DNA from: an uncultured bacterium
GTDB taxonomy: Bacteria; Desulfobacterota_D; UBA1144
Direction: 5' to 3'
NCBI GenBank assembly: GCA_913050325.1
Contig: CAJWZP010000002.1
Span: 66,180 to 130,179 of the forward strand
DNA length: 64,000 bases
A program made the translations under genes and the position numbers. Position 1 is the first letter of the stretch. Each line of letters starts with the position of its first letter. Below the pieces are notes generated by a model. That model saw only the letters and a list, made by a program, of their open reading frames with translations, ran no database searches and was not told the origin of the DNA. Positions 1 to 64,000 of this stretch are shown in pieces.

Positions 1-278
1 AATTAGTTTTAGATGAAAAAGCTCGTGACGAAAAAGGAGAAGATTTAGCATATAAGATTACAGAGCTTAGAAGAAAAAGAGAAGATTTTGAAGCTGATGT
101 GAAAATTGAAGATTCTAAATTTCAAAGAGATATTATGAGGAATGCCATGAAGGCAGTTAAAGTTGTTTCTGAACAGCTGGGATTTGACATAGTTATTTCT
201 TCACAATCTCCAGGCTTAATGTATTTGAATCCATCGCTAGATATAACAGATAAAGTTTTAGAGCAAATGAATAATTAA
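1..278 (+). CDS. skp: OmpH/Skp-family periplasmic chaperone, C-terminal fragment (5' end lies outside window)
   Basis: Frame 3 reads without stop to TAA at 276-278: ...DIMRNAMKAVKVVSEQLGFDIVISSQSPGLMYLNPSLDITDKVLEQMNN*. The Lys/Glu-rich coiled-coil followed by a 'GxxxVxxxxxxxxY' tail is typical of Skp. It sits immediately upstream of fabZ, as in skp-(lpxD)-fabZ clusters. Confidence 0.5.
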   Translation, partial: LVLDEKARDEKGEDLAYKITELRRKREDFEADVKIEDSKFQRDIMRNAMKAVKVVSEQLGFDIVISSQSPGLMYLNPSLDITDKVLEQMNN

Positions 279-284
279 CTTATT

Positions 285-719
285 ATGTTTATGAACAAGG
301 AAGAAATTAAAAAATATTTGCCTCATAGAGAACCTTTTTTATTTGTAGACACTGTTACAAATTTAAATAATGAAAAAAATATAGAAGGGACAGTAACATT
401 CCCTTCTAACTCTTTTTTTTTAGAAGGCCACTTTCCTGAAAGACCAATAGTGCCGGGTGTTATTATTGTAGAGTCTCTGGCTCAATTAGGTGGAATTTTA
501 ATTTATAAATCCTTTGAAAAAGATTTAATTGGTAAGGATCCTGCTCTTATTGCTATTGAAGCAGCCAAATTTAAAAAACCAACATTACCTGAAGAAAAAT
601 TAATAATTAAAGCAGAACTAGTTAAATCTAAGCTAAATATTTTTAAAATTTACGCTGAGGCATACAATGATGATATTTTAGCCGTATCCTCAAATATTAC
701 TGCGACCGTTTTAGCATAA
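285..719 (+). CDS. fabZ: 3-hydroxyacyl-[ACP] dehydratase FabZ
   Basis: 144 aa with the hot-dog fold motifs LPHREPFLFVD...FFxGHFPxxPIVPGVIIVESLAQ. The start may be the second Met at 291. Confidence 0.9.
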   Translation: MFMNKEEIKKYLPHREPFLFVDTVTNLNNEKNIEGTVTFPSNSFFLEGHFPERPIVPGVIIVESLAQLGGILIYKSFEKDLIGKDPALIAIEAAKFKKPTLPEEKLIIKAELVKSKLNIFKIYAEAYNDDILAVSSNITATVLA

Positions 720-738
720 TTTCCTATATTACTTAACA

Positions 739-783
739 TTGAGAATCTACTAACCGTATGTTAATATACGGCTTTATATTTTT
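739..783 (+). promoter_or_regulatory. Composite signal: sigma70-like promoter for the tRNA cluster, overlapping a hairpin plus T-tract that could terminate fabZ
   Basis: Promoter elements: -35 TTGAGA at 739-744, a 17-nt spacer, and -10 TAATAT at 762-767; the predicted TSS lies just before the tRNA-Thr 5' end at 784. Hairpin: inverted repeat CCGTAT(754-759)/ATACGG(766-771) with a 6-nt loop, followed by CTTTATATTTTT. Confidence 0.35.
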
Positions 784-855
784 GCTGGCGTAGCTCAGAG
801 GTAGAGCAGCTGATTTGTAATCAGCCGGTCGGGGGTTCAAGTCCCTTCGCCAGCT
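784..855 (+). tRNA. tRNA-Thr (anticodon TGT)
   Basis: Cloverleaf folded by hand. Acceptor GCTGGCG/CGCCAGC, D-arm GCTC-AGAGGTA-GAGC, anticodon stem GCTGA/TCAGC with loop TTTGTAA (anticodon TGT), T-arm GGGGG-TTCAAGT-CCCTT. No encoded CCA. Confidence 0.85.
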
Positions 856-860
856 AATTT

Positions 861-943
861 GGGGATATGGCAGAGTGGACAAATGCATCAGACTGTAAAT
901 CTGACGGCGTAAGCCTACGGTGGTTCGAATCCATCTATCCCCA
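861..943 (+). tRNA. tRNA-Tyr (anticodon GTA), class II with long variable arm
   Basis: Acceptor GGGGATA/TATCCCC, anticodon stem TCAGA/TCTGA with loop CTGTAAA, a 16-nt variable arm, T-arm GGTGG-TTCGAAT-CCATC. Confidence 0.85.
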
Positions 944-949
944 TAAAGC

Positions 950-1023
950 GCGGGAGTAGCTCAGTTGGCTAGAGCATCTGCCTTCCAAGCAGAGGGTCGC
1001 GGGTTCGAGTCCCGTTTCCCGCT
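950..1023 (+). tRNA. tRNA-Gly (anticodon TCC)
   Basis: Acceptor GCGGGAG/TTCCCGC (one G-U pair), D-arm GCTC-AGTTGGCTA-GAGC, anticodon stem TCTGC/GCAGA with loop CTTCCAA, T-arm with GTTCGAGTC. Confidence 0.85.
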
Positions 1024-1026
1024 TTT

Positions 1027-1098
<72 letters not shown>

Positions 1099-1156
1099 AA
1101 AAAATATTTTGGTAACAGTTATTGTTACTAGTAAATCAACGAGGTAGATTTAAGTT

Positions 1157-1318
1157 ATGGGAGATAATATAGTAGTAGTCGCTTTAGAGTGTATAGAATG
1201 TTCTGGAAAGAACAAGTATCACTATAGAAAAAATAAAAAAGTTCAAAGAGATAAACTTGAGCTGAAAAAATATTGTAAATATTGTAAGGGACATTTTATA
1301 CATAAAGAAACCAAATAG
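1157..1318 (+). CDS. rpmG: 50S ribosomal protein L33 (zinc-ribbon form), 53 aa; absent from the ORF track because it is under 60 aa
   Basis: Hand translation gives MGDNIVVVALECIECSGKNKYHYRKNKKVQRDKLELKKYCKYCKGHFIHKETK*. It has CxxC...CxxC knuckles and the L33 signature KLELKKYCxxCxxH. There is a GAGG SD 12 nt upstream. Its location upstream of secE-nusG matches the rpmG-secE-nusG arrangement of many bacteria. Confidence 0.8.
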   Translation: MGDNIVVVALECIECSGKNKYHYRKNKKVQRDKLELKKYCKYCKGHFIHKETK

Positions 1319-1389
1319 GGGTGTAGCTCAGTTGGTAGAGCGACGGTCTCCAAAACCGTAGGTCGGGAGTTCGAGACTCTCCACCCCTG
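1317..1389 (+). tRNA. tRNA-Trp (anticodon CCA)
   Basis: D-arm GCTC-AGTTGGTA-GAGC, anticodon stem CGGTC/GACCG-like with loop containing CTCCAAA (anticodon CCA), T-loop GTTCGAGAC. The 5' acceptor overlaps the rpmG stop codon by 2 nt, so the 5' end is +/-2 nt. Confidence 0.85.
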
Positions 1390-1404
1390 GGAGATAATAT
1401 AAAA

Positions 1405-1587
1405 ATGCTAAGTAAATTTTTTAGTGAAGTTAAAAACGAATTAGATAAAATTTCATGGATTGATAAGAGAGAGAATATTAAATCAACCGCTGGTGTGGTA
1501 ATAGTGACAATTGTTTTAGGTATAATTCTTTTGGTAATTGATTTAATTTTTTCAAAATTAACCGAATTCTTTTTAGGTGGTTCATAA
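1405..1587 (+). CDS. secE: preprotein translocase subunit SecE
   Basis: 60 aa with a single C-terminal TM helix (VVIVTIVLGIILLVIDLIF). Sits directly before nusG. Its stop TAA overlaps the nusG ATG (TAATG). Confidence 0.85.
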   Translation: MLSKFFSEVKNELDKISWIDKRENIKSTAGVVIVTIVLGIILLVIDLIFSKLTEFFLGGS

Positions 1588-2144
1588 TGTCTGATAAATG
1601 GTATGTAGTTCATGTTAATACAGGTTCGGAAGACACTGTTAAAAGTTATATTTTTGAGCAAATGAAAATGGATAAGTGTGATGGAATGGTGACAGATGTT
1701 TTAGTTCCCACCGAAACAATTGAAGAACAATTAAAAGGTGGAAAAAAGAAAACGTCTTCTAAGAAATTTTTTCCAGGATATCTTTTGGTTAAGACAGAAT
1801 TAAATGATGAATCTTGGCATTTTTTAAGAAAAATACCAAAAGTCATTGGCTTTGTGGGTGGTAAAGTAAAAGATGGTAAACTCGATCCTGATTCAGTTCC
1901 AAGCGTAGATGAATCTGAAATTAATAAAATGAGGAATAAAATAGAAGAGGGCACTCTCAAACCCACACCTAAAATTATATTTGATAAAGGTGAATCTGTT
2001 AAAGTTATTGAAGGACCTTTTGAAAGTTTTACGGGTATTGTAGAGGAAGTGAAAGTTGAAAAAGGTAAAATTCAGGTTATAGTTGAAATCTTTGGTAGAG
2101 CAACACCAATAGATCTTGATTTTAATCAAGTGGAGAAAATTTAA
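1587..2144 (+). CDS. nusG: transcription termination/antitermination factor NusG
   Basis: 185 aa with an NGN domain ([11 protein letters not shown]) and a C-terminal KOW motif ([21 protein letters not shown]). Confidence 0.9.
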
Positions 2145-2563
2145 TGAAAAAAGTATCTGGAAGTTTAAAACTCCTTTGTGAAGCTGGTAAAGCTTCACCT
2201 GCACCTCCTATTGGACCCGCTCTTGGGCAAAAAGGGGTCAATATTATGGAGTTTTGTAAAGCTTTCAACGCAGAATCTCAAAAACTCGAAGGTACACTGC
2301 CTGTTGTTGTTACGGTATATGAAGATAGATCTTTTTCTTTTGTAATAAAGACTCCTCCTGTGTCATATTTAATAAAAAAAGCAGCAAATATTCAAAAAGG
2401 ATCTAAAACAACTCCAATGGTAAAAGTAGGTAAAATTTCAAAAAATCAAGTTGAAGAAATTGCTAAAACAAAAATGGTAGATTTAAATGCAAATGATATC
2501 TCAAGTGCGATGAAAATCGTTGAGGGAACTGCAAAAAGTATGGGTGTAGAAGTAGAGGTTTAA
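2144..2563 (+). CDS. rplK: 50S ribosomal protein L11
   Basis: 139 aa; [22 protein letters not shown] is the L11 signature. Confidence 0.95.
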
Positions 2564-3286
2564 ATGAGTAAGCTAAAAGAAAAACAAGAAAATATAAAAA
2601 GTAAATTTGATTCTAATAAGTTCTATTCTATTAAAGAAGCTGTAGAAATTATCAAGACTATTGAATCGTCTAAATTTGATGAAACAATAGACATATCAGT
2701 TCAACTAGGAATTGATCCCAAAAAATCAGATGAACAAATTAAGTATGCAATTATGCCACCTCATTCACTTGGTAAGACAATTAAAGTACTTGCAATTTGT
2801 AATGGTGATTATCAAAAAATCGCGACAGATGCCGGCGCCGATATTGTTGGTGGTGAAGAAATTATTGATAAAATTTTGAATGAAAGTTGGGTTGATTTTG
2901 ATGTTGTAATATCAATACCAGAATTAATGCCAAAAGTTGGTAAATTAGGAAAAATCTTGGGCCCCAAAGGAATAATGCCTAGCCCTAAAATGGGAACAGT
3001 AACTAAAGATATTGAAAAAGCTGTAAAAGAGTCTAAGCAGGGTAGGATTGAGATTAAAAATGATAAACTTGGTTTAGCAAATTTTCCTGCAGCTAAAAAA
3101 TCTTTTGATAGTTCTTCAATATTAGATAATATTTATCACTTAATGAATTCTCTTAATTCATCAAAACCATCATCATCTAAAGGGGTTTTTATGAAAAAGG
3201 TTACAATTTCATCAACCATGGGTCCTGGTTTGAAAATTGATTTATCTTCGTTAAAAGATGAAATTAAAAGTGGAGTACAACAATAA
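2564..3286 (+). CDS. rplA: 50S ribosomal protein L1
   Basis: 240 aa with L1 family motifs (ETIDISVQLGIDPKKSDEQI..., GKLGKILGPKGIMPSPK). Confidence 0.95.
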   Translation: MSKLKEKQENIKSKFDSNKFYSIKEAVEIIKTIESSKFDETIDISVQLGIDPKKSDEQIKYAIMPPHSLGKTIKVLAICNGDYQKIATDAGADIVGGEEIIDKILNESWVDFDVVISIPELMPKVGKLGKILGPKGIMPSPKMGTVTKDIEKAVKESKQGRIEIKNDKLGLANFPAAKKSFDSSSILDNIYHLMNSLNSSKPSSSKGVFMKKVTISSTMGPGLKIDLSSLKDEIKSGVQQ

Positions 3287-3801
3287 TGTTAAGTAAGGAA
3301 AATAAAAAAGATATAGTTTTAAATTATTCTAAAGAGCTCTCTGACTCACCTTCTTTTCTTTTGATTAATTACGCAGGTTCTAAAGTTAAAGAGTTTGAGA
3401 GTTTAAGAAAAGCTTTTAATAAAATTAACACTAAAATTTCTGTTGTTAAAAATACTTTACTTCAAAAAGCAACAGAAAATACAGATTTTAAAGAGCATTT
3501 CTCTTCATTAAAAGGTGAAACAGCTATAGCACTTTTAAACGAAAATTATGTAGAAGCTGCTAAATCTTTCATGGATATTAAAAAAGAAAGCCCTGTGTTT
3601 GAAATAAAGTTTGGCTATATTGATGGAAATGTTATAACAGTAAGTGAATTAGAGAAAATATCAAAGTTGCCATCAAAAGAAGTTTTAATTAGCCAATTCT
3701 TATCTGTCTTGAATCAGCCTATAGCTAAATTCGCATATGCGGCGAAATCAATACCCTCAAGTTTAATAAATGTATTAAATAACTTGAAAGATAAAAAATA
3801 A
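3286..3801 (+). CDS. rplJ: 50S ribosomal protein L10
   Basis: 171 aa; position between rplA and rplL; L10-like N-terminal region. Confidence 0.9.
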   Translation: MLSKENKKDIVLNYSKELSDSPSFLLINYAGSKVKEFESLRKAFNKINTKISVVKNTLLQKATENTDFKEHFSSLKGETAIALLNENYVEAAKSFMDIKKESPVFEIKFGYIDGNVITVSELEKISKLPSKEVLISQFLSVLNQPIAKFAYAAKSIPSSLINVLNNLKDKK

Positions 3802-3837
3802 CCATATATAATACGAGTTCAATATTCGGAGGAAATT

Positions 3838-4224
3838 ATGCCTGAAGTTTCAAGAGAAGACGTTATAAGTTATCTAGAAAATGCAAATTTACTGGAAATT
3901 TCTGAATTAGTTAAGGACATTGAAGAAAAATTTGGTGTCCAAGCGGCTGCACCTGTTGCTGTTGCTGCAGCTCCAGCTGGTTCAGCACCTGCGGAAGGTT
4001 CTGCTGAAGAAAAAACAGAGTTTGATGTAACTCTTAGCGATGCTGGTGGCGAGAAAATTAAAGTTATCAAGATAGTGAGAGAAGTCACTGCACTTGGGCT
4101 AAAAGAAGCTAAAGAGCTTGTTGAATCTGCCCCTAAGCCCCTTAAACAAGGTGTTAAAAAGGAAGAAGCAGAAGAAATCAAGAAAAAACTAGAAGATGTT
4201 GGCGCTAAAGTAGAGTTAGCTTAG
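3838..4224 (+). CDS. rplL: 50S ribosomal protein L7/L12
   Basis: 128 aa with an Ala-rich hinge ([24 protein letters not shown]) and a conserved C-terminal domain ([55 protein letters not shown]). Confidence 0.95.
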
Positions 4225-4260
4225 TTTTAATTAGTTATCATAAGTCCAAGAGGTGAATTT

Positions 4261-7200
4261 TTGCATAAAGAAAATATTCTTTTAACAAAACGTAGAAAAA
4301 GTTTTAGAGATAGACTAAAGACAGTTACTGATATTCCAGACTTGTTAAGTGTTCAAAAAGAATCATTTAACTTGCTTATACAGGCTGACGTCGATCCTGA
4401 TAAAAGAGAAAATATTGGCTTAGAAAAGGTGTTTAGGGCATCTTTTCCTATTGATGATTATCAGGGTAGGGCTTCTTTAAGTTATGTTTCATATCGTGTT
4501 GAGGAACCGAAATATAGTATAGCTGAGTGTAAACTCAAAGGTTACAATTATCAGTCAGCAATTCATGTAAAGTTTGACCTTTGCACCTGGGAATATGATT
4601 TAGATGAGAACGAAAATCCTATTCTCGAAACCAAAAGAGTTAAAGATATCAAACAACAAGAAGTTTTCTTTGGTGAAATTCCAATAATGACTCCAAATGG
4701 TGCTTTTGTAATTAATGGTACTGAGCGTGTTATTGTGAATCAACTTCATAGATCACCTGGTGTTTTTTTTGATGCTCAAAGAGGTTCTAAAGACCTAACA
4801 TCTTCTGGTAAAACTAATTTTACTGCTAGAATCGTTCCACAAGATGGCAGATGGCTAGATTTTGAATTTGATTCTAAAGATATTCTTTTTGTTAGGATTG
4901 ATAGAAAAAAGAAATTTCATTCGACACTTCTGATGTTAGCTTTAGGAGAAAATGCCAATACTATTTTAGATACCTTTTATAAAAAAGAATCAATTTCGTT
5001 TGATGGCAAGGGTTTTTCTAAAGATATTAATTTTGATTTATTACCATACCAAAGAGCCTCCCAAGATATAAGTGATAAAAATGGAAATCTTATTATAAGA
5101 GAGAATAGAAGATTTAATGAAAGAATTATAGAAAAAATTAACAGTTCTAAAATGAATAAATTGGAAGTACCAGATGAAGAACTACTTGGGTCTTATTTAG
5201 TTAAAAAAATAGATGGTACATTTGATCCTGAGGATGAAATTCAGTCCAATTTAATAGAAGAAATTACAGAAGAAACAATTGAATTAATTAGAGATAATAA
5301 TATTGATAAATTTGAAATATATTATGTTGATAATAACTTTTTTACCAACTCACTTGTTCTTACCATAAATGAAATGATATCTAAAACTAAAGTTTTAACA
5401 AAAGAACAAGCGGTTGCAGAAATTTATAAAAAATTTAGACCTACCGACCCTCCAACGCCAAAAGTTGCCATGACATTTTTTGATAATATGTTTTTTAGTG
5501 AAGATACCTATAGGTTATCAAGAGTTGGAAGAATGAAAATAAATTATAAGTTAAATCATGGAGTATCAAATTCAAAATTGTGTTTAGATCCTCGAGACAT
5601 TCTAGAGTCTTTTAAATATCTTTTACTCTTAAAATCAGGTAGGGGTGAAGTTGATGATATTGATCACTTAGGTAATAGACGAGTAAGAACAGTTGGAGAG
5701 TTAATTGAGGATAGATTTTTTGTAGGTCTTGAAAGACTTTCAAAAAGTATTAAAGAAAAATTAATGTATAACGTCGTTGATGAAATGTTCCCAGCCGATA
5801 TTGTAATACCAAAAAGTGTAACTTCTGTTGTTAAAGAGTTTTTTGCAACCGGTCAACTTTCCCAATTTATGGATCAAACAAATCCACTTTCTGAAATAAC
5901 ACATAAAAGAAGATTGAGTGCTTTAGGGCCCGGGGGTCTGACAAGAGAACGAGCGGGATTTGAAGTTAGAGATGTTCATTCATCTCATTATGGTCGTATC
6001 TGTCCTATTGAGACACCAGAGGGTCCGAATATTGGATTAATATCAAGTTTAAGCACATATTCTAAAATTAATGAACATGGATTCATTCTAACTCCGTATA
6101 GAGAGGTTAATGATTGTAAAGTAACCAATAAAATCAAATATCTTAATGCACTAGAAGAAGAGGATTATATAATAGCCCAAGCTAATGCGGAATTAAATGA
6201 AGATAATATCTTTTTAAATGATTTGGTTGATGCAAGAAATGCTGGTGAATTTGAAGTTGTTTCAAAAGAGGATGTTCAATTAATGGATGTTTCTCCAGCT
6301 CAATTAGTATCAGTGTCTTCATCTTTAATTCCATTTCTTGAGCATGACGATGCTAACAGAGCCTTGATGGGTTCAAATATGCAAAGGCAAGCTGTACCTT
6401 TGTTAAAATCTTCTGCTCCTTTAGTTGGAACTGGTTTTGAAAAAAATATTTCTCGCGACTCTGGAGTTAATGTTATTGCCAATAATGATGGAACTGTTGA
6501 TTATGTTGATTCTTCAAAAATTGTTATCTTAAAAGATGATAAGAATTCAAATGAAGTATCTGATATATATGACTTAATCAAATTTCAAAGATCAAATCAG
6601 AATACATGTTGGAATCAAAAACCGATAGTCAAAAAAGGCCAGAAAATTAAAAAAGGGGATATAATAGCTGATGGTCCGTCAACTGAATATGGTGAATTAG
6701 CACTTGGAAAAAATATAATGATAGCCTTTATGGCATGGGGTGGATATAATTTTGAGGATGCTATTTTAATAAGCGAGAGACTCTCAAAAGAGGATACTTT
6801 TACATCTGTCCATATTGAAGAATTTGAATGTATCTCCAGAGAAACAAAACTAGGTAAAGAGGAAATTACAAGAGACATTCCAAATGTTAATGAGGATAAC
6901 CTTTCTTTTCTTGACAAAGATGGAATAATCCAAATTGGAGCTGAGGTAAAACCAAATGACATATTGGTTGGAAAAATATCTCCAAAGGGTGAGACACAAT
7001 TATCTCCTGAGGAGAGATTGTTAAGAGCAATTTTTGGTGACAAAGCTGGTGATGTAAAAGATACTTCTTTAAGAGTTCCACCGGGAGTAAACGGAATAGT
7101 ATTAGATGTTAAAACACTTGTTTCAAGATTAGGTGATAAACAGGATCAGTCAAGATCAGGTTCTCCTGAAGTAATTGAATTAAAAGCTCAGCTAGAAAAA

Positions 7201-8421
7201 GAAGTTGATTATATTAAATCTGAAGCCCGTTCAAAATTAAAAAATATTTTTGTTGGAAAAACATCTATAAACGATGTTAGATCAAGTAGGAAAATTGTTC
7301 TTAAAAAAACTAAAGAAATTACTGAAGAGTCTTTTGCATTGGTTCCTTATGATAAAATTATTACAATTGAATTTAATGAAAGATCAAATTTTTTAAATGA
7401 GATTGAATCAATTCTAAAGATTTGTGATGAAAAAATTGAAAGTGTTTCTAGCAGAATCAATGTTGAAATAGATAAATTATCACAACCAGATGATTTACAG
7501 CCTGGTGTTTTAAAAGTTATTAAAGTATATGTCGCTGTTAAGAGAAAACACCAAGTTGGTGATAAAATGGCTGGTAGACATGGAAATAAAGGAGTTGTTT
7601 CAAGGGTCCTTCCTGTTGAAGATATGCCTTATCTTCCAGATGGTACGCCTGTTGATATGGTTTTAAATCCTTTGGGAGTTCCATCCAGAATGAATGTAGG
7701 ACAAATATTAGAGACACACTTAGGTTTAGCGGCTAAGTCATTAGGTAATCAGATAAATCATGAATTAAATGATAAGTTTCCAAATACGGTAAAATTAAGA
7801 GAACTGATAAATGGTTTTTATAAAAATGATATTGATTACATAAATAATGTAAAAAAATTAAATGATGAAGATTTGATAGATTTAGCCAAACGACTTTCAG
7901 AAGGAGTACCTGTTGAGACTCCTATTTTTGAGGGTGTAAAAGAATCCGATATTCGTTCTTTGTTGGATGAAAATCATTTTCCACAAGATGGTAAGCTCAC
8001 ATTGTTTAATGGTGAAACTGGTGAGCCTTTTGATCAAAGAGTTACCGTTGGTATTATGTATATGATTAAATTACATCATTTGGTCGAAGAAAAGATTCAT
8101 GCCAGAGCTATTGGACCTTACTCACTTGTCACACAGCAACCTCTTGGTGGTAAGTCTCATTTTGGTGGTCAAAGATTAGGGGAAATGGAAGTTTGGGCGC
8201 TTGAAGCTTACGGCGCAGCTAATACTCTTCAAGAATTTTTGACTGTGAAATCGGATGATGTAATTGGTAGAACACGACTTTTTGATTCTATTGTAAAAAA
8301 TAAATTGAAGTTTGAGCCTGGAATTCCTGAATCTTTTAATGTTTTAACTAACGAATTGAAATCTTTGGGGCTAAACATTGAAATGATGGATAAAGGAGAT
8401 GAAGTTGATGCTGAAAGCTAA
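4261..8421 (+). CDS. rpoB: DNA-directed RNA polymerase subunit beta (TTG start)
   Basis: 1386 aa with rpoB hallmarks (GEIPIMTPNGAFVINGTERVIVNQLHRSPGVFFD; RRLSALGPGGLTRERAGFEVRDVHSSHYGRICPIETPEGPNIGLI; GEMEVWALEAYGAA). AGGTG SD 5 nt before TTG. Confidence 0.97.
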   Translation: MHKENILLTKRRKSFRDRLKTVTDIPDLLSVQKESFNLLIQADVDPDKRENIGLEKVFRASFPIDDYQGRASLSYVSYRVEEPKYSIAECKLKGYNYQSAIHVKFDLCTWEYDLDENENPILETKRVKDIKQQEVFFGEIPIMTPNGAFVINGTERVIVNQLHRSPGVFFDAQRGSKDLTSSGKTNFTARIVPQDGRWLDFEFDSKDILFVRIDRKKKFHSTLLMLALGENANTILDTFYKKESISFDGKGFSKDINFDLLPYQRASQDISDKNGNLIIRENRRFNERIIEKINSSKMNKLEVPDEELLGSYLVKKIDGTFDPEDEIQSNLIEEITEETIELIRDNNIDKFEIYYVDNNFFTNSLVLTINEMISKTKVLTKEQAVAEIYKKFRPTDPPTPKVAMTFFDNMFFSEDTYRLSRVGRMKINYKLNHGVSNSKLCLDPRDILESFKYLLLLKSGRGEVDDIDHLGNRRVRTVGELIEDRFFVGLERLSKSIKEKLMYNVVDEMFPADIVIPKSVTSVVKEFFATGQLSQFMDQTNPLSEITHKRRLSALGPGGLTRERAGFEVRDVHSSHYGRICPIETPEGPNIGLISSLSTYSKINEHGFILTPYREVNDCKVTNKIKYLNALEEEDYIIAQANAELNEDNIFLNDLVDARNAGEFEVVSKEDVQLMDVSPAQLVSVSSSLIPFLEHDDANRALMGSNMQRQAVPLLKSSAPLVGTGFEKNISRDSGVNVIANNDGTVDYVDSSKIVILKDDKNSNEVSDIYDLIKFQRSNQNTCWNQKPIVKKGQKIKKGDIIADGPSTEYGELALGKNIMIAFMAWGGYNFEDAILISERLSKEDTFTSVHIEEFECISRETKLGKEEITRDIPNVNEDNLSFLDKDGIIQIGAEVKPNDILVGKISPKGETQLSPEERLLRAIFGDKAGDVKDTSLRVPPGVNGIVLDVKTLVSRLGDKQDQSRSGSPEVIELKAQLEKEVDYIKSEARSKLKNIFVGKTSINDVRSSRKIVLKKTKEITEESFALVPYDKIITIEFNERSNFLNEIESILKICDEKIESVSSRINVEIDKLSQPDDLQPGVLKVIKVYVAVKRKHQVGDKMAGRHGNKGVVSRVLPVEDMPYLPDGTPVDMVLNPLGVPSRMNVGQILETHLGLAAKSLGNQINHELNDKFPNTVKLRELINGFYKNDIDYINNVKKLNDEDLIDLAKRLSEGVPVETPIFEGVKESDIRSLLDENHFPQDGKLTLFNGETGEPFDQRVTVGIMYMIKLHHLVEEKIHARAIGPYSLVTQQPLGGKSHFGGQRLGEMEVWALEAYGAANTLQEFLTVKSDDVIGRTRLFDSIVKNKLKFEPGIPESFNVLTNELKSLGLNIEMMDKGDEVDAES

Positions 8422-8439
8422 TATTTTGGAGGAAAGTTT

Positions 8440-11400
8440 ATGTTAGATATGGGAGTGCTTTTTGATAAGCCAAAAAATCCATCAGATTTTAAATCTATAA
8501 AAATTAGTATTGCGTCACCGGAAGAAATAAAAGAATGGTCTTATGGTGAAATCAAAAAACCAGAGACAATCAATTATAGAACATTTAAGCCTGAAAAATA
8601 CGGCCTTTTTTGTGCAAAAATATTTGGGCCAGTTAAGGATTTTGAGTGTTTATGTGGAAAATATAAAAGATTAAAACATAGAAATCATACTTGTGAAAAG
8701 TGCGGCGTTGAAGTTATTTCAAGTAAAGTTAGAAGATTCAGAATGGGACACATTGAATTATGCTCACCTGTAGCTCATATTTGGTTTCTAAAAAGTGTTC
8801 CTAGCAGAATTGGTGCTTTACTAGACATGACATTAAAAGATTTGGAAAAAGTTTTATATTTTGAATCATATGTAATTACAGATCCTGGTGATACTGGTCT
8901 TAAAGTTGGGCAAGTGATTTCAGAAGACGGATATAGAAAATTAATAGATGATAACTTTTTCTTACTAGTTGGTATGGGAGCTGAAACTATTCGTACCATG
9001 TTGGAAGAGATAGACCTAGAGGCTTTATCTGTTGAATTAAAACAAGATTTAAGATCAACATCTTCACCTTTGAAAAAAGTTAAGTTATCAAAGAGACTTA
9101 GAATAGTTGAAGCTTTTAGAAATTCAGGAAATAAGCCAGAATGGATGATTTTAAAAAGATTGCCTGTATTACCACCAGACTTAAGACCTTTAGTACCATT
9201 AGATGGTGGGAGATTTGCAACTTCAGACTTAAATGATCTTTATAGAAGAGTTATTAATAGAAATAATAGACTTAAAAAACTTATGGAATTAGGCGCACCT
9301 GATATAATTGTTAGAAATGAGAAAAGAATGCTTCAAGAATCGGTTGATGCATTATTTGAGAATGGTAGAAGAGGTAGACCAGTTCTTGGCCATAACCACA
9401 GACCTCTGAAAAGTTTAAGTGATATAATAAAGGGTAAACAAGGTAGGTTTAGACAAAATCTCTTGGGAAAGAGGGTCGATTATTCCGGTAGGTCCGTAAT
9501 TGTTGTTGGACCCCAATTAAAACTACATCAATGTGGTTTGCCTAAAAAAATGGCTTTAGAACTTTTTAGACCATTTATTTATCAAAAATTAGAATTGTGG
9601 GGCCATGCTGCTACAATAAAAATTGCTAAAAATTTAGTTGAGCAACAAGCTCCAATAGTATGGGATGCTTTAGACGATGTTATTAAAGAACACCCAGTTA
9701 TGTTGAACAGAGCGCCTACATTACATAGGTTAAGTGTTCAAGCTTTCGAGCCTGTTCTTGTCGAAGATAAAGCAATTCAACTTCACCCATTAGTTTGCCC
9801 AGCTTTTAATGCTGATTTTGATGGCGATCAAATGGCTGTTCATGTTCCTTTATCGGTTGAAGCACAAACAGAATGTAGGACATTAATAATGTCAACAAAC
9901 AATATTTTATCTCCTGCACATGGTAAACCAATAATTTTACCATCTCAGGATATTGTTCTAGGAATTTACTACATAAGTAGAGAGGTTCCCGGAGTCAAAG
10001 GTGAAGGTAAATCTTTTTCAAGTATCGATGAGTTAAGAAGTGCGTTTGATCTTGGAAATGTTCATATTCATGCAAAAATCAAAGTTGATATAAATGGAAC
10101 TGTTGAAAATACGACAGTTGGACGTGCTTTAATTTTTGAGGTTATGCCCAAAGAGGTACCTTTCAATCTTATTAATAAGTTGATGACAAAAAAAGCTATT
10201 GAAGAATTAATAGATTCAACTTTTAGAATCTCAGGTGGTAAGAGTACAGTTTTACTAGCAGATAGATTGAGGACTCTTGGATTTCAACATTCTACTACAT
10301 CTGGCATTTCAGTATCAATCGCTGATATGACTATTCCAGAAGAAAAAAACAACTTAATTAAAGTAGCGGAAGAAGAAGTTAATAAAATAAAAGATCAATA
10401 TTTGCAGGGCTTGATAACAGAGGGTGAAAGGTATAATAAGGTAATCGATGTATGGGCCAGAACAGGTGATGATATCGCAACATATCTTATGGATAGTATT
10501 GCATCATCAGATCTTTCTGATAAAGATTCTAAAGATGAAAAATCCCCGAGTAAAAATCCTATTTTTATGATGGTTGAATCTGGAGCAAGAGGTAGTCAAT
10601 CTCAAGTGAGACAATTAGCCGGAATGAGAGGCCTGATGGCAAAACCATCTGGAGAAATTATAGAAACTCCAATAACTTCAAATTTTCGTGAGGGCTTAAG
10701 TGTGCTTCAATACTTTATTTCAACTCATGGTGCAAGGAAAGGCTTGGCAGACACTGCTTTAAAAACAGCGAATGCAGGATATTTAACCAGAAGATTAGTT
10801 GATGTTGCACAAGATGTTATGATTTCTGAATATGATTGTGGTACAAAAGAAGGTATTGAAATTAGTCAATTAGTAGAAGGCGGGGAAGTAGTATCTAGTG
10901 TTGGAACCAGAGCTTTAGGTAGAGTAGTGGCCGAAGATGTTAATGATCCATTAACTGGTGAGAAAATTTTGTCTAGAAATCAAGAAGTTACAGAGTCAAT
11001 TGCTAAAGTTATTGATGATCTTCCGGGTTCTCAAAGAATTAAAATAAGGTCCTGTTTAACATGTGAGTCGGAAACAGGTGTTTGTGCTCTTTGCTATGGT
11101 AGAAATCTTGCTAGTGGAGAACTTGTAAACATTGGTGAGGCTGTTGGAATCATAGCTGCTCAATCAATTGGTGAACCTGGTACTCAGTTAACAATGAGAA
11201 CTTTCCATATTGGTGGGGTTGCTAAAGTTGAGCAATCTAGACATGATGCAAAAAATGACGGAAAAATTAAATTTGTAGATCTTAATTATGTTAAATCTGG
11301 TGACTCGAATATTTGTACAAGCAAAACCGCTGAATTAGTAGTTGAGGATTTGAATACATCACTGGAATTAGAGCGTTATCCACTTACAATTGGAGCTAAA

Positions 11401-12519
11401 ATTTATTTTAATGATAATGATAAAATTAAAAAAGGTGATGTTATTGCAGAATGGGATCCAACAATTTTCCCATTCGTTGCTGAAGAATCTGGTCACGTTG
11501 AATATAAAGATTTAGAAGCAAATATATCCTATAAAGAAACTGTTGATCCTTATACAGGATTGTCAAATAAAGAAGTTGTCCAATTTAAAGATCAGAAATT
11601 AAATCCAGCCCTTATATTAGTAACTGAAAAAGGTGATAGATATGAATACCCTATGCCTAGAGGTGCAGAAATTAGAAAGGATAATGGAGAAAAAGTTAAA
11701 CCTGGAGAATTTATTGCTTCATTGCCTCAAACTAAAGCACAGACAAAAGATATAACTGGTGGATTACCTCGAGTTGCGGAATTATTTGAAGCAAGGCCTC
11801 CAAAAGATCCTGCAATTGTTTCTGAAATTGAAGGAGTAGTCTCTTTTGGTAAAGATATAAAATCCAAAAAAAGAATTATTGTTACACCTGACATTGGGGA
11901 TGCTAAAGAATATTTAGTTCCTAAATCAAAACACATTCTAGTTAGAGAAGGTGAAAATATTACAGCAGGTGATCAAATTGTTGATGGGGCACCAGATCCT
12001 CATGACATTCTTAAAATTAAAGGTGAGAAAGAACTTTCTAAATATATAGTTGATGAAATCCAAGATGTTTATCGACTTCAAGGTGTTAGAATTAATGATA
12101 AACACATAGAAATAGTAACAAGACAAATGTTACGTAGGGTAAAAATTACAGATAGTGGTGATACAACATTGCTAATTGGTGAAGCTGTAGAAAAGAGCGA
12201 GTTCATTAGAACAAATCAACAAGTTGTTTCCGAAGGTGGTCAGCCAGCTAAAGCTGAACCATTATTATTAGGTATAACTCGAGCTTCCTTAAGTACAAAA
12301 AGTTGGTTGTCAGCTGCTTCTTTCCAAGAAACAACAAAAGTCTTAACTGATGCTTCTTGTGAAGGAAAGATTGACGACCTTGCAGGATTAAAGGAAAATG
12401 TAATAATGGGACGATTAATTCCTGCTGGTACAGGACTTCCACTATACTCTGACACTGATGTTGAGATTAATGCACCTGAAATCGAGGTACCGGAAACTAT
12501 TTCTACAGATAATGTTTAA
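8440..12519 (+). CDS. rpoC: DNA-directed RNA polymerase subunit beta'
   Basis: 1359 aa with an N-terminal zinc finger ([23 protein letters not shown]) and the catalytic [16 protein letters not shown] motif. Confidence 0.97.
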
Positions 12520-15128
12520 TGAAACAAGCAAAGAGCATTAGTAGTTATGATTTTAAAGAAATAGAAAAAAAATGGTCCAATTCTTTTTCTTTGCCGATTA
12601 ATACTAATTCTAAAGAAAAATTCTCAATAGTTTTACCTCCGCCAAATGTTACCGGAAATCTTCATCTTGGCCATGCATTAAATTCTACTATTCAAGATGT
12701 TTTAATAAAATATCATTATTTAAATGGGACAAGAGTAAGATGGACTCCTGGTACAGATCATGCTGGAATTGCCACGCAAATGTTAGTTGAAAAATCTTTA
12801 GCAGAAGAAGGTATAGACTCAAAAAATATAGATAAGTCTGAGCTGATTGCTAAAATTTGGAAATGGAAAGATGAGAATGGAAATAAAATAATTCATCAAT
12901 TAAAAAAACTAGGATTAAGCTGTGAGTGGGATAAAGCTAAGTTCACACTCGATAAGGATATGTCTTTTGCAGTAAATGAAGTATTCATTAGTTTGTTTAA
13001 TGAAGGATTAATATATAAAGAAAAAACATTAGTTAATTGGGACCCAAGCCTCAAATCAGCAATATCAGACCTTGAAGTTGTATCTGAGAATAAAAAGGGA
13101 TTTTTATATTCATTTAAATATTTTCTAGTTGATTCAGATGATTTTATAACTGTTTCAACTACAAGACCAGAAACAGCTTTTGGTGATACTGCTATTGCGG
13201 TAAACCCAAATGATAATAGGTATAAAAAATTTATCGGAAAAAAAGTTAAGAATATTTTTAATAATAAAAATATTCCAATAATTTCTGATACCTATGCAGA
13301 TATAGAGAAAGGTTCTGGTGCTGTAAAAATTACTCCAGGTCATGATTTTAACGATTTCGAGATTGGAAAAAAACATAATCTTGAGATGATTAATATATTA
13401 AATGATGATGGTACGTTGAATGAAAATACTGGTAAAAGTTATCAGAATCTTACAATTGATTTAGCTAGAGTGAAAATTCTTAAATTCATGAAAGATAATG
13501 AAATCTTTGTTTCAGAAGAAGAGGTTTTAAATACAATTCCAAAAGGCGACAGGACTTCATCAGTAATTGAACCCTTATTAAAAGATCAATGGTTTTTAGA
13601 TGTAAAACAAATGGCAATTGAATCTATAAATGCTGTAGAATCTGGTCATATAAGTTTCAAGCCAAAATTCTGGGAAAATACCTTTTTTGAATGGATGAAT
13701 AATATTAAACCTTGGTGTATTTCAAGGCAAATTCTTTGGGGTCATCAATTACCTGTATGGACATGTAAAGATAACAATAGTATTGCAGCTCATGATGCTA
13801 AAGATGCTTTAAAATTATATAAAAAGAAATTTGGATATGAACCTGAAATCTTAATAAGGGAAAATGATGTATTAGATACTTGGTTTTCATCTGGTTTATG
13901 GCCTTTTTCAACGCTTGGATGGCCTGAATCTACAAATGATCTAAAAGATTTTTTTCCAACTTCTATTTTGGTTACAGGTTTTGATATTATCTTTTTCTGG
14001 GTTGCTAGAATGATTATGATGTCATTAAAAATTACAGGAAAAATTCCTTTTAAAACAATATATATACACAACTTAATTAGAGACTCAAAGGGCAACAAAA
14101 TGAGTAAAACTAAGGGAAATGTTATTGATCCATTAGATTTAATTCAGAAGTATGGAACCGATTCTTTAAGGTTCTATTTGTCTTCTAACATTTCACCTCA
14201 TAGTGATTTAAAAATTTCTGATAATCAAATAGAAACTTCAAGAAATTTTATGAATAAAATTTGGAATGCGTATTCTTTCATTGCTATTAATTCTGACGAA
14301 CATATAGATGAAAATGATGTAAACCCCATAACATCTTGTGAACATTGGATAACTTTTAATTTTATACAATTATTAGATGATTATAAAAAAAATATTGAAG
14401 AATGCGAAATTGAAAAATCTGCATTAGATTTGTATAGATTTTTTTGGGATAAATTTTGTGATTGGTACATTGAAGTATCAAAAATAACAATTCAAAAGAA
14501 TCATCAAGTTAGTAGTACCGTTAATTTATTACAAAATATTTTTAAAGATTTTTTAATTTTATTATTTCCTTACTGTCCTTTTTTAAGTAAGGAGTTGATG
14601 CATAAACTTACAGGAACAGGTGATATTCTATCACTTCCAAATATTGATAAATATTCATATGATATAGACCTTTGTAACGATTTCATTAAAATTAAAAAAA
14701 TTATTACATCAATTAGATCTTTAAGAAAAAATCTTTCAATTCCCCCAAAGGAAAAAATTAATATATACGTAAGTCAAGAATTTAAGGACTTTTTAGATGA
14801 AAATCATAACGTCGTTTCAAATTTAGCTAATGTGGACTCTATAGAATCAGATGATAATTGTAATTTTGATTTAATAACAAATATCAGTGAATCAATTAAA
14901 GTCTCAATTAAAAAAGATAATGATTTAAACTATGATGTTCAAATCAATAAATTAAAAAAAGACTTAGTAACTCTTCAAAAAGATTTACAACGTTCCGAAA
15001 GTAAACTGAAGAATAGTAAGTTTCTTTCATCAGCTCCTGAAGATATTGTGCTGAGAGAAAAAAGAATATTGGAAGAATCCACCGAATATATTAAAAATTT
15101 GAATAATATTTTAAAACAGCTTGATTAA
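12519..15128 (+). CDS. valS: valine--tRNA ligase
   Basis: 869 aa with the class I HIGH motif (PNVTGNLHLGHALN), KMSKS (NKMSKTKGNVIDP) and a C-terminal coiled coil. Its ATG overlaps the rpoC stop (TAATG). Confidence 0.93.
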   Translation: MKQAKSISSYDFKEIEKKWSNSFSLPINTNSKEKFSIVLPPPNVTGNLHLGHALNSTIQDVLIKYHYLNGTRVRWTPGTDHAGIATQMLVEKSLAEEGIDSKNIDKSELIAKIWKWKDENGNKIIHQLKKLGLSCEWDKAKFTLDKDMSFAVNEVFISLFNEGLIYKEKTLVNWDPSLKSAISDLEVVSENKKGFLYSFKYFLVDSDDFITVSTTRPETAFGDTAIAVNPNDNRYKKFIGKKVKNIFNNKNIPIISDTYADIEKGSGAVKITPGHDFNDFEIGKKHNLEMINILNDDGTLNENTGKSYQNLTIDLARVKILKFMKDNEIFVSEEEVLNTIPKGDRTSSVIEPLLKDQWFLDVKQMAIESINAVESGHISFKPKFWENTFFEWMNNIKPWCISRQILWGHQLPVWTCKDNNSIAAHDAKDALKLYKKKFGYEPEILIRENDVLDTWFSSGLWPFSTLGWPESTNDLKDFFPTSILVTGFDIIFFWVARMIMMSLKITGKIPFKTIYIHNLIRDSKGNKMSKTKGNVIDPLDLIQKYGTDSLRFYLSSNISPHSDLKISDNQIETSRNFMNKIWNAYSFIAINSDEHIDENDVNPITSCEHWITFNFIQLLDDYKKNIEECEIEKSALDLYRFFWDKFCDWYIEVSKITIQKNHQVSSTVNLLQNIFKDFLILLFPYCPFLSKELMHKLTGTGDILSLPNIDKYSYDIDLCNDFIKIKKIITSIRSLRKNLSIPPKEKINIYVSQEFKDFLDENHNVVSNLANVDSIESDDNCNFDLITNISESIKVSIKKDNDLNYDVQINKLKKDLVTLQKDLQRSESKLKNSKFLSSAPEDIVLREKRILEESTEYIKNLNNILKQLD

Positions 15129-15129
15129 A

Positions 15130-16512
15130 TTATTTAATGGGATAATCACCCGTAAAACAATGATCTGTAAATTGAGGTGATTTATCATTTCTTTTCTTAT
15201 ATCCCATTGCCTTATAGGTTCCATCTAAGCTTAAGAAAAATAATGAATTTACACCTATAATTTTTGCCATTTCTTCAATAGTGTTCTTTGAAGCAATTAA
15301 CTCAGAATAATTAGGTGTATCAATTCCATAAAAATCAGGATGAGTAATAGGGGGGCAACTTATTCCTAAATGTACTTCTTTAGCACCAGAGTCAAATAAC
15401 TCTTTAACTATTTTTTTTGAGGTTGTACCTCTGACTATTGAATCATCAATTAAAACCACTTTTTTGTTCTGGATGCATGATTTATTAACACTATGTTTTA
15501 ATTTAACTCCAAATTGTCTTATATTTTGAGTAGGTTCTATGAAAGTTCGTCCCACATAGTGGCTTCTAAAAAGACCCAATTCAAAAGGTATTTTCGACTT
15601 TTGTGCAAAACCTATTGCAGCAGATACTCCAGAATCAAGAACAGGTACTACAACATCAGCAGAAAACTTATTCTCTATTGCTAATTGTTCTCCAAGTTTT
15701 TTTCTATACGTATAGATTGTTTCTCCATCAACAATACTATCTGGTCTTGAAAAATATATTCTTTCAAAAATACATGGTCTTTCTTTTCTTCTCTTAAATG
15801 GTCTAATACTTTCTATGCCATCCTTATTAATAATTACTATTTCTCCATTTTTTATATCTCTTACATAATCAGCTCCGATTATATTAAGTGCACAGGTTTC
15901 TGAAGCAAGAACGTATGAACCATCTTTTATTCCAAGTACAAGTGGCCTAATACCATAAGGATCTCTTACACCAATTAATTTTTTATTTGTCAAAATTACA
16001 AGAGAATATGCACCTTTAATCTTTTTTAAAGCATCAATCAATTTATCTCTTATTAACTTTTTTCTTGAAAGAGCAACAAGTTGCAAAATAGTTTCAGTAT
16101 CTGATGTTGTTTGAAAAATAGCACCTTTTTTTATTAGTTCTTTTCTTATTTCTACAGCATTAATTAAATTTCCATTGTGCGCACAGGCAAAACCTCCAGC
16201 TGCTAAATCAGCAAATAGTGGTTGAATATTTTTATCGATAGATTCACCTTGTGTTGAATATCTAACATGCCCAACAGCGTTTTTACCTGGAAGTTGATTA
16301 ATTATTTCAGGTTTGGCAAAAGTATTACTCACGAGTCCTTGTGATCTAACACCATTAAAATTTTTTCCATCAAAAGTTACAATTCCTGCACCTTCTTTAC
16401 CTCTGTGTTGTAACGAATGAAGGCCCAAAGCAGTTAATACAGCTGCTTCTTCAGTGTTAAAAATTCCAAATACTCCGCACTCTTCAATTAGTTTATCGTT
16501 TACTGATATCAT
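15130..16512 (-). CDS. purF: amidophosphoribosyltransferase (glutamine PRPP amidotransferase) with an N-terminal propeptide
   Basis: 460 aa. [18 protein letters not shown]... resembles the B. subtilis type with an 11-aa propeptide before the catalytic Cys. Also has a PRTase motif ([13 protein letters not shown]). Confidence 0.92.
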
Positions 16513-18728
16513 TTTGGGAATGATTTACTCCATAGATTTTTGATAGTATCAATATTAACATTAAAATAGTTCTTTATTGCAAAAATTTTATCAGTTACTT
16601 TACCAATTTTTTTAATATATATTTTTTCTTTTGAACCTTTACTTATTATTTTTTCAGCCACTTTTGGTGAGCAACTTAAAATATAGCATCCTTGTGATTC
16701 AGAAAAAATTTGCAATGGGTTTTTAAAATTTAATGCTGATAGATCAATTTTTGCTCCAATGCTATTTACATCATTGAAACATGATTCTGCTAGTGCAACA
16801 ACCAATCCACCTTCAGATATATCATGAATAGAGCTTAGACTAAATGCTTTATTAGATTTATATACAAAATCATTTATTTTAATGTGACTTTTTAAGTTAA
16901 TTTCTGGACAATCGTTAAATTTTGAAATTTTTTTCTCATATTTTGATATTATTGATCCCCCAAAATCGTTTCTAATTCTTCCTATCAATAGAATATCATC
17001 CCCGATATTTTTAAAATTTTGAGTTTTTGTATATTTAATATTTTCTATCAGCCCTACCATAGAAATGACTGGAGTCGGCTTGATAGATTCTTTTTTATTC
17101 TCATTATATAAACTTACATTTCCGCTTATTACTGGTGTTTTAAAACTTAAACATGATTCTTTCATTCCATCAATACATTGCGCAAATTGCCACATTATTT
17201 CACTATTTTCTGGATTACCAAAGTTTAGGCAATTAGTTAACGCCAAAGGCTTTCCCCCTGAAGAAATAATATTTCTTGTCGATTCAGCTATAGCTATTTT
17301 AGCTCCCTTCTTTGGATTCAGATAGCAATAATTTGAATTACAATTTGTTGTCATAGCCAATGCTTTTTTCGTATTTTTAATTCTAACAACAGCAGAGTCA
17401 GAACCTGGTCTAACAATAGTATCAGTTCCTACCATATGATCATATTGCTCATAAACCCATTTTCTCGAGCAAATGTTAGGATCAGAAATTACTTTTTTGA
17501 ATAGATTTAAAATTGATTTATAACTTATTTTAATTTTTTCTAGGTTTATTTTTCTTATATTTTTTTTAAATCTTTTAGGTTTTTTAATAGGTCTTTTATA
17601 CAAAGGACAGTCTTCTGTTAAAATTGATACAGGAAGATTTACAACTTCTTTATTTCTATATTTAATAATAAACTTTTTTTCTTTTATTACTTCGCCAATC
17701 TGGGTTGAATCAAGAGACCATTTATTAAAAATTTTTTTTATTTTTTTGGATGATTTTTCTTTAATAACCAACAACATCCTTTCCTGGGATTCTGATAAGA
17801 GCATTTCATAAGCATTGATGCTAGAGTCTCTTTTTGGAACTTTATCAAGATCTAAAATTATTCCATTATTTGACCTATAAGCCATTTCAGACGCCGAAGA
17901 TGTGAGCCCAGCTGCACCCATATCTTGTATTCCGATAATTCCTTTATTTTTGAAAAGTTCAAGGCAAGCTTCAAGAAGTAATTTTTCCTTGAATGGATCA
18001 CCGATTTGAACTGTCGGTCTTTCTAAATCATCCTCCCCTTCAAAAACATCAGATGCCATAATTGCGCCTTTTACACCATCTTTTCCAGTTTTAGCTCCTA
18101 AGTAATAAACAGGGTTGCCTGGACCATCCGCTCTTCCTAAAAAAATTTTATTCTTTGAAGCAATCCCAAGTGCAAAAGCATTAACTAAAGGATTTCCGTT
18201 GTATGAATCATCAAAATATACTTCACCTCCAACGGTTGGAATACCCATACAGTTTCCATATCCAGAAATTCCTGACACTACTCCGTTAACAAGACTTTTG
18301 GTTTTTTTATTCTTAGGATTTCCAAATCTTAATGAATTCATCAAAGCTATAGGTCTTGCACCCATAGTAAACACATCTCTTAAGATTCCACCAACACCCG
18401 TTGCAGCTCCTTGATAAGGCTCAATGAACGAAGGATGATTATGGCTTTCAATTTTAAAAACAGCACATTGATTATCACCAATATCTATAACCCCAGCATT
18501 TTCACCTGGTCCTTGAATAACATGTTTCCCCTTAGTAGGAAGCTTTTTTAAATAGTATTTAGAACTTTTATATGAACAATGCTCGGACCACATAGCAGCT
18601 ATAACACCAATTTCATTAACATTTGGTTCACGCTTAAGTTTTGAGATTATCAGCAGATATTCTTTTTTTGTGAGCCCATTCTCAAGTGCAAAAGGAAGAT
18701 TTTCCATAGATTTACCTTTATAATACAT
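16509..18728 (-). CDS. purL: phosphoribosylformylglycinamidine synthase subunit PurL (small, split form)
   Basis: 739 aa with the PurL signature [14 protein letters not shown] and an AIR synthase-related duplicated domain. Overlaps the purF start by 4 nt. Confidence 0.92.
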
Positions 18729-18786
18729 AAATAAATTAAGATAATCATCTTTATAAAAATAAAATCAATCTGGTAAAGTATTTTTA

Positions 18787-19863
18787 ATGAGAAAAAAAAT
18801 AATTGTCGCAATGAGTGGAGGTGTTGATAGCTCAACAACTGCCGCTCTACTAAGAGAGCAAGGTCATGATGTCTCAGGTATTACTATGCAACTATGGGAC
18901 TACGCAGACGGTGAAACTGGTTGCTGCTCATTGAATGATGTATTTGATGCAAGACAAGCTGCAAATCAAATTGGTATTGAGCATCATGTTGTTAATTATA
19001 AGAATGATTTTCAAAAATATGTAGTTAGCGATTTTATTAATAAGTATTATAAAGGTCAAACTCCAAACCCATGTGTTATGTGTAATGAGTATATGAAGTT
19101 TGATTTTTTATTAAAAAAATCTTTAGAATTGGGGGCTGATTATTTGGCTACTGGCCACTATGCAAAAATAACAAGACAATCAGATGGAAATTTCTTACTT
19201 GAAAAAGGTGTTGATAGATTTAAAGACCAATCCTATTTTCTTTTTACACTCAGTAATAAAGAAATGTCACGTCTCTTATTTCCATTAGGTGGTTTTTCAA
19301 AAGATAAAGTTAGAAAGATTTCTGAAGGTTTTAATCTTACAGTTGCTACTAAGAAAGAAAGCCAAGATGTTTGTTTTATTGCCAAAGATTACAGAAAATT
19401 TGTTGAAACAAATTCTAATAAAAATTTAAAAAAATATGGTGTTATTAAAGATTTAGACGGAAACAAATTAGGTGAACATGATGGTATTCAAAATTTCACA
19501 ATTGGTCAGAGAAGAAAGCTCGGAATATCCTCAGATTCACCGAAGTATGTAGTATCAATTAATTATAATAATTCAGATGTAATAGTAGGGGAGGAATCTG
19601 ACCTTTATTCTGATTTTTTATATGCATCAAATTTAAATTGGTCTGTTAATAAAGAGGAAATACCAAACCTTAATATTTCTGCAAAAGTAAGATATAGAAG
19701 CCCCGAAGCTGAAGTAAAAATCAATTTTATTGATTCAAATAATATATTTGTTAAGTTCAAAGAACCACAAAGAGCATTAACCCCTGGTCAGGCAATTGTC
19801 TTTTATTCTGGAACTCAAGTAGTTGGTGGAGGGTGGATAAGTGAAACCAGAGAAGTCAGTTAG
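18787..19863 (+). CDS. mnmA: tRNA-specific 2-thiouridylase MnmA
   Basis: 358 aa with a PP-loop (VAMSGGVDSS) and MnmA catalytic cysteines (NPCVMCN, GHYA). Confidence 0.92.
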   Translation: MRKKIIVAMSGGVDSSTTAALLREQGHDVSGITMQLWDYADGETGCCSLNDVFDARQAANQIGIEHHVVNYKNDFQKYVVSDFINKYYKGQTPNPCVMCNEYMKFDFLLKKSLELGADYLATGHYAKITRQSDGNFLLEKGVDRFKDQSYFLFTLSNKEMSRLLFPLGGFSKDKVRKISEGFNLTVATKKESQDVCFIAKDYRKFVETNSNKNLKKYGVIKDLDGNKLGEHDGIQNFTIGQRRKLGISSDSPKYVVSINYNNSDVIVGEESDLYSDFLYASNLNWSVNKEEIPNLNISAKVRYRSPEAEVKINFIDSNNIFVKFKEPQRALTPGQAIVFYSGTQVVGGGWISETREVS

Positions 19864-21133
19864 TTTTATAACTTATGGATGTAAAGTAAATCAGTTTGAT
19901 ACGGATAAAATTATCTCAAATCTACCTGATAATTTTAAAGTTGTTACTGATAAATCTTTGTCTGATTTTTGTATAATTAATACATGCACAGTAACAGATA
20001 ATACAGATAATCAGTTTTTTAAGGATCTCAAAAAATTAAAACGAGATAATCCTCAAATTATTACTCTTGTAACTGGATGTCTTGCACAAACTTCACCAGA
20101 AAAATTAAATCATCTTGAGAATATAGATTTAGTTGTCGACAATGCTAATAAATATTTAATTCCTAAAGTTCTTTCTAAACCAGAAAGATATCATAAAAGA
20201 ATAATTTCAAACATATTTGATATTAGAGAATTTGATGATGATTTTGAAAATATATATGAGAATAGGTCAAGGGCCTTTCTTAAGGTACAAGATGGTTGTA
20301 ATTATAGATGTTCATTCTGTATTATTCCTTTTGCAAGAGGTAGATCACGAAGTCTTAAAGAATTTAAAGTAATTGAAAAAATTAATCGATTGAATCGTTT
20401 GGGTTTTAACGAAGTTGTTTTAACTGGAATTCATTTGTCTAGCTATGGAAAAGATATTGGATCATCATTTGAAAAACTTTTAAATCTCATAGATAAAGAA
20501 ACAGATATTCCTAACATTCGCTTGAGCTCTATAGATCCTGCTGATACAAGCTTGGATTTGATTGATTTAATTTCTTCATCAAAGAAAATTTGTCCATCTT
20601 TTCATATTTCTTTACAAAGTGGAGATGAAGAAGTCTTAAAGAATATGAGAAGAAGATATAAAATTGAAAAATTTAATGAATTAATTAATTATATTAGACA
20701 GAAATTACCATCAAGTTGTATTGGAACAGATGTTATTGTTGGATTCCCAGGTGAGAATAATAATCTCTTTAATAATACTGTTAATTTTATAAAAAATTCA
20801 GAATTAAATTATTTACATGTTTTTCCTTATTCAGATAGAAAGGGAACCCCTGCTTCAATAAGTAAAGATAAGGTTGATGACCATGAGAAACAAAAAAGAT
20901 CAAAAATTTTGAGAGAATTAAGTAATAATATGAAACTTGAATTCGCTAATAAATTTAAAAATATTGTAATAAAAGGTATCAAAGAAAAAAATAACAAAGT
21001 AAGAACAAATAATTATATAGACGTTTCGGTGGAAAATTCTAACGTCTCCCAAGGTAGTATTGTTGAGGTGATTATTAATACAGTTGAAAAAGACAAAATC
21101 TTTGGGACTATTGTTGGTCCTCATCTTCAATAA
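19841..21133 (+). CDS. mtaB: radical-SAM methylthiotransferase, MiaB/RimO family, most like the threonylcarbamoyladenosine tRNA methylthiotransferase MtaB
   Basis: 430 aa with an MTTase N-domain ([15 protein letters not shown] ... NTCTVT), the radical [11 protein letters not shown] motif, and IRLSSIDP (MtaB-type, versus RFTTSHP in MiaB). Confidence 0.8.
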
Positions 21134-22874
21134 GCTCAATTCCTAGTTCTTCCAGCTGATTTTTAGAAAAAACTTTAGAAGGTGCATCTGTAAGCAAGCA
21201 AGAGCTTTTTTGAGTTTTTGGAAATGCAATAACATCCCTAATTGAATCAGACTTAGTAAGAAGCATTAAGATTCTATCTAATCCCAAAGCAAGCCCACCA
21301 TGAGGAGGAGTTCCACTCTCAAGAGCATTTAGTAAGAATTCAAAGTTTTTTAAATATTCATCTTTAGAAATTTTAAGAATTTCAAAAATTTTTTCTTGTA
21401 AATCTCTTTTATGAATTCTAATGCTACCTCCACCAAGCTCAATTCCGTTTAAGACAATATCATAAGCTTTAGATTTGATTTTAGTAAAATCACTAAAATC
21501 ATTATTTTCTTCTGGCATTGTAAAAGGGTGATGAACGGATGTTAGGTTATTTTTATCATTAATAAAAAGTGGGAAATCAACAATCCAAACAAATTTATAA
21601 TCATCATAATTTATAAGTTTTAAATCTTCTCCCAATTTGAGTCTGACTGCAGACAAGTATTTATTAACTTCTTCTATATCTCCAGCACCAAAGAAAACTA
21701 TATCACCGGTCTTTAAATCTAATTTATTTTTTAAATCACTGAGTTCACTTTCACTGAAAAATTTTATAATTGGTGATTGAAGACCATCCTCATTCACTTT
21801 AATCCATGCTAAACCTTTTGCTCCATGTTCTTGAGCATATAAAGTTAATTCATCAATATCTTTTCTAGATATTGAAGCATTTTCAACTTTTATAGATTTA
21901 ATTGTGCCATTGTTTGTAATAACATCTTTAAATACTTTAAAATCAGTATCTTTAAATACATTAGTGATATCTGTAAGTTCTAATCCAAATCTCATATCAG
22001 GTCTATCATTTCCAAATCTATTCATTGACTCTTGATAAGTAAGCCGCTCAAATTTGGATTCAAATTTTAAATTTAGTATTTTACTGAAAATTTCTTTAAT
22101 AAGTTCCTCGGTAGTTTCGATGATGTTTTCTTCATTAACAAAAGACATTTCAAAATCTATTTGGGTAAACTCGGGTTGACGGTCTGCTCTCAAATCTTCA
22201 TCTCTGAAACATCTTACAATTTGAAAATATCTATCAAAACCAGATGTCATTAGTATTTGTTTTAAAATTTGTGGCGATTGAGGTAAAGCAAAAAAATGAT
22301 TTTTATATATTCTACTTGGAACCAAATAGTCCCTAGCGCCTTCAGGGGTTGATTTTGTCAAATAAGGTGTTTCAACTTCAATAAATTGTCTATCTTCGAA
22401 AAATTTTCTAACTATTTGCATAGTTTGACTCTTTATGAGGAAATTTTTATTTATATTGGGTCTTCTTAGATCAAGATACCTATACTTTAATCTAACGTTC
22501 TCATCAGTGTCAATGTTTTCATCTATTTGAAAAGGCAATGGTATACAAGTATTTAATATATTTACTTCTTCAACAATAATTTCAATTCTTCCAGTTGGAA
22601 TCTTTACATTTATACTATTTTCACCTCTTTCTCTTACCTTGCCCTTAATTTGGATAACATATTCGTTTCTAATTTTCTCCATAATAGCATGAGCTTTTGA
22701 ATTAATTTCTGGATCAGAAACAATTTGTATAATCCCAGTTCTATCTCTTAAATCAATAAATATAAGACCCCCGTGATCTCTTATAGTCGAAGCCCAGCCT
22801 GATAACTCAACCGATTTATCAATATTGTTTTCATCAATATCGTTACAATAAGATGTTCTCATATTTGTTTTCAT
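21108..22874 (-). CDS. aspS: aspartate--tRNA ligase
   Basis: 588 aa with an N-terminal OB anticodon-binding domain and class II motifs ([18 protein letters not shown]; [14 protein letters not shown]). Confidence 0.95.
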
Positions 22875-22936
22875 AATTGGAATTTAATCTTAACTTTATT
22901 TATTAAACTCTACAAGAAAGAGTATAATGAATTTCA

Positions 22937-23818
22937 ATGGATAATTTTAAGTCTGGTACAGTTTCGATAATTGGCAGACCAAATACGGGGAAATCAACTC
23001 TAATCAATTTAATTACTGATAGACGAATTTCTGCAGTTAGTGATAAACCAAATACAACACGTAACAAGATTCTGGGTGTTTTAAATACCTCCGAGCTTCA
23101 AGTTTTATTTCTTGATACTCCCGGTATTGAAAAAAGTAATAAATTTTTAAATAAATTGATGGTTCAATCTTCAATGCAAGCTATAGGAGATGCAGATCTT
23201 ATTTTATTGCTTATTGATGCTACTAAAAAAATTATTCCAGAAGACATAGAAATATTTAGAAAAATTCAAGATAAAAATTGTATAGCTGTTATTAATAAAA
23301 TTGATTTAATTAAGAAAAGTAAAATTTTAAAAATGATTGAAACATTAAATAAAGACTATAATTTTATTAAAAGTTATATACCTATTAGTGCATTAGAGAA
23401 TAAAGGAATTAATTTCTTGATGGACGAGCTAAAAAAATATTTACCTAATAATTATAAGATTCTTCCAGATGATTTTGTTACTGATCAACCAGAAAAATTT
23501 TATATTTCTGAAATAATAAGAGAAAAAATTTATGTAAATTTTTATAAAGAAGTTCCTTACAGAACTGCTGTAGTTATTGAAGAAATAATAAGCAAAAAAA
23601 ATGTAATTGTAATTCAAGCATATATTATTGTTGAAAGTTCTCAGCATAAACAAATTATTTTAGGTAAGAAGGGTGAGATGATAAAAAAAATTGGTCAAGA
23701 AAGCAGACTTGAAATTGAAAAGTTTTTAGAGTGTAAAATTTATTTAGATTTACGTGTAAAAATTGATTCAACTTGGTTAAAAACTAAAGATAAAGCATTT
23801 AATTATTCAAATATATAA
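22937..23818 (+). CDS. era: GTPase Era
   Basis: 293 aa with G1 GRPNTGKST, G3 DTPG, G4 NKID, and a C-terminal KH domain. Confidence 0.93.
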   Translation: MDNFKSGTVSIIGRPNTGKSTLINLITDRRISAVSDKPNTTRNKILGVLNTSELQVLFLDTPGIEKSNKFLNKLMVQSSMQAIGDADLILLLIDATKKIIPEDIEIFRKIQDKNCIAVINKIDLIKKSKILKMIETLNKDYNFIKSYIPISALENKGINFLMDELKKYLPNNYKILPDDFVTDQPEKFYISEIIREKIYVNFYKEVPYRTAVVIEEIISKKNVIVIQAYIIVESSQHKQIILGKKGEMIKKIGQESRLEIEKFLECKIYLDLRVKIDSTWLKTKDKAFNYSNI

Positions 23819-23819
23819 T

Positions 23820-24593
23820 TTAATTTCCCTTAAAGTTAGGATTTCTTTTTTGATTAAAAGCCTCTCTTCCCTCAATAAAATCATCACTGTTTTGTATTTT
23901 GTTTATTAAATCTTTTATTTCATCAAAATCTTCTTGTTTTTGTATTTGTGATTTTTCAAAAGAATTAATAGATTTCTTAAATAATTTCAGAGATAAAGGT
24001 GCATTGGTTGAAATTTTTTTACATAAATCAATTGCATCATTGATTGTATTTTTACTTTCTGATAAAAAGTTAGCTATTCCCATATTAATAGCATCTTTTG
24101 AATCAAATTTATCAGCAGTAATAAAAATTCTTCTTGTATTTGAAATACCAATACAATTTATAAAATTTTTTATCCCGCTATAACTATAAGGGATCCCTAG
24201 TCTTGCAGGAGGAATACAAAAAATTGCGGATTTAGAAAAAAATCTAAAATCACAACATATAGCAATTTCTAAAGCACCACCGAAAATATGACCGCTTATG
24301 GCCGCTATGAATATTTTACTAGATTCTTTAATTCTTTGAGTAATTTGAATCAAAGGATGATTATTGTCATTATAATCTTCCTTAATAGAAGATATGTCGT
24401 ATCCTGAAGAAAATATCTTATCATTCGAACTTTTTAATAATATACAAGTTATTTCAGCATTTTCTTCAATTGAATCAATGAAATTTATTATTTCTTTAAT
24501 CATTTTTGGTGTAAAGGCATTCTTTTTTTCTGGATTATCTATAGTAATTAATCCCAATTTGTTATCTATATCAAATTTAACAAAACTTTCCAT
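23820..24593 (-). CDS. enoyl-CoA hydratase/isomerase (crotonase) family protein
   Basis: 257 aa with a crotonase fold (ITIDNPEKKNAFTPKMIKEI...GHIFGGALEIAICCDFRF). Confidence 0.8.
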   Translation of the reverse strand: MESFVKFDIDNKLGLITIDNPEKKNAFTPKMIKEIINFIDSIEENAEITCILLKSSNDKIFSSGYDISSIKEDYNDNNHPLIQITQRIKESSKIFIAAISGHIFGGALEIAICCDFRFFSKSAIFCIPPARLGIPYSYSGIKNFINCIGISNTRRIFITADKFDSKDAINMGIANFLSESKNTINDAIDLCKKISTNAPLSLKLFKKSINSFEKSQIQKQEDFDEIKDLINKIQNSDDFIEGREAFNQKRNPNFKGN

Positions 24594-24637
24594 ATTCGTT
24601 ATATTAGTCTATATTATCTCTTTTAAAAGGATTAATT

Positions 24638-25180
24638 ATGCCAGTATATGAATTTGAATGTAGAGAATGTATGTCTAGTTACAATAAGGCTATTGATAAA
24701 CTCGTCAAAAATCTTAATAAAAAATATGCCGCAGATTTATACAAGAAAAATAAAAATTTTAAATATATAGAATTATTAAATCCTAAGACAGATAAAACAA
24801 TTTTTTCTGTCGGTAAAGAAGGAAACAAAGGTATTAGAAGATTTAGATATAAGTTAGATGAAAAAAAGTTTCTATATCTTGAAATAATTGATTTTAAATT
24901 TAGCGAACTTTTTTTTGAAGGTGATAAAGTTGAAGACATTGAATGCCCTAACAATAAAAAGTGTAAAGATATACATAGAGTTTTTTCCGCTTTTAAAGCT
25001 ATATTTGAAAAAAGAGGAGGAGCTAAAGATAGAGCTCCTAAACCTGGAGACCCTTTAAGTTGGCACAAAGATTACAAAGTTATGAAAGATGAAGAGCAAG
25101 CTTCTAATTGGGTTGGACAAGACCATTTAAATCAATATTTTGGTAATTCTCAACATGATGGTTCTTATGGATCAGATTAA
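24638..25180 (+). CDS. FmdB-like zinc-ribbon protein with a ~90-aa insertion between the two Cys knuckles (paralog A)
   Basis: 180 aa. The N-terminus MPVYEFECRECMS matches the FmdB-family start (MPxYEYxCxxC). The second knuckle is CPNNKKC, followed by RVFSAFKAIF..G (compare FmdB CPxCGxx.RLIS..F.F). Has a disordered Gly/Asp/Ser-rich tail. Confidence 0.6.
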   Translation: MPVYEFECRECMSSYNKAIDKLVKNLNKKYAADLYKKNKNFKYIELLNPKTDKTIFSVGKEGNKGIRRFRYKLDEKKFLYLEIIDFKFSELFFEGDKVEDIECPNNKKCKDIHRVFSAFKAIFEKRGGAKDRAPKPGDPLSWHKDYKVMKDEEQASNWVGQDHLNQYFGNSQHDGSYGSD

Positions 25181-25191
25181 GGAGAAAGTTA

Positions 25192-25734
25192 ATGCCATTA
25201 TATGAATTTGAATGCGTACCATTAAGAAAAAATATTTTAGATTCAATAGTTTCTATTGAAAAAAAACCAACTAAGAAAACAATCGAATCAATTGTAAAAA
25301 AGTATTCAAATATAAATTTAATAATACTTGTAGACCTTGATAAAGAAAAAGAAATTGCAAGATTTGGAGAGGCTATGGATTCCGATATTGATATTGATCT
25401 TTATGTAAATGATGGAAAAATAATGGCCTTATATTCCGTAACTAATTTTAGATTTTCTGAGCTTGTTATGAGTGAAGAAGATGAAAAAAATATTAAATGT
25501 CCATGTTGTAATAAAAAACAGAAAGTTGAAAGAGTTATTTCTTCATTTTCTTACACTAGTGACTTATCAACAAACCCACCTAAGCCACCTGGTGTTAAAG
25601 ATTTACCTAAAGAAATTCAGGGAAAATTTGCTACTACAGAGTACGTTGAAGAGAAAGATAAGCCAGCGAATATCAAAAGAGACAATAGATATAAGCATCA
25701 ATATCAAGATAAATCCAAAACAAAAATACTTTAA
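25192..25734 (+). CDS. FmdB-like split zinc-ribbon protein, paralog B (first knuckle degenerate)
   Basis: 180 aa. Starts MPLYEFECVPL (one Cys only). Shares F(K/R)FSEL, CPxxxKKxK..RVxSxF and PKP blocks with the upstream paralog. GGAG SD 8 nt upstream. Confidence 0.6.
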   Translation: MPLYEFECVPLRKNILDSIVSIEKKPTKKTIESIVKKYSNINLIILVDLDKEKEIARFGEAMDSDIDIDLYVNDGKIMALYSVTNFRFSELVMSEEDEKNIKCPCCNKKQKVERVISSFSYTSDLSTNPPKPPGVKDLPKEIQGKFATTEYVEEKDKPANIKRDNRYKHQYQDKSKTKIL

Positions 25735-25957
25735 TAGATCTTTCTTTTACAAAATCTATAAATTTAATTAAAATTGGAAGTTTTTCATCTGGAATGTCTT
25801 TATAGGAACATCCAAATTTAGTTTTTATAAGTACCAAAATATGAGCATAAGGGTTCCTTCCCTTAGGATGATTTGGAGATTCTGGTAATTTTCCTTTAAG
25901 TTCATCACCAGTTTTTGTTATATGCTTCCAGGCAATTTTCTTATTATCTTCATTCAT
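25673..25957 (-). CDS. hypothetical small protein (94 aa); overlaps the 3' end of the upstream plus-strand gene by 62 nt
   Basis: Single ORF with no internal Met: MNEDNKKIAWKHITKTGDELKGKLPESPNHPKGRNPYAHILVLIK.... Its composition is protein-like and it fills what would otherwise be a 215-nt gap, which is atypical for this genome. No recognisable family. Confidence 0.35.
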   Translation of the reverse strand: MNEDNKKIAWKHITKTGDELKGKLPESPNHPKGRNPYAHILVLIKTKFGCSYKDIPDEKLPILIKFIDFVKERSIKVFLFWIYLDIDAYIYCLF

Positions 25958-26612
25958 CTAAAGTATAGTCTTTTTTTGTTTTACCTATTCTTCTTTCAAG
26001 TTCTTTAAAAATTTCTGAAATATCAATATTATGATATGAAATTGCTACCATCATATGATATAAGAGATCTGTATATTCATAAATTATTTTATCTCTTTCT
26101 CCATTTTCGGATGCTTCTATTGATTCATCAGACTCTTCTTTAACTTTTGATAAGATTTTTTTTAAGCCATCTTTAAATAGTGACTGTGTATATGATTTAC
26201 CATTATCAACATTTTCTTTTCTATCTTCAATAATTTTGAAAACCTCATTAATTATTTGCGTTTCTAACAAAGGAACTTCTCTTTCTTTATTATCTATATC
26301 GATATTAAAACATGATTTAGTATTTGTGTGACAAGCCGGACCGTCAGGATTAACTGTATATAAGAGACAGTCTTTATCACAATCAATATATATATTTACA
26401 ATATTAAGCCTATTTCCAGATGTTGATCCTTTTTCCCATAATTCTTTTCTGCTTCTACTCCAAAAATGCGCAATATTGGTAGTGATTGATTTTCTTATAG
26501 CTTCTTCATTGCTGAAGGCAAACATAAGAATATCACCACTGTTATAATCTTGGACAATTGTCGGGACTAAACCACTATCATTGTATTTAATATCGTTTAT
26601 AATTGAATTCAT
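25950..26612 (-). CDS. hisI: bifunctional phosphoribosyl-AMP cyclohydrolase / phosphoribosyl-ATP pyrophosphatase HisIE
   Basis: HisI domain (TIVQDYNSGDILMFAFSNEEAIRKS...CDKDCLLYTVNPDGPACHT) plus a C-terminal HisE domain (YTQSLFKDGLKKILSKV...YEYTDLLYHMMV). The ATG at 26612 (MNSIINDIKY) is preferred over the TTG at 26651 that the ORF track uses. Confidence 0.85.
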   Translation of the reverse strand: MNSIINDIKYNDSGLVPTIVQDYNSGDILMFAFSNEEAIRKSITTNIAHFWSRSRKELWEKGSTSGNRLNIVNIYIDCDKDCLLYTVNPDGPACHTNTKSCFNIDIDNKEREVPLLETQIINEVFKIIEDRKENVDNGKSYTQSLFKDGLKKILSKVKEESDESIEASENGERDKIIYEYTDLLYHMMVAISYHNIDISEIFKELERRIGKTKKDYTLDE

Positions 26613-26651
26613 ATTAGTTGTTATATAACAATATAATAGTGAGGAAATCAA

Positions 26652-26849
26652 ATGGCTAGAGTTACTATAGAAGATTGTTTAGAGAAGGTTACAAATAGGT
26701 TTGAGTTGTCAGTTGCAGCTATGAAAAGAGCTAAATCAATTCATTCAGGTTCACCTTCTTTATCTAAAGAAAAAAATAAACCTGTTGTTTCTGCATTAAG
26801 AGAAATAGCTGAAGACAAGGTCGTTGCTGTTAAAAAACCAACTGAATAG
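26652..26849 (+). CDS. rpoZ: DNA-directed RNA polymerase subunit omega
   Basis: 65 aa; [30 protein letters not shown] is the RpoZ signature; AGTGAGGA SD. Confidence 0.9.
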
Positions 26850-26861
26850 TTTTTAAATTCA

Positions 26862-27449
26862 ATGAAATTAATTGATCCAATTAAGAAGTATCTTATGGAT
26901 AAAAACTACGTCTATGAGATAGATACTACCTCTAATAATAAATACTCATCCATCTCTTTAATTATCAGAGATATTGAAGATGATATTGAACTCCTTTTTA
27001 TAAAAAGAGCTAAAAGAAAAGGTGACCATTTTTCAGGACATATGGCATTTCCTGGTGGTGTAAAAGAGAAATATGATAAAGATTTATTTCAAACCGCCCT
27101 TAGAGAAACAGATGAGGAAGTAGGAATCAATCTAAAAAAAGATGCTGAATACTTAGGTAATCTTGAACAGTATAAACCCGTAAATCCGGCGGCTAATAAA
27201 TTCTTAGTATCTCCTTTCATTTTTTATCTTAAGAAAAATAATATCAAATTAACTCTTAACTCGGATGAGGTGGATGATATTGTATGGGTGCCATTTAATA
27301 TATTGATTTCAATGCTTGATAAAAGCCCCAGAACCAGTGTTAAATATGATAAACCTTATAAGGATTATACCTTTGAATACAAAGGATATAAGATCTGGGG
27401 AATGACAGGGAAAATATTGTATAGATTTTTAACAAATATTTATAGGTGA
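26862..27449 (+). CDS. NUDIX hydrolase (CoA pyrophosphatase-like)
   Basis: 195 aa with the Nudix box GHMAFPGGVKEKYDKDLFQTALRETDEEVGI. Confidence 0.8.
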   Translation: MKLIDPIKKYLMDKNYVYEIDTTSNNKYSSISLIIRDIEDDIELLFIKRAKRKGDHFSGHMAFPGGVKEKYDKDLFQTALRETDEEVGINLKKDAEYLGNLEQYKPVNPAANKFLVSPFIFYLKKNNIKLTLNSDEVDDIVWVPFNILISMLDKSPRTSVKYDKPYKDYTFEYKGYKIWGMTGKILYRFLTNIYR

Positions 27450-27496
27450 AAGTTAAAAATTTTTGCTTTGAATCATATAGGTGATAGAATAAAAAA

Positions 27497-27916
27497 ATGG
27501 GAAGCGTTAATAAAGTAATTTTATTAGGAAGACTTGGTGCTGACCCTGAGTTGAAATATACACAAGATCAAACTCCGGTATCAAACTTCAGTATTGCAAC
27601 ATCAATTAGCTACAAAAATAAAAGTGGTGAAAAAATTGATAAAACTTCATGGCATAGATGTGTAGCATGGAGAAAAACAGCTGAAACGATTAATCAATAT
27701 TTTAAAAAAGGTAATCAAATTTATATAGAGGGGTCACTGGAGTCAAGATCTTTTGAGGATCAAAATGGAGACAAGCGTTTCATTACTGAAGTTCTTGTAA
27801 ACAACTTTCAATTTGTTGATTCAAAATCTTCATCTAGTGAATCTGCTATTGGTGATGATAGCTTCTTAGATGATTTTGAAGTAGGTAGTTCAAGCTCAGA
27901 TGATGTTCCTTTTTAA
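27497..27916 (+). CDS. ssb: single-stranded DNA-binding protein
   Basis: 139 aa with an OB fold (VNKVILLGRLGADPELKYT...TSWHRCVAWRKTAE) and an acidic tail ending DDVPF. Confidence 0.92.
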   Translation: MGSVNKVILLGRLGADPELKYTQDQTPVSNFSIATSISYKNKSGEKIDKTSWHRCVAWRKTAETINQYFKKGNQIYIEGSLESRSFEDQNGDKRFITEVLVNNFQFVDSKSSSSESAIGDDSFLDDFEVGSSSSDDVPF

Positions 27917-27923
27917 AAGATAA

Positions 27924-29306
27924 ATGCCAAAACAAAATATAAACATCATACTTCTTTGTGCTGGCAAAAGCTCAAGAATGGGTTTAAATGTACCTAAAGT
28001 TATATTAAAAATTAACGGTAAAAGTATTCTCTCTAGAACTCTTGAAACTATTCAAAAAGTTAATCCACAAAAGATAATAATAGTTGTTGGCTATAAAAAA
28101 GAAATGGTAATTAACGAAGCCATGAAGCTAGGATATAAAAATTTACATTTTGTAACTCAAAATAATCAAAATGGAACTGGACATGCAGTTAAGATAGCTT
28201 CAAAAAAAATTAGTACTAATTCAACGTCTATAGTTTTAAATGGTGACACACCCTTTATAAGTCATGAAATTATTAATAATTCTTTAAAAACATTTATTAG
28301 GAACTCTGCTGATTTATTACTAGCTACATCATCATTAGATGACCCGACCGATTATGGAAGAATTATCAGGCAAAGAAATAAAATTATTAAAATAATCGAA
28401 GAGAAAAATTGCAGTAAAGAAGAAAAAAAAATTAATGAAATAAACTGTGGACTTTATATCTTTAAATCTAAAAATCTAATTACTAAAATTAAGACACTTA
28501 AAAAAAATATCAAGAAAGAATATTATTTAACAGACATGGTTGAAATCTATTCAAATGATAGAAAAAAAATTATATCTTACAATGTTATTGATAAAGCAAG
28601 ATTTTTAAATATAAATAATACTGAAGAACTGTATAAAGCACATGAAATTGATAGAAAATATTTTTATTATGAATGCTTAAAAAAAGATATAACATTAACC
28701 GATCCTTCAACAATTCATATTTCACCTTCTGTTAAGCTGTCAAAAAATATTAAAGTTGGTTCAAATGTAATCATAGAAGGTCAATCTTCAATTGAATCCA
28801 ACGTAGAGATTGTTGGAAATGTATATATAAAAGATAGTGTTATTAAATCAAATTCTATTATTAAACCTTTTGTAAATATCATAAATTCAAAAATAGGAAC
28901 AAACTCACAGATTGGACCATTTAGTAATTTAAGGCCATCGACTGTGCTGAAATCAAATACTAAAATTGGAAATTTTGTAGAGATTAAAAAAAGTACTATA
29001 GGTGATAATTCTAAAGTTCCACACCTATCTTACATTGGTGATACTGAAATGGGTTCAAACGTAAATGTTGGGGCAGGAAGTATTACTTGTAATTATGATG
29101 GGTTTGAAAAGCATAAAACAGTTATTAAAGATAACGTATTTCTGGGTAGTGATACTAAGTTAGTAGCTCCTATAATCATAGGAAAAGAATCTACAACTGG
29201 TGCAGGAACAGTATTATCAAAAGATTTACCTGATGGAAGTCTAGGTATAACAAGAGTTAAAGAAAAACATCTTCCAAACTGGAAAAGGAAGCCCAAGAAG
29301 AAATAA
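27924..29306 (+). CDS. glmU: bifunctional UDP-N-acetylglucosamine pyrophosphorylase / glucosamine-1-phosphate N-acetyltransferase
   Basis: 460 aa with an N-terminal nucleotidyltransferase (LLCAGKSSRMG) and C-terminal hexapeptide (left-handed beta-helix) repeats. Confidence 0.9.
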   Translation: MPKQNINIILLCAGKSSRMGLNVPKVILKINGKSILSRTLETIQKVNPQKIIIVVGYKKEMVINEAMKLGYKNLHFVTQNNQNGTGHAVKIASKKISTNSTSIVLNGDTPFISHEIINNSLKTFIRNSADLLLATSSLDDPTDYGRIIRQRNKIIKIIEEKNCSKEEKKINEINCGLYIFKSKNLITKIKTLKKNIKKEYYLTDMVEIYSNDRKKIISYNVIDKARFLNINNTEELYKAHEIDRKYFYYECLKKDITLTDPSTIHISPSVKLSKNIKVGSNVIIEGQSSIESNVEIVGNVYIKDSVIKSNSIIKPFVNIINSKIGTNSQIGPFSNLRPSTVLKSNTKIGNFVEIKKSTIGDNSKVPHLSYIGDTEMGSNVNVGAGSITCNYDGFEKHKTVIKDNVFLGSDTKLVAPIIIGKESTTGAGTVLSKDLPDGSLGITRVKEKHLPNWKRKPKKK

Positions 29307-31082
29307 ATGTGTGGAATATACTCATCATTATCAACAAATAAAATATTATGTTCAGATTTTTTAATCTCTTTAAAAGAACTCGAATATAGAGGATACGATT
29401 CAGCGGGTCTAGTAACTCTTGATAAAAATAAAAAATATAAATCTTATAAAACACTTTCAAAAATTGATGATTTGAAATTAAAAATATCAAAAGAGGAGTC
29501 TTCGAGTTTACTTATTGGTCATACCCGGTGGGCAACACACGGAAAACCAAACATTAAAAACTGTCATCCTCATATCATTGAAAACTTATCTATTGTCCAT
29601 AATGGTGTTGTTGAGAATTATGATGATTTAAAAAAAAATAAGATCTTTAAAAATGTAAAATTTAAAACAGATACTGATACAGAAATGATTCTTTTATTAA
29701 TTTATAATTATTGTAAATCTAATAGCTTTATTAACGCCGTAAAAAAAACAATTAAATTGATTAAAGGGTCAAATGCATTTGTATGTTCAAATATAGGAAA
29801 GGATATCAATGAATTAGCAGCATACAAAAATAACACGCCACTTTACTTTGGGATAAAAAATAATGGTGAAAAAGTTTTTTCCTCTGATGTAAATGCAATG
29901 TCGAATTCACTAAAAGGATATTATTATTTAGATAATAACGATATAATTCATATTACCAATAAAAATACAGCTCTTTACAATAAGAAAAATAAAAGAATAG
30001 TTTTAAAAAAAATTGTTGATTCAAATTTTAAAAAACCTAAAGTTGTCTCAAGTTGTTATACATATTCTGAAATTAAAGATCAAAAAAAAATAATTTCAAC
30101 TTATGGTAAAAATATTCAAAAAATCTATAAAGTGGTTAGAAAAATTAAAAAGCCTAATGAGATTAATATTATTGGGTGTGGATCTTCATATAATGCGGGG
30201 TTATTGGCAAAAGCTTTTTTAGAAAAAAACTCAAATATTCCTACATCCGTTTACCGTCCTTCCGAATTTAATTTTTTTTTAAATAATAAAAATAAATTAT
30301 TTATATTTATTTCTCAAAGTGGTGAAACCGCTGATATTTGCTCACTGATTGAATCCAAGAAGGAATTCTTTTCAAACTCATTATCAATAGTTAATAATGA
30401 TGATTCAAGATTAGTAAGAGAATCAAAATATAATATTAATCTTAATGTAGGTTTAGAAAGAGGAGTTGCAGCTACTAAAACTTTCTCCTCTCAAATATTA
30501 GTTTTGAATATAATATCAAAAATTTTATCTAAAGATAATAATAATTTAGTATTTCCATCAAGCTCTGTGATTAATAAATTATTTTCTTATGAAAAAGAAA
30601 TCATAAAGTTATCAAAAAAATATTCAAAATTTAAAAACCTTTTTGTTTTAGGTAGGAATTATAATTTCCCTATAGCGTGTGAAGCAGCTTTAAAAATAAA
30701 AGAAATATCATATATTCATGCAGAAGGAGCTCCATCATCTGAAATCAAACATGGACCTATTGCATTATTTGATAATAAATTCCCTGTTATTTTTTTAGTA
30801 TCGAATAAAAAAGAGACGATACATAGTGAAATTTCTAGCTTAAATGAAGTTATTTCTCGAACGAATAATATTTTTCTGATTGCTCCCGATACGGTTGTAA
30901 AAAAACTCGATCCAAAAACTTTATCAAAAATTGACGTGATAGCAGTTCCAGATTTTCAAAATGATATGGCTCCTATATTATATTTAATTATTTTGCAGCT
31001 TTTTTCATACCATTTAGCAAAAAGTAAAAAACTTAACATAGATCAACCAAGAAATTTAGCCAAGGTTGTCACAGTAGAATGA
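29307..31082 (+). CDS. glmS: glutamine--fructose-6-phosphate aminotransferase (isomerizing)
   Basis: 591 aa with an N-terminal nucleophile MCGI, two SIS domains, and the C-terminal ...VVTVE typical of GlmS. Confidence 0.93.
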   Translation: MCGIYSSLSTNKILCSDFLISLKELEYRGYDSAGLVTLDKNKKYKSYKTLSKIDDLKLKISKEESSSLLIGHTRWATHGKPNIKNCHPHIIENLSIVHNGVVENYDDLKKNKIFKNVKFKTDTDTEMILLLIYNYCKSNSFINAVKKTIKLIKGSNAFVCSNIGKDINELAAYKNNTPLYFGIKNNGEKVFSSDVNAMSNSLKGYYYLDNNDIIHITNKNTALYNKKNKRIVLKKIVDSNFKKPKVVSSCYTYSEIKDQKKIISTYGKNIQKIYKVVRKIKKPNEINIIGCGSSYNAGLLAKAFLEKNSNIPTSVYRPSEFNFFLNNKNKLFIFISQSGETADICSLIESKKEFFSNSLSIVNNDDSRLVRESKYNINLNVGLERGVAATKTFSSQILVLNIISKILSKDNNNLVFPSSSVINKLFSYEKEIIKLSKKYSKFKNLFVLGRNYNFPIACEAALKIKEISYIHAEGAPSSEIKHGPIALFDNKFPVIFLVSNKKETIHSEISSLNEVISRTNNIFLIAPDTVVKKLDPKTLSKIDVIAVPDFQNDMAPILYLIILQLFSYHLAKSKKLNIDQPRNLAKVVTVE

Positions 31083-31111
31083 GCTTACCTGGACAGTGTG
31101 CATATTTTTGA

Positions 31112-31276
31112 TTATTTTCTATAAATATATGACAGATTCACGATTGGTGCTAAAAACCAAACTGATGTTGAAGTCCATAGAATCCAACTTTTAGGCAAAC
31201 CATGACTAATAAAAAATCCAGCACACATTATTAATAACAATATATTCATTGAAATTGCTAATTTTTTTATGTTCAT
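31112..31276 (-). CDS. small hypothetical membrane protein (54 aa, two predicted TM helices); absent from the ORF track
   Basis: Hand translation of the minus strand gives MNIKKLAISMNILLLIMCAGFFISHGLPKSWILWTSTSVWFLAPIVNLSYIYRK*. A strong SD AAGGAGA (complement of 31284-31290) lies 7 nt upstream of the ATG at 31276. Stop TAA at 31112-31114. Confidence 0.45.
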   Translation of the reverse strand: MNIKKLAISMNILLLIMCAGFFISHGLPKSWILWTSTSVWFLAPIVNLSYIYRK

Positions 31277-31376
31277 TGTTGTTCTCCTTATTAAATACTA
31301 TTTACTAAATAATTTTATTTCTTAATATGTAAATATAGCTAATTTACAGTGAAATATATTCTTATGGAATAAAGTA

Positions 31377-31404
31377 TTGTCATTTTAACTATTTAGGGTA
31401 AATT
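31377..31404 (+). promoter_or_regulatory. candidate sigma70-type promoter for the proteorhodopsin gene
   Basis: -35 TTGTCA at 31377-31382, a 16-nt spacer, and -10 TAAATT at 31399-31404, about 30 nt before the ATG. SD AGGGAGG at 31421-31427. Confidence 0.3.
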
Positions 31405-31435
31405 CATCTTTAACTTAATTAGGGAGGTCTTTTAC

Positions 31436-32194
31436 ATGTCAAAGTATGTAAATTACTTTTTACTTTCCGCAATTATTGCTTGCATGCCGCTAGTATCATT
31501 CGCTGGAACAAATTTAGCCCCTAATGATCCTGTTGGAATTTCTTTCTGGATTATTTCAGTCGCAATGGTAGCCGCTACTGCTTTCTTCTTCCTAGAGTCT
31601 CTAAGAGTTCAAGGTAAGTTTAGAACATCATTAGTAGTTGGTGGTCTTATTTGTTTGGTTGCAGGCGTACACTATTTCTATATGAGAGAAGTGTGGGCTT
31701 CTACAGGTTCATCTCCAACTGTATTCAGATACGTTGACTGGATTGTAACCGTTCCACTTCAAATGGTTGAATTCTATCTCATATTAGCTGCTGTTACAGC
31801 TGTATCACTTGGTGTCTTCTGGAGACTTCTAATCGGTACTGTTGTTATGGTTGTTGCAGGTTATTTAGGCGAAGCTGGCTTCATTGATACAACAATTGGT
31901 TTTGTTGTAGGAATGGGTGGTTGGGCTTATATCCTGTATGAGATCTTCTCAGGCGAAGCAAGTGCTAGTGCTTCTAAAGCTGCACCTGCTGTTCAATCCG
32001 CATTTAATACAATGAAATGGATTGTAACCATTGGCTGGGCTATCTATCCTTTAGGTTATTTCTTAGGATATATGACCGGTGGTGGTGCTGATGCAGATAC
32101 TCTAAATATAGTTTATAACGTTGCAGATTTTATAAATAAAATTGGTTTTTGTTTAGCAATATGGGCTGCTGCTACAACACAAGCTGATGCTTAA
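31436..32194 (+). CDS. proteorhodopsin (light-driven proton pump), blue-tuned variant
   Basis: 252 aa with a signal peptide plus 7 TM helices. Has the PR-specific His (GVHYFYMR), proton acceptor Asp and donor Glu in RYVDWIVTVPLQMVEFYLIL, and the Schiff-base Lys in ADFINKIGF. The spectral-tuning position is Gln (PLQMVEF). Confidence 0.93.
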   Translation: MSKYVNYFLLSAIIACMPLVSFAGTNLAPNDPVGISFWIISVAMVAATAFFFLESLRVQGKFRTSLVVGGLICLVAGVHYFYMREVWASTGSSPTVFRYVDWIVTVPLQMVEFYLILAAVTAVSLGVFWRLLIGTVVMVVAGYLGEAGFIDTTIGFVVGMGGWAYILYEIFSGEASASASKAAPAVQSAFNTMKWIVTIGWAIYPLGYFLGYMTGGGADADTLNIVYNVADFINKIGFCLAIWAAATTQADA

Positions 32195-32204
32195 AAAAAT
32201 TAAA

Positions 32205-32235
32205 GGGTTTGTATCAATGATATAAACCCTTTTTT
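32205..32235 (+). terminator. rho-independent terminator after the proteorhodopsin gene
   Basis: 11-bp stem GGGTTTGTATC / GATATAAACCC (one G-U pair) with loop AAT, followed by TTTTTT at 32230-32235. Confidence 0.7.
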
Positions 32236-32252
32236 ACCTTATAATTTTAAAA

Positions 32253-33740
32253 ATGAAAATTAATAAAACTTTAGTAGTAGGTGGAGGTTTTGGGGGTATT
32301 GCTGCAGCTTTAAGAATGAAAGCTTTGGGTCATGATGTAACAATCATTGATAGACTATCAAAGTTAGGTGGAAGAGCTCAGGTCATAGACAGGAATGGAT
32401 ATAAATATGATACAGGCCCAACAGTTATAACTGCACCTTTTTTATTTAAAGAATTATTTAATCTTTTTGATGAAAATATTGAAGATTATTTAGATTTTAA
32501 ACCTTTAGAACCATGGTATAGATTTTACTTTCATGATGGTTCAAGCTTCGATTATTCATCATCAATCAATAAAACAAAAGAGGAAATATCTAAATATTCC
32601 AAGAGCGATTCTGAGGGATATGATCGTCTATTAGAAGAATCTAAAAAAATATTTGAGATTGGATTTACAAAATTATCGGACCAGCCATTTTTATCCTTTT
32701 GGACAATGATTAAGCAAGTTCCATCACTATTAAAGTTAAAAAGTTATTTAAGCGTATATGATATCGTTTCAAAATATATTAAAAATTCAAAAATTAGATC
32801 TGCTTTTTCAATCCATCCTTTACTAGTAGGTGGTAATCCATATACAACAACATCAATTTACTCATTGATTCATTATTTAGAAAGAAAATGGGGAGTATTT
32901 TTTTGTATGGGAGGAACGGGAAAATTAGTTGAGGAACTAACAAATTTATTAAATAGAGTAGGTGTAAGAATTTGTTTGAATGAGGATATCAAATCAGTAG
33001 AACATAAAAATTCTATTGCTTACAAAGCAATAACATCGAATGGAAAAGAATATTTTTTTGATAATATAATTTTCAATGGCGATCCTCCCACTTTCTACTC
33101 TGAAATCCTAAAACCGAAAAAAAGAAATCTTATAAACCCGATATTACCTGATAGCCTAATGACTTATTCCATGGGTTTATTTGTTTTGTTTTTTGGTACA
33201 AATAATCAATATAAGGATATAGCTCATCATACTATTTGGTTATCGAAAAGATTTAAGGGTCTTTTAAATGATATTTTTAAAGAAAAAGACTTGCCAGATG
33301 ATTTTTCACTTTATCTTCATAGGCCAACTGCAACTGATTCAACTTTTGCGCCAGAAGGTTGTGATAGCTATTATGTTTTATGCCCTGTACCAAACTTAAG
33401 ATCAAGCATAAATTGGAAAGTAGAAGGAGATAATTTAAAAAATAATATTATTAATGAATTAGAAAGAACCATAATGCCAAATTTAAAATCAAACATTAAA
33501 GATTTATCTTATATGACTCCTATAGATTTTAAAAATGATTATAGATCAATGCATGGAGCAGGCTTTTCAATAGCACCTATATTTTATCAATCAGCCTGGT
33601 TTAGATATCATAATCAAGATTCTAAAATTAAAAATATTTATTTTTCTGCAGCTGGCGCTCACCCTGGAGCTGGTATTCCAGGTGTTTTATCATCTGCAAA
33701 AGTAGTAGAAAATATTATAAGTAGAAATAAAAATGCTTAA
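32253..33740 (+). CDS. crtI: phytoene desaturase
   Basis: 495 aa with an N-terminal FAD-binding site (VVGGGFGGIAAALRMKALGHDVTIID) and the CrtI-family C-terminus. Confidence 0.9.
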   Translation: MKINKTLVVGGGFGGIAAALRMKALGHDVTIIDRLSKLGGRAQVIDRNGYKYDTGPTVITAPFLFKELFNLFDENIEDYLDFKPLEPWYRFYFHDGSSFDYSSSINKTKEEISKYSKSDSEGYDRLLEESKKIFEIGFTKLSDQPFLSFWTMIKQVPSLLKLKSYLSVYDIVSKYIKNSKIRSAFSIHPLLVGGNPYTTTSIYSLIHYLERKWGVFFCMGGTGKLVEELTNLLNRVGVRICLNEDIKSVEHKNSIAYKAITSNGKEYFFDNIIFNGDPPTFYSEILKPKKRNLINPILPDSLMTYSMGLFVLFFGTNNQYKDIAHHTIWLSKRFKGLLNDIFKEKDLPDDFSLYLHRPTATDSTFAPEGCDSYYVLCPVPNLRSSINWKVEGDNLKNNIINELERTIMPNLKSNIKDLSYMTPIDFKNDYRSMHGAGFSIAPIFYQSAWFRYHNQDSKIKNIYFSAAGAHPGAGIPGVLSSAKVVENIISRNKNA

Positions 33741-34602
33741 TGAAAAAATTGAAAAATTTAAAAATAATGGAAAAAGTTTTTATTGGGCTAGTAGGATTTT
33801 AAATAGAAATAAAAACGATAAAATATATAATTTGTATTTTATTTTAAGAGAATTAGATGATATCGCTGATAATCAAAATAATGAAAATGAATTTTTTAAA
33901 AAACTTTATGATTTTTTTGATATGAGTAAAAATAATGAATTGCCTTACAGATTAGAAAAACATAAAGATTTTTTTCTATATATTAAGAATGATTCATTAA
34001 TGAATAAGAATTTTAAAGATTTTATCACTGGTTTAATATTTGATCAGAAGGATAATGTAATAATTGACTCCCAGGATGAATTGTTAAATTATTGTTATAG
34101 AGTTGCAGGAACAATAGGTGTCATGATGTGTCCAATTTTAAATGTAAAAAATGAGCATGCAACTATACCTGCTACTAATCTCGGTATAGCAATGCAATTG
34201 ACCAATATTGCTAGAGATGTCTATGAAGATGCATTAAGTAACAGAAGATATTTACCTTCATCTTGGACAAACGGCATTGAACCTAAATTAATAATTGGTA
34301 AGTCTGATTGTATTGAATCAGTTGCCTATTTGTCAGTTAAAGATGGAATAAAAAAAACAATAGAATTAGCAGAAAAATATTATGAAGATGCAAAAAAAGG
34401 ATATTCCTATTTACCACTTAGGTCTAGATTGTGTATCGCAGTTGCAGCAAATATTTATAGAGAGATTGGGAAAAAAATTAAAAAAGAAAATTATAATTGG
34501 TCATCTTATAGGCACTTTGTAAAAAATTATGAAAAGTTGTACATAACTCTTAAGTCTATAATTTCTGAATTTTATTTAATTTTTAAAGAGAAAATACAAT
34601 GA
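33733..34602 (+). CDS. crtB: phytoene synthase
   Basis: 289 aa, squalene/phytoene synthase family (YWASRIL...LRELDDIAD; Asp-rich motifs). Overlaps crtI by 8 nt. Confidence 0.88.
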   Translation: MLNEKIEKFKNNGKSFYWASRILNRNKNDKIYNLYFILRELDDIADNQNNENEFFKKLYDFFDMSKNNELPYRLEKHKDFFLYIKNDSLMNKNFKDFITGLIFDQKDNVIIDSQDELLNYCYRVAGTIGVMMCPILNVKNEHATIPATNLGIAMQLTNIARDVYEDALSNRRYLPSSWTNGIEPKLIIGKSDCIESVAYLSVKDGIKKTIELAEKYYEDAKKGYSYLPLRSRLCIAVAANIYREIGKKIKKENYNWSSYRHFVKNYEKLYITLKSIISEFYLIFKEKIQ

Positions 34603-35702
34603 GTTCAAGTAAAACAATTTCTATCATTGGGGGAGGTTGTGCAGGATATAGTCTTTTAAATAAATTAAAAAATGTAAGTAATATTGAAATTGATTTTTTC
34701 ATCGGAAAGAATCAAGGAATAAATAATTTCTGGGGATATTGGGAATATGATAAAGATATTCCAGATAATATTTTGAGTGGCAAATGGAATAAGTGGAAAA
34801 TTTCAACTCAAGATGGTGAAAAATTTTTTGAATCCTCTAGTCATCCATATTGTGTAACTACAAGACATAATTGGATTTCATATTGTAAGCAGAATACTAA
34901 TAAAAAAAATATAAGAATATTAAAAGAGGATATAATGGAAATTAATAATAAAATTTATAATAAAAATAATGATGAAATTATTTCTGATTTTATTTTTGAT
35001 TCTAGATATACAAATAAATCTAAAAATATTTTCTTACAGCATTTTAAAGGTTTTTTAATTAAAACTGAAACTGATTGTTTTGATGATGAAGTCTTAACTT
35101 TAATGGATTTCAGATGTGATCAATCTAAAGGTATGCAGTTTGTATATGTTTTACCATTTACAAAAAAAATTGCATTGATTGAGCCAACGATTTATTCGTA
35201 CAACATTGAAGACGAAATCTATTATAAAAAAACTTTAGAATCATATCTTTATGATATATATAAAATAAAAAAATATAATATTATTAAGACTGAAAAAGGA
35301 TCAATTCCATTGGAACACAATAATATTAAAAAAGGACCTTATTTTAATATTGGTATCAATGGTAATGTTAATCGAAAATCATCTGGATATACATTCACTT
35401 TTATTCAAAAACAATCAATTTTAATAAAAAATTTCTTCTTGAATATAAGTAATGATTTGTCATTAAAAGTGCAGTCAAATTTTTTTAATTTTTTAGATGA
35501 AATTTTTCTAGATGTTATTAAAAGAAAACCCAGCATTGGACCTTTAATTTTTTATTCTTTCGGAAAGTCTTTTAATGGTAATGAGATGTCAGATTTTATG
35601 AATAACAGAATTAATTTTATTCCTTTTATGAAAATGTTATTTAACTTACCATTTAAGGAATTTATTAAATCTTTCATCAGGTGTTTATTTAATTATGGAT
35701 AG
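34599..35702 (+). CDS. crtY: lycopene beta-cyclase (CrtY type)
   Basis: 367 aa with an N-terminal dinucleotide-binding site (SIIGGGCAGYSL) and CrtY-family architecture. Overlaps crtB by 4 nt. Confidence 0.8.
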   Translation: MSSSKTISIIGGGCAGYSLLNKLKNVSNIEIDFFIGKNQGINNFWGYWEYDKDIPDNILSGKWNKWKISTQDGEKFFESSSHPYCVTTRHNWISYCKQNTNKKNIRILKEDIMEINNKIYNKNNDEIISDFIFDSRYTNKSKNIFLQHFKGFLIKTETDCFDDEVLTLMDFRCDQSKGMQFVYVLPFTKKIALIEPTIYSYNIEDEIYYKKTLESYLYDIYKIKKYNIIKTEKGSIPLEHNNIKKGPYFNIGINGNVNRKSSGYTFTFIQKQSILIKNFFLNISNDLSLKVQSNFFNFLDEIFLDVIKRKPSIGPLIFYSFGKSFNGNEMSDFMNNRINFIPFMKMLFNLPFKEFIKSFIRCLFNYG

Positions 35703-36492
35703 CATCACATTATATTCTCTGATACTTATAATTCTAGTAGGCCTTCCACATGGAGCCCTTGATGGTGCAGTTAGTTTGTGTCTTGAAATAAATAATTCGT
35801 TAAGAAATATAATTATTTTTATAAGTGTTTATATCTTAATAGCTTTTATAGTAGTTATTTTATGGTTGAACTTTTCCGAACTGGCTTTGATATTTTTTCT
35901 AATAATTAGCATCATGCATTTTGGTATTGGTGATTTAGAATGGGAAAGTGGTTTTTCAAAATATATTTTGGGATTCTTTATTGGCGGGTTGGTAGTTGTT
36001 GGTACCTCTCTATTAAATAGAGATGATGTTAATAATATCTTCTTATACTTATCTGAACGTACAGACATGGTTTGGTATTTTATTGAATACTCTTCATATT
36101 TATGGATTCTATCGGTACCATATTTCATCAATAAAATTGATAAATTTTCTACTCAATTTTTAATAAAGATTTTTTTTATTTTTATATTTGTAGTTTTTTT
36201 ACCACCCTTATTAGCATTTTCTTTCTATTTTTGCTTTATACATACTATTAATCATTTTGGAAGAATAGTTCCTCAACTTAAAAACAAAATGACAAATAAG
36301 AAGATTTTTTATACTTTTTTACTTTTTACTCTATCTAGTTGGCTAATAGGATTTATTGTATATGAATTATTTAAGGATTCTTTTGATTTTGTTGAACTTA
36401 CGTATAAGATTCTTTTTATCGGATTGGCAGCTTTAACGGTACCACATATGATTTTAATTGATTTTTATTTTAGGCCCCTTAAGAAAGTATGA
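35695..36492 (+). CDS. blh: beta-carotene 15,15'-dioxygenase (Brp/Blh family), the retinal-forming enzyme
   Basis: 265 aa polytopic membrane protein with the Blh signature N-terminus (LILIILVGLPHGALDG) and conserved His residues. Immediately downstream of crtY with an 8-nt overlap. Confidence 0.82.
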   Translation: MDSITLYSLILIILVGLPHGALDGAVSLCLEINNSLRNIIIFISVYILIAFIVVILWLNFSELALIFFLIISIMHFGIGDLEWESGFSKYILGFFIGGLVVVGTSLLNRDDVNNIFLYLSERTDMVWYFIEYSSYLWILSVPYFINKIDKFSTQFLIKIFFIFIFVVFLPPLLAFSFYFCFIHTINHFGRIVPQLKNKMTNKKIFYTFLLFTLSSWLIGFIVYELFKDSFDFVELTYKILFIGLAALTVPHMILIDFYFRPLKKV

Positions 36493-36764
36493 TTATAAAA
36501 ATTTTGGAAATTAGTGAGACAAGCTATAATGTTATTGTAGAGTCAAGTTCAAAAACAGAACATAATGTATCATTGGAATCATCTTATTATAAAAAACTTA
36601 CATTAGAAAAAATATCTAAAAAAAAATTAATTGAATTAAGTTTTGAATTTCTTTTAGCAAGAGAATCAAATTCGTCGATTCTCAGTAAATTTGATCTCAG
36701 TTTAATTAGTAATTATTTCCCTGAGTTTGAAAATGAAATTATAATTAAAATAAAGGAGATTTAA
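36489..36764 (+). CDS. hypothetical small protein (91 aa), translationally coupled to blh
   Basis: Its ATG overlaps the blh stop (ATGA). MIIKILEISETSYNVIVESSSKTEHNVSLESSYYKKLTLEKISKKKLIELSFEFLLARESNSSILSKFDLSLISNYFPEFENEI.... No family recognised. Confidence 0.5.
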   Translation: MIIKILEISETSYNVIVESSSKTEHNVSLESSYYKKLTLEKISKKKLIELSFEFLLARESNSSILSKFDLSLISNYFPEFENEIIIKIKEI

Positions 36765-36765
36765 G

Positions 36766-38046
36766 TTGAGAGTTTTAGTAGTTGGATCAGGTGGACGTGA
36801 ACATGCAATTTGTTGGGGTATAGCTAAAAGTAATAAAGTAAAAAAAATATATTGTGCACCTGGAAATGCTGGTATTAGTGAATTTGCTGAAAATGTAGAA
36901 ATTCCTGCTGATAACATTAATAAACTTTTAGAATTTGCATTAAAAGAAAAAATAGATTTTACAATTGTTGGACCTGAACAACCTTTATCGCTTGGTATTG
37001 TCGATCTGTTCAGAGATAATAAGCTTTTGATTTTTGGTCCTAGTAAGTTTGCATCTCAATTAGAGTCTAGTAAAGAATTTTCGAAATTATTTATGGAACG
37101 AAATAATATTCCGACTGCATCTTTTAAATCTTTTACATCATATGATGAAGCAAAAGCATATTTAAATGAATCAAATTTACCAATTGTAATCAAAGCAGAT
37201 GGTTTAGCATCTGGAAAGGGTGTTAAGGTTTGTATGGAAATGGAGGAAGCAAATTCTTTTTTAAAAGAAATAATGTTAGACAAAATTTTTTCTAAATCTG
37301 GAGAAAAAGTTGTTATTGAAAGTTTTCTAGAAGGAGAGGAGGCATCTTTCTTTGTATTTTCAGATGGAGAAAAAATACTTTGTTTAGACTCTTCACAAGA
37401 TCATAAAAGATTACTTGATGATGATAAAGGACCTAACACGGGTGGTATGGGTGCATATTCTCCGGCACCAATCATAGATGAAGAAACTAAAGAAAAAATA
37501 TTAAATGAAATTATTAATCCAGTTTTTGAGGCATTTAAAAAAGAAAATTTTGAATATACTGGAATTCTATATGTTGGTTTAATGATTAATAATAAAAAGC
37601 CTAGTGTTGTAGAATTTAATTGTAGATTTGGCGATCCTGAAACTCAACCTTTACTTTTTAGGATTGAATCAGATATCTTTGATCTGTTCTACCAGACAGC
37701 CTTAAAACAAATTGATCAGTACCAATTGATTTGGAAAAGAAAAACAGCTATTTCAGTTGTTTTAGCCTCATTAGGATATCCTATGAATCCAGAAACTGGA
37801 GGAGAGATTAAAGAATTAGAATCTTTTAAAAATACTGATGATGAATTTGTATTTCATGCTGGTACTAAATTTTTAGATAATAAAGTTGTTATTTCAGGTG
37901 GAAGAGTTTTAAATATAACTGCATTAGGACACGATCTTGAAGATGCTATTAATAAAGTTTATGACTCTATAAATAAAGTAGAATTAAAAAACTTTCATTA
38001 CAGAAATGATATAGGTAAAAAGGGCCTTGTGAAAAAAACCAAATAG
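36766..38046 (+). CDS. purD: phosphoribosylamine--glycine ligase (TTG start)
   Basis: 426 aa; MRVLVVGSGGREHAICW is the PurD N-terminus, and it has an ATP-grasp domain. AAGGAG SD 8 nt upstream of the TTG. Confidence 0.92.
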   Translation: MRVLVVGSGGREHAICWGIAKSNKVKKIYCAPGNAGISEFAENVEIPADNINKLLEFALKEKIDFTIVGPEQPLSLGIVDLFRDNKLLIFGPSKFASQLESSKEFSKLFMERNNIPTASFKSFTSYDEAKAYLNESNLPIVIKADGLASGKGVKVCMEMEEANSFLKEIMLDKIFSKSGEKVVIESFLEGEEASFFVFSDGEKILCLDSSQDHKRLLDDDKGPNTGGMGAYSPAPIIDEETKEKILNEIINPVFEAFKKENFEYTGILYVGLMINNKKPSVVEFNCRFGDPETQPLLFRIESDIFDLFYQTALKQIDQYQLIWKRKTAISVVLASLGYPMNPETGGEIKELESFKNTDDEFVFHAGTKFLDNKVVISGGRVLNITALGHDLEDAINKVYDSINKVELKNFHYRNDIGKKGLVKKTK

Positions 38047-38047
38047 C

Positions 38048-38076
38048 TTGACATAGATTAAAAGTGTGGCATATTT
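38048..38076 (+). promoter_or_regulatory. candidate promoter of the str operon
   Basis: Perfect -35 TTGACA at 38048-38053, a 17-nt spacer, then ATATTT/TATTTC at 38071-38077. About 25 nt upstream of the rpsL SD GAGG. Confidence 0.45.
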
Positions 38077-38099
38077 CATGCATTAAATATGAGGTTATA

Positions 38100-38953
<854 letters not shown>

Positions 38954-38965
38954 GTATCAAAAATT

Positions 38966-41035
38966 ATGAAAGATTTAAATAAAGCTAGAAATATTGGTAT
39001 CGTAGCTCATATTGATGCTGGTAAAACAACTACGACTGAAAGGATTCTTTTTTATACTGGAAAAAGCTATAAAATTGGAGAAGTACATGATGGTGCTGCT
39101 ACCATGGATTGGATGGAACAAGAAAGAGAAAGAGGTATTACTATAACATCCGCCACTACAGCATGTAGTTGGGATAGCCATGATATAAATATTATTGATA
39201 CCCCTGGTCACGTAGATTTTACAATTGAAGTAGAAAGGTCATTAAAAGTTTTAGATGGTGCATGTGTGGTTTTTGATAGTGTGGGTGGAGTAGAACCACA
39301 ATCAGAGACTGTTTGGAGACAAGCAGACAGATATAAAGTACCCAGAATGTGTTTTGTAAATAAAATGGATAGAACAGGTGCTAATTTTCAAAGAACAGTA
39401 GATCAAATTAAAGATCGTTTAGGATCTAATCCAGTAAGATTGCATATTCCATATTTTAAAAATGATATTTTTGATGGAATAGTCGATCTGATTGAGATGA
39501 AGTTAGCGGTATGGGACGGCGAATCATTAGGTGCTAAATTTGAATTGGTCGAGATTCCCGATGACATTAAAGAAGACGCAATTTCTGCAAGAGATAATAT
39601 GTTAGAACTTCTGTCTGATAATGATGAATCTATCATGGAAGATTATTTAGAAGGAAAAGACATTGATAGAGATAGAATAATATCAGCTATTAGGAATCAA
39701 ACAATTGCACTTAATATTGTTCCAGTATTATGTGGGTCAGCTTTTAAAAATAAAGGAGTTCAATTATTACTTGATGCTGTAGTTAGATATTTACCCTCTC
39801 CCTTAGACATACCACCAATCTCTGGTGTTTCTCCGGATAATGAAGAAGAAGTGATGAACAGGAAGGCTGACGATAAGGAACCTTTGTCTGCTTTAGCTTT
39901 TAAAATTATGACAGATCCTTTTGTTGGAACCATTACATACATAAGAGTATATTCTGGTGTGCTTAATTCTGGTACATCAGTTTTTAATCCATTGAAAAAT
40001 TCATCTGAAAGAGTAGGAAGATTACTAAAAATGCATGCTGATAAAAGAGAAGAAATTACTGCTGTAGGCGCTGGTGACATTGCAGCTGCTGTAGGTTTAA
40101 AAGATACTTATACTGGAGAAACTTTATGTGATAAAGGAAATCCAATAATTTTAGAAAGTTTAAATTTTCCTGATCCTGTTATTTCGGTTGCTATTGAACC
40201 CGAGACTAAAGCTGACCAAGAAAAGCTAGGTATGGCTTTGAATAAGCTTTCAATTGAAGATCCTTCTTTTAAAGTTAAAGTTGATCATGAAACCAATCAA
40301 ACAATCATATCAGGAATGGGTGAGTTACATTTAGAAATAATTGTAGATAGGCTTAAAAGAGAATTTAATGTTGAGGCTAAAGTAGGTGCACCTCAGGTTG
40401 CATATAGAGAGACTATTAGAGGCTCAAGTGAAGCTGAACAAAAGTATATAAAACAAACTGGTGGTAAAGGTCAGTATGGACACGTAAAAATTAGAATAGA
40501 ACCAATGGATACTGGTGGTGGCTTTGAATTTGTAAATGAGATTAAAGGTGGAGCTATTCCTAGAGAATTTATACCAGCAGTTGAAAAAGGGATTCAAGAA
40601 GCAATGTTTAGCGGTGTAGTTGCAGGATATGAAGTTGTTGATGTGAAAGTTACGCTTTATGATGGATCATTTCATGATGTTGATTCATCTGAAATGGCTT
40701 TTAAGATTGCAGGGTCTTTAGCATTTAAAGACGCGGTAAAAAAAGCTGGTGCTGTTGTCCTTGAACCTATGATGAAAGTTGAAGTTGTGTGTCCTGAGGA
40801 TTTTATGGGAACAGTTATTGGTGATTTAAGTTCTAGAAGGGGAAAGGTTCAAGGTACTGAATTGCGTGGAGAATTACAAGGTGTCCAATGTGAAGTACCT
40901 TTGTCAGAAATGTTCGGTTATGCCACTGATGTGAGGTCCTTGACAGAAGGCCGTGCAACATTTACAATGGAGTTTTCAACTTATTCAGATGTTCCAGCTA
41001 ACATATATGAACAGTTGAAATTAAAAGAAGCATAA
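38966..41035 (+). CDS. fusA: elongation factor G
   Basis: 689 aa with G-domain motifs [21 protein letters not shown]. Confidence 0.96.
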
Positions 41036-41063
41036 TCATTGTTATTTAGGAGGGACATATAAA

Positions 41064-42257
41064 ATGTCTAAAGAAAAATTTGAGAGGAATAAACCTCACT
41101 GTAATATAGGAACAATTGGTCATGTAGACCATGGAAAAACAACATTAACCGCTGCAATTACTATGACTCTAGCTAAAGCTGGTGGTAGTGAATCAATGTC
41201 TTATGAAGATATAGATAATGCACCGGAAGAGAAAGAAAGAGGTATTACAATTAATACTGCTCATGTTGAATATGAAACTGAATCTCGTCATTATGCTCAC
41301 GTTGACTGTCCTGGTCACGCTGATTATGTTAAAAATATGATTACTGGTGCCGCCCAAATGGATGGTGCAATATTAGTTGTTAGTGCAACAGACGGACCCA
41401 TGCCTCAAACAAGAGAGCATATCCTTTTAGCGAGACAAGTTGGAGTTCCTAGACTCGTTATTTTCTTGAACAAAGTTGATCAACTTGGTGGAGATAAAGA
41501 ACTAGTAGAACTAGTTGAATTAGAGGTAAGAGAATTACTAAATGAATACGGTTTTGAGGGAGATGATACTCCTATAGTTTCAGGATCTGCCTTAGCTGCA
41601 GTAGAAAATTCAGACCCCGAGACAGGTGAAAAAGCTATTATTGAATTAATGTCTAAAGTTGACGAGTGGATTCCACAGCCTACTAGAGATGTTGATAAGC
41701 CATTCTCACTTGCAATTGAAGACGTTTTTTCTATTTCAGGAAGAGGAACTGTTGTTACAGGAAGAGTTGAACAAGGGAAGTTAAACGTCGGAGATAAAAT
41801 TGAAATTGTTGGAATTAAAGATACTCAAGAAACAACAGCCACTGGAATTGAAATGTTTAGAAAATTATTAGATTATGCAGAAGCTGGAGATAATGTTGGT
41901 GTTTTATTAAGAGGTGTAGAGAAAGATCAGGTTGAAAGAGGACAAGTTCTTTGTGCTCCAGGCTCAATCAAACCCCATCAAAAATTTGAAGCTGAAGTTT
42001 ATGTTTTAAAGAAAGAAGAAGGTGGAAGACATACACCTTTCTTTAAAGGATATAGACCACAATTTTACTTTAGAACTACTGATGTAACTGGTTCAATAGA
42101 ATTAGGTGAAAATGTTGAAATGGTTATGCCAGGTGATAATACAAAAATGAACGTTGAACTAATTTGTCCTGTAGCTATGGTCGATGGATTAAAGTTTTCT
42201 ATTCGTGAAGGTGGAAGGACAGTAGGAGCTGGTGTTATTAGTAAAATAACAGAGTAA
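41064..42257 (+). CDS. tuf: elongation factor Tu
   Basis: 397 aa with [22 protein letters not shown]; the only tuf copy in the window. Confidence 0.97.
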
Positions 42258-42262
42258 AAAAT

Positions 42263-42583
42263 ATGGAAACCGCACCAAAAGTAAGAATAAAGCTTAAATC
42301 TTTTGATCATAAGCTTTTAGATAAATCAACATTTGATATTGTTGATACTGTGAAGAGAACAGGAGCTAAGGTTGCAGGTCCTATTCCGTTACCAACGGAT
42401 ATTTCTAGAACGTGTGTTTTAAGAGCCCCCCATGTTTACAAGGACTCAAGAGAACACTTTGAAATGAGGACCCATAAACGCCTAGTAGATATTCTTGAAC
42501 CTACACAGCAAACAATTGATTCTTTGATGAAACTTGATCTTGCGTCTGGTGTAGAAGTAGAGATAAAATTACAAGGTGTATGA
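42263..42583 (+). CDS. rpsJ: 30S ribosomal protein S10
   Basis: 106 aa with the S10 signature ([15 protein letters not shown]...). Confidence 0.95.
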
Positions 42584-43329
42584 TGTCTGAAGAAAATACA
42601 GAAAATATAGAAAATACAGAAGTATCTCAAGAAGATGCCGTTCCAAATTCCGAGAATTCTGTAAATGATGCTATACAATCTCTTCGATTAAGCGGACTTA
42701 TGGGAATTAAGTTGGGTATGACTCATTCTATTCTTGATGATGGAAGAGTAATACCAACTACTTTGGTTAAACTTGGGCCTTGTTATGCATTAGAAAAAAA
42801 TTCAAAAAATCATAAAGTTTCACTCAAAGTTGGTTTTGAAGATATAAAACCGTCTTCATTAAATAAACCAAAATTATCATATCTCTCAAAATTAAATGTA
42901 AAGCCTTTAAAATTTATAAAAGAATTTGATTTATTAGAAGATACTGAAATTAAGCCTGGAACGGAAATTAAAGCTGATATTTTTAAAGCTGGAGATATAG
43001 CAGATGTTACCTCTAATTCTAAAGGTAAAGGTTTTTCTGGTGTTATAAAAAGACATAATTTTGCTGGGTTGAGACATACTCATGGTACACCTCAAAATCA
43101 AAGATCTGGTGGATCAATTGGTGCTTGTGCATATCCTGGTAGAGTTTGGAAAGGACAAAAAATGGCTGGTAGATATGGCGGTAAGAAATCTACCATTCAA
43201 GGACTTGAAATATTAAAAATTGATTTAGACAAAAACTTAATATTTATTAAAGGATCAATACCTGGTTCAAAAGGCTCATTGGTTTATGTTAATCATACAA
43301 GGAAAGGTAATGGATTTAGAGATATTTAA
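42580..43329 (+). CDS. rplC: 50S ribosomal protein L3 (with ~40-aa acidic N-terminal extension if the coupled ATG at 42580 is used)
   Basis: The conserved L3 core starts at [13 protein letters not shown]. The upstream residues [30 protein letters not shown] are acidic and low complexity. The ATG overlaps the rpsJ stop (ATGA). An alternative start at Met41 (42700) has a weak SD. Confidence 0.85.
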
Positions 43330-43927
43330 TTTAGAAAACAATAGTGTCGGAAAACATAAACTTGATACTTCAAATTTTAAGGAAATTAACAAAACTGTTG
43401 TAAGTCAAGTTGTAAAATGGCAATTAGCTAAAAAACGTGCAGGTACTGTTTCTACTAAAAATAGAGCTTTAGTAAAAGGAAGTGGTAAAAAACCATTCAA
43501 ACAAAAAGGCACAGGTAATGCTAGAGCTGGTACAAGAACATCTCCAATTTGGAGAGGAGGTGGCGTAATATTTGGCCCAAGTCCAAAAGATTGGTCATAT
43601 TCTATTCCAAAGAAAATTAGAAAGCTAGCATTGCAAAATGCACTTCAGTATAAATTGGATGATGGATCATTGATGGTAATAGATTCTTTCGAAATTGAGT
43701 CGCCTAAAACAAAAGATCTTGTTACAAAATTAAATAATTTTTCTTTAGGTAAGAAAATTTTGTTAATTAATGAAGCTGATAATATAAACTTAGAATTATC
43801 ATCAAGAAATTTACAAAATGTTAAGTTGATTCATCCAAACGGTGTTAATGTATATGATTTATTAAATTATTCCTCAGTTTTAATTTCCAAAGAATCACTA
43901 AATGTACTTATTGAGAGAGTTAAATAA
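43310..43927 (+). CDS. rplD: 50S ribosomal protein L4
   Basis: Start [11 protein letters not shown] at 43310 with an AGGAAAGG SD. The ORF track's start at 43286 would overlap rplC by 44 nt. L4 family sequence (GTGNARAGTRTSPIWRGGGVIFGP). Confidence 0.9.
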   Translation: MDLEIFNLENNSVGKHKLDTSNFKEINKTVVSQVVKWQLAKKRAGTVSTKNRALVKGSGKKPFKQKGTGNARAGTRTSPIWRGGGVIFGPSPKDWSYSIPKKIRKLALQNALQYKLDDGSLMVIDSFEIESPKTKDLVTKLNNFSLGKKILLINEADNINLELSSRNLQNVKLIHPNGVNVYDLLNYSSVLISKESLNVLIERVK

Positions 43928-44218
43928 ATGAAAAAATTTATATCTGATATTTTAATTAAACCTTTAATGACAGAAAAGACTGCTGCATTAGGTCAGTCAG
44001 AATGCTATGTTTTTGAAGTCTTACCATCATCTAATAAGAATGAAATAAGGGACGCAATACAGAAATTTTTTGATGTAAAAGTAAAGGATATTAGAACATC
44101 TACTAAACCTGGAAAATTTGTTAAAAAAGGTGGAAGAGTTGTTGGAAAAAGATCAAAGCAAAAAAAAGCATACATTACATTAAGTGAAGGAAAAATTGAG
44201 TTAATACAAGGAGTATAA
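43928..44218 (+). CDS. rplW: 50S ribosomal protein L23
   Basis: 96 aa; position and L23 family sequence. Confidence 0.92.
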   Translation: MKKFISDILIKPLMTEKTAALGQSECYVFEVLPSSNKNEIRDAIQKFFDVKVKDIRTSTKPGKFVKKGGRVVGKRSKQKKAYITLSEGKIELIQGV

Positions 44219-44219
44219 A

Positions 44220-45068
44220 GTGGCTATACAAAAATATAAACCAACTAGTCCTGGAAGACGTTTTATGACATCGGCTGATTTTGATGAGGTAACATCTTCT
44301 ACTCCGCATAAACCTCTTTTAAAATCAGTTCATAAAAAGAAAGGTCGAAATAATAATGGAAGAATTACTTCAAAAAGCAGAGGTGGTGGGGCAAAAAGGT
44401 TATATAGAATTATAGATTTTAAGAGAGATAAATTTAATGTCTCCGGTACTGTTAAAACTATTGAGTATGATCCAAATAGGTCATCAAGAATTGCTTTAAT
44501 CAATTATATAGATGGAGAAAAAAGATATATTCTAGCTCCCTTAAATATAAAAGTTGGTGATAAAATAATTTCATCAGACAAAACAGAAATTCAAATAGGA
44601 AATTCTTTACTTTTAAAAAATATACCTGAAGGGACTCTAGTTCATAATATTGAAATGTCTCCTAAAGGCGGTGGAAAGATCGCTCGTTCTGCTGGTGCTT
44701 ATGCAACAGTTTTAGGCACCGAAGATTCTTTAACTCAGATTAAATTATCATCAGGTGAAACTAGAAAGATATTGTCTAACTGTCGTGCAACTGTAGGTAA
44801 ATTAGGTAATGAGAAACATAATCAAATTGTTATTGGTAAAGCTGGTAGGAAAAGATATTTAGGTAGAAGGCCTAAGGTTAGAGGAGTTGCTATGAACCCT
44901 GTAGATCATCCACATGGCGGTGGTGAAGGAAAGGCAGCAAGAGGTAATCCACATCCAGTTTCAAAATGGGGTTGGATAACTATTGGTAAGAAAACAAGAA
45001 ATAATCCAAAAACTGATAAATTAATAGTTAAAAGAAGAAGAATAGGATACGGGATGGATAAGAGGTAA
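44220..45068 (+). CDS. rplB: 50S ribosomal protein L2 (GTG start)
   Basis: 282 aa with L2 signatures (PTSPGRRF; HGGGEGKAARGNPHPVSKWG). Confidence 0.95.
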   Translation: MAIQKYKPTSPGRRFMTSADFDEVTSSTPHKPLLKSVHKKKGRNNNGRITSKSRGGGAKRLYRIIDFKRDKFNVSGTVKTIEYDPNRSSRIALINYIDGEKRYILAPLNIKVGDKIISSDKTEIQIGNSLLLKNIPEGTLVHNIEMSPKGGGKIARSAGAYATVLGTEDSLTQIKLSSGETRKILSNCRATVGKLGNEKHNQIVIGKAGRKRYLGRRPKVRGVAMNPVDHPHGGGEGKAARGNPHPVSKWGWITIGKKTRNNPKTDKLIVKRRRIGYGMDKR

Positions 45069-45071
45069 TTT

Positions 45072-45356
45072 ATGGGCAGATCAGTCAAAAAAGGGCCTTT
45101 CGTTGATGAAAAATTAATGAAAAAGGTCACAAAAGCTAAAGAAGAAGATAGTCAAAAGATTATAAAAACATGGTCTAGAAGGTCTATGATAGTCCCTGAA
45201 ATGATTGGATTAACCTTTGCTGTATATAATGGCAAGAAGTTTGTTCCGGTTTATGTTACTGAATATATGCTAGGACATAAATTAGGTGAATTCTCTCCAA
45301 CCAGGACATTTGTATCTCATGCGGGCGGCGATAAAAAATCTAAGGTGGGCAGATAA
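45072..45356 (+). CDS. rpsS: 30S ribosomal protein S19
   Basis: 94 aa; [12 protein letters not shown] is the S19 N-terminus. Confidence 0.95.
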
Positions 45357-45694
45357 TGATTTCTAAAGCAATCAATAAATACATTAGAAGAACTCCTAGA
45401 AAAGTTAATGCTGTTTTAACTGCAATTAGGGGAAAAAAAGTAGATTATGCATTTATGCTTCTAAAAAATTTAAACAAAGCTGCTAAAACAGAAGTTTCAA
45501 AAACACTTAAGTCAGCTGTTTCAAATGCTTATGAAAAGGGTTTTACTGACACCGACAAGATTGTTATTTCTGAAGCATATAGTACGGAAGGGCCTATATT
45601 TAAAAGATTTAAAGCAAGAGCTATGGGAAGAGCAACTAAAAGATATAAAAGAACAAGCCATATTACAATTATTTTAAAGGAGGAAGTTAACTAA
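45356..45694 (+). CDS. rplV: 50S ribosomal protein L22
   Basis: 112 aa, L22 family. Confidence 0.92.
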
Positions 45695-46371
45695 TGGGAC
45701 AAAAAGTTAATCCAATATCTATTCGCTTAGGAATTACTCGTAACTGGTCCTCCAATTGGTTTGTTGCGAACAAGTCAAAATATAAAGATTATCTTCATGA
45801 GGATTTAAAAATAAGAACTCATGTAAAGAAAAAATTTTTTCAAGCTGGAATATCTAAATTAGAAATTGAAAGATCCTCTGATGAAAAAATTCGTTTAGTA
45901 GTCTACTGTTCAAAGCCAGGATTACTGATAGGTAGGAAAGGTGTAGACATAGAACTTCTAAGGAAAGAGTTAAACAAGATGGCAGGAAAAGATGTTTATA
46001 TTGATATAAGAGAGGTCAAAAGACCTGAAATAGATTCTCAACTGGTTGCAGAAAATATAGCACTTCAACTTGAAAGAAGAGTGGCATATAGAAGAGCCAT
46101 GAAAAGAAGTATGTCCTCAGCATTAAGACTAGGTGCAATTGGCATTAAGGTTATGGTTTCTGGAAGACTTGGTGGTGCCGAGATTGCAAGAAGTGAATGG
46201 TATAGAGAAGGTAGAGTTCCGTTAAGTACATTGAGAGCGGATATAGATTATGGATTTGCCGAAGCCCTTACTACATATGGAATTATTGGAATTAAAGTTT
46301 GGATCTTTAAAGGTGAAGTTATAAAAAGAAAAGAAAAAAATATAAAAGAGGTGTCCAGTGCTTCAGCCTAA
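45694..46371 (+). CDS. rpsC: 30S ribosomal protein S3
   Basis: 225 aa; [18 protein letters not shown] is the S3 N-terminus; KH domain. Confidence 0.95.
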
Positions 46372-46780
46372 AAAAAGTAAACATAGAAAGGTACATAAGG
46401 GAAGAGTTCGTGGAGTAGCTACCAAAGGTAATAAAGTATCTTTTGGGGAATACGGTTTGCAATCCATTGATTTCTCTAGAATTACTGGAAGACAAATTGA
46501 AGCTGCAAGGATTGCTATTACACGTAAAGTTAAAAGAGGCGCAAAGTTATGGATTAGAATCTTTCCTCATAAACCGGTTTCAAAGAAACCTGCAGAAGTA
46601 AGAATGGGTAAAGGTAAAGGTGATATAGACAGATACGTAGCACCAATAAAAAAAGGAACAATGTTGTTTGAAATAGCAGGTGTTGATGAAGAACTAGCCA
46701 GAGAAGCTTTAAGGTTAGCTTCAGGAAAGCTACCTGTTAGAACTAGAGTGGTTGTTAGGACAAGAGGTTTATTAATATAA
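46358..46780 (+). CDS. rplP: 50S ribosomal protein L16
   Basis: 140 aa; [16 protein letters not shown] is the L16 N-terminus. Confidence 0.95.
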
Positions 46781-46980
46781 TGAAAATGTCTGAAATTAAA
46801 AAATTAGATACTATAGAAATTGAGAAGAAAATAATTGAACTTAAAGATTCAATTTTAAAATCAAAAATTTCTAAGTTAAATCAAGGGGATTTTGATTCAA
46901 ATACTTTTTCTAAAATTAGAAAAGATATTGCAAGGTGTTTAACTGAACTTAATTCCAGAAGAGGAGATGAAAATGTCTAG
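46780..46980 (+). CDS. rpmC: 50S ribosomal protein L29
   Basis: 66 aa; position between rplP and rpsQ; helical L29-like sequence. Confidence 0.88.
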   Translation: MKMSEIKKLDTIEIEKKIIELKDSILKSKISKLNQGDFDSNTFSKIRKDIARCLTELNSRRGDENV

Positions 46981-47233
46981 AGGTAGAATGAGAGAATTAA
47001 AAGGTGTTGTTATTAAAAATTCATCTGATAAAACAGTGACAGTTCAAACTGAGACATCAAATAAAAATAGAATATATAATAAAATTGTTGTTATGAAGAA
47101 GAAGTTCCATGTTCATGATGAGAAAAACGAAGCTAAAGTTGGTGATGAAATTAGAGCAATTGAAACAAAACCAATAAGCAAAAGTAAAAGATGGAAGTTG
47201 GTAGAAGTTATTAATAAAGGAGAAGCCTTATGA
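46967..47233 (+). CDS. rpsQ: 30S ribosomal protein S17
   Basis: S17 OB fold ([17 protein letters not shown]...[31 protein letters not shown]). The start may be the ATG at 46973. Confidence 0.92.
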
Positions 47234-47598
47234 TTCAAACTGAAACTCAATTAGTTTCTGCAGATAATTCAGGTGCAAAACAATTGAATGTAATAAATCT
47301 TAAGGGCGGTTCTTACAGGAGATACGCCAGAATTGGTGACATTGTAACAGTATCTATTAGAGCTGCTATTCCAAATTCAAAAGTTGAAAAAGGTAAAATT
47401 TTTCAAGCAGTTATTGTTAGGACAAAAAAAGAATTGAGAAGACCAGACGGTTCATATATTAGATTTGATGATAATGCAGCAGTATTAATAAATAAAGAAA
47501 ACCAACCAGTTGGAACAAGAATTTTTGGTCCAGTTGCTAGAGAATTAAGAAATAAGGGTTTTATGAAAATTGTATCATTAGCCCCGGAGGTCCTTTAA
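47230..47598 (+). CDS. rplN: 50S ribosomal protein L14
   Basis: 122 aa; [17 protein letters not shown] is the L14 N-terminus. Confidence 0.95.
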
Positions 47599-47600
47599 AA

Positions 47601-47837
47601 ATGGGAAAGAATAATAAACCTAAAAAAGGACAAGAGGTTAAAATCATAGCTGGAAAATATAAAGGTCAGGTTGGTAAGGTTTTAAATGTTTTTCCAAAAG
47701 ATGACAAGGTAATCATTGAAAACATAAATGTTGCTAAAAGACATGTAAAACCAAATCAGCAGAATCAAACTGGTGGAATTATAAATAAAGAAAAGCCAAT
47801 ACATATTTCAAATGTGAGAGTAGTAGAGAATGGATAA
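47601..47837 (+). CDS. rplX: 50S ribosomal protein L24 (short form)
   Basis: 78 aa with a KOW motif (KKGQEVKIIAGKYKGQVGKV); position between rplN and rplE. Confidence 0.85.
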   Translation: MGKNNKPKKGQEVKIIAGKYKGQVGKVLNVFPKDDKVIIENINVAKRHVKPNQQNQTGGIINKEKPIHISNVRVVENG

Positions 47838-48378
47838 TTTAAAAGTTTTATATAAAAATCTGGCTCCTGATATTTTAAATGATATAAATCTAAAAAATAA
47901 AATGGAGATTCCCAAAATTGTCAAAGTATCGATTAATATGGGTTTAGGTAAAATGTCTGATGCGGGTAAAGATTCAAAATTAATTGAAGAATCTGTTGAA
48001 GAGTTGTCAAAAATTGCAAATCAAAAAGCTGTACCTACAAAAGCTAAAAAGTCAGAAGCTGGCTTTAAACTTAGGGAAGGATCTTCAATAGGTGCTAGAG
48101 TAACATTAAGAGGAAATAAAATGTATGAATTTCTAATGAAATTACTACATCTTGCATTACCAAGAGTTAGAGATTTTAGAGGTATTTCAAGGAAAGCTTT
48201 TGATAAAAGAGGTAATTATAACTTAGGCATTCAAGATCATCTTGTATTTCCTGAAATTGATCCGACAAAAACATCAAGGAGTAAAGGGCTTAATATAACT
48301 ATCGTTACAACTGCTTTGTCAGATAATGATGGATTAATATTATTGGAAAAATTAGGATTTCCCTTTAAAAAGAAGTAA
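47830..48378 (+). CDS. rplE: 50S ribosomal protein L5
   Basis: 182 aa, L5 family (…NLGIQDHLVFPEI...). Confidence 0.95.
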   Translation: MDNLKVLYKNLAPDILNDINLKNKMEIPKIVKVSINMGLGKMSDAGKDSKLIEESVEELSKIANQKAVPTKAKKSEAGFKLREGSSIGARVTLRGNKMYEFLMKLLHLALPRVRDFRGISRKAFDKRGNYNLGIQDHLVFPEIDPTKTSRSKGLNITIVTTALSDNDGLILLEKLGFPFKKK

Positions 48379-48394
48379 AGGAGCATTTTGAATT

Positions 48395-48580
48395 ATGGCA
48401 AAGAAGTCAATGATAGTTAAAGCTAATAAAAAACAAAAATTTAAGGTTAGAGAATATAATAGATGCCCTCTAACAGGACGCCCACGAGGTTTTATAAGAA
48501 AGTATGGTATGAGTAGAAATGCTTTTAGAAAACTTGCTAGTCAAGGACTAATACCAGGAGTTAAAAAAGCCAGTTGGTAG
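48395..48580 (+). CDS. rpsN: 30S ribosomal protein S14, short (61-aa, type Z-length) form with only one of four zinc-ligand cysteines
   Basis: [61 protein letters not shown]. Conserved C-terminus [11 protein letters not shown]. Confidence 0.92.
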
Positions 48581-48590
48581 TGAGGTTAAT

Positions 48591-48986
48591 ATGGTTATAG
48601 ATCCAATTTCAGATATGTTAACTAGAATTAGAAATGCTGTTTCAAAAAAACATAAAAATGTTTTAATTCCTAGTTCTAAATTTAAGATAGAAATCGCTAA
48701 AATTTTGGAGGAAGAAGGTTTCATTAATTCCTATGAATTAATTAAAAATACTAAGTTTGCTTCAATTAAAATTGATTTAAAGTATGATGATAAAAAAACT
48801 TCTGTAATTAAGAAGATTAAAAGGATTAGCAAGCCAGGGTTACGAGTTTATGTAAATAAAAATGAAATTCCACGAATTTCTGGTGGTCTTGGAACTTCAA
48901 TAATTTCAACTTCTAAAGGTGTTATGACAGGTAATAAAGCTAGATCGATTGGTGTAGGAGGAGAGATACTCTGTAGTATTTTATAA
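48591..48986 (+). CDS. rpsH: 30S ribosomal protein S8
   Basis: 131 aa; [13 protein letters not shown] is the S8 N-terminus. Confidence 0.95.
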
Positions 48987-48991
48987 TTATA

Positions 48992-49546
48992 ATGTCAAGA
49001 ATTGGTAACAAAGAAATAATTATTAACAAAGATCTTCAAGTAGCCTTTACAGATGGTTTATTACAGATTAAAGGACCAAAAGGTGAGTTATCTCGTGCAA
49101 TTTCGTCTGATCTCGTTCTAGATATTTCAGAAGAAAAAATTCTTGTGAAAAGAGAAACTGATATTAGCAGAGTAAAAGCTCTGCATGGTTTAACTAGATC
49201 CTTAATTAATAATATGATTATAGGTGTAACAGAGGGTTTTGAAAAAATTTTAGAAATTAAAGGAACAGGTTATAAATGTGATATCAAGTCAAAAAAAGAA
49301 TTGGTGTTAAACCTGGGATATTCAAATCCTATAAACTTTTCATTGCCTGAGGGTATAGAAGCAGAAACTGAAAATAAAGGTACTTTATTAAAAATTAAAG
49401 GCATAAATAAAGAGATTGTAGGTGAGGTTGCTGCTAGAATTCGAAAATTACGTAAACCTGAAAGATACAAAGGAAAAGGTGTAAGATACCAAGGTGAGTA
49501 TGTTAAATTGAAAGCTGGTAAATCGGCAGGATCTAAAGGTGATTAA
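48992..49546 (+). CDS. rplF: 50S ribosomal protein L6
   Basis: 184 aa; MSRIGNKEI is the L6 N-terminus; two-domain L6. Confidence 0.95.
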   Translation: MSRIGNKEIIINKDLQVAFTDGLLQIKGPKGELSRAISSDLVLDISEEKILVKRETDISRVKALHGLTRSLINNMIIGVTEGFEKILEIKGTGYKCDIKSKKELVLNLGYSNPINFSLPEGIEAETENKGTLLKIKGINKEIVGEVAARIRKLRKPERYKGKGVRYQGEYVKLKAGKSAGSKGD

Positions 49547-49548
49547 TT

Positions 49549-49881
49549 ATGATTAAACAAATTGAAAAGAATAAATTAAGAATTAAAAGACATTCTAGAA
49601 ATAGAAAGAACATAAATGGAACTTCAACTGTTCCAAGATTATATATTTTCAGATCATTAAAAAATTATTACGTAAATTTGGTGGATGATGAAAAAGGAAT
49701 TACACTTGCGTCTGCTGCAATAAAAAAACAAGAGCCTTCAAATAAATTAGCGGAAATTTTATCTGAGAAGGCTTCAAAGTTAGGCATAGATAAAATAGTC
49801 TTTGATAAGAGTGGTTATAAATACCATGGAAGAGTCAAGCAATTTGCTGATGCTTTGAGAGAAAAAGGTATTAATTTTTAA
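49549..49881 (+). CDS. rplR: 50S ribosomal protein L18
   Basis: 110 aa, L18 family (RLYIFRSLKNYYVNLVDDEKGITLAS...). Confidence 0.92.
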   Translation: MIKQIEKNKLRIKRHSRNRKNINGTSTVPRLYIFRSLKNYYVNLVDDEKGITLASAAIKKQEPSNKLAEILSEKASKLGIDKIVFDKSGYKYHGRVKQFADALREKGINF

Positions 49882-49892
49882 GGAGTTACATA

Positions 49893-50432
49893 TTGAGTAT
49901 TAACCAGGATAAAGAGTTTATTGAAAAAATAATACATATTAGAAGAGTTGCTAAAGTTACAAAAGGTGGAAAAAATTTCCATTTCACCGCATTAGTTGTA
50001 ATAGGAAACATGAAAGGTAAAGTTGGATCGGGGTTAGGAAAATCGAATGAGGTCCCAGATGCAATTAGGAAAGCTATTGAAAAAGCCAAGAAAAATATAA
50101 TAGAAATAAATATGAATGGAAGGACTATTACTCATGAAGTCTATGCAAAATCTTTATCTTCTCAAGTTATGATAAGACCTGCTGGATCTGGTACTGGAGT
50201 TATAGCTGGTGCTGCAGTTAGGTCAGTTTTAGAGCTTGCTGGTATTAAAGATGTACTAACCAAGTCTATTGGTTCTAGGAATCCAATAAATGTTGTTAAT
50301 GCTACAATAGAATGTTTAAAATCTTTATCTGAGCCAATTAAAACTGCTGAAAAGAGGGGTAAAGAATCATCAGATTTAGATTTACCTAAACAATATTATA
50401 AAAACAAAGCAGAAGGTGAGATTAATGCTTAA
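49893..50432 (+). CDS. rpsE: 30S ribosomal protein S5 (TTG start)
   Basis: 179 aa with an S5 dsRBD and C-domain (RVAKVTKGGKNFHFTALVVIGN...). Its stop directly abuts or overlaps rplO, so there is no room for rpmD. Confidence 0.93.
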   Translation: MSINQDKEFIEKIIHIRRVAKVTKGGKNFHFTALVVIGNMKGKVGSGLGKSNEVPDAIRKAIEKAKKNIIEINMNGRTITHEVYAKSLSSQVMIRPAGSGTGVIAGAAVRSVLELAGIKDVLTKSIGSRNPINVVNATIECLKSLSEPIKTAEKRGKESSDLDLPKQYYKNKAEGEINA

Positions 50433-50850
50433 TAACTTGAAAAAAACTACAATTTTTAAGAAAACACGAGTTGCTCGAGGACCGGGATCTAAGGGTAAAA
50501 CCGCTGGTAGAGGACATAAAGGACAGAATTCTAGGTCAGGTGGTGGTGTTCCTATTCTTTTTGAAGGTGGACAATCTAGTTTTGTTTTAAGAACTCCTAA
50601 AAGAGGTTTCAAAAATTATAATAGAATTAATTTTGAAGTATTAAATGTTGGAACTCTTAATAAAATTGATTTAAATGAGGAATTTAATAAAGAATCTTTA
50701 ACTAAACTAGGGAAAATTAAAGGAAATAAACCATTAAAAATTTTAGGTCAAGGAGAATTGAATAAAAAAATTATTATAAAAGCAGATGCTTTTTCAAAAT
50801 CAGCAGAAGATAAAATAAAATCTGCTGGTGGTTCTATAAGTATAGTATGA
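50416..50850 (+). CDS. rplO: 50S ribosomal protein L15
   Basis: 144 aa with a Gly/Arg-rich L15 N-domain (RVARGPGSKGKTAGRGHKGQNSRSGG). Start 50416 or 50425. Confidence 0.92.
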   Translation: MRLMLNNLKKTTIFKKTRVARGPGSKGKTAGRGHKGQNSRSGGGVPILFEGGQSSFVLRTPKRGFKNYNRINFEVLNVGTLNKIDLNEEFNKESLTKLGKIKGNKPLKILGQGELNKKIIIKADAFSKSAEDKIKSAGGSISIV

Positions 50851-52163
50851 GCACAGTCGATTCATTACCAAAATTACCTGAATTGAATAAAAAAATTCTT
50901 TTTACCTTATTTATTTTAATCATTTATAGATTAGGTGTTTTTGTTCCAATTCCTGGTGTTGATTCCGCAGAAATTCTTAAAATCTTTTCTAACCAAGGTA
51001 AATCTTTCTTTGATATCATTAATCTTTTTTCTGGTGGAGCATTTGAGAGAGCGTCTATTTTTGCGTTAGGTGTTATGCCATATATAACGGCTTCAATTGT
51101 TATGTCTCTTGTTGTAAAAACTGTCCCAAAATTAGAGGAGCTAAACAAGGATTCAAGTGGAAAAAAACAAATTTCTCAGTATTCAAGGTATTTAACAATT
51201 ATAATTTGTTTTTTTCAAGCTTCTTTATTGGTTACTGCTTTACAGACCGGTTTAGGTACTGGATCAGATATAGTTTTTGATCCTGGTTTATCTTTTTATT
51301 TAATGACAGTATTTACTTTAACTGCAGGAACATTTTTTGTTATGTGGCTTGGTGAGCAAATTACTGCTAAAGGAATTGGAAATGGTCTGTCTTTAATCAT
51401 TGCAGCTTCTATTATTACAGGAGCTCCCTCTGCAATAGGTAAGCTGTTTAACTTTGTTTCTGTTGGAAGCTTAAATATTTTAACTATAATTTTATTTGTA
51501 ATAATTATGCTAGTCATTCTGTATTCTGTAGTTTTTGTGGAAAGATCATTCAGAAAAATACCTGTACAATATCCCCAAAAAACAAAAGGAAGAAAAGTTT
51601 CAATGTCACAATCATCGCATTTACCTTTAAAAATTAATCCTGCAGGAGTTATTCCACCGATTTTTGCATCTTCGATTTTATTGTTACCTTTAACAATATT
51701 AAATTATGTCGATGTTCCAAGTTTGAATAAATTATCTGCATCTTTTCTGAATAATGGATTCATATATAATTTTGTTTTTGCATTACTTGTGATTTTTTTC
51801 ACTTTTTTTTATACAGGAATGGTTATTAATCCAAAAGATATGTCTGAGAACTTAAAAAAGAATGGAGCTTTCATACCTGGTATAAGACCTGGATCAAATA
51901 CAACCGATTATATTAAAAATGTAATGTCTAAATTAACTGTGATAGGAGCTCTATATTTAGCTCTCGTATGTATCATACCAGCGGTTTTAAATGCAAAACC
52001 GTTTAGTTTGCCATTTTTCTTTGGAGGTACATCTCTTTTAATTGTAATAGGAGTAACTTTAGATACTATTCAACAAATTCAATCTTTTCTAATTTCAGAT
52101 AATTATGATAATTTTGGAAATAAAAAAAGGAAAAAAGAACCTAGCAGGTTCAACATGAGGTGA
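50847..52163 (+). CDS. secY: preprotein translocase subunit SecY
   Basis: 438 aa with 10 TM segments and SecY motifs (GNGLSLIIAASII; PFFFGGTSLLIVIGV). Confidence 0.95.
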   Translation: MSTVDSLPKLPELNKKILFTLFILIIYRLGVFVPIPGVDSAEILKIFSNQGKSFFDIINLFSGGAFERASIFALGVMPYITASIVMSLVVKTVPKLEELNKDSSGKKQISQYSRYLTIIICFFQASLLVTALQTGLGTGSDIVFDPGLSFYLMTVFTLTAGTFFVMWLGEQITAKGIGNGLSLIIAASIITGAPSAIGKLFNFVSVGSLNILTIILFVIIMLVILYSVVFVERSFRKIPVQYPQKTKGRKVSMSQSSHLPLKINPAGVIPPIFASSILLLPLTILNYVDVPSLNKLSASFLNNGFIYNFVFALLVIFFTFFYTGMVINPKDMSENLKKNGAFIPGIRPGSNTTDYIKNVMSKLTVIGALYLALVCIIPAVLNAKPFSLPFFFGGTSLLIVIGVTLDTIQQIQSFLISDNYDNFGNKKRKKEPSRFNMR

Positions 52164-52167
52164 TATT

Positions 52168-52716
52168 ATGATTTTAATTTTATTCGGACCCCCAGGTGCT
52201 GGTAAGGGGACACAAGCTGATCTGTTAAAAGAAAAGTTTAATTTATTACATTTGTCGACAGGCGATTTACTTAGAGAGGAAGTATCAAATGAAACAGCTT
52301 TAGGAATAAAAGCAAAAGAATTTATGGACGCTGGTGAGTTAGTCACTGATGAGTTGATTATTGCAATGATAAAAAATAAAATTGATAATACAACCAGTGT
52401 TAATGGTTTTCTTTTTGATGGCTTTCCAAGAACAATTTCTCAAGCCGAAGCTCTAAATGATATGTTAAAAAATTCTTCAAAAGAAGTTGATAAAGTTATT
52501 TCACTTGAAGTTGATGATTCAATATTAATTAAAAGACTCCTTGAAAGAGGAAGAAGTGATGATAATGAGTCAACTATTAAAAATAGGTTGGATGTTTATA
52601 AGAGCCAAACTTTACCAATAAAAGATTTTTATTCAAAAGATAATAAGTTAATCCAAATCAAAGGAAATCAAACCGTTGAAGATGTAAATTCTGATATTGT
52701 TTCTAATCTAAGTTAA
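52168..52716 (+). CDS. adk: adenylate kinase (short-LID form)
   Basis: 182 aa with a P-loop (GPPGAGKGTQA) and LDGFPRT-like NMP-binding site. Confidence 0.93.
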   Translation: MILILFGPPGAGKGTQADLLKEKFNLLHLSTGDLLREEVSNETALGIKAKEFMDAGELVTDELIIAMIKNKIDNTTSVNGFLFDGFPRTISQAEALNDMLKNSSKEVDKVISLEVDDSILIKRLLERGRSDDNESTIKNRLDVYKSQTLPIKDFYSKDNKLIQIKGNQTVEDVNSDIVSNLS

Positions 52717-52717
52717 T

Positions 52718-53479
52718 ATGGCTATTAATTTAAAAAAACCTTCTGAAATAGAAAATATTAGAAAATGTGGAAAAATAATTTCTGATGTTAGAAATCTTTT
52801 AATTTCTAGTATTGAAGAAGGAATTTCAACCTGGGAATTAGATAAAATTGCTGAGGACTATACTATTTCAAAAGGCTTCATACCTGCTTTTAAAGGTTAC
52901 CAAAATTTTCCCTCTTCTATTTGTGCATCTGTAAATAGTGAAGTCGTTCATGGACTACCCTCAAAAAATAAAATTTTAAAAAAGGGAGATATTATTGGTA
53001 TTGATTTTGGTGTATATGATGGAAGTTTTTATGCTGATAGCGCTTTTACATTTCCTGTTGGAGAGGTAGAATCTAAAGTGGAAAAATTGTTGGAAGTAAC
53101 AGCGAATTCTCTTCAAAAAGGAATTGATCAAGCCATAATTGGAAATAAAGTTTTTGATATATCTTATGCTATTCAGAAATACATTGAATCTTTTGATTTA
53201 TCAATTGTTCGATCTTATGTAGGGCATGGAATTGGTAGAAACTTACATGAAGAGCCACAAGTTCCAAATTTCATTTTGAGCAAGAAAGATAGATCATCTT
53301 CTGTAAAGCTTAAAGAAGGAATGGTTTTAGCTATTGAACCGATGGTTAATATTGGACTTGATGATGTGGAACTTGCTGATGATGGCTGGACGGTTAGAAC
53401 TAAAGACAATTCACTTTCTGCTCATTTTGAACATACAATTGCAATAACTAAAAAAGGACCTCAAATATTAACTAATTAG
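52718..53479 (+). CDS. map: methionine aminopeptidase type I
   Basis: 253 aa with MetAP metal-ligand context (DIIGIDFGV...; VGHGIGRNLHEEP; EPMVNIG). Confidence 0.93.
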   Translation: MAINLKKPSEIENIRKCGKIISDVRNLLISSIEEGISTWELDKIAEDYTISKGFIPAFKGYQNFPSSICASVNSEVVHGLPSKNKILKKGDIIGIDFGVYDGSFYADSAFTFPVGEVESKVEKLLEVTANSLQKGIDQAIIGNKVFDISYAIQKYIESFDLSIVRSYVGHGIGRNLHEEPQVPNFILSKKDRSSSVKLKEGMVLAIEPMVNIGLDDVELADDGWTVRTKDNSLSAHFEHTIAITKKGPQILTN

Positions 53480-53488
53480 GGATTAATT

Positions 53489-53707
53489 ATGGGAAAAGAA
53501 GATAGAATTGAATTAGAAGGTACTATTTTAGAAGCACAACCAAATGCTATGTTTAAAGTTGAATTAGAAAATGGTCACCAAATTTTAGCATACGTCTCAG
53601 GTAAGATGAGAACACACTTTATAAGGATTTTGCCTGGTGACAAGGTTAAAGTTGAGGTTTCACCCTATGATTTGACAAAAGGAAGAATAACATATAGATT
53701 GAAATGA
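53489..53707 (+). CDS. infA: translation initiation factor IF-1
   Basis: 72 aa with an S1-like OB fold (…[42 protein letters not shown]). Confidence 0.95.
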
Positions 53708-53745
53708 CATTATCGTATATAATATAACGCTTTAATGGAGTATTT

Positions 53746-54129
53746 ATGCCTAGAATTGCCGGAGTAGACATACCTGAAAATAAGAGAGTTTTAATATCTC
53801 TAACATATATATATGGTATTGGAAAAAAGATATCTAATGATATTTTGGTTAAAGCAAACATAAATCCTAGTTTAAAAACTTCAGAGTTGACAGATGATGA
53901 TGTGTCAAAAATAAGACAGTTAATTGAAAATGATCATTTGGTTGAAGGTGAACTAAGAGTTGAAGTTCAGAACAATATTAAGAGACTTCAAGAAATTGTT
54001 TCATACCGTGGTGTTAGACATAGAAAAAAATTACCATGTAGAGGTCAGAGAACAAAATCAAATGCAAGAACAAGAAGAGGAAAAAAAGGTTTGGCTATTG
54101 CTAAGAAAAAACAAGCTGGATTAAAATAG
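53746..54129 (+). CDS. rpsM: 30S ribosomal protein S13
   Basis: 127 aa; [15 protein letters not shown] is the S13 N-terminus. It follows infA after only 38 nt, so there is no rpmJ between them. Confidence 0.95.
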
Positions 54130-54139
54130 GAGCCTAGAT

Positions 54140-54523
54140 TTGAAAAAAAATAAAAAAGGAAAAAAAGCTAAAAAATTTGTTGAAACTGGCAAAGCTCATA
54201 TTCAAGCTACATTCAATAATACGATAATTACAATTACTGATGATAATGGAAACGTTGTATCATGGGCTGCAGGTGGGAAAGAAGGATTCAAGGGTACAAG
54301 AAAAGGTACTCCCTTTGCTGCTCAATTAGCAGCTGAAGATGCGGCAAAAAAAGCAGCAGAATTTGGAATGAAGACAATCGGTGTTTATGTTAAAGGACCT
54401 GGACCAGGCAGAGAGACTGCTATAAGATCAATTCAAGCAGCAGGAATAAAAATAAATTTAATTAAGGATGTTACACCTTTACCACACAATGGATGTAGAC
54501 CTCCTGCTAAGAGAAGAGTTTAA
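54140..54523 (+). CDS. rpsK: 30S ribosomal protein S11 (TTG start)
   Basis: 127 aa, S11 family ([16 protein letters not shown]...[12 protein letters not shown]). Confidence 0.93.
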
Positions 54524-54534
54524 GGGAGATAATA

Positions 54535-55164
54535 TTGGCTAGATATACAGGACCAACAACAAAATTGTCTAGAAGAGAGGGTCAAGAGCTTTTTTTAAAA
54601 GGTGATAGATCTTATTCAGATAAAGCGGCAAGAAGAATATCAGTTCTCCCAGGACAAAATCAATCTAAATTTAATCAGAAATCTTCTGAATATGCAATTA
54701 GACTCCGAGAAAAGCAAAAGCTAAAAAGAATCTTTGGTTTAACTGAAAAACAATTTAGAATAAATTTTGTCAAATCTAATAAACAACCTGGTGTTACTGG
54801 CCATAATCTAATATCAAATCTAGAAAGAAGGCTTGATAATGTTGTTTATAGGCTTGGATTTTTAAGTTCAAGAAATGAAGCAAGGCAATTTGTTAATCAT
54901 GGCCATGTATTAGTTAATGGAAAAAAGGTCGACATTCCATCTTATCTTACTTCAATTGATGACAATATTGAGATAAGAGAAAAAAGTAAAGAAATGAAAA
55001 GAATTAAAGAATCTATTGAGTCAGTAGCTCGTAGAGGGGTACCTGAGTGGTTAGAAATTAATTCTGAAAAACTGATTGGAAAAGTCAAAAGATTACCTTC
55101 AAGAGATGATTTTACATTACCTGTTGATGAACAATTAATTATTGAATTTTATTCTAAACTATAG
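54535..55164 (+). CDS. rpsD: 30S ribosomal protein S4 (TTG start)
   Basis: 209 aa; ARYTGPTTKLSRREG is the S4 N-terminus; S4 RNA-binding domain. Confidence 0.93.
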   Translation: MARYTGPTTKLSRREGQELFLKGDRSYSDKAARRISVLPGQNQSKFNQKSSEYAIRLREKQKLKRIFGLTEKQFRINFVKSNKQPGVTGHNLISNLERRLDNVVYRLGFLSSRNEARQFVNHGHVLVNGKKVDIPSYLTSIDDNIEIREKSKEMKRIKESIESVARRGVPEWLEINSEKLIGKVKRLPSRDDFTLPVDEQLIIEFYSKL

Positions 55165-55172
55165 GAGCATTC

Positions 55173-56228
55173 ATGGAATTTCAAAGAAACTGGATTGGTT
55201 TATATAAACCAAAATCGATTCAAATAGATCAAAAAACTAAGTCTGAGACTTATGGTAAGTTCAAATGTGAGCCTTTAGAGAAAGGCTACGGCTTAACTAT
55301 TGGTAACTCTTTGAGAAGAATTTTGCTTTCTTCCATTCAAGGACCTGCTATTACAAAAGTTAAAATAGATGGTGTTCAACATGAATTTTCAACTATTACA
55401 GGAATTAAAGAAGATGTTACTGAAATAATTTTAAATCTGAAAAAGTTAAATTTAAAAATGGATACTTATGAACCTCAAACAATTCGATTAAGTTATTCTG
55501 GTGAGGGAGAAGTAACTGCAAAGGATATTGAGACCAATCAGCATGTGGAAATTGTTAATGAGCATCAATTCATTGCCACTTTATCTGAAAGTGCAAGTAT
55601 TGATATAGAAATGACCGTGGAAATGGGAAGAGGATATATGCCTACTGAATCAAGAGATGAAAATAATCATTCCATAGGAGAAATCTTATTAGATGCTATT
55701 TTCTCTCCTGTCACAAAAGTAAATTATAATATTACCGCTGCAAGAGTTGGCAGAAGAACAGACTATGAAAGATTAACGCTAGAAGTTTGGACAAATGGTA
55801 CTGTTAGTCCCGAGGATGCTGTCGCTTTCGCTGCTAAGATACTTAAAGATCAAATGTCAGTATTCGTTAATTTTGATGAAGAAGAGGTAGATGCTATTCC
55901 TATAATAGAAGAGGAATCTGATGAGATTATTGGATCTGAAGATGTTTTATTTACTAAGATCGAGGAGCTAGATTTCTCGGCAAGATCTCTTAATTGTTTG
56001 GAGAAAGGCAATATAAAATATCTCGGTGATTTAATACAGTTGAACGAAGAAGACCTCTTAAATCTAGAAAATTTTGGTAAGAGATCATTAAATGAGGTGA
56101 AAGATGTAATTGCTTCATTCAACCTCAGACTAGGTGAAGATATTAATAAAGATTTATATTATGAACAAAGAAAAATCCAAGAGAATGATTCTGAGGATTC
56201 AGAAAATGATGGTGGTATAACCCAGTGA
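55173..56228 (+). CDS. rpoA: DNA-directed RNA polymerase subunit alpha
   Basis: 351 aa with an NTD (GYGLTIGNSLRRILLSSIQGPAIT) and a CTD helix-hairpin-helix (LSARSLNCLEKGNIKYLGDL). Confidence 0.95.
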   Translation: MEFQRNWIGLYKPKSIQIDQKTKSETYGKFKCEPLEKGYGLTIGNSLRRILLSSIQGPAITKVKIDGVQHEFSTITGIKEDVTEIILNLKKLNLKMDTYEPQTIRLSYSGEGEVTAKDIETNQHVEIVNEHQFIATLSESASIDIEMTVEMGRGYMPTESRDENNHSIGEILLDAIFSPVTKVNYNITAARVGRRTDYERLTLEVWTNGTVSPEDAVAFAAKILKDQMSVFVNFDEEEVDAIPIIEEESDEIIGSEDVLFTKIEELDFSARSLNCLEKGNIKYLGDLIQLNEEDLLNLENFGKRSLNEVKDVIASFNLRLGEDINKDLYYEQRKIQENDSEDSENDGGITQ

Positions 56229-56650
56229 GACACAGAGTAAGGAAAGGAAAGCTTGGCTTAAAGACTCAACACAGATTATCGATGTTGAAAAATCTCGCAA
56301 CCGAATTATTTAGGCATGGTAGAATTGTAACAACTGATACAAGGGCAAAAGAATTGAAAAGATTCTCTGAAAAGTTAATAACTATTGCTAAAAATGATTC
56401 TGTTCATTCAAGAAGATTAGTAGACGCAAAAATTAAAAATAGAGAAGTTCTAAAAAATCTCTTTGAATTCATTGCACCAAGTTTTATAAACAGACCGGGC
56501 GGCTATACAAGAGTAATTAAAATGAATTACAGAAGAGGTGATGCAGCGCCTTTATCTGCCATTGAACTAGTAGGGCTTGATGTTCCATTTACAAAAGTTG
56601 AAGATAATAATGAAGTTCAACAGGAAGAAACTACAGAGTCTACTGAATAA
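56225..56650 (+). CDS. rplQ: 50S ribosomal protein L17
   Basis: 141 aa; MRHRVRKGKLGLKTQHRLSMLKNLA is the L17 N-terminus. Confidence 0.95.
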   Translation: MRHRVRKGKLGLKTQHRLSMLKNLATELFRHGRIVTTDTRAKELKRFSEKLITIAKNDSVHSRRLVDAKIKNREVLKNLFEFIAPSFINRPGGYTRVIKMNYRRGDAAPLSAIELVGLDVPFTKVEDNNEVQQEETTESTE

Positions 56651-56675
56651 GCCATTGATTTTGAATTAAATAAAG

Positions 56676-57689
56676 ATGGATGCAATAAAAACCACTGATA
56701 CAAATAATATTGGAATTATTCTTGATCCAAATTCTTTTCAAAATATATCTGATATCGTATTGAAAGCAGAGAGTTATAATTTTCATTCAGCATGGGTGAC
56801 AGAACTTTATAGGTCTTCGTTTGAGCAACTTGTTCATATATCCTCAATCACAAATAAAATTAAAATTGGTAGTGCTGTTACGTTAGGTTTTGTAAGAAGC
56901 CCTTTGTCAACTATGATATCAGCAATGGATATAGATGAAATTTCAAAAGGTAGACTAATTTTTGGCTTAGGATCTGGTGCAATTAATACAAATAGAAAAT
57001 GGCATGGTATTGAAAATTTTGATAGACCTTCAGAGAGAATAAGCTCACTTCTTAAATCTTTAAAGATTATTGAAAAATCTTTAAATAACTCAAAGGATAT
57101 TTTGTATAATGATGAATTTATAAATATTGATATAAAAGCTTTTAGGAGGCCATTTAAGCCCTTTAGAGAAGAAATTCCAATATTTATAGCAGGTATAGGT
57201 CCAAAGATGACCAATATAGCTCTAAATCAATCTGATGGATATATAGGACATGTAGTATGTTCTAAAGACTATATAAACAACAATATAATACCCTTGAAGA
57301 AGAAAAAATTTTCAACTCTATCATCAATCGTGTTATGTGCAATTAATAAAAATAAATTGCAAGCCATTGAAGATTGTAAGGGGACGATAGCATTTTATTC
57401 AACAGTTAAAGCTTATTCAGAACCCTTTAGACAGTTAGGTTTTGAGGAAAATATAATTTCTATTAGAAAACATTTTTTTGAAGGCAATATCGATGGAATG
57501 ATATCAAACGTAAGTAATGAAATGGTAGAAAAGTTTGCTTTGGTTGGTAATCGTGATGAAGTAAAGGAAGGCATGTTAGAATTTAAAAATTTTATAGATT
57601 TACCGATATTGACTGCTCCTCATTATTATTTAAATCACGAAAAATTAGAAATATACCAGAATGAAATTCTAGAAACTTTTAAATTTTAG
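56676..57689 (+). CDS. luciferase-like (LLM class) flavin-dependent oxidoreductase
   Basis: 337 aa with a TIM-barrel LLM pattern (GIILDPNSF...; IGSAVTLGFVRSP; LIFGLGSG). Substrate unknown. Confidence 0.7.
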   Translation: MDAIKTTDTNNIGIILDPNSFQNISDIVLKAESYNFHSAWVTELYRSSFEQLVHISSITNKIKIGSAVTLGFVRSPLSTMISAMDIDEISKGRLIFGLGSGAINTNRKWHGIENFDRPSERISSLLKSLKIIEKSLNNSKDILYNDEFINIDIKAFRRPFKPFREEIPIFIAGIGPKMTNIALNQSDGYIGHVVCSKDYINNNIIPLKKKKFSTLSSIVLCAINKNKLQAIEDCKGTIAFYSTVKAYSEPFRQLGFEENIISIRKHFFEGNIDGMISNVSNEMVEKFALVGNRDEVKEGMLEFKNFIDLPILTAPHYYLNHEKLEIYQNEILETFKF

Positions 57690-58341
57690 CAGCTGTATAA
57701 ATGGTAACAATTCCTAAATTAAAAGATTTTATTTCCAAAACTTTAAAATTATTTTTAGAAAGTAATTCGTTAAATTCTTTAGGTGAATAGAATTTGTTAA
57801 TTGATGATGAAAGATAGAAATATTCTTTAAACTTCCCAAACAAAAGCCCAACTAGAGGTATAAAAAGGAAAAGATATATGTTTGTAATTAATTTCATAAT
57901 AGGATTTTCATTTCTTGAAAATTCCATAATGTACAAATATTTATTATCTTTTAAAACTCTATGTATTTCTTTTAGAGATTTTTCTATAGATTTTGTATTC
58001 CTAATACCAAATGAAATTGTTACATAGTCAAACATTTTATTTTCAAACGGTATATTCTCAGCATAACCTTTCAGGAAGTTAATATTTTGAGATTTTTCTT
58101 TAGCAATTTTAAGCATATTCTGTGATGGATCTAATCCATAGCATTCTGATACTGGATATTTCTTTTTTATTAATCTTATTATGTCTCCAGTTCCAGTAGC
58201 AATATCTAATATTTTCCCATTCATATTTGATTTGGTAACAAAATCTTTTTTCCATTTTTTATGTTTTCCGAGACTAATTATATTATTTATTCTGTCATAG
58301 ACCTTAGCTATTGAGTTAAAAGTATTTTTTGTATCTGGCAT
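57679..58341 (-). CDS. ubiE: ubiquinone/menaquinone biosynthesis C-methyltransferase UbiE family
   Basis: 220 aa with the UbiE N-terminal motif (FNSIAKVYDRINNIISLGKHKKWKK) and SAM-binding motif I (ILDIATGTGD). Confidence 0.85.
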   Translation of the reverse strand: MPDTKNTFNSIAKVYDRINNIISLGKHKKWKKDFVTKSNMNGKILDIATGTGDIIRLIKKKYPVSECYGLDPSQNMLKIAKEKSQNINFLKGYAENIPFENKMFDYVTISFGIRNTKSIEKSLKEIHRVLKDNKYLYIMEFSRNENPIMKLITNIYLFLFIPLVGLLFGKFKEYFYLSSSINKFYSPKEFNELLSKNNFKVLEIKSFNLGIVTIYTAAKI

Positions 58342-59210
58342 TATAGGTCCTTGATTATTTTATTGGCTCTTTTGATATCTCCTGATGTCATTAAATGTAT
58401 ACCGTCTAAATTACTTTTATATTCTTTTATTAATCTTGATGAATGCTCTATTGAATATTGTTCCATTTCATAATCATCTAATTTTTTTAATTTATTTAGA
58501 TGTTTGCTATCTATAGGTATACCAGCAATTTTATTAACTATATTTTTAAGTATTTTTTTGTTGGTTATTGGCAATATTCCACATAAAATTTTATAATTTT
58601 TTTTTCTAGATATTTGTGAAATAAAATCAAGATTTTCATGAGAATAAACTGGTTGAGTTATAAAAACATTTGAACCTTTTTTCAATCTATTGTTTATTAT
58701 CTTTTTTATTTCTCCAAAATCTTTATTAATATCAATAGTAGAAATGATATCAAAGTCTAATTTTTTTTGTATTTTATTCCCTGAATAATCATTTCCATTT
58801 CTGATTTTATCTAAAATTTTAATTAATTCATTGGTTCCAACTTCATATACCTCTTTAGATTTAAGGGAATCTCCATTTTTAATTTTATCTCCTTTAACAA
58901 TTAAGATTTTTTTTATATTCATTGAAATACATCCCAAAATTTCACTTTGAAGAGATAGTGTATTTTTGTCACGTGTAGAAAAATTAATAATTAATTTCTT
59001 AGGGTTGATTCCTTCCAATATCAATTTATGGGCGATACTTATAGGACTTATTCTAAGATTTGCTAAAGGGCAGCAAGTAATATCTAGGAAGTCAAAACTT
59101 TTATGGTATCTAACAATTTTTTTTATATAATTTGGATTTATATAATGCTTTGGCGGAACAATCTCAAAAGATGTTTTGAATGTGTTTTTGTTTAAGTTAG
59201 AATTTATCAT
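58341..59210 (-). CDS. metF: methylenetetrahydrofolate reductase family protein
   Basis: 289 aa with the MTHFR N-terminal signature SFEIVPPK and a TIM-barrel pattern. Its stop is shared with the ubiE start (1-nt overlap). Confidence 0.75.
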   Translation of the reverse strand: MINSNLNKNTFKTSFEIVPPKHYINPNYIKKIVRYHKSFDFLDITCCPLANLRISPISIAHKLILEGINPKKLIINFSTRDKNTLSLQSEILGCISMNIKKILIVKGDKIKNGDSLKSKEVYEVGTNELIKILDKIRNGNDYSGNKIQKKLDFDIISTIDINKDFGEIKKIINNRLKKGSNVFITQPVYSHENLDFISQISRKKNYKILCGILPITNKKILKNIVNKIAGIPIDSKHLNKLKKLDDYEMEQYSIEHSSRLIKEYKSNLDGIHLMTSGDIKRANKIIKDL

Positions 59211-59213
59211 TCT

Positions 59214-60143
59214 ATGCGCTATCTAATTATATTTATTTTTTTATTATTTTCTTTAAAGTCATATGGTATCACGAAAGTATATAATTTAATAGATGAAAAA
59301 CTCACAATTCATACAACGAATCCTTTAACTAAAGATCAAAAAAATAAAATAGAAGATATTTTAGATAATATAACAGCAGTTCTTGATGTAACGGATTCAG
59401 ATTCTTTTGTATCAAGATTTAATAATTTAGAAAAAAATTCTGAGGTTTCAGCTCCTGATGTATTCGTTGATGCATATAAAGTATTAAATGATTATAATAA
59501 AATAACTAAAGGTAAATTCGATCCGACAGCTTTTACACTTTTGTCTAAAAGTCAAAAAGTCAAAAAGTTAAATTACTATTTAAAATCTGGTGTTCATTCA
59601 AGATGTACTTCGTTAAAAAATATCAAAATTAAAATTAACAATGTTTTCTCTAAAAAAGAAAAATGTACTAAAATTAGTTTTAATTCTTTGATATATGGAA
59701 AAGTAGTTGATGAAATACAAATATTTTTTGATTCAGAAAAAATTAACGCCTATGCAATAATTTTTAATAATGTTGTTGCGAAAAAAAATTTTTCTTTTAG
59801 TGAAATTAGTACATTGAAACTTTCAGATTATATAAAGGAAAAGGTTAATTTTGATTTAATAAATAATTTTGGAATCTATGAACTTTCTGATAATTTATAT
59901 ATTCATAACATAAATATGAAAGATGAAAATTTAATATTAAATGATGAAATTATTATTCTCGTTTCTACAAGCTCAAACTCTAACAACAATATCCTAGCAA
60001 ATACCTTAAATCTTATGGATTTTGATAAAATAAAAAATTTAAACAATTCAGAAGTAAAGATTCCAATATTTATTTTATATAAAATCGGGGACATGTATAA
60101 TTTTTCATATACAGATAATTTTAAAAGATTTCTATCTGATTAG
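59214..60143 (+). CDS. hypothetical exported protein, Asn/Ile/Lys-rich (signal peptide)
   Basis: 309 aa with an N-terminal signal peptide (MRYLIIFIFLLFSLKSYG). No confident family assignment. Its start is 3 nt from the divergent metF start. Confidence 0.6.
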   Translation: MRYLIIFIFLLFSLKSYGITKVYNLIDEKLTIHTTNPLTKDQKNKIEDILDNITAVLDVTDSDSFVSRFNNLEKNSEVSAPDVFVDAYKVLNDYNKITKGKFDPTAFTLLSKSQKVKKLNYYLKSGVHSRCTSLKNIKIKINNVFSKKEKCTKISFNSLIYGKVVDEIQIFFDSEKINAYAIIFNNVVAKKNFSFSEISTLKLSDYIKEKVNFDLINNFGIYELSDNLYIHNINMKDENLILNDEIIILVSTSSNSNNNILANTLNLMDFDKIKNLNNSEVKIPIFILYKIGDMYNFSYTDNFKRFLSD

Positions 60144-61482
60144 AATTCGAAAAATTATTAACATATCTATCTATATCAAATTTTCTCTTTAATCCATTTT
60201 CATTCATATATCTAATTTTTCCAAAAATACTTCTTTCTTTCCAACCTCTATCATGTAAACCAAAACACCATAAAATACCAACATAACTATTAGGATTTCT
60301 ACCATCCAACTGATATTTATTATTTAGATAAAGAGCTATTTTAATACCTTCTTGAAAATTTTTAGTCCATTCTAATATTTTTTTTCCCCAGTACATCCTC
60401 ATATATCCATGAATATATCCATATTTTAATAATTGAATTTGAGCTGAATTCCAATATAAATCATGAGTTTTTGCAAATTCAAAATCATGTAAGTCATATA
60501 CGAATTCTCTTTTGTCTTCTTGATGACTAATTAAGGATTCAATGGCCCAATTTGGTAGACCTTTATGATTGTTATAGTTTTTATTATGATAAGTATAATT
60601 GTAGGCAAGCTCTCTTCTTATTAGAATTTGCTCAACAAATGAATTGGTGAAATTAAAATTTATTTTCATTAAATCATATATAATTTCAAATATCGAAATA
60701 TGACCATAGTGAAGATATTTACTCATACATGAATTTTTTATATTTTCTGGATTATTAGATTTTTCATCATAATTAAAAATGTCATTATCAATATAATTTT
60801 TAAAAGTATTTACTGCGTTATCATGACCACCTTGTATGTCTTGATTAATAAGATATTTATCTTTTGGTAAATCGCTTAGAATTTTAAAGATATCTATTGT
60901 ATATTCGTTAGGATCATCCAATGTTGTAATTCCATTTAATTCATTTTCAATTTTAAAGGTTTGATCAATCAAATCATCTACTAACTTGTAATACTTTCTC
61001 CTAAACGTAGCTGCTGAATATTCCTCTTTGTTAGAAACTAGTTTTGTGGGTAAATATAAATTATCAATTGAATAAATATTGCAATCAATATCTTTTAATT
61101 CACTTTTTAAATATTTTCTGGATCTTTCAGTATAAGGTTCATCAAGAACTAAAGTGTCACAATCACTTAAAATTAATGAACATAAATTTGTCCCATACTC
61201 ATAAAAGTTAATATTATGATTAAAATTATTAAACTTTAGTAATACATCTTTTAAACCTTCAAACATAAATTTCAAATGTCTCGATATACAATCGTATTGG
61301 ATTTTGTTATAAATAAAAAAGATTTTAAGTGGTAGTTTTTTTTCTTTTGCAATCCTAGCAGCAAATCTGAGAGAAAAATTATTTTCTATTCTTTGGTTTG
61401 AAGTCATCCAATAAGAAATAAATTTCCCCGTTTTATCTGCTTTTCTTAATATAGTGCTTCTATCTTTTTCGAATTGAATCAT
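60121..61482 (-). CDS. phr: class II CPD (deoxyribodipyrimidine) photolyase
   Basis: 453 aa. The C-terminal FAD-binding region matches class II photolyase signatures (GYIHGYMRMYWGKKILEWT...LDGRNPNSYVGILWCFGLHDRGWKERSIFGKIRYMN). Confidence 0.88.
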   Translation of the reverse strand: MIQFEKDRSTILRKADKTGKFISYWMTSNQRIENNFSLRFAARIAKEKKLPLKIFFIYNKIQYDCISRHLKFMFEGLKDVLLKFNNFNHNINFYEYGTNLCSLILSDCDTLVLDEPYTERSRKYLKSELKDIDCNIYSIDNLYLPTKLVSNKEEYSAATFRRKYYKLVDDLIDQTFKIENELNGITTLDDPNEYTIDIFKILSDLPKDKYLINQDIQGGHDNAVNTFKNYIDNDIFNYDEKSNNPENIKNSCMSKYLHYGHISIFEIIYDLMKINFNFTNSFVEQILIRRELAYNYTYHNKNYNNHKGLPNWAIESLISHQEDKREFVYDLHDFEFAKTHDLYWNSAQIQLLKYGYIHGYMRMYWGKKILEWTKNFQEGIKIALYLNNKYQLDGRNPNSYVGILWCFGLHDRGWKERSIFGKIRYMNENGLKRKFDIDRYVNNFSNSNQIEIF

Positions 61483-61838
61483 TTTTTAAATCTATATATC
61501 CAAAATAAAACTGAAAAAAGAAAAAAAGAAATGGGGATTATATATAATATAATACCAAACCCTGATGTCGGAGGTTTAGCCAATATTGTATCACCATAAA
61601 TTCCTACAAAATACTGTAAAATTTCTTCTTTTTTTTGACCTTGATCCAGTTTCTTTTTAACAACTTCTCTCATTGATATAGCAAGACCCGAGTTAGATTC
61701 TGCAACTGTTTGACCCTGACAAACAGGACACATAAGTTCATTAGAGATATCATAGAGATCATTATCTTTTCCTATAGAATTAGGTACGAATATAAATAGT
61801 AAAAGAATTACAATTTTAATTATTTTTAGAGTATTCAT
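61479..61838 (-). CDS. ccmH: cytochrome c-type biogenesis protein CcmH/CycL
   Basis: 119 aa with a signal peptide, the CcmH motif LMCPVCQGQTVAESNSGLAISMR (LRCxxCQ), and a C-terminal TM anchor. Confidence 0.85.
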   Translation of the reverse strand: MNTLKIIKIVILLLFIFVPNSIGKDNDLYDISNELMCPVCQGQTVAESNSGLAISMREVVKKKLDQGQKKEEILQYFVGIYGDTILAKPPTSGFGIILYIIPISFFLFSVLFWIYRFKK

Positions 61839-62325
61839 ATGTTTTTTTTAAGCCTATATTGAGAAAGTCTAAGCTGATTTTACCTATATATTTATAAATT
61901 ATTTTATTATCTTTCATAAAAAAAGTTTCGGGAACGCCTGATACTCCAAATTCAATGGGTAAAGTTTTTGTTTCGTCATAATAATTTTTATAAATCATAT
62001 AATTATCATCCATAAATTTCTTTGCTTCATTAATTTCATCAAATATATTTATCCCGATAATATAATTTATATTATTTTGCTCTGTAAAACTATTTAAATA
62101 CTTCACTTCGTCAATGCATGGTCTGCACCATGATGCCCAAAAATTAATTATGTAAATACCTTCAAAGGATTTTAAGTCTTTTGTTTGTTCATTATCATTT
62201 ATAATTTTATTTAATTTATAATCTTGAGTAATTTCTTTATCAATTAAAATAAAAGGTGATGAATTTATATTTGTATTATTACAAGAAATTAAAATTAGAA
62301 ATAATAATATTATTTTAATTTTCAT
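61816..62325 (-). CDS. ccmG: thiol:disulfide interchange protein CcmG/DsbE
   Basis: 169 aa with a lipoprotein-like signal (LILISC), the thioredoxin active site WASWCRPC, and GVSGVPETFFMKDNKIIYKYIG (CcmG signature). Confidence 0.88.
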   Translation of the reverse strand: MKIKIILLFLILISCNNTNINSSPFILIDKEITQDYKLNKIINDNEQTKDLKSFEGIYIINFWASWCRPCIDEVKYLNSFTEQNNINYIIGINIFDEINEAKKFMDDNYMIYKNYYDETKTLPIEFGVSGVPETFFMKDNKIIYKYIGKISLDFLNIGLKKTYEYSKNN

Positions 62326-62761
62326 TACAACATTTATTACCCAACTTTGTATTAGTGGAAGGGTAATCTTTATACGCTTCGTCTAACAAGCTCCTTATTT
62401 CTTGCATAGTAAATTTATCTTTTATTAAATATTTAACTGTAAGAGCTACATCTATACAAATTGGACAAGAAACACTATGATTAGTTAAATAAATCGTATC
62501 ATTGTCTATTTTTTTAATAAAACAAGATTTATTACTTGTATGTTTAATTTTCTCACACCCACAATAACATGAAAAATTTTCTAATAATTTATAGTTTTTA
62601 ACTGCATACTCATATGCCTCTTTTGTATCTCCTTTCAATGTTTTCAAAAAAATTATAGAATTTTCTGAAAGAGTAGATGATATACATTGAGTATTTAAGA
62701 TAAAAATTGAAATAAAAATAAATAGAAATTTATTAAACATCAAAATTTTGACTTTCAACAC
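62315..62761 (-). CDS. hypothetical secreted Cys-rich protein (CYCGC motif) encoded between the malic enzyme gene and ccmG
   Basis: 148 aa with a signal peptide and 9 Cys, including FSCYCGCEKIKHT, SCF, SCPIC and a C-terminal KCC. Start 62761 or 62740. Overlaps ccmG by 11 nt. Confidence 0.55.
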   Translation of the reverse strand: MLKVKILMFNKFLFIFISIFILNTQCISSTLSENSIIFLKTLKGDTKEAYEYAVKNYKLLENFSCYCGCEKIKHTSNKSCFIKKIDNDTIYLTNHSVSCPICIDVALTVKYLIKDKFTMQEIRSLLDEAYKDYPSTNTKLGNKCCNEN

Positions 62762-64000
62762 CAGCCATTTTCTCTAATTTTGCCTTATATTCATCTAGAT
62801 TAATTTTTAACCTAGCAACTCCAGTTTCCATTGCAGTTTTTGCTACAGCATAAGATTCCCATACTAATACTCTTGGATCAAAAGGAGAGGGGACTATATA
62901 TTCTTTACCATATACAAGTTCATCTCTGTTATGTTTTTTTGCAATTTCCTCAGGAGCTCCCATTTTAGCAAGTTTAGCTAAAGCAATAGATGCGGCTACC
63001 TTCATTTCTTCATTTATTTCAGTTGCTGCTACATCTAAAGCACCTCTAAAAATGAAAGGAAAGCCTAATACATTATTAACCTGATTTGGATAATCAGTTC
63101 TACCTGTTGCCATAATAATGTCTTGTCTTGCTTCAAATGCATCTTTTGGTGATATTTCCGGATCTGGATTTGCCATAGCAAATACTATTGGATTGTCATT
63201 CATATCTAAAATCATTTCTTTTGAAACAACATTACCAATTGAAAGTCCGACAAATACATCAGAGCCCTTAAAAGTATCCTCTAATGTTCTACAATCTGTT
63301 TCAACAGCAAATTCTTCTTTTTGCTTATTTAAGTTTTCTCTACCTTTATAAATTACTCCTTTACTATCACACATTAATATATTGTTTGGATTCACACCTA
63401 AAGTTATAAATAATCTTGCACAAGAGATTGCCGATGCACCGGCACCATTTATATTAATTCTTATATCAGCCATTTTTTTATCAACTAGCTCACAAGCATT
63501 TACTAAACCAGCTGCTGATATAATAGCTGTTCCATGTTGATCATCATGAAAAACAGGAATGTTCATTTTCTCTTTTAATTCGTCTTCAATTCTAAAACAT
63601 TCAGGAGCTTTTATATCCTCTAAATTAATACCACCGAAAGTTGGTTCAAGAAGTTCAACCGTTCTAATAATTTCATCAACATCAGTAGTTTTAATTTCTA
63701 TGTCAAAAGCATCTACTTGTGCAAATCTTTTAAACAATACTGCTTTTCCTTCCATAACAGGTTTACTAGCTTCTGGACCTAAATCGCCTAAGCCCAAAAC
63801 TGCTGTTCCATTTGAAACAACTGCTACAAGATTTCCTTTGTTTGTATATTTGTATACATTTTGAACATCTTCATGGATTTCTTTACATGGTTCCGCAACC
63901 CATGGTGAGTAAGCTAGGGATAATTCATCCTGAGTCTCTGCAGGTTTAGTTACAGTGGTTTCAATTTTTCCTCTTGGCTCCTTCGAATGATAATTTAAAG
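62733..64000 (-). CDS. maeB: NAD(P)-dependent malic enzyme (short form, no PTA domain evident); 5' end beyond window edge
   Basis: The minus-strand frame is open from 64000. Contains ...LAYSPWVAEPCKEIHEDVQNVYKYTNKGNLVAVVSNGTAVLGLGDLGPEASKPVMEGKAVLFKRFAQVDAFDIEI... (malic enzyme NAD-binding signatures). The 'M' at 63797 in the ORF track is an internal TTG. Confidence 0.85.
   Translation of the reverse strand, partial: LNYHSKEPRGKIETTVTKPAETQDELSLAYSPWVAEPCKEIHEDVQNVYKYTNKGNLVAVVSNGTAVLGLGDLGPEASKPVMEGKAVLFKRFAQVDAFDIEIKTTDVDEIIRTVELLEPTFGGINLEDIKAPECFRIEDELKEKMNIPVFHDDQHGTAIISAAGLVNACELVDKKMADIRININGAGASAISCARLFITLGVNPNNILMCDSKGVIYKGRENLNKQKEEFAVETDCRTLEDTFKGSDVFVGLSIGNVVSKEMILDMNDNPIVFAMANPDPEISPKDAFEARQDIIMATGRTDYPNQVNNVLGFPFIFRGALDVAATEINEEMKVAASIALAKLAKMGAPEEIAKKHNRDELVYGKEYIVPSPFDPRVLVWESYAVAKTAMETGVARLKINLDEYKAKLEKMAGVESQNFDV

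What the first reader, a model, noticed from the sequence alone, without database searches (positions are those of the whole stretch)
62315..62761. Secreted nine-cysteine protein with a CYCGC motif embedded between malic enzyme and ccmG
The 148-aa ORF has a signal peptide followed by FSCYCGCEKIKHTSNKSCF...SVSCPICIDV...KCCNEN. The C-Y-C-G-C arrangement is reminiscent of the PCYCGC-motif family of small bacterial proteins of unknown function. Combined with its position immediately upstream of, and overlapping, the thiol:disulfide oxidoreductase CcmG, it is a candidate periplasmic metal- or redox-active partner. It could be a copper or heme chaperone, or a CcmG substrate or regulator. It is not a canonical ccm component.
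Basis: partly seen in the sequence, partly recalled or inferred. Interest (0 to 1): 0.55.

Follow-up and report, generated by a model that had tools for sequence, protein, structure and literature searches.

The report
Exported cysteine-rich redox protein beside ccmGH
This small exported protein belongs to a widespread family of unknown function (PCYCGC, PF13798), and its conserved Cys/selenocysteine motif, weak CcmH-like fold and repeated placement next to cytochrome c maturation genes suggest it is an unrecognised helper in fitting haem or copper into respiratory proteins.

Summary
It most likely starts at the ATG at 62740, which gives 141 aa. It is a clear member of Pfam PF13798 (PCYCGC): 71 bits against a cut-off of 25. 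Six Cys and two His are invariant across 151 family representatives. The signal-peptide Cys and the C-terminal CC occur only in this clade.

Three new results:
- **Selenocysteine at C99.** In 22 of 119 homologous genome loci the first Cys of C99-x-x-C102 is an in-frame TGA. This makes the motif a reactive redox or metal centre.
- **Linkage to cytochrome c maturation.** It recurs in at least three deep subclades: PCYCGC–CcmG–CcmH (this window, Ignavibacteriales), dihaem cytochrome c–CcmE–CcmF–CcmH (Bacillaceae), and ResB–CcdA–PCYCGC–ResA–ResC (Chloroflexota).

Most sampled homologues instead head operons encoding CuA-type cupredoxins, a NapH-like polyferredoxin, cytochrome c and a DUF1573 selenoprotein, often beside CopZ or CopA.

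My best reading is a periplasmic (C/U)xxC oxidoreductase, or Sco-like metallochaperone, kept reduced by CcdA and CcmG. Function is inferred, not shown.

The parts
62315..62740 (-). PCYCGC-family (PF13798) gene, 141 aa from the ATG at 62740. The mechanical ORF runs up to a GTG at 62761 (148 aa). Residue numbers in this report use the 148-aa numbering.
   Evidence: The start is inferred from the 8-nt overlap with the malic-enzyme stop and from the starts of homologues.
62675..62740 (-). N-terminal hydrophobic export signal (MFNKFLFIFISIFILNTQCISS). It looks like a Sec-type signal and has no twin-arginine motif. C26 is not conserved, so it is probably not a lipobox.
   Evidence: Read from the sequence. 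116 of 131 full-length family representatives have such a segment, 63 have a lipobox-like motif and only 7 a twin-Arg-like motif. The cleavage site was not predicted with a dedicated tool.
62555..62569 (-). C65-Y-C67-G-C69 motif. It is preceded by Ser here, where most of the family has Pro.
   Evidence: All three Cys are invariant in 151 of 151 representatives. SCYCGC occurs in 20 of 168 and PCYCGC in 108 of 168 proteins.
62522..62542 (-). Stretch holding invariant H74 (62540-62542) and C80 (62522-62524).
   Evidence: both invariant in 151 of 151 representatives.
62456..62479 (-). H95-x3-C99-P-I-C102, the proposed reactive centre, at the N-terminus of the long helix.
   Evidence: C99 and C102 are invariant and H95 is present in 150 of 151 representatives. 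The position equivalent to C99 is an in-frame TGA (Sec) in 22 of 119 loci, and H95 is Met in 5 of those. Helix 93-107 in 141-aa numbering comes from the AF2 model.
62327..62332 (-). C-terminal C144-C145 pair in a low-confidence tail. It is specific to this clade.
   Evidence: Conserved in 8 of 8 close relatives and absent from the wider family. pLDDT is below 50 at residues 138-141 of the model.
61816..62325 (-). ccmG/dsbE-type thiol:disulfide oxidoreductase (WCRPC, GVSGVPETF). Its ATG overlaps the end of the PCYCGC gene by 11 nt.
   Evidence: A Tara Oceans source labels it K02199.
61479..61838 (-). ccmH (LMCPVCQGQ motif plus a C-terminal membrane anchor). It overlaps ccmG by 23 nt.
   Evidence: Pfam PF03918 scores 92.6 bits. 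Homologues are named CcmH by their sources.
62733..64000 (-). 3' part of the malic-enzyme gene immediately upstream. Its stop overlaps the PCYCGC ATG by 8 nt. The gene runs off the end of the window.
   Evidence: Relatives carry Pfam malic and Malic_M domains.
60121..61482 (-). Photolyase-family gene downstream, overlapping ccmH by 4 nt. It is the last gene of the tightly packed same-strand run. Context only.
   Evidence: No terminator-like site lies between the genes.

Best explanation
The gene encodes a Sec-exported periplasmic protein of about 115 residues from the PCYCGC/CYCXC family (PF13798; selenoprotein family OS_HP4). Its reactive centre is the H95-x3-C99-x2-C102 motif at the start of a helical sub-domain that resembles CcmH. 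The upstream C65-x-C67-x-C69 / H74 / C80 cluster forms either a second metal site or a disulfide relay.

I propose that it works as an accessory thiol-disulfide oxidoreductase, possibly metal-loaded and Sco-like in logic. It would act in the reductive branch that prepares cofactor-binding cysteines of respiratory proteins: CxxCH of apocytochromes c and, in other lineages, the Cys pair of CuA domains. It would draw electrons from the CcdA -> CcmG route, whose genes are translationally coupled to it here.

Shown:
- family membership
- the invariant 6 Cys + 2 His
- the export signal
- the Sec/Cys swap at C99
- recurrent gene linkage

Inferred:
- the direction of electron flow
- the substrate
- any bound metal
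For: **Membership and conservation**
- PF13798 scores 71 bits against a cut-off of 25.
- C65, C67, C69, H74, C80, C99 and C102 are invariant in 151 of 151 family representatives, and H95 is present in 150 of 151.

**Reactive centre**
- In 22 of 119 homologous genome loci there is an in-frame TGA exactly at C99, and the conserved sequence continues after it (UxxCVDIxRD...). The taxa are Neobacillus, Vicinamibacterales, Gemmatimonadota, Anaerolineae, Binatia and Udaeobacter.
- A hairpin lies about 17 nt downstream of the TGA. Its local folding energy averages -11.2 in Sec loci and -9.4 in Cys loci, p = 0.012.
- Reviews list OS_HP4/PF13798 as a UxxC selenoprotein (PMC13188914, PMC9312934).

**Fold**
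- The AF2 model has pLDDT 90 and pTM 0.81.
- The top two Foldseek hits among 350,542 chains are CcmH 2hl7 and 2kw0, with TM-scores normalised to the target of 0.56 and 0.54.
- hhalign of the family profile against a CcmH profile gives P = 0.0014 over the 'L..EGKS..EI...Y' helices.
- 5 of 136 members give weak Pfam CcmH hits, the best at E = 4e-4.

**Linkage to cytochrome c maturation genes**
- The PCYCGC -> CcmG (GVxGVPET fingerprint) -> CcmH triad is kept in the window clade. It is also kept at 41-53% identity, with different flanking genes, in L127 and Ignavibacteriales L076.
- Bacillaceae: PCYCGC -> dihaem cytochrome c -> unknown gene -> CcmE -> CcmF -> CcmH.
- Chloroflexota: PCYCGC next to CcdA, ResB, ResC and a ResA-like Trx.
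- L131: ResB-CcdA-PCYCGC-ResA-ResC, with PCYCGC inside the operon.
- One protein (P0165) fuses a thioredoxin domain to a PCYCGC domain.
- In the window, the 8-, 11- and 23-nt overlaps point to co-translation with ccmG and ccmH.

**Location**
- The family is extracytoplasmic and mostly Sec- or lipoprotein-exported.
Against: - No experiment exists for any family member. The held literature mentions the family only as 'unknown function'.
- Only about 20 of 119 sampled loci carry a ccm, res, ccdA or Trx gene within the 8-kb piece.
- The commonest context is rich in copper genes: CuA cupredoxins, CopZ/HMA, YHS and CopA, plus a CsoR-led operon.
- H95 becomes Met in 5 Sec forms, and Sec also occurs in metal-binding HMA-type proteins. 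This favours a metal-binding reading at least as much as a pure oxidoreductase reading.
- I could not read model coordinates, so Cys-Cys and Cys-His distances are unknown.
Confidence: 0.5

Rival explanations
1. It is mainly a periplasmic Cu(I)-binding protein: a metallochaperone or copper buffer for CuA or cuproenzyme assembly, or for copper tolerance. (H/M)95, (C/U)99, C102 and the CxCxC/H/C cluster would be the copper ligands. CcmG, the TlpA-like Trx and CcdA would only keep its thiols reduced, as TlpA does for Sco. On this view it is a client of CcmG, not a catalyst in cytochrome c maturation.
For: - 89 of 119 loci place PCYCGC on the same strand as, and usually directly upstream of, cupredoxin, NapH-like polyferredoxin or cytochrome c genes, which the clustering pooled into one group. 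In the annotated examples the cupredoxins carry the C-x3-C-x3-H-x2-M CuA signature.
- 26 loci carry CopA, HMA or YHS genes next to it.
- L128-L130: CsoR-type repressor -> unknown gene -> PCYCGC -> unknown gene -> DsbA-like -> HMA protein -> P-type ATPase -> Cu-oxidase_4.
- H95 is replaced by Met, a typical Cu(I) ligand swap, in 5 loci.
- The co-operonic DUF1573 partner carries G-C-(C/U)-P-P followed by a Met/His-rich motif.
- Relatives of the window clade also carry a TlpA-like Trx and CcdA just upstream.
Against: - The contexts linked to ccm or res genes (the window, L076, L127, L131, L054, L073, Bacillaceae) contain no copper gene.
- The window holds no cupredoxin, HMA, DUF1573 or polyferredoxin homologue.
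- There is no detectable similarity to a known copper chaperone fold (Sco, PCuAC, CopZ, CopC) in Pfam, NCBIfam or the fold searches.
Confidence: 0.3
2. It is a structural cysteine- or zinc-stabilised exported protein with a role unrelated to cytochrome maturation. Its position next to ccmGH would then reflect gene packing in a streamlined 30%-GC genome.
For: - The run also contains malic enzyme and photolyase, which have no obvious functional link, and all of these genes overlap.
- Close relatives share the whole neighbourhood, so their synteny alone says little.
- Weak saposin-like matches hint at a disulfide-stapled helical fold: SapB_1 at 16.8 bits and saposin A at E = 0.035.
Against: - The triad recurs with different flanks at 41-53% identity.
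- Ccm or Res linkage appears independently in Bacillaceae and Chloroflexota.
- Purely structural disulfide cysteines are not normally replaced by selenocysteine, yet 22 of 119 loci have Sec at C99.
- The saposin scores fall below the Pfam cut-off of 25.2 bits.
Confidence: 0.1
3. It binds an iron-sulfur cluster through its six Cys and acts as a periplasmic electron carrier.
For: - It has six invariant Cys in about 40 residues.
- It is frequently adjacent to a NapH-like 4Fe-4S membrane protein.
Against: - Almost all members have Sec-type or lipoprotein signals; only 7 of 131 have a twin-Arg-like motif. They would therefore be exported unfolded and without a pre-assembled cluster.
- The Cys spacing (CxCxC, CxxC) and the two invariant His do not match ferredoxin motifs.
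- No ferredoxin family hit was found.
Confidence: 0.05

Closest known systems
CcmH (PF03918; structures 2hl7 and 2kw0), the System I apocytochrome c thiol reductase
   Same: - Small periplasmic helical bundle with a CxxC ahead of a helix-'EGKS..EI'-helix-Y(G) unit.
- Weak profile-profile match, P = 0.0014.
- Encoded next to ccmG, and here next to ccmH itself.
   Different: - No significant sequence match: no Pfam CcmH hit for the window protein.
- It lacks the LRCxxCQ motif, the roughly 13-residue segment after the CxxC, and the C-terminal membrane anchor.
- It has an extra N-terminal sub-domain with CxCxC/H/C and a second invariant His.
- Sec forms are known for this family.
- It co-exists with a bona fide CcmH, so it is not a replacement.
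Sco1/SenC with TlpA and PCuAC (CuA assembly factors)
   Same: - The same logic: an exported Cys/His protein that may both bind copper and act as a thiol-disulfide oxidoreductase.
- It depends on a CcdA/TlpA-type reductant.
- It is encoded beside CuA-domain proteins in most homologous loci.
   Different: - The fold is all-helical plus a hairpin, not thioredoxin-like.
- There are no Sco, Trx or PCuAC family hits.
- The motif is (H/M)x3(C/U)xxC plus CxCxC, not CxxxC...H.
ScsABCD (suppressor of copper sensitivity; PMC10907172)
   Same: It links periplasmic copper stress with CxxC thiol-redox proteins and a DsbD/CcdA-like electron conduit. The CsoR-DsbA-ATPase context of L128 resembles this theme.
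   Different: There is no sequence or fold relationship. Scs proteins are thioredoxin-fold or DsbD-like. The comparison rests on gene context and my reading of that paper's abstract only.
OS_HP4 / CYCXC (seleno)protein (NCBIfam NF041379), as catalogued in selenoproteome surveys
   Same: It is the same superfamily: the NF041379 profile matches residues 41-130 at E = 3.9e-17. The UxxC position reported in reviews corresponds to C99xxC102.
   Different: - The window protein has Cys, not Sec.
- It scores 62 bits, below the equivalog cut-off of 90.
- It carries an extra C-terminal CC.
- No function is assigned to OS_HP4 in those surveys.

Membership tests
Pfam PF13798 (PCYCGC) | Score above the Pfam gathering threshold | tested here: met
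   71.2 bits against a cut-off of 25, E = 1.2e-19, covering residues 37-134.
Pfam PF13798 (PCYCGC) | (P)CYCGC motif | tested here: met
   The window has S-C-Y-C-G-C. Ser replaces Pro, as in 20 of 168 family proteins. All three Cys are invariant.
Pfam PF13798 (PCYCGC) | Further conserved Cys/His set (H74, C80, H95, C99, C102) | tested here: met
   All are present in the window protein. H74, C80, C99 and C102 are invariant in 151 of 151 representatives and H95 is present in 150 of 151.
Pfam PF13798 (PCYCGC) | Extracytoplasmic location (signal peptide or lipobox) | tested here: inconclusive
   A hydrophobic N-terminus is present, and 116 of 131 family members have one. No dedicated signal-peptide predictor was available. 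The window protein has no conserved lipobox.
NCBIfam NF041379 (OS_HP4 CYCXC (seleno)protein, equivalog) | Score above the curated equivalog cut-off | tested here: not met
   62.1 bits against a cut-off of 90. It is related to this equivalog group but does not belong to it.
NCBIfam NF041379 (OS_HP4 CYCXC (seleno)protein, equivalog) | Sec (UGA) at the UxxC position | tested here: not met
   The window encodes Cys at position 99. Sec is found in 22 of 119 other loci.
CcmH (PF03918) | Significant match to the CcmH profile | tested here: not met
   No hit at E <= 1 for the window protein. hhalign of family against family gives 17% probability, P = 0.0014. 5 of 136 family members give weak hits.
CcmH (PF03918) | Three-helix bundle carrying the CxxC | tested here: inconclusive
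CcmH (PF03918) | LRCxxCQ active-site motif and C-terminal membrane anchor | tested here: not met
   The window protein has S-V-S-C-P-I-C-I and no C-terminal hydrophobic segment.
Thioredoxin-fold oxidoreductases (CcmG, TlpA, ResA, Sco) | Thioredoxin fold or family profile match | tested here: not met
   No Trx, Redoxin or Sco hit. The model is helical with one beta-hairpin.
Saposin-like (SapB_1, PF05184) | Score above the gathering threshold and the six-Cys saposin pattern | tested here: not met
   16.8 bits against a cut-off of 25.2. The PDB saposin A match has E = 0.035 and covers only the CxxC helix.
Canonical System I Ccm components (CcmA-I) | Orthology to a named Ccm protein | tested here: not met
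   No Ccm family hit other than the weak CcmH resemblance. It is encoded in addition to CcmG and CcmH.

The most novel reading that the evidence does not exclude
PF13798 proteins are a widespread and so far unrecognised accessory component of extracytoplasmic cofactor-site maturation. They would be CcmH-like (Cys/Sec)xxC reductases with an attached Cys/His metal site. They would plug into either of two membrane electron conduits: CcdA plus a Trx-like protein in System I and System II cytochrome c maturation operons, or a NapH-like polyferredoxin plus the DUF1573 (OS_HP2) Cys-Sec protein in CuA/cytochrome c operons. Their job would be to prepare CxxCH and CuA cysteines for haem or copper insertion.
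Probability: 0.35. Interest if true: 0.7.

Novelty: new member of a known kind. Interest (0 to 1): 0.5.

Why it matters
Cytochrome c maturation Systems I and II are regarded as well-inventoried. A conserved extra gene inside or beside ccmGH, ccmEFH and resB-ccdA-resA-resC operons in at least three phylum-level groups would add a component to the thiol-redox branch, or would tie that branch to copper handling.

The result also gives a concrete, testable function to two catalogued 'orphan' selenoprotein families. OS_HP4 (PCYCGC) and OS_HP2 (DUF1573) turn out to be encoded in the same operons.

For the window itself, the finding is one more Cys-form member of a known family of unknown function. 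Its main value is as the lead that exposed these associations.

Tried and rejected
- **The search for related loci with family alignments A2 and A3.** It failed because no stretch was conserved enough. I replaced it with a degenerate DNA pattern scan of genome contigs.
- **The afdb50 fold library** was not available.
- **Truncated representatives as Sec evidence.** P0083, P0136 and P0055 looked like possible Sec truncations, but they are simply cut or frameshifted contigs. Sec was then shown by read-through translation of genome loci.
- **Whole-region folding energy as a SECIS test.** The 63 nt after the TGA do not differ between Sec and Cys loci (p = 0.84). Only the local +10..+48 window does (p = 0.012).
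- **The saposin similarity** is below threshold.
- **An Fe-S protein** is unlikely because export is mostly Sec-type or lipoprotein-type.
- **The promoter and terminator scan** was uninformative: 27 promoter-like sites against 29 expected, and no intergenic terminator.
- **No CcmE, CcmF, ResB, ResC, cupredoxin, cytochrome c, HMA, DUF1573 or polyferredoxin homologue** was found in the window itself.
- **The organism was not identified.** Sources give only 'bacterium' and Tara Oceans sample labels.
- **Model coordinates cannot be read** with these tools, so Cys/His geometry could not be measured.
Full report
**1. Observation**

The most likely start is the ATG at 62740, giving 141 aa. That ATG overlaps the stop of the upstream malic-enzyme gene by 8 nt, as in relatives (L001), and relatives begin at the equivalent Met.

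The downstream gene starts 11 nt before the ORF's stop. It is a thioredoxin-fold protein with WCRPC and the GVSGVPETF fingerprint that I know from CcmG/DsbE. The next gene matches Pfam CcmH at 92.6 bits and overlaps ccmG by 23 nt. A photolyase-family gene follows with a 4-nt overlap.

No terminator-like site separates these genes, and the promoter scan was uninformative. The window has 30% G+C.

**2. Family**

The protein is an unambiguous member of Pfam PF13798 'PCYCGC' (71.2 bits, cut-off 25). It is related to NCBIfam NF041379 'CYCXC family (seleno)protein, OS_HP4' at 62 bits, below the equivalog cut-off of 90.

An exhaustive HMMER search found 574 cluster representatives at E <= 0.001. In an alignment of 151 of them, C65, C67, C69, H74, C80, C99 and C102 are invariant and H95 is present in 150 of 151 (148-aa numbering). 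Y50 and G68 are also nearly invariant.

The ninth Cys, C26, lies in the signal peptide and is not conserved. C144-C145 is restricted to the close marine clade.

Of 131 full-length representatives, 116 have an N-terminal hydrophobic segment, 63 have a lipobox-like motif and only 7 have a twin-arginine-like motif. The family is therefore extracytoplasmic and exported mostly unfolded. This argues against a pre-assembled Fe-S cluster.

The held literature mentions the family only as a protein of unknown function. It appears as a lipoprotein next to an Fe3+-binding protein in Parageobacillus (PMC13068155) and as a UxxC selenoprotein family in selenoproteome reviews (PMC13188914, PMC9312934).

**3. 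Reactive centre**

A degenerate DNA pattern for CYCGC-x4-H-x-S-N retrieved 120 genome loci, and 119 of them contain the gene.

Read-through translation shows an in-frame TGA exactly at the position of C99 in 22 loci, and the conserved sequence continues after it (for example HALGUGICVDITRDVM). These loci come from Neobacillus, Vicinamibacterales, Gemmatimonadota, Anaerolineae, Binatia and Udaeobacter.

These loci carry a 7-bp hairpin about 17 nt after the TGA. The hairpin is encoded by I-[AT]-R-[DE]-[AV]-[MI], and its local folding energy is modestly lower than in Cys loci (p = 0.012).

So C99-x-x-C102 is the family's Sec/Cys site. In known selenoproteins such a site marks either a redox-catalytic residue or a metal-ligating residue (general knowledge).

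In five Sec loci the invariant H95 is replaced by Met. That swap is typical of Cu(I) sites (general knowledge).

**4. Fold**

An AlphaFold2 model built on 136 sequences is confident: pLDDT 90, pTM 0.81. It has N-terminal helices, a Cys-rich loop, a beta-hairpin and two long C-terminal helices, the first of which begins at the CxxC.

- Foldseek against 350,542 chains ranks the two solved CcmH structures (2hl7, 2kw0) first and second. TM-scores normalised to the target are 0.56 and 0.54, and E is about 1.
- hhalign of the family profile against a CcmH profile aligns the 'L..EGKS..EI...Y' helices: P = 0.0014, probability 17%.
- 5 of 136 members give weak Pfam CcmH hits, and 15 give weak SapB_1 hits.

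The CcmH resemblance is therefore consistent across methods, but each method alone is below significance. I treat it as suggestive only.

**5. Gene context**

*Close relatives.* Proteins at 63-71% identity share the whole neighbourhood: TlpA-like Trx, CcdA, malic enzyme, PCYCGC, CcmG, CcmH, photolyase. On its own this says little.

*More distant homologues are informative.*

- L127 (P0021) and Ignavibacteriales L076 are 41-53% identical to the window clade. They keep PCYCGC -> CcmG-type Trx -> CcmH with different flanking genes.
- Bacillaceae (Neobacillus, Bacillus sp., Paenibacillus): PCYCGC -> dihaem cytochrome c -> unknown 353-aa protein -> CcmE -> CcmF -> CcmH -> ... -> ABC ATPase.
- Limnocylindria and Chloroflexia: PCYCGC beside multihaem cytochromes, CcdA, ResB, ResC and a ResA-like Trx.
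- L131 (P0022): the order is ResB-CcdA-PCYCGC-ResA-ResC, so PCYCGC sits inside a System II operon.
- One protein (P0165) fuses a thioredoxin domain to a PCYCGC domain.

These three groups are only 26-46% identical to one another.

About 20 of 119 loci carry at least one ccm, res, ccdA or Trx gene within the 8-kb piece, almost always on the same strand. My rough estimate for chance is about 1%, given a handful of such genes per genome. This figure is an inference, not a computed value.

*The majority context is different.* In 89 of 119 loci PCYCGC lies on the same strand as, and usually heads, a conserved gene set. In the loci I annotated its order is:

1. a CuA-signature cupredoxin of about 155 aa
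2. a NapH-like Fer4_5 membrane polyferredoxin of about 450 aa
3. a CuA cupredoxin fused to cytochrome c
4. a DUF1573/OS_HP2 protein

Cupredoxin, polyferredoxin and cytochrome c genes clustered as a single group, so the count of 89 refers to that pooled group.

CopA, HMA (CopZ-like) or YHS genes lie nearby in 26 loci, mostly upstream.

L128 shows a CsoR-led operon with PCYCGC, a DsbA-like protein, an HMA protein, a P-type ATPase and Cu-oxidase_4.

L135 pairs PCYCGC with only DUF1573 and the polyferredoxin.

**6. Interpretation**

One theme fits all contexts. This is an exported Cys/Sec protein that works next to a membrane electron conduit: CcdA, or a NapH-like polyferredoxin. It also sits next to proteins whose cofactor-binding cysteines must be kept reduced outside the cytoplasm: CxxCH of c-type cytochromes and the Cys pair of CuA.

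For the window protein I favour an accessory thiol-disulfide oxidoreductase, possibly metal-loaded, that is reduced via CcdA -> CcmG and acts alongside CcmH (confidence about 0.5).

The main rival is a Cu(I) chaperone or buffer that is merely a client of CcmG or a TlpA-like protein (about 0.3). The copper-rich majority context and the His-to-Met swap support it. The copper-free ccm and res contexts weaken it. The two readings are not exclusive, as Sco proteins show.

Two further readings are unlikely. Adjacency by chance in a compact genome has a confidence of about 0.1. An Fe-S carrier has a confidence of about 0.05.

**7. Comparison with known systems, and novelty**

The protein is not a canonical Ccm component. 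It fails the sequence tests for membership of CcmH, the thioredoxin-fold oxidoreductases, Sco and the saposins (see the membership table).

As an object it is a new Cys-form member of a known family of unknown function.

The following are not described in the library I could search:

- the position of the Sec site within the structure
- the CcmH-like fold
- the recurrent embedding in System I and System II maturation operons
- the co-operonic pairing of the OS_HP4 and OS_HP2 families

They make the family a good experimental target. I score interest at 0.5.

Noticed in passing
L007, L024, L026, L027, L048, L055, L072, L092, L093, L098, L106 and others (DUF1573 ORFs downstream of PCYCGC): The co-operonic DUF1573/OS_HP2 proteins carry a G-C-(C/U)-P-P motif. 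The second position is an in-frame TGA (Sec) in 33 ORFs and Cys in 7, out of 57 ORFs examined. A Met/His-rich stretch (FMMHxxMxGxHxF) follows, which looks like a Cu(I) site. Two 'orphan' selenoprotein families, OS_HP4 and OS_HP2, are therefore encoded in the same operons.
   Followed up: partly
L023 378-7929 (Neobacillus cucumis); also L096, L126, L058: These Bacillaceae carry a System I-type ccm cluster: CcmE, CcmF, CcmH, two unknown genes and an ABC ATPase. It lies downstream of a Sec-form PCYCGC gene, a dihaem cytochrome c and a conserved 353-aa protein with no Pfam hit. To my knowledge Bacillus-type Firmicutes normally use System II.
   Followed up: partly
L092 494-3566; L106 493-4814; about 89 of the 119 loci: A conserved and apparently uncharacterised operon in Anaerolineae, Gemmatimonadota and other groups. 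It encodes two CuA-signature cupredoxins (C-x3-C-x3-H-x2-M), one of them fused to cytochrome c, together with a NapH/NosR-like polyferredoxin membrane protein. YHS and HMA genes often precede it. It may be a novel respiratory or copper-handling module.
   Followed up: partly
L020, L047, L097, L104, L121 (PCYCGC genes): The otherwise invariant His four residues before the (C/U)xxC motif is Met in five loci, and all five are Sec forms (M-x3-U-x2-C).
   Followed up: partly
L023, L025, L029, L044, L049, L058 (about 17-36 nt after the in-frame TGA): A 7-bp stem with a 5-nt loop follows the TGA, for example CAUCACG-CGUGA-CGUGAUG and AUAUUGCC-CGGGA-GGCAAUA. The stem sequences differ between loci but keep their pairing, which is consistent with a bacterial SECIS element. 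Sec forms read I-[AT]-R-[DE]-[AV]-[MI] across this stretch in the loci I inspected. No covariance model was built.
   Followed up: partly
window 57679-64000, minus and plus strands: The gene packing is very tight, with overlaps of 8, 11, 23 and 4 nt. It joins functionally unrelated genes (malic enzyme, PCYCGC, ccmG, ccmH, photolyase) next to genes for ApbE, MTHFR and a UbiE-type methyltransferase. The same order is kept in relatives L001 and L004.
   Followed up: no
L001 5432-6630; L004 3-1043; L008 2655-3898 (relatives; the region lies beyond the window's right end): In relatives, a second thioredoxin-fold gene and a CcdA (DsbD_TM) gene sit just upstream of the malic-enzyme gene. The Trx is TlpA- or ResA-like (WCVPC) and lacks the CcmG GVxGxPET fingerprint. 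Five extracytoplasmic thiol-redox genes are thus clustered in this lineage.
   Followed up: partly
P0165 (374 aa); P0112 and P0168 (about 400 aa): Multidomain family members exist. One fuses a thioredoxin domain, a Germane-like region and a PCYCGC domain. Two others carry a PCYCGC domain followed by a conserved C-terminal region of about 250 aa with no Pfam hit.
   Followed up: no
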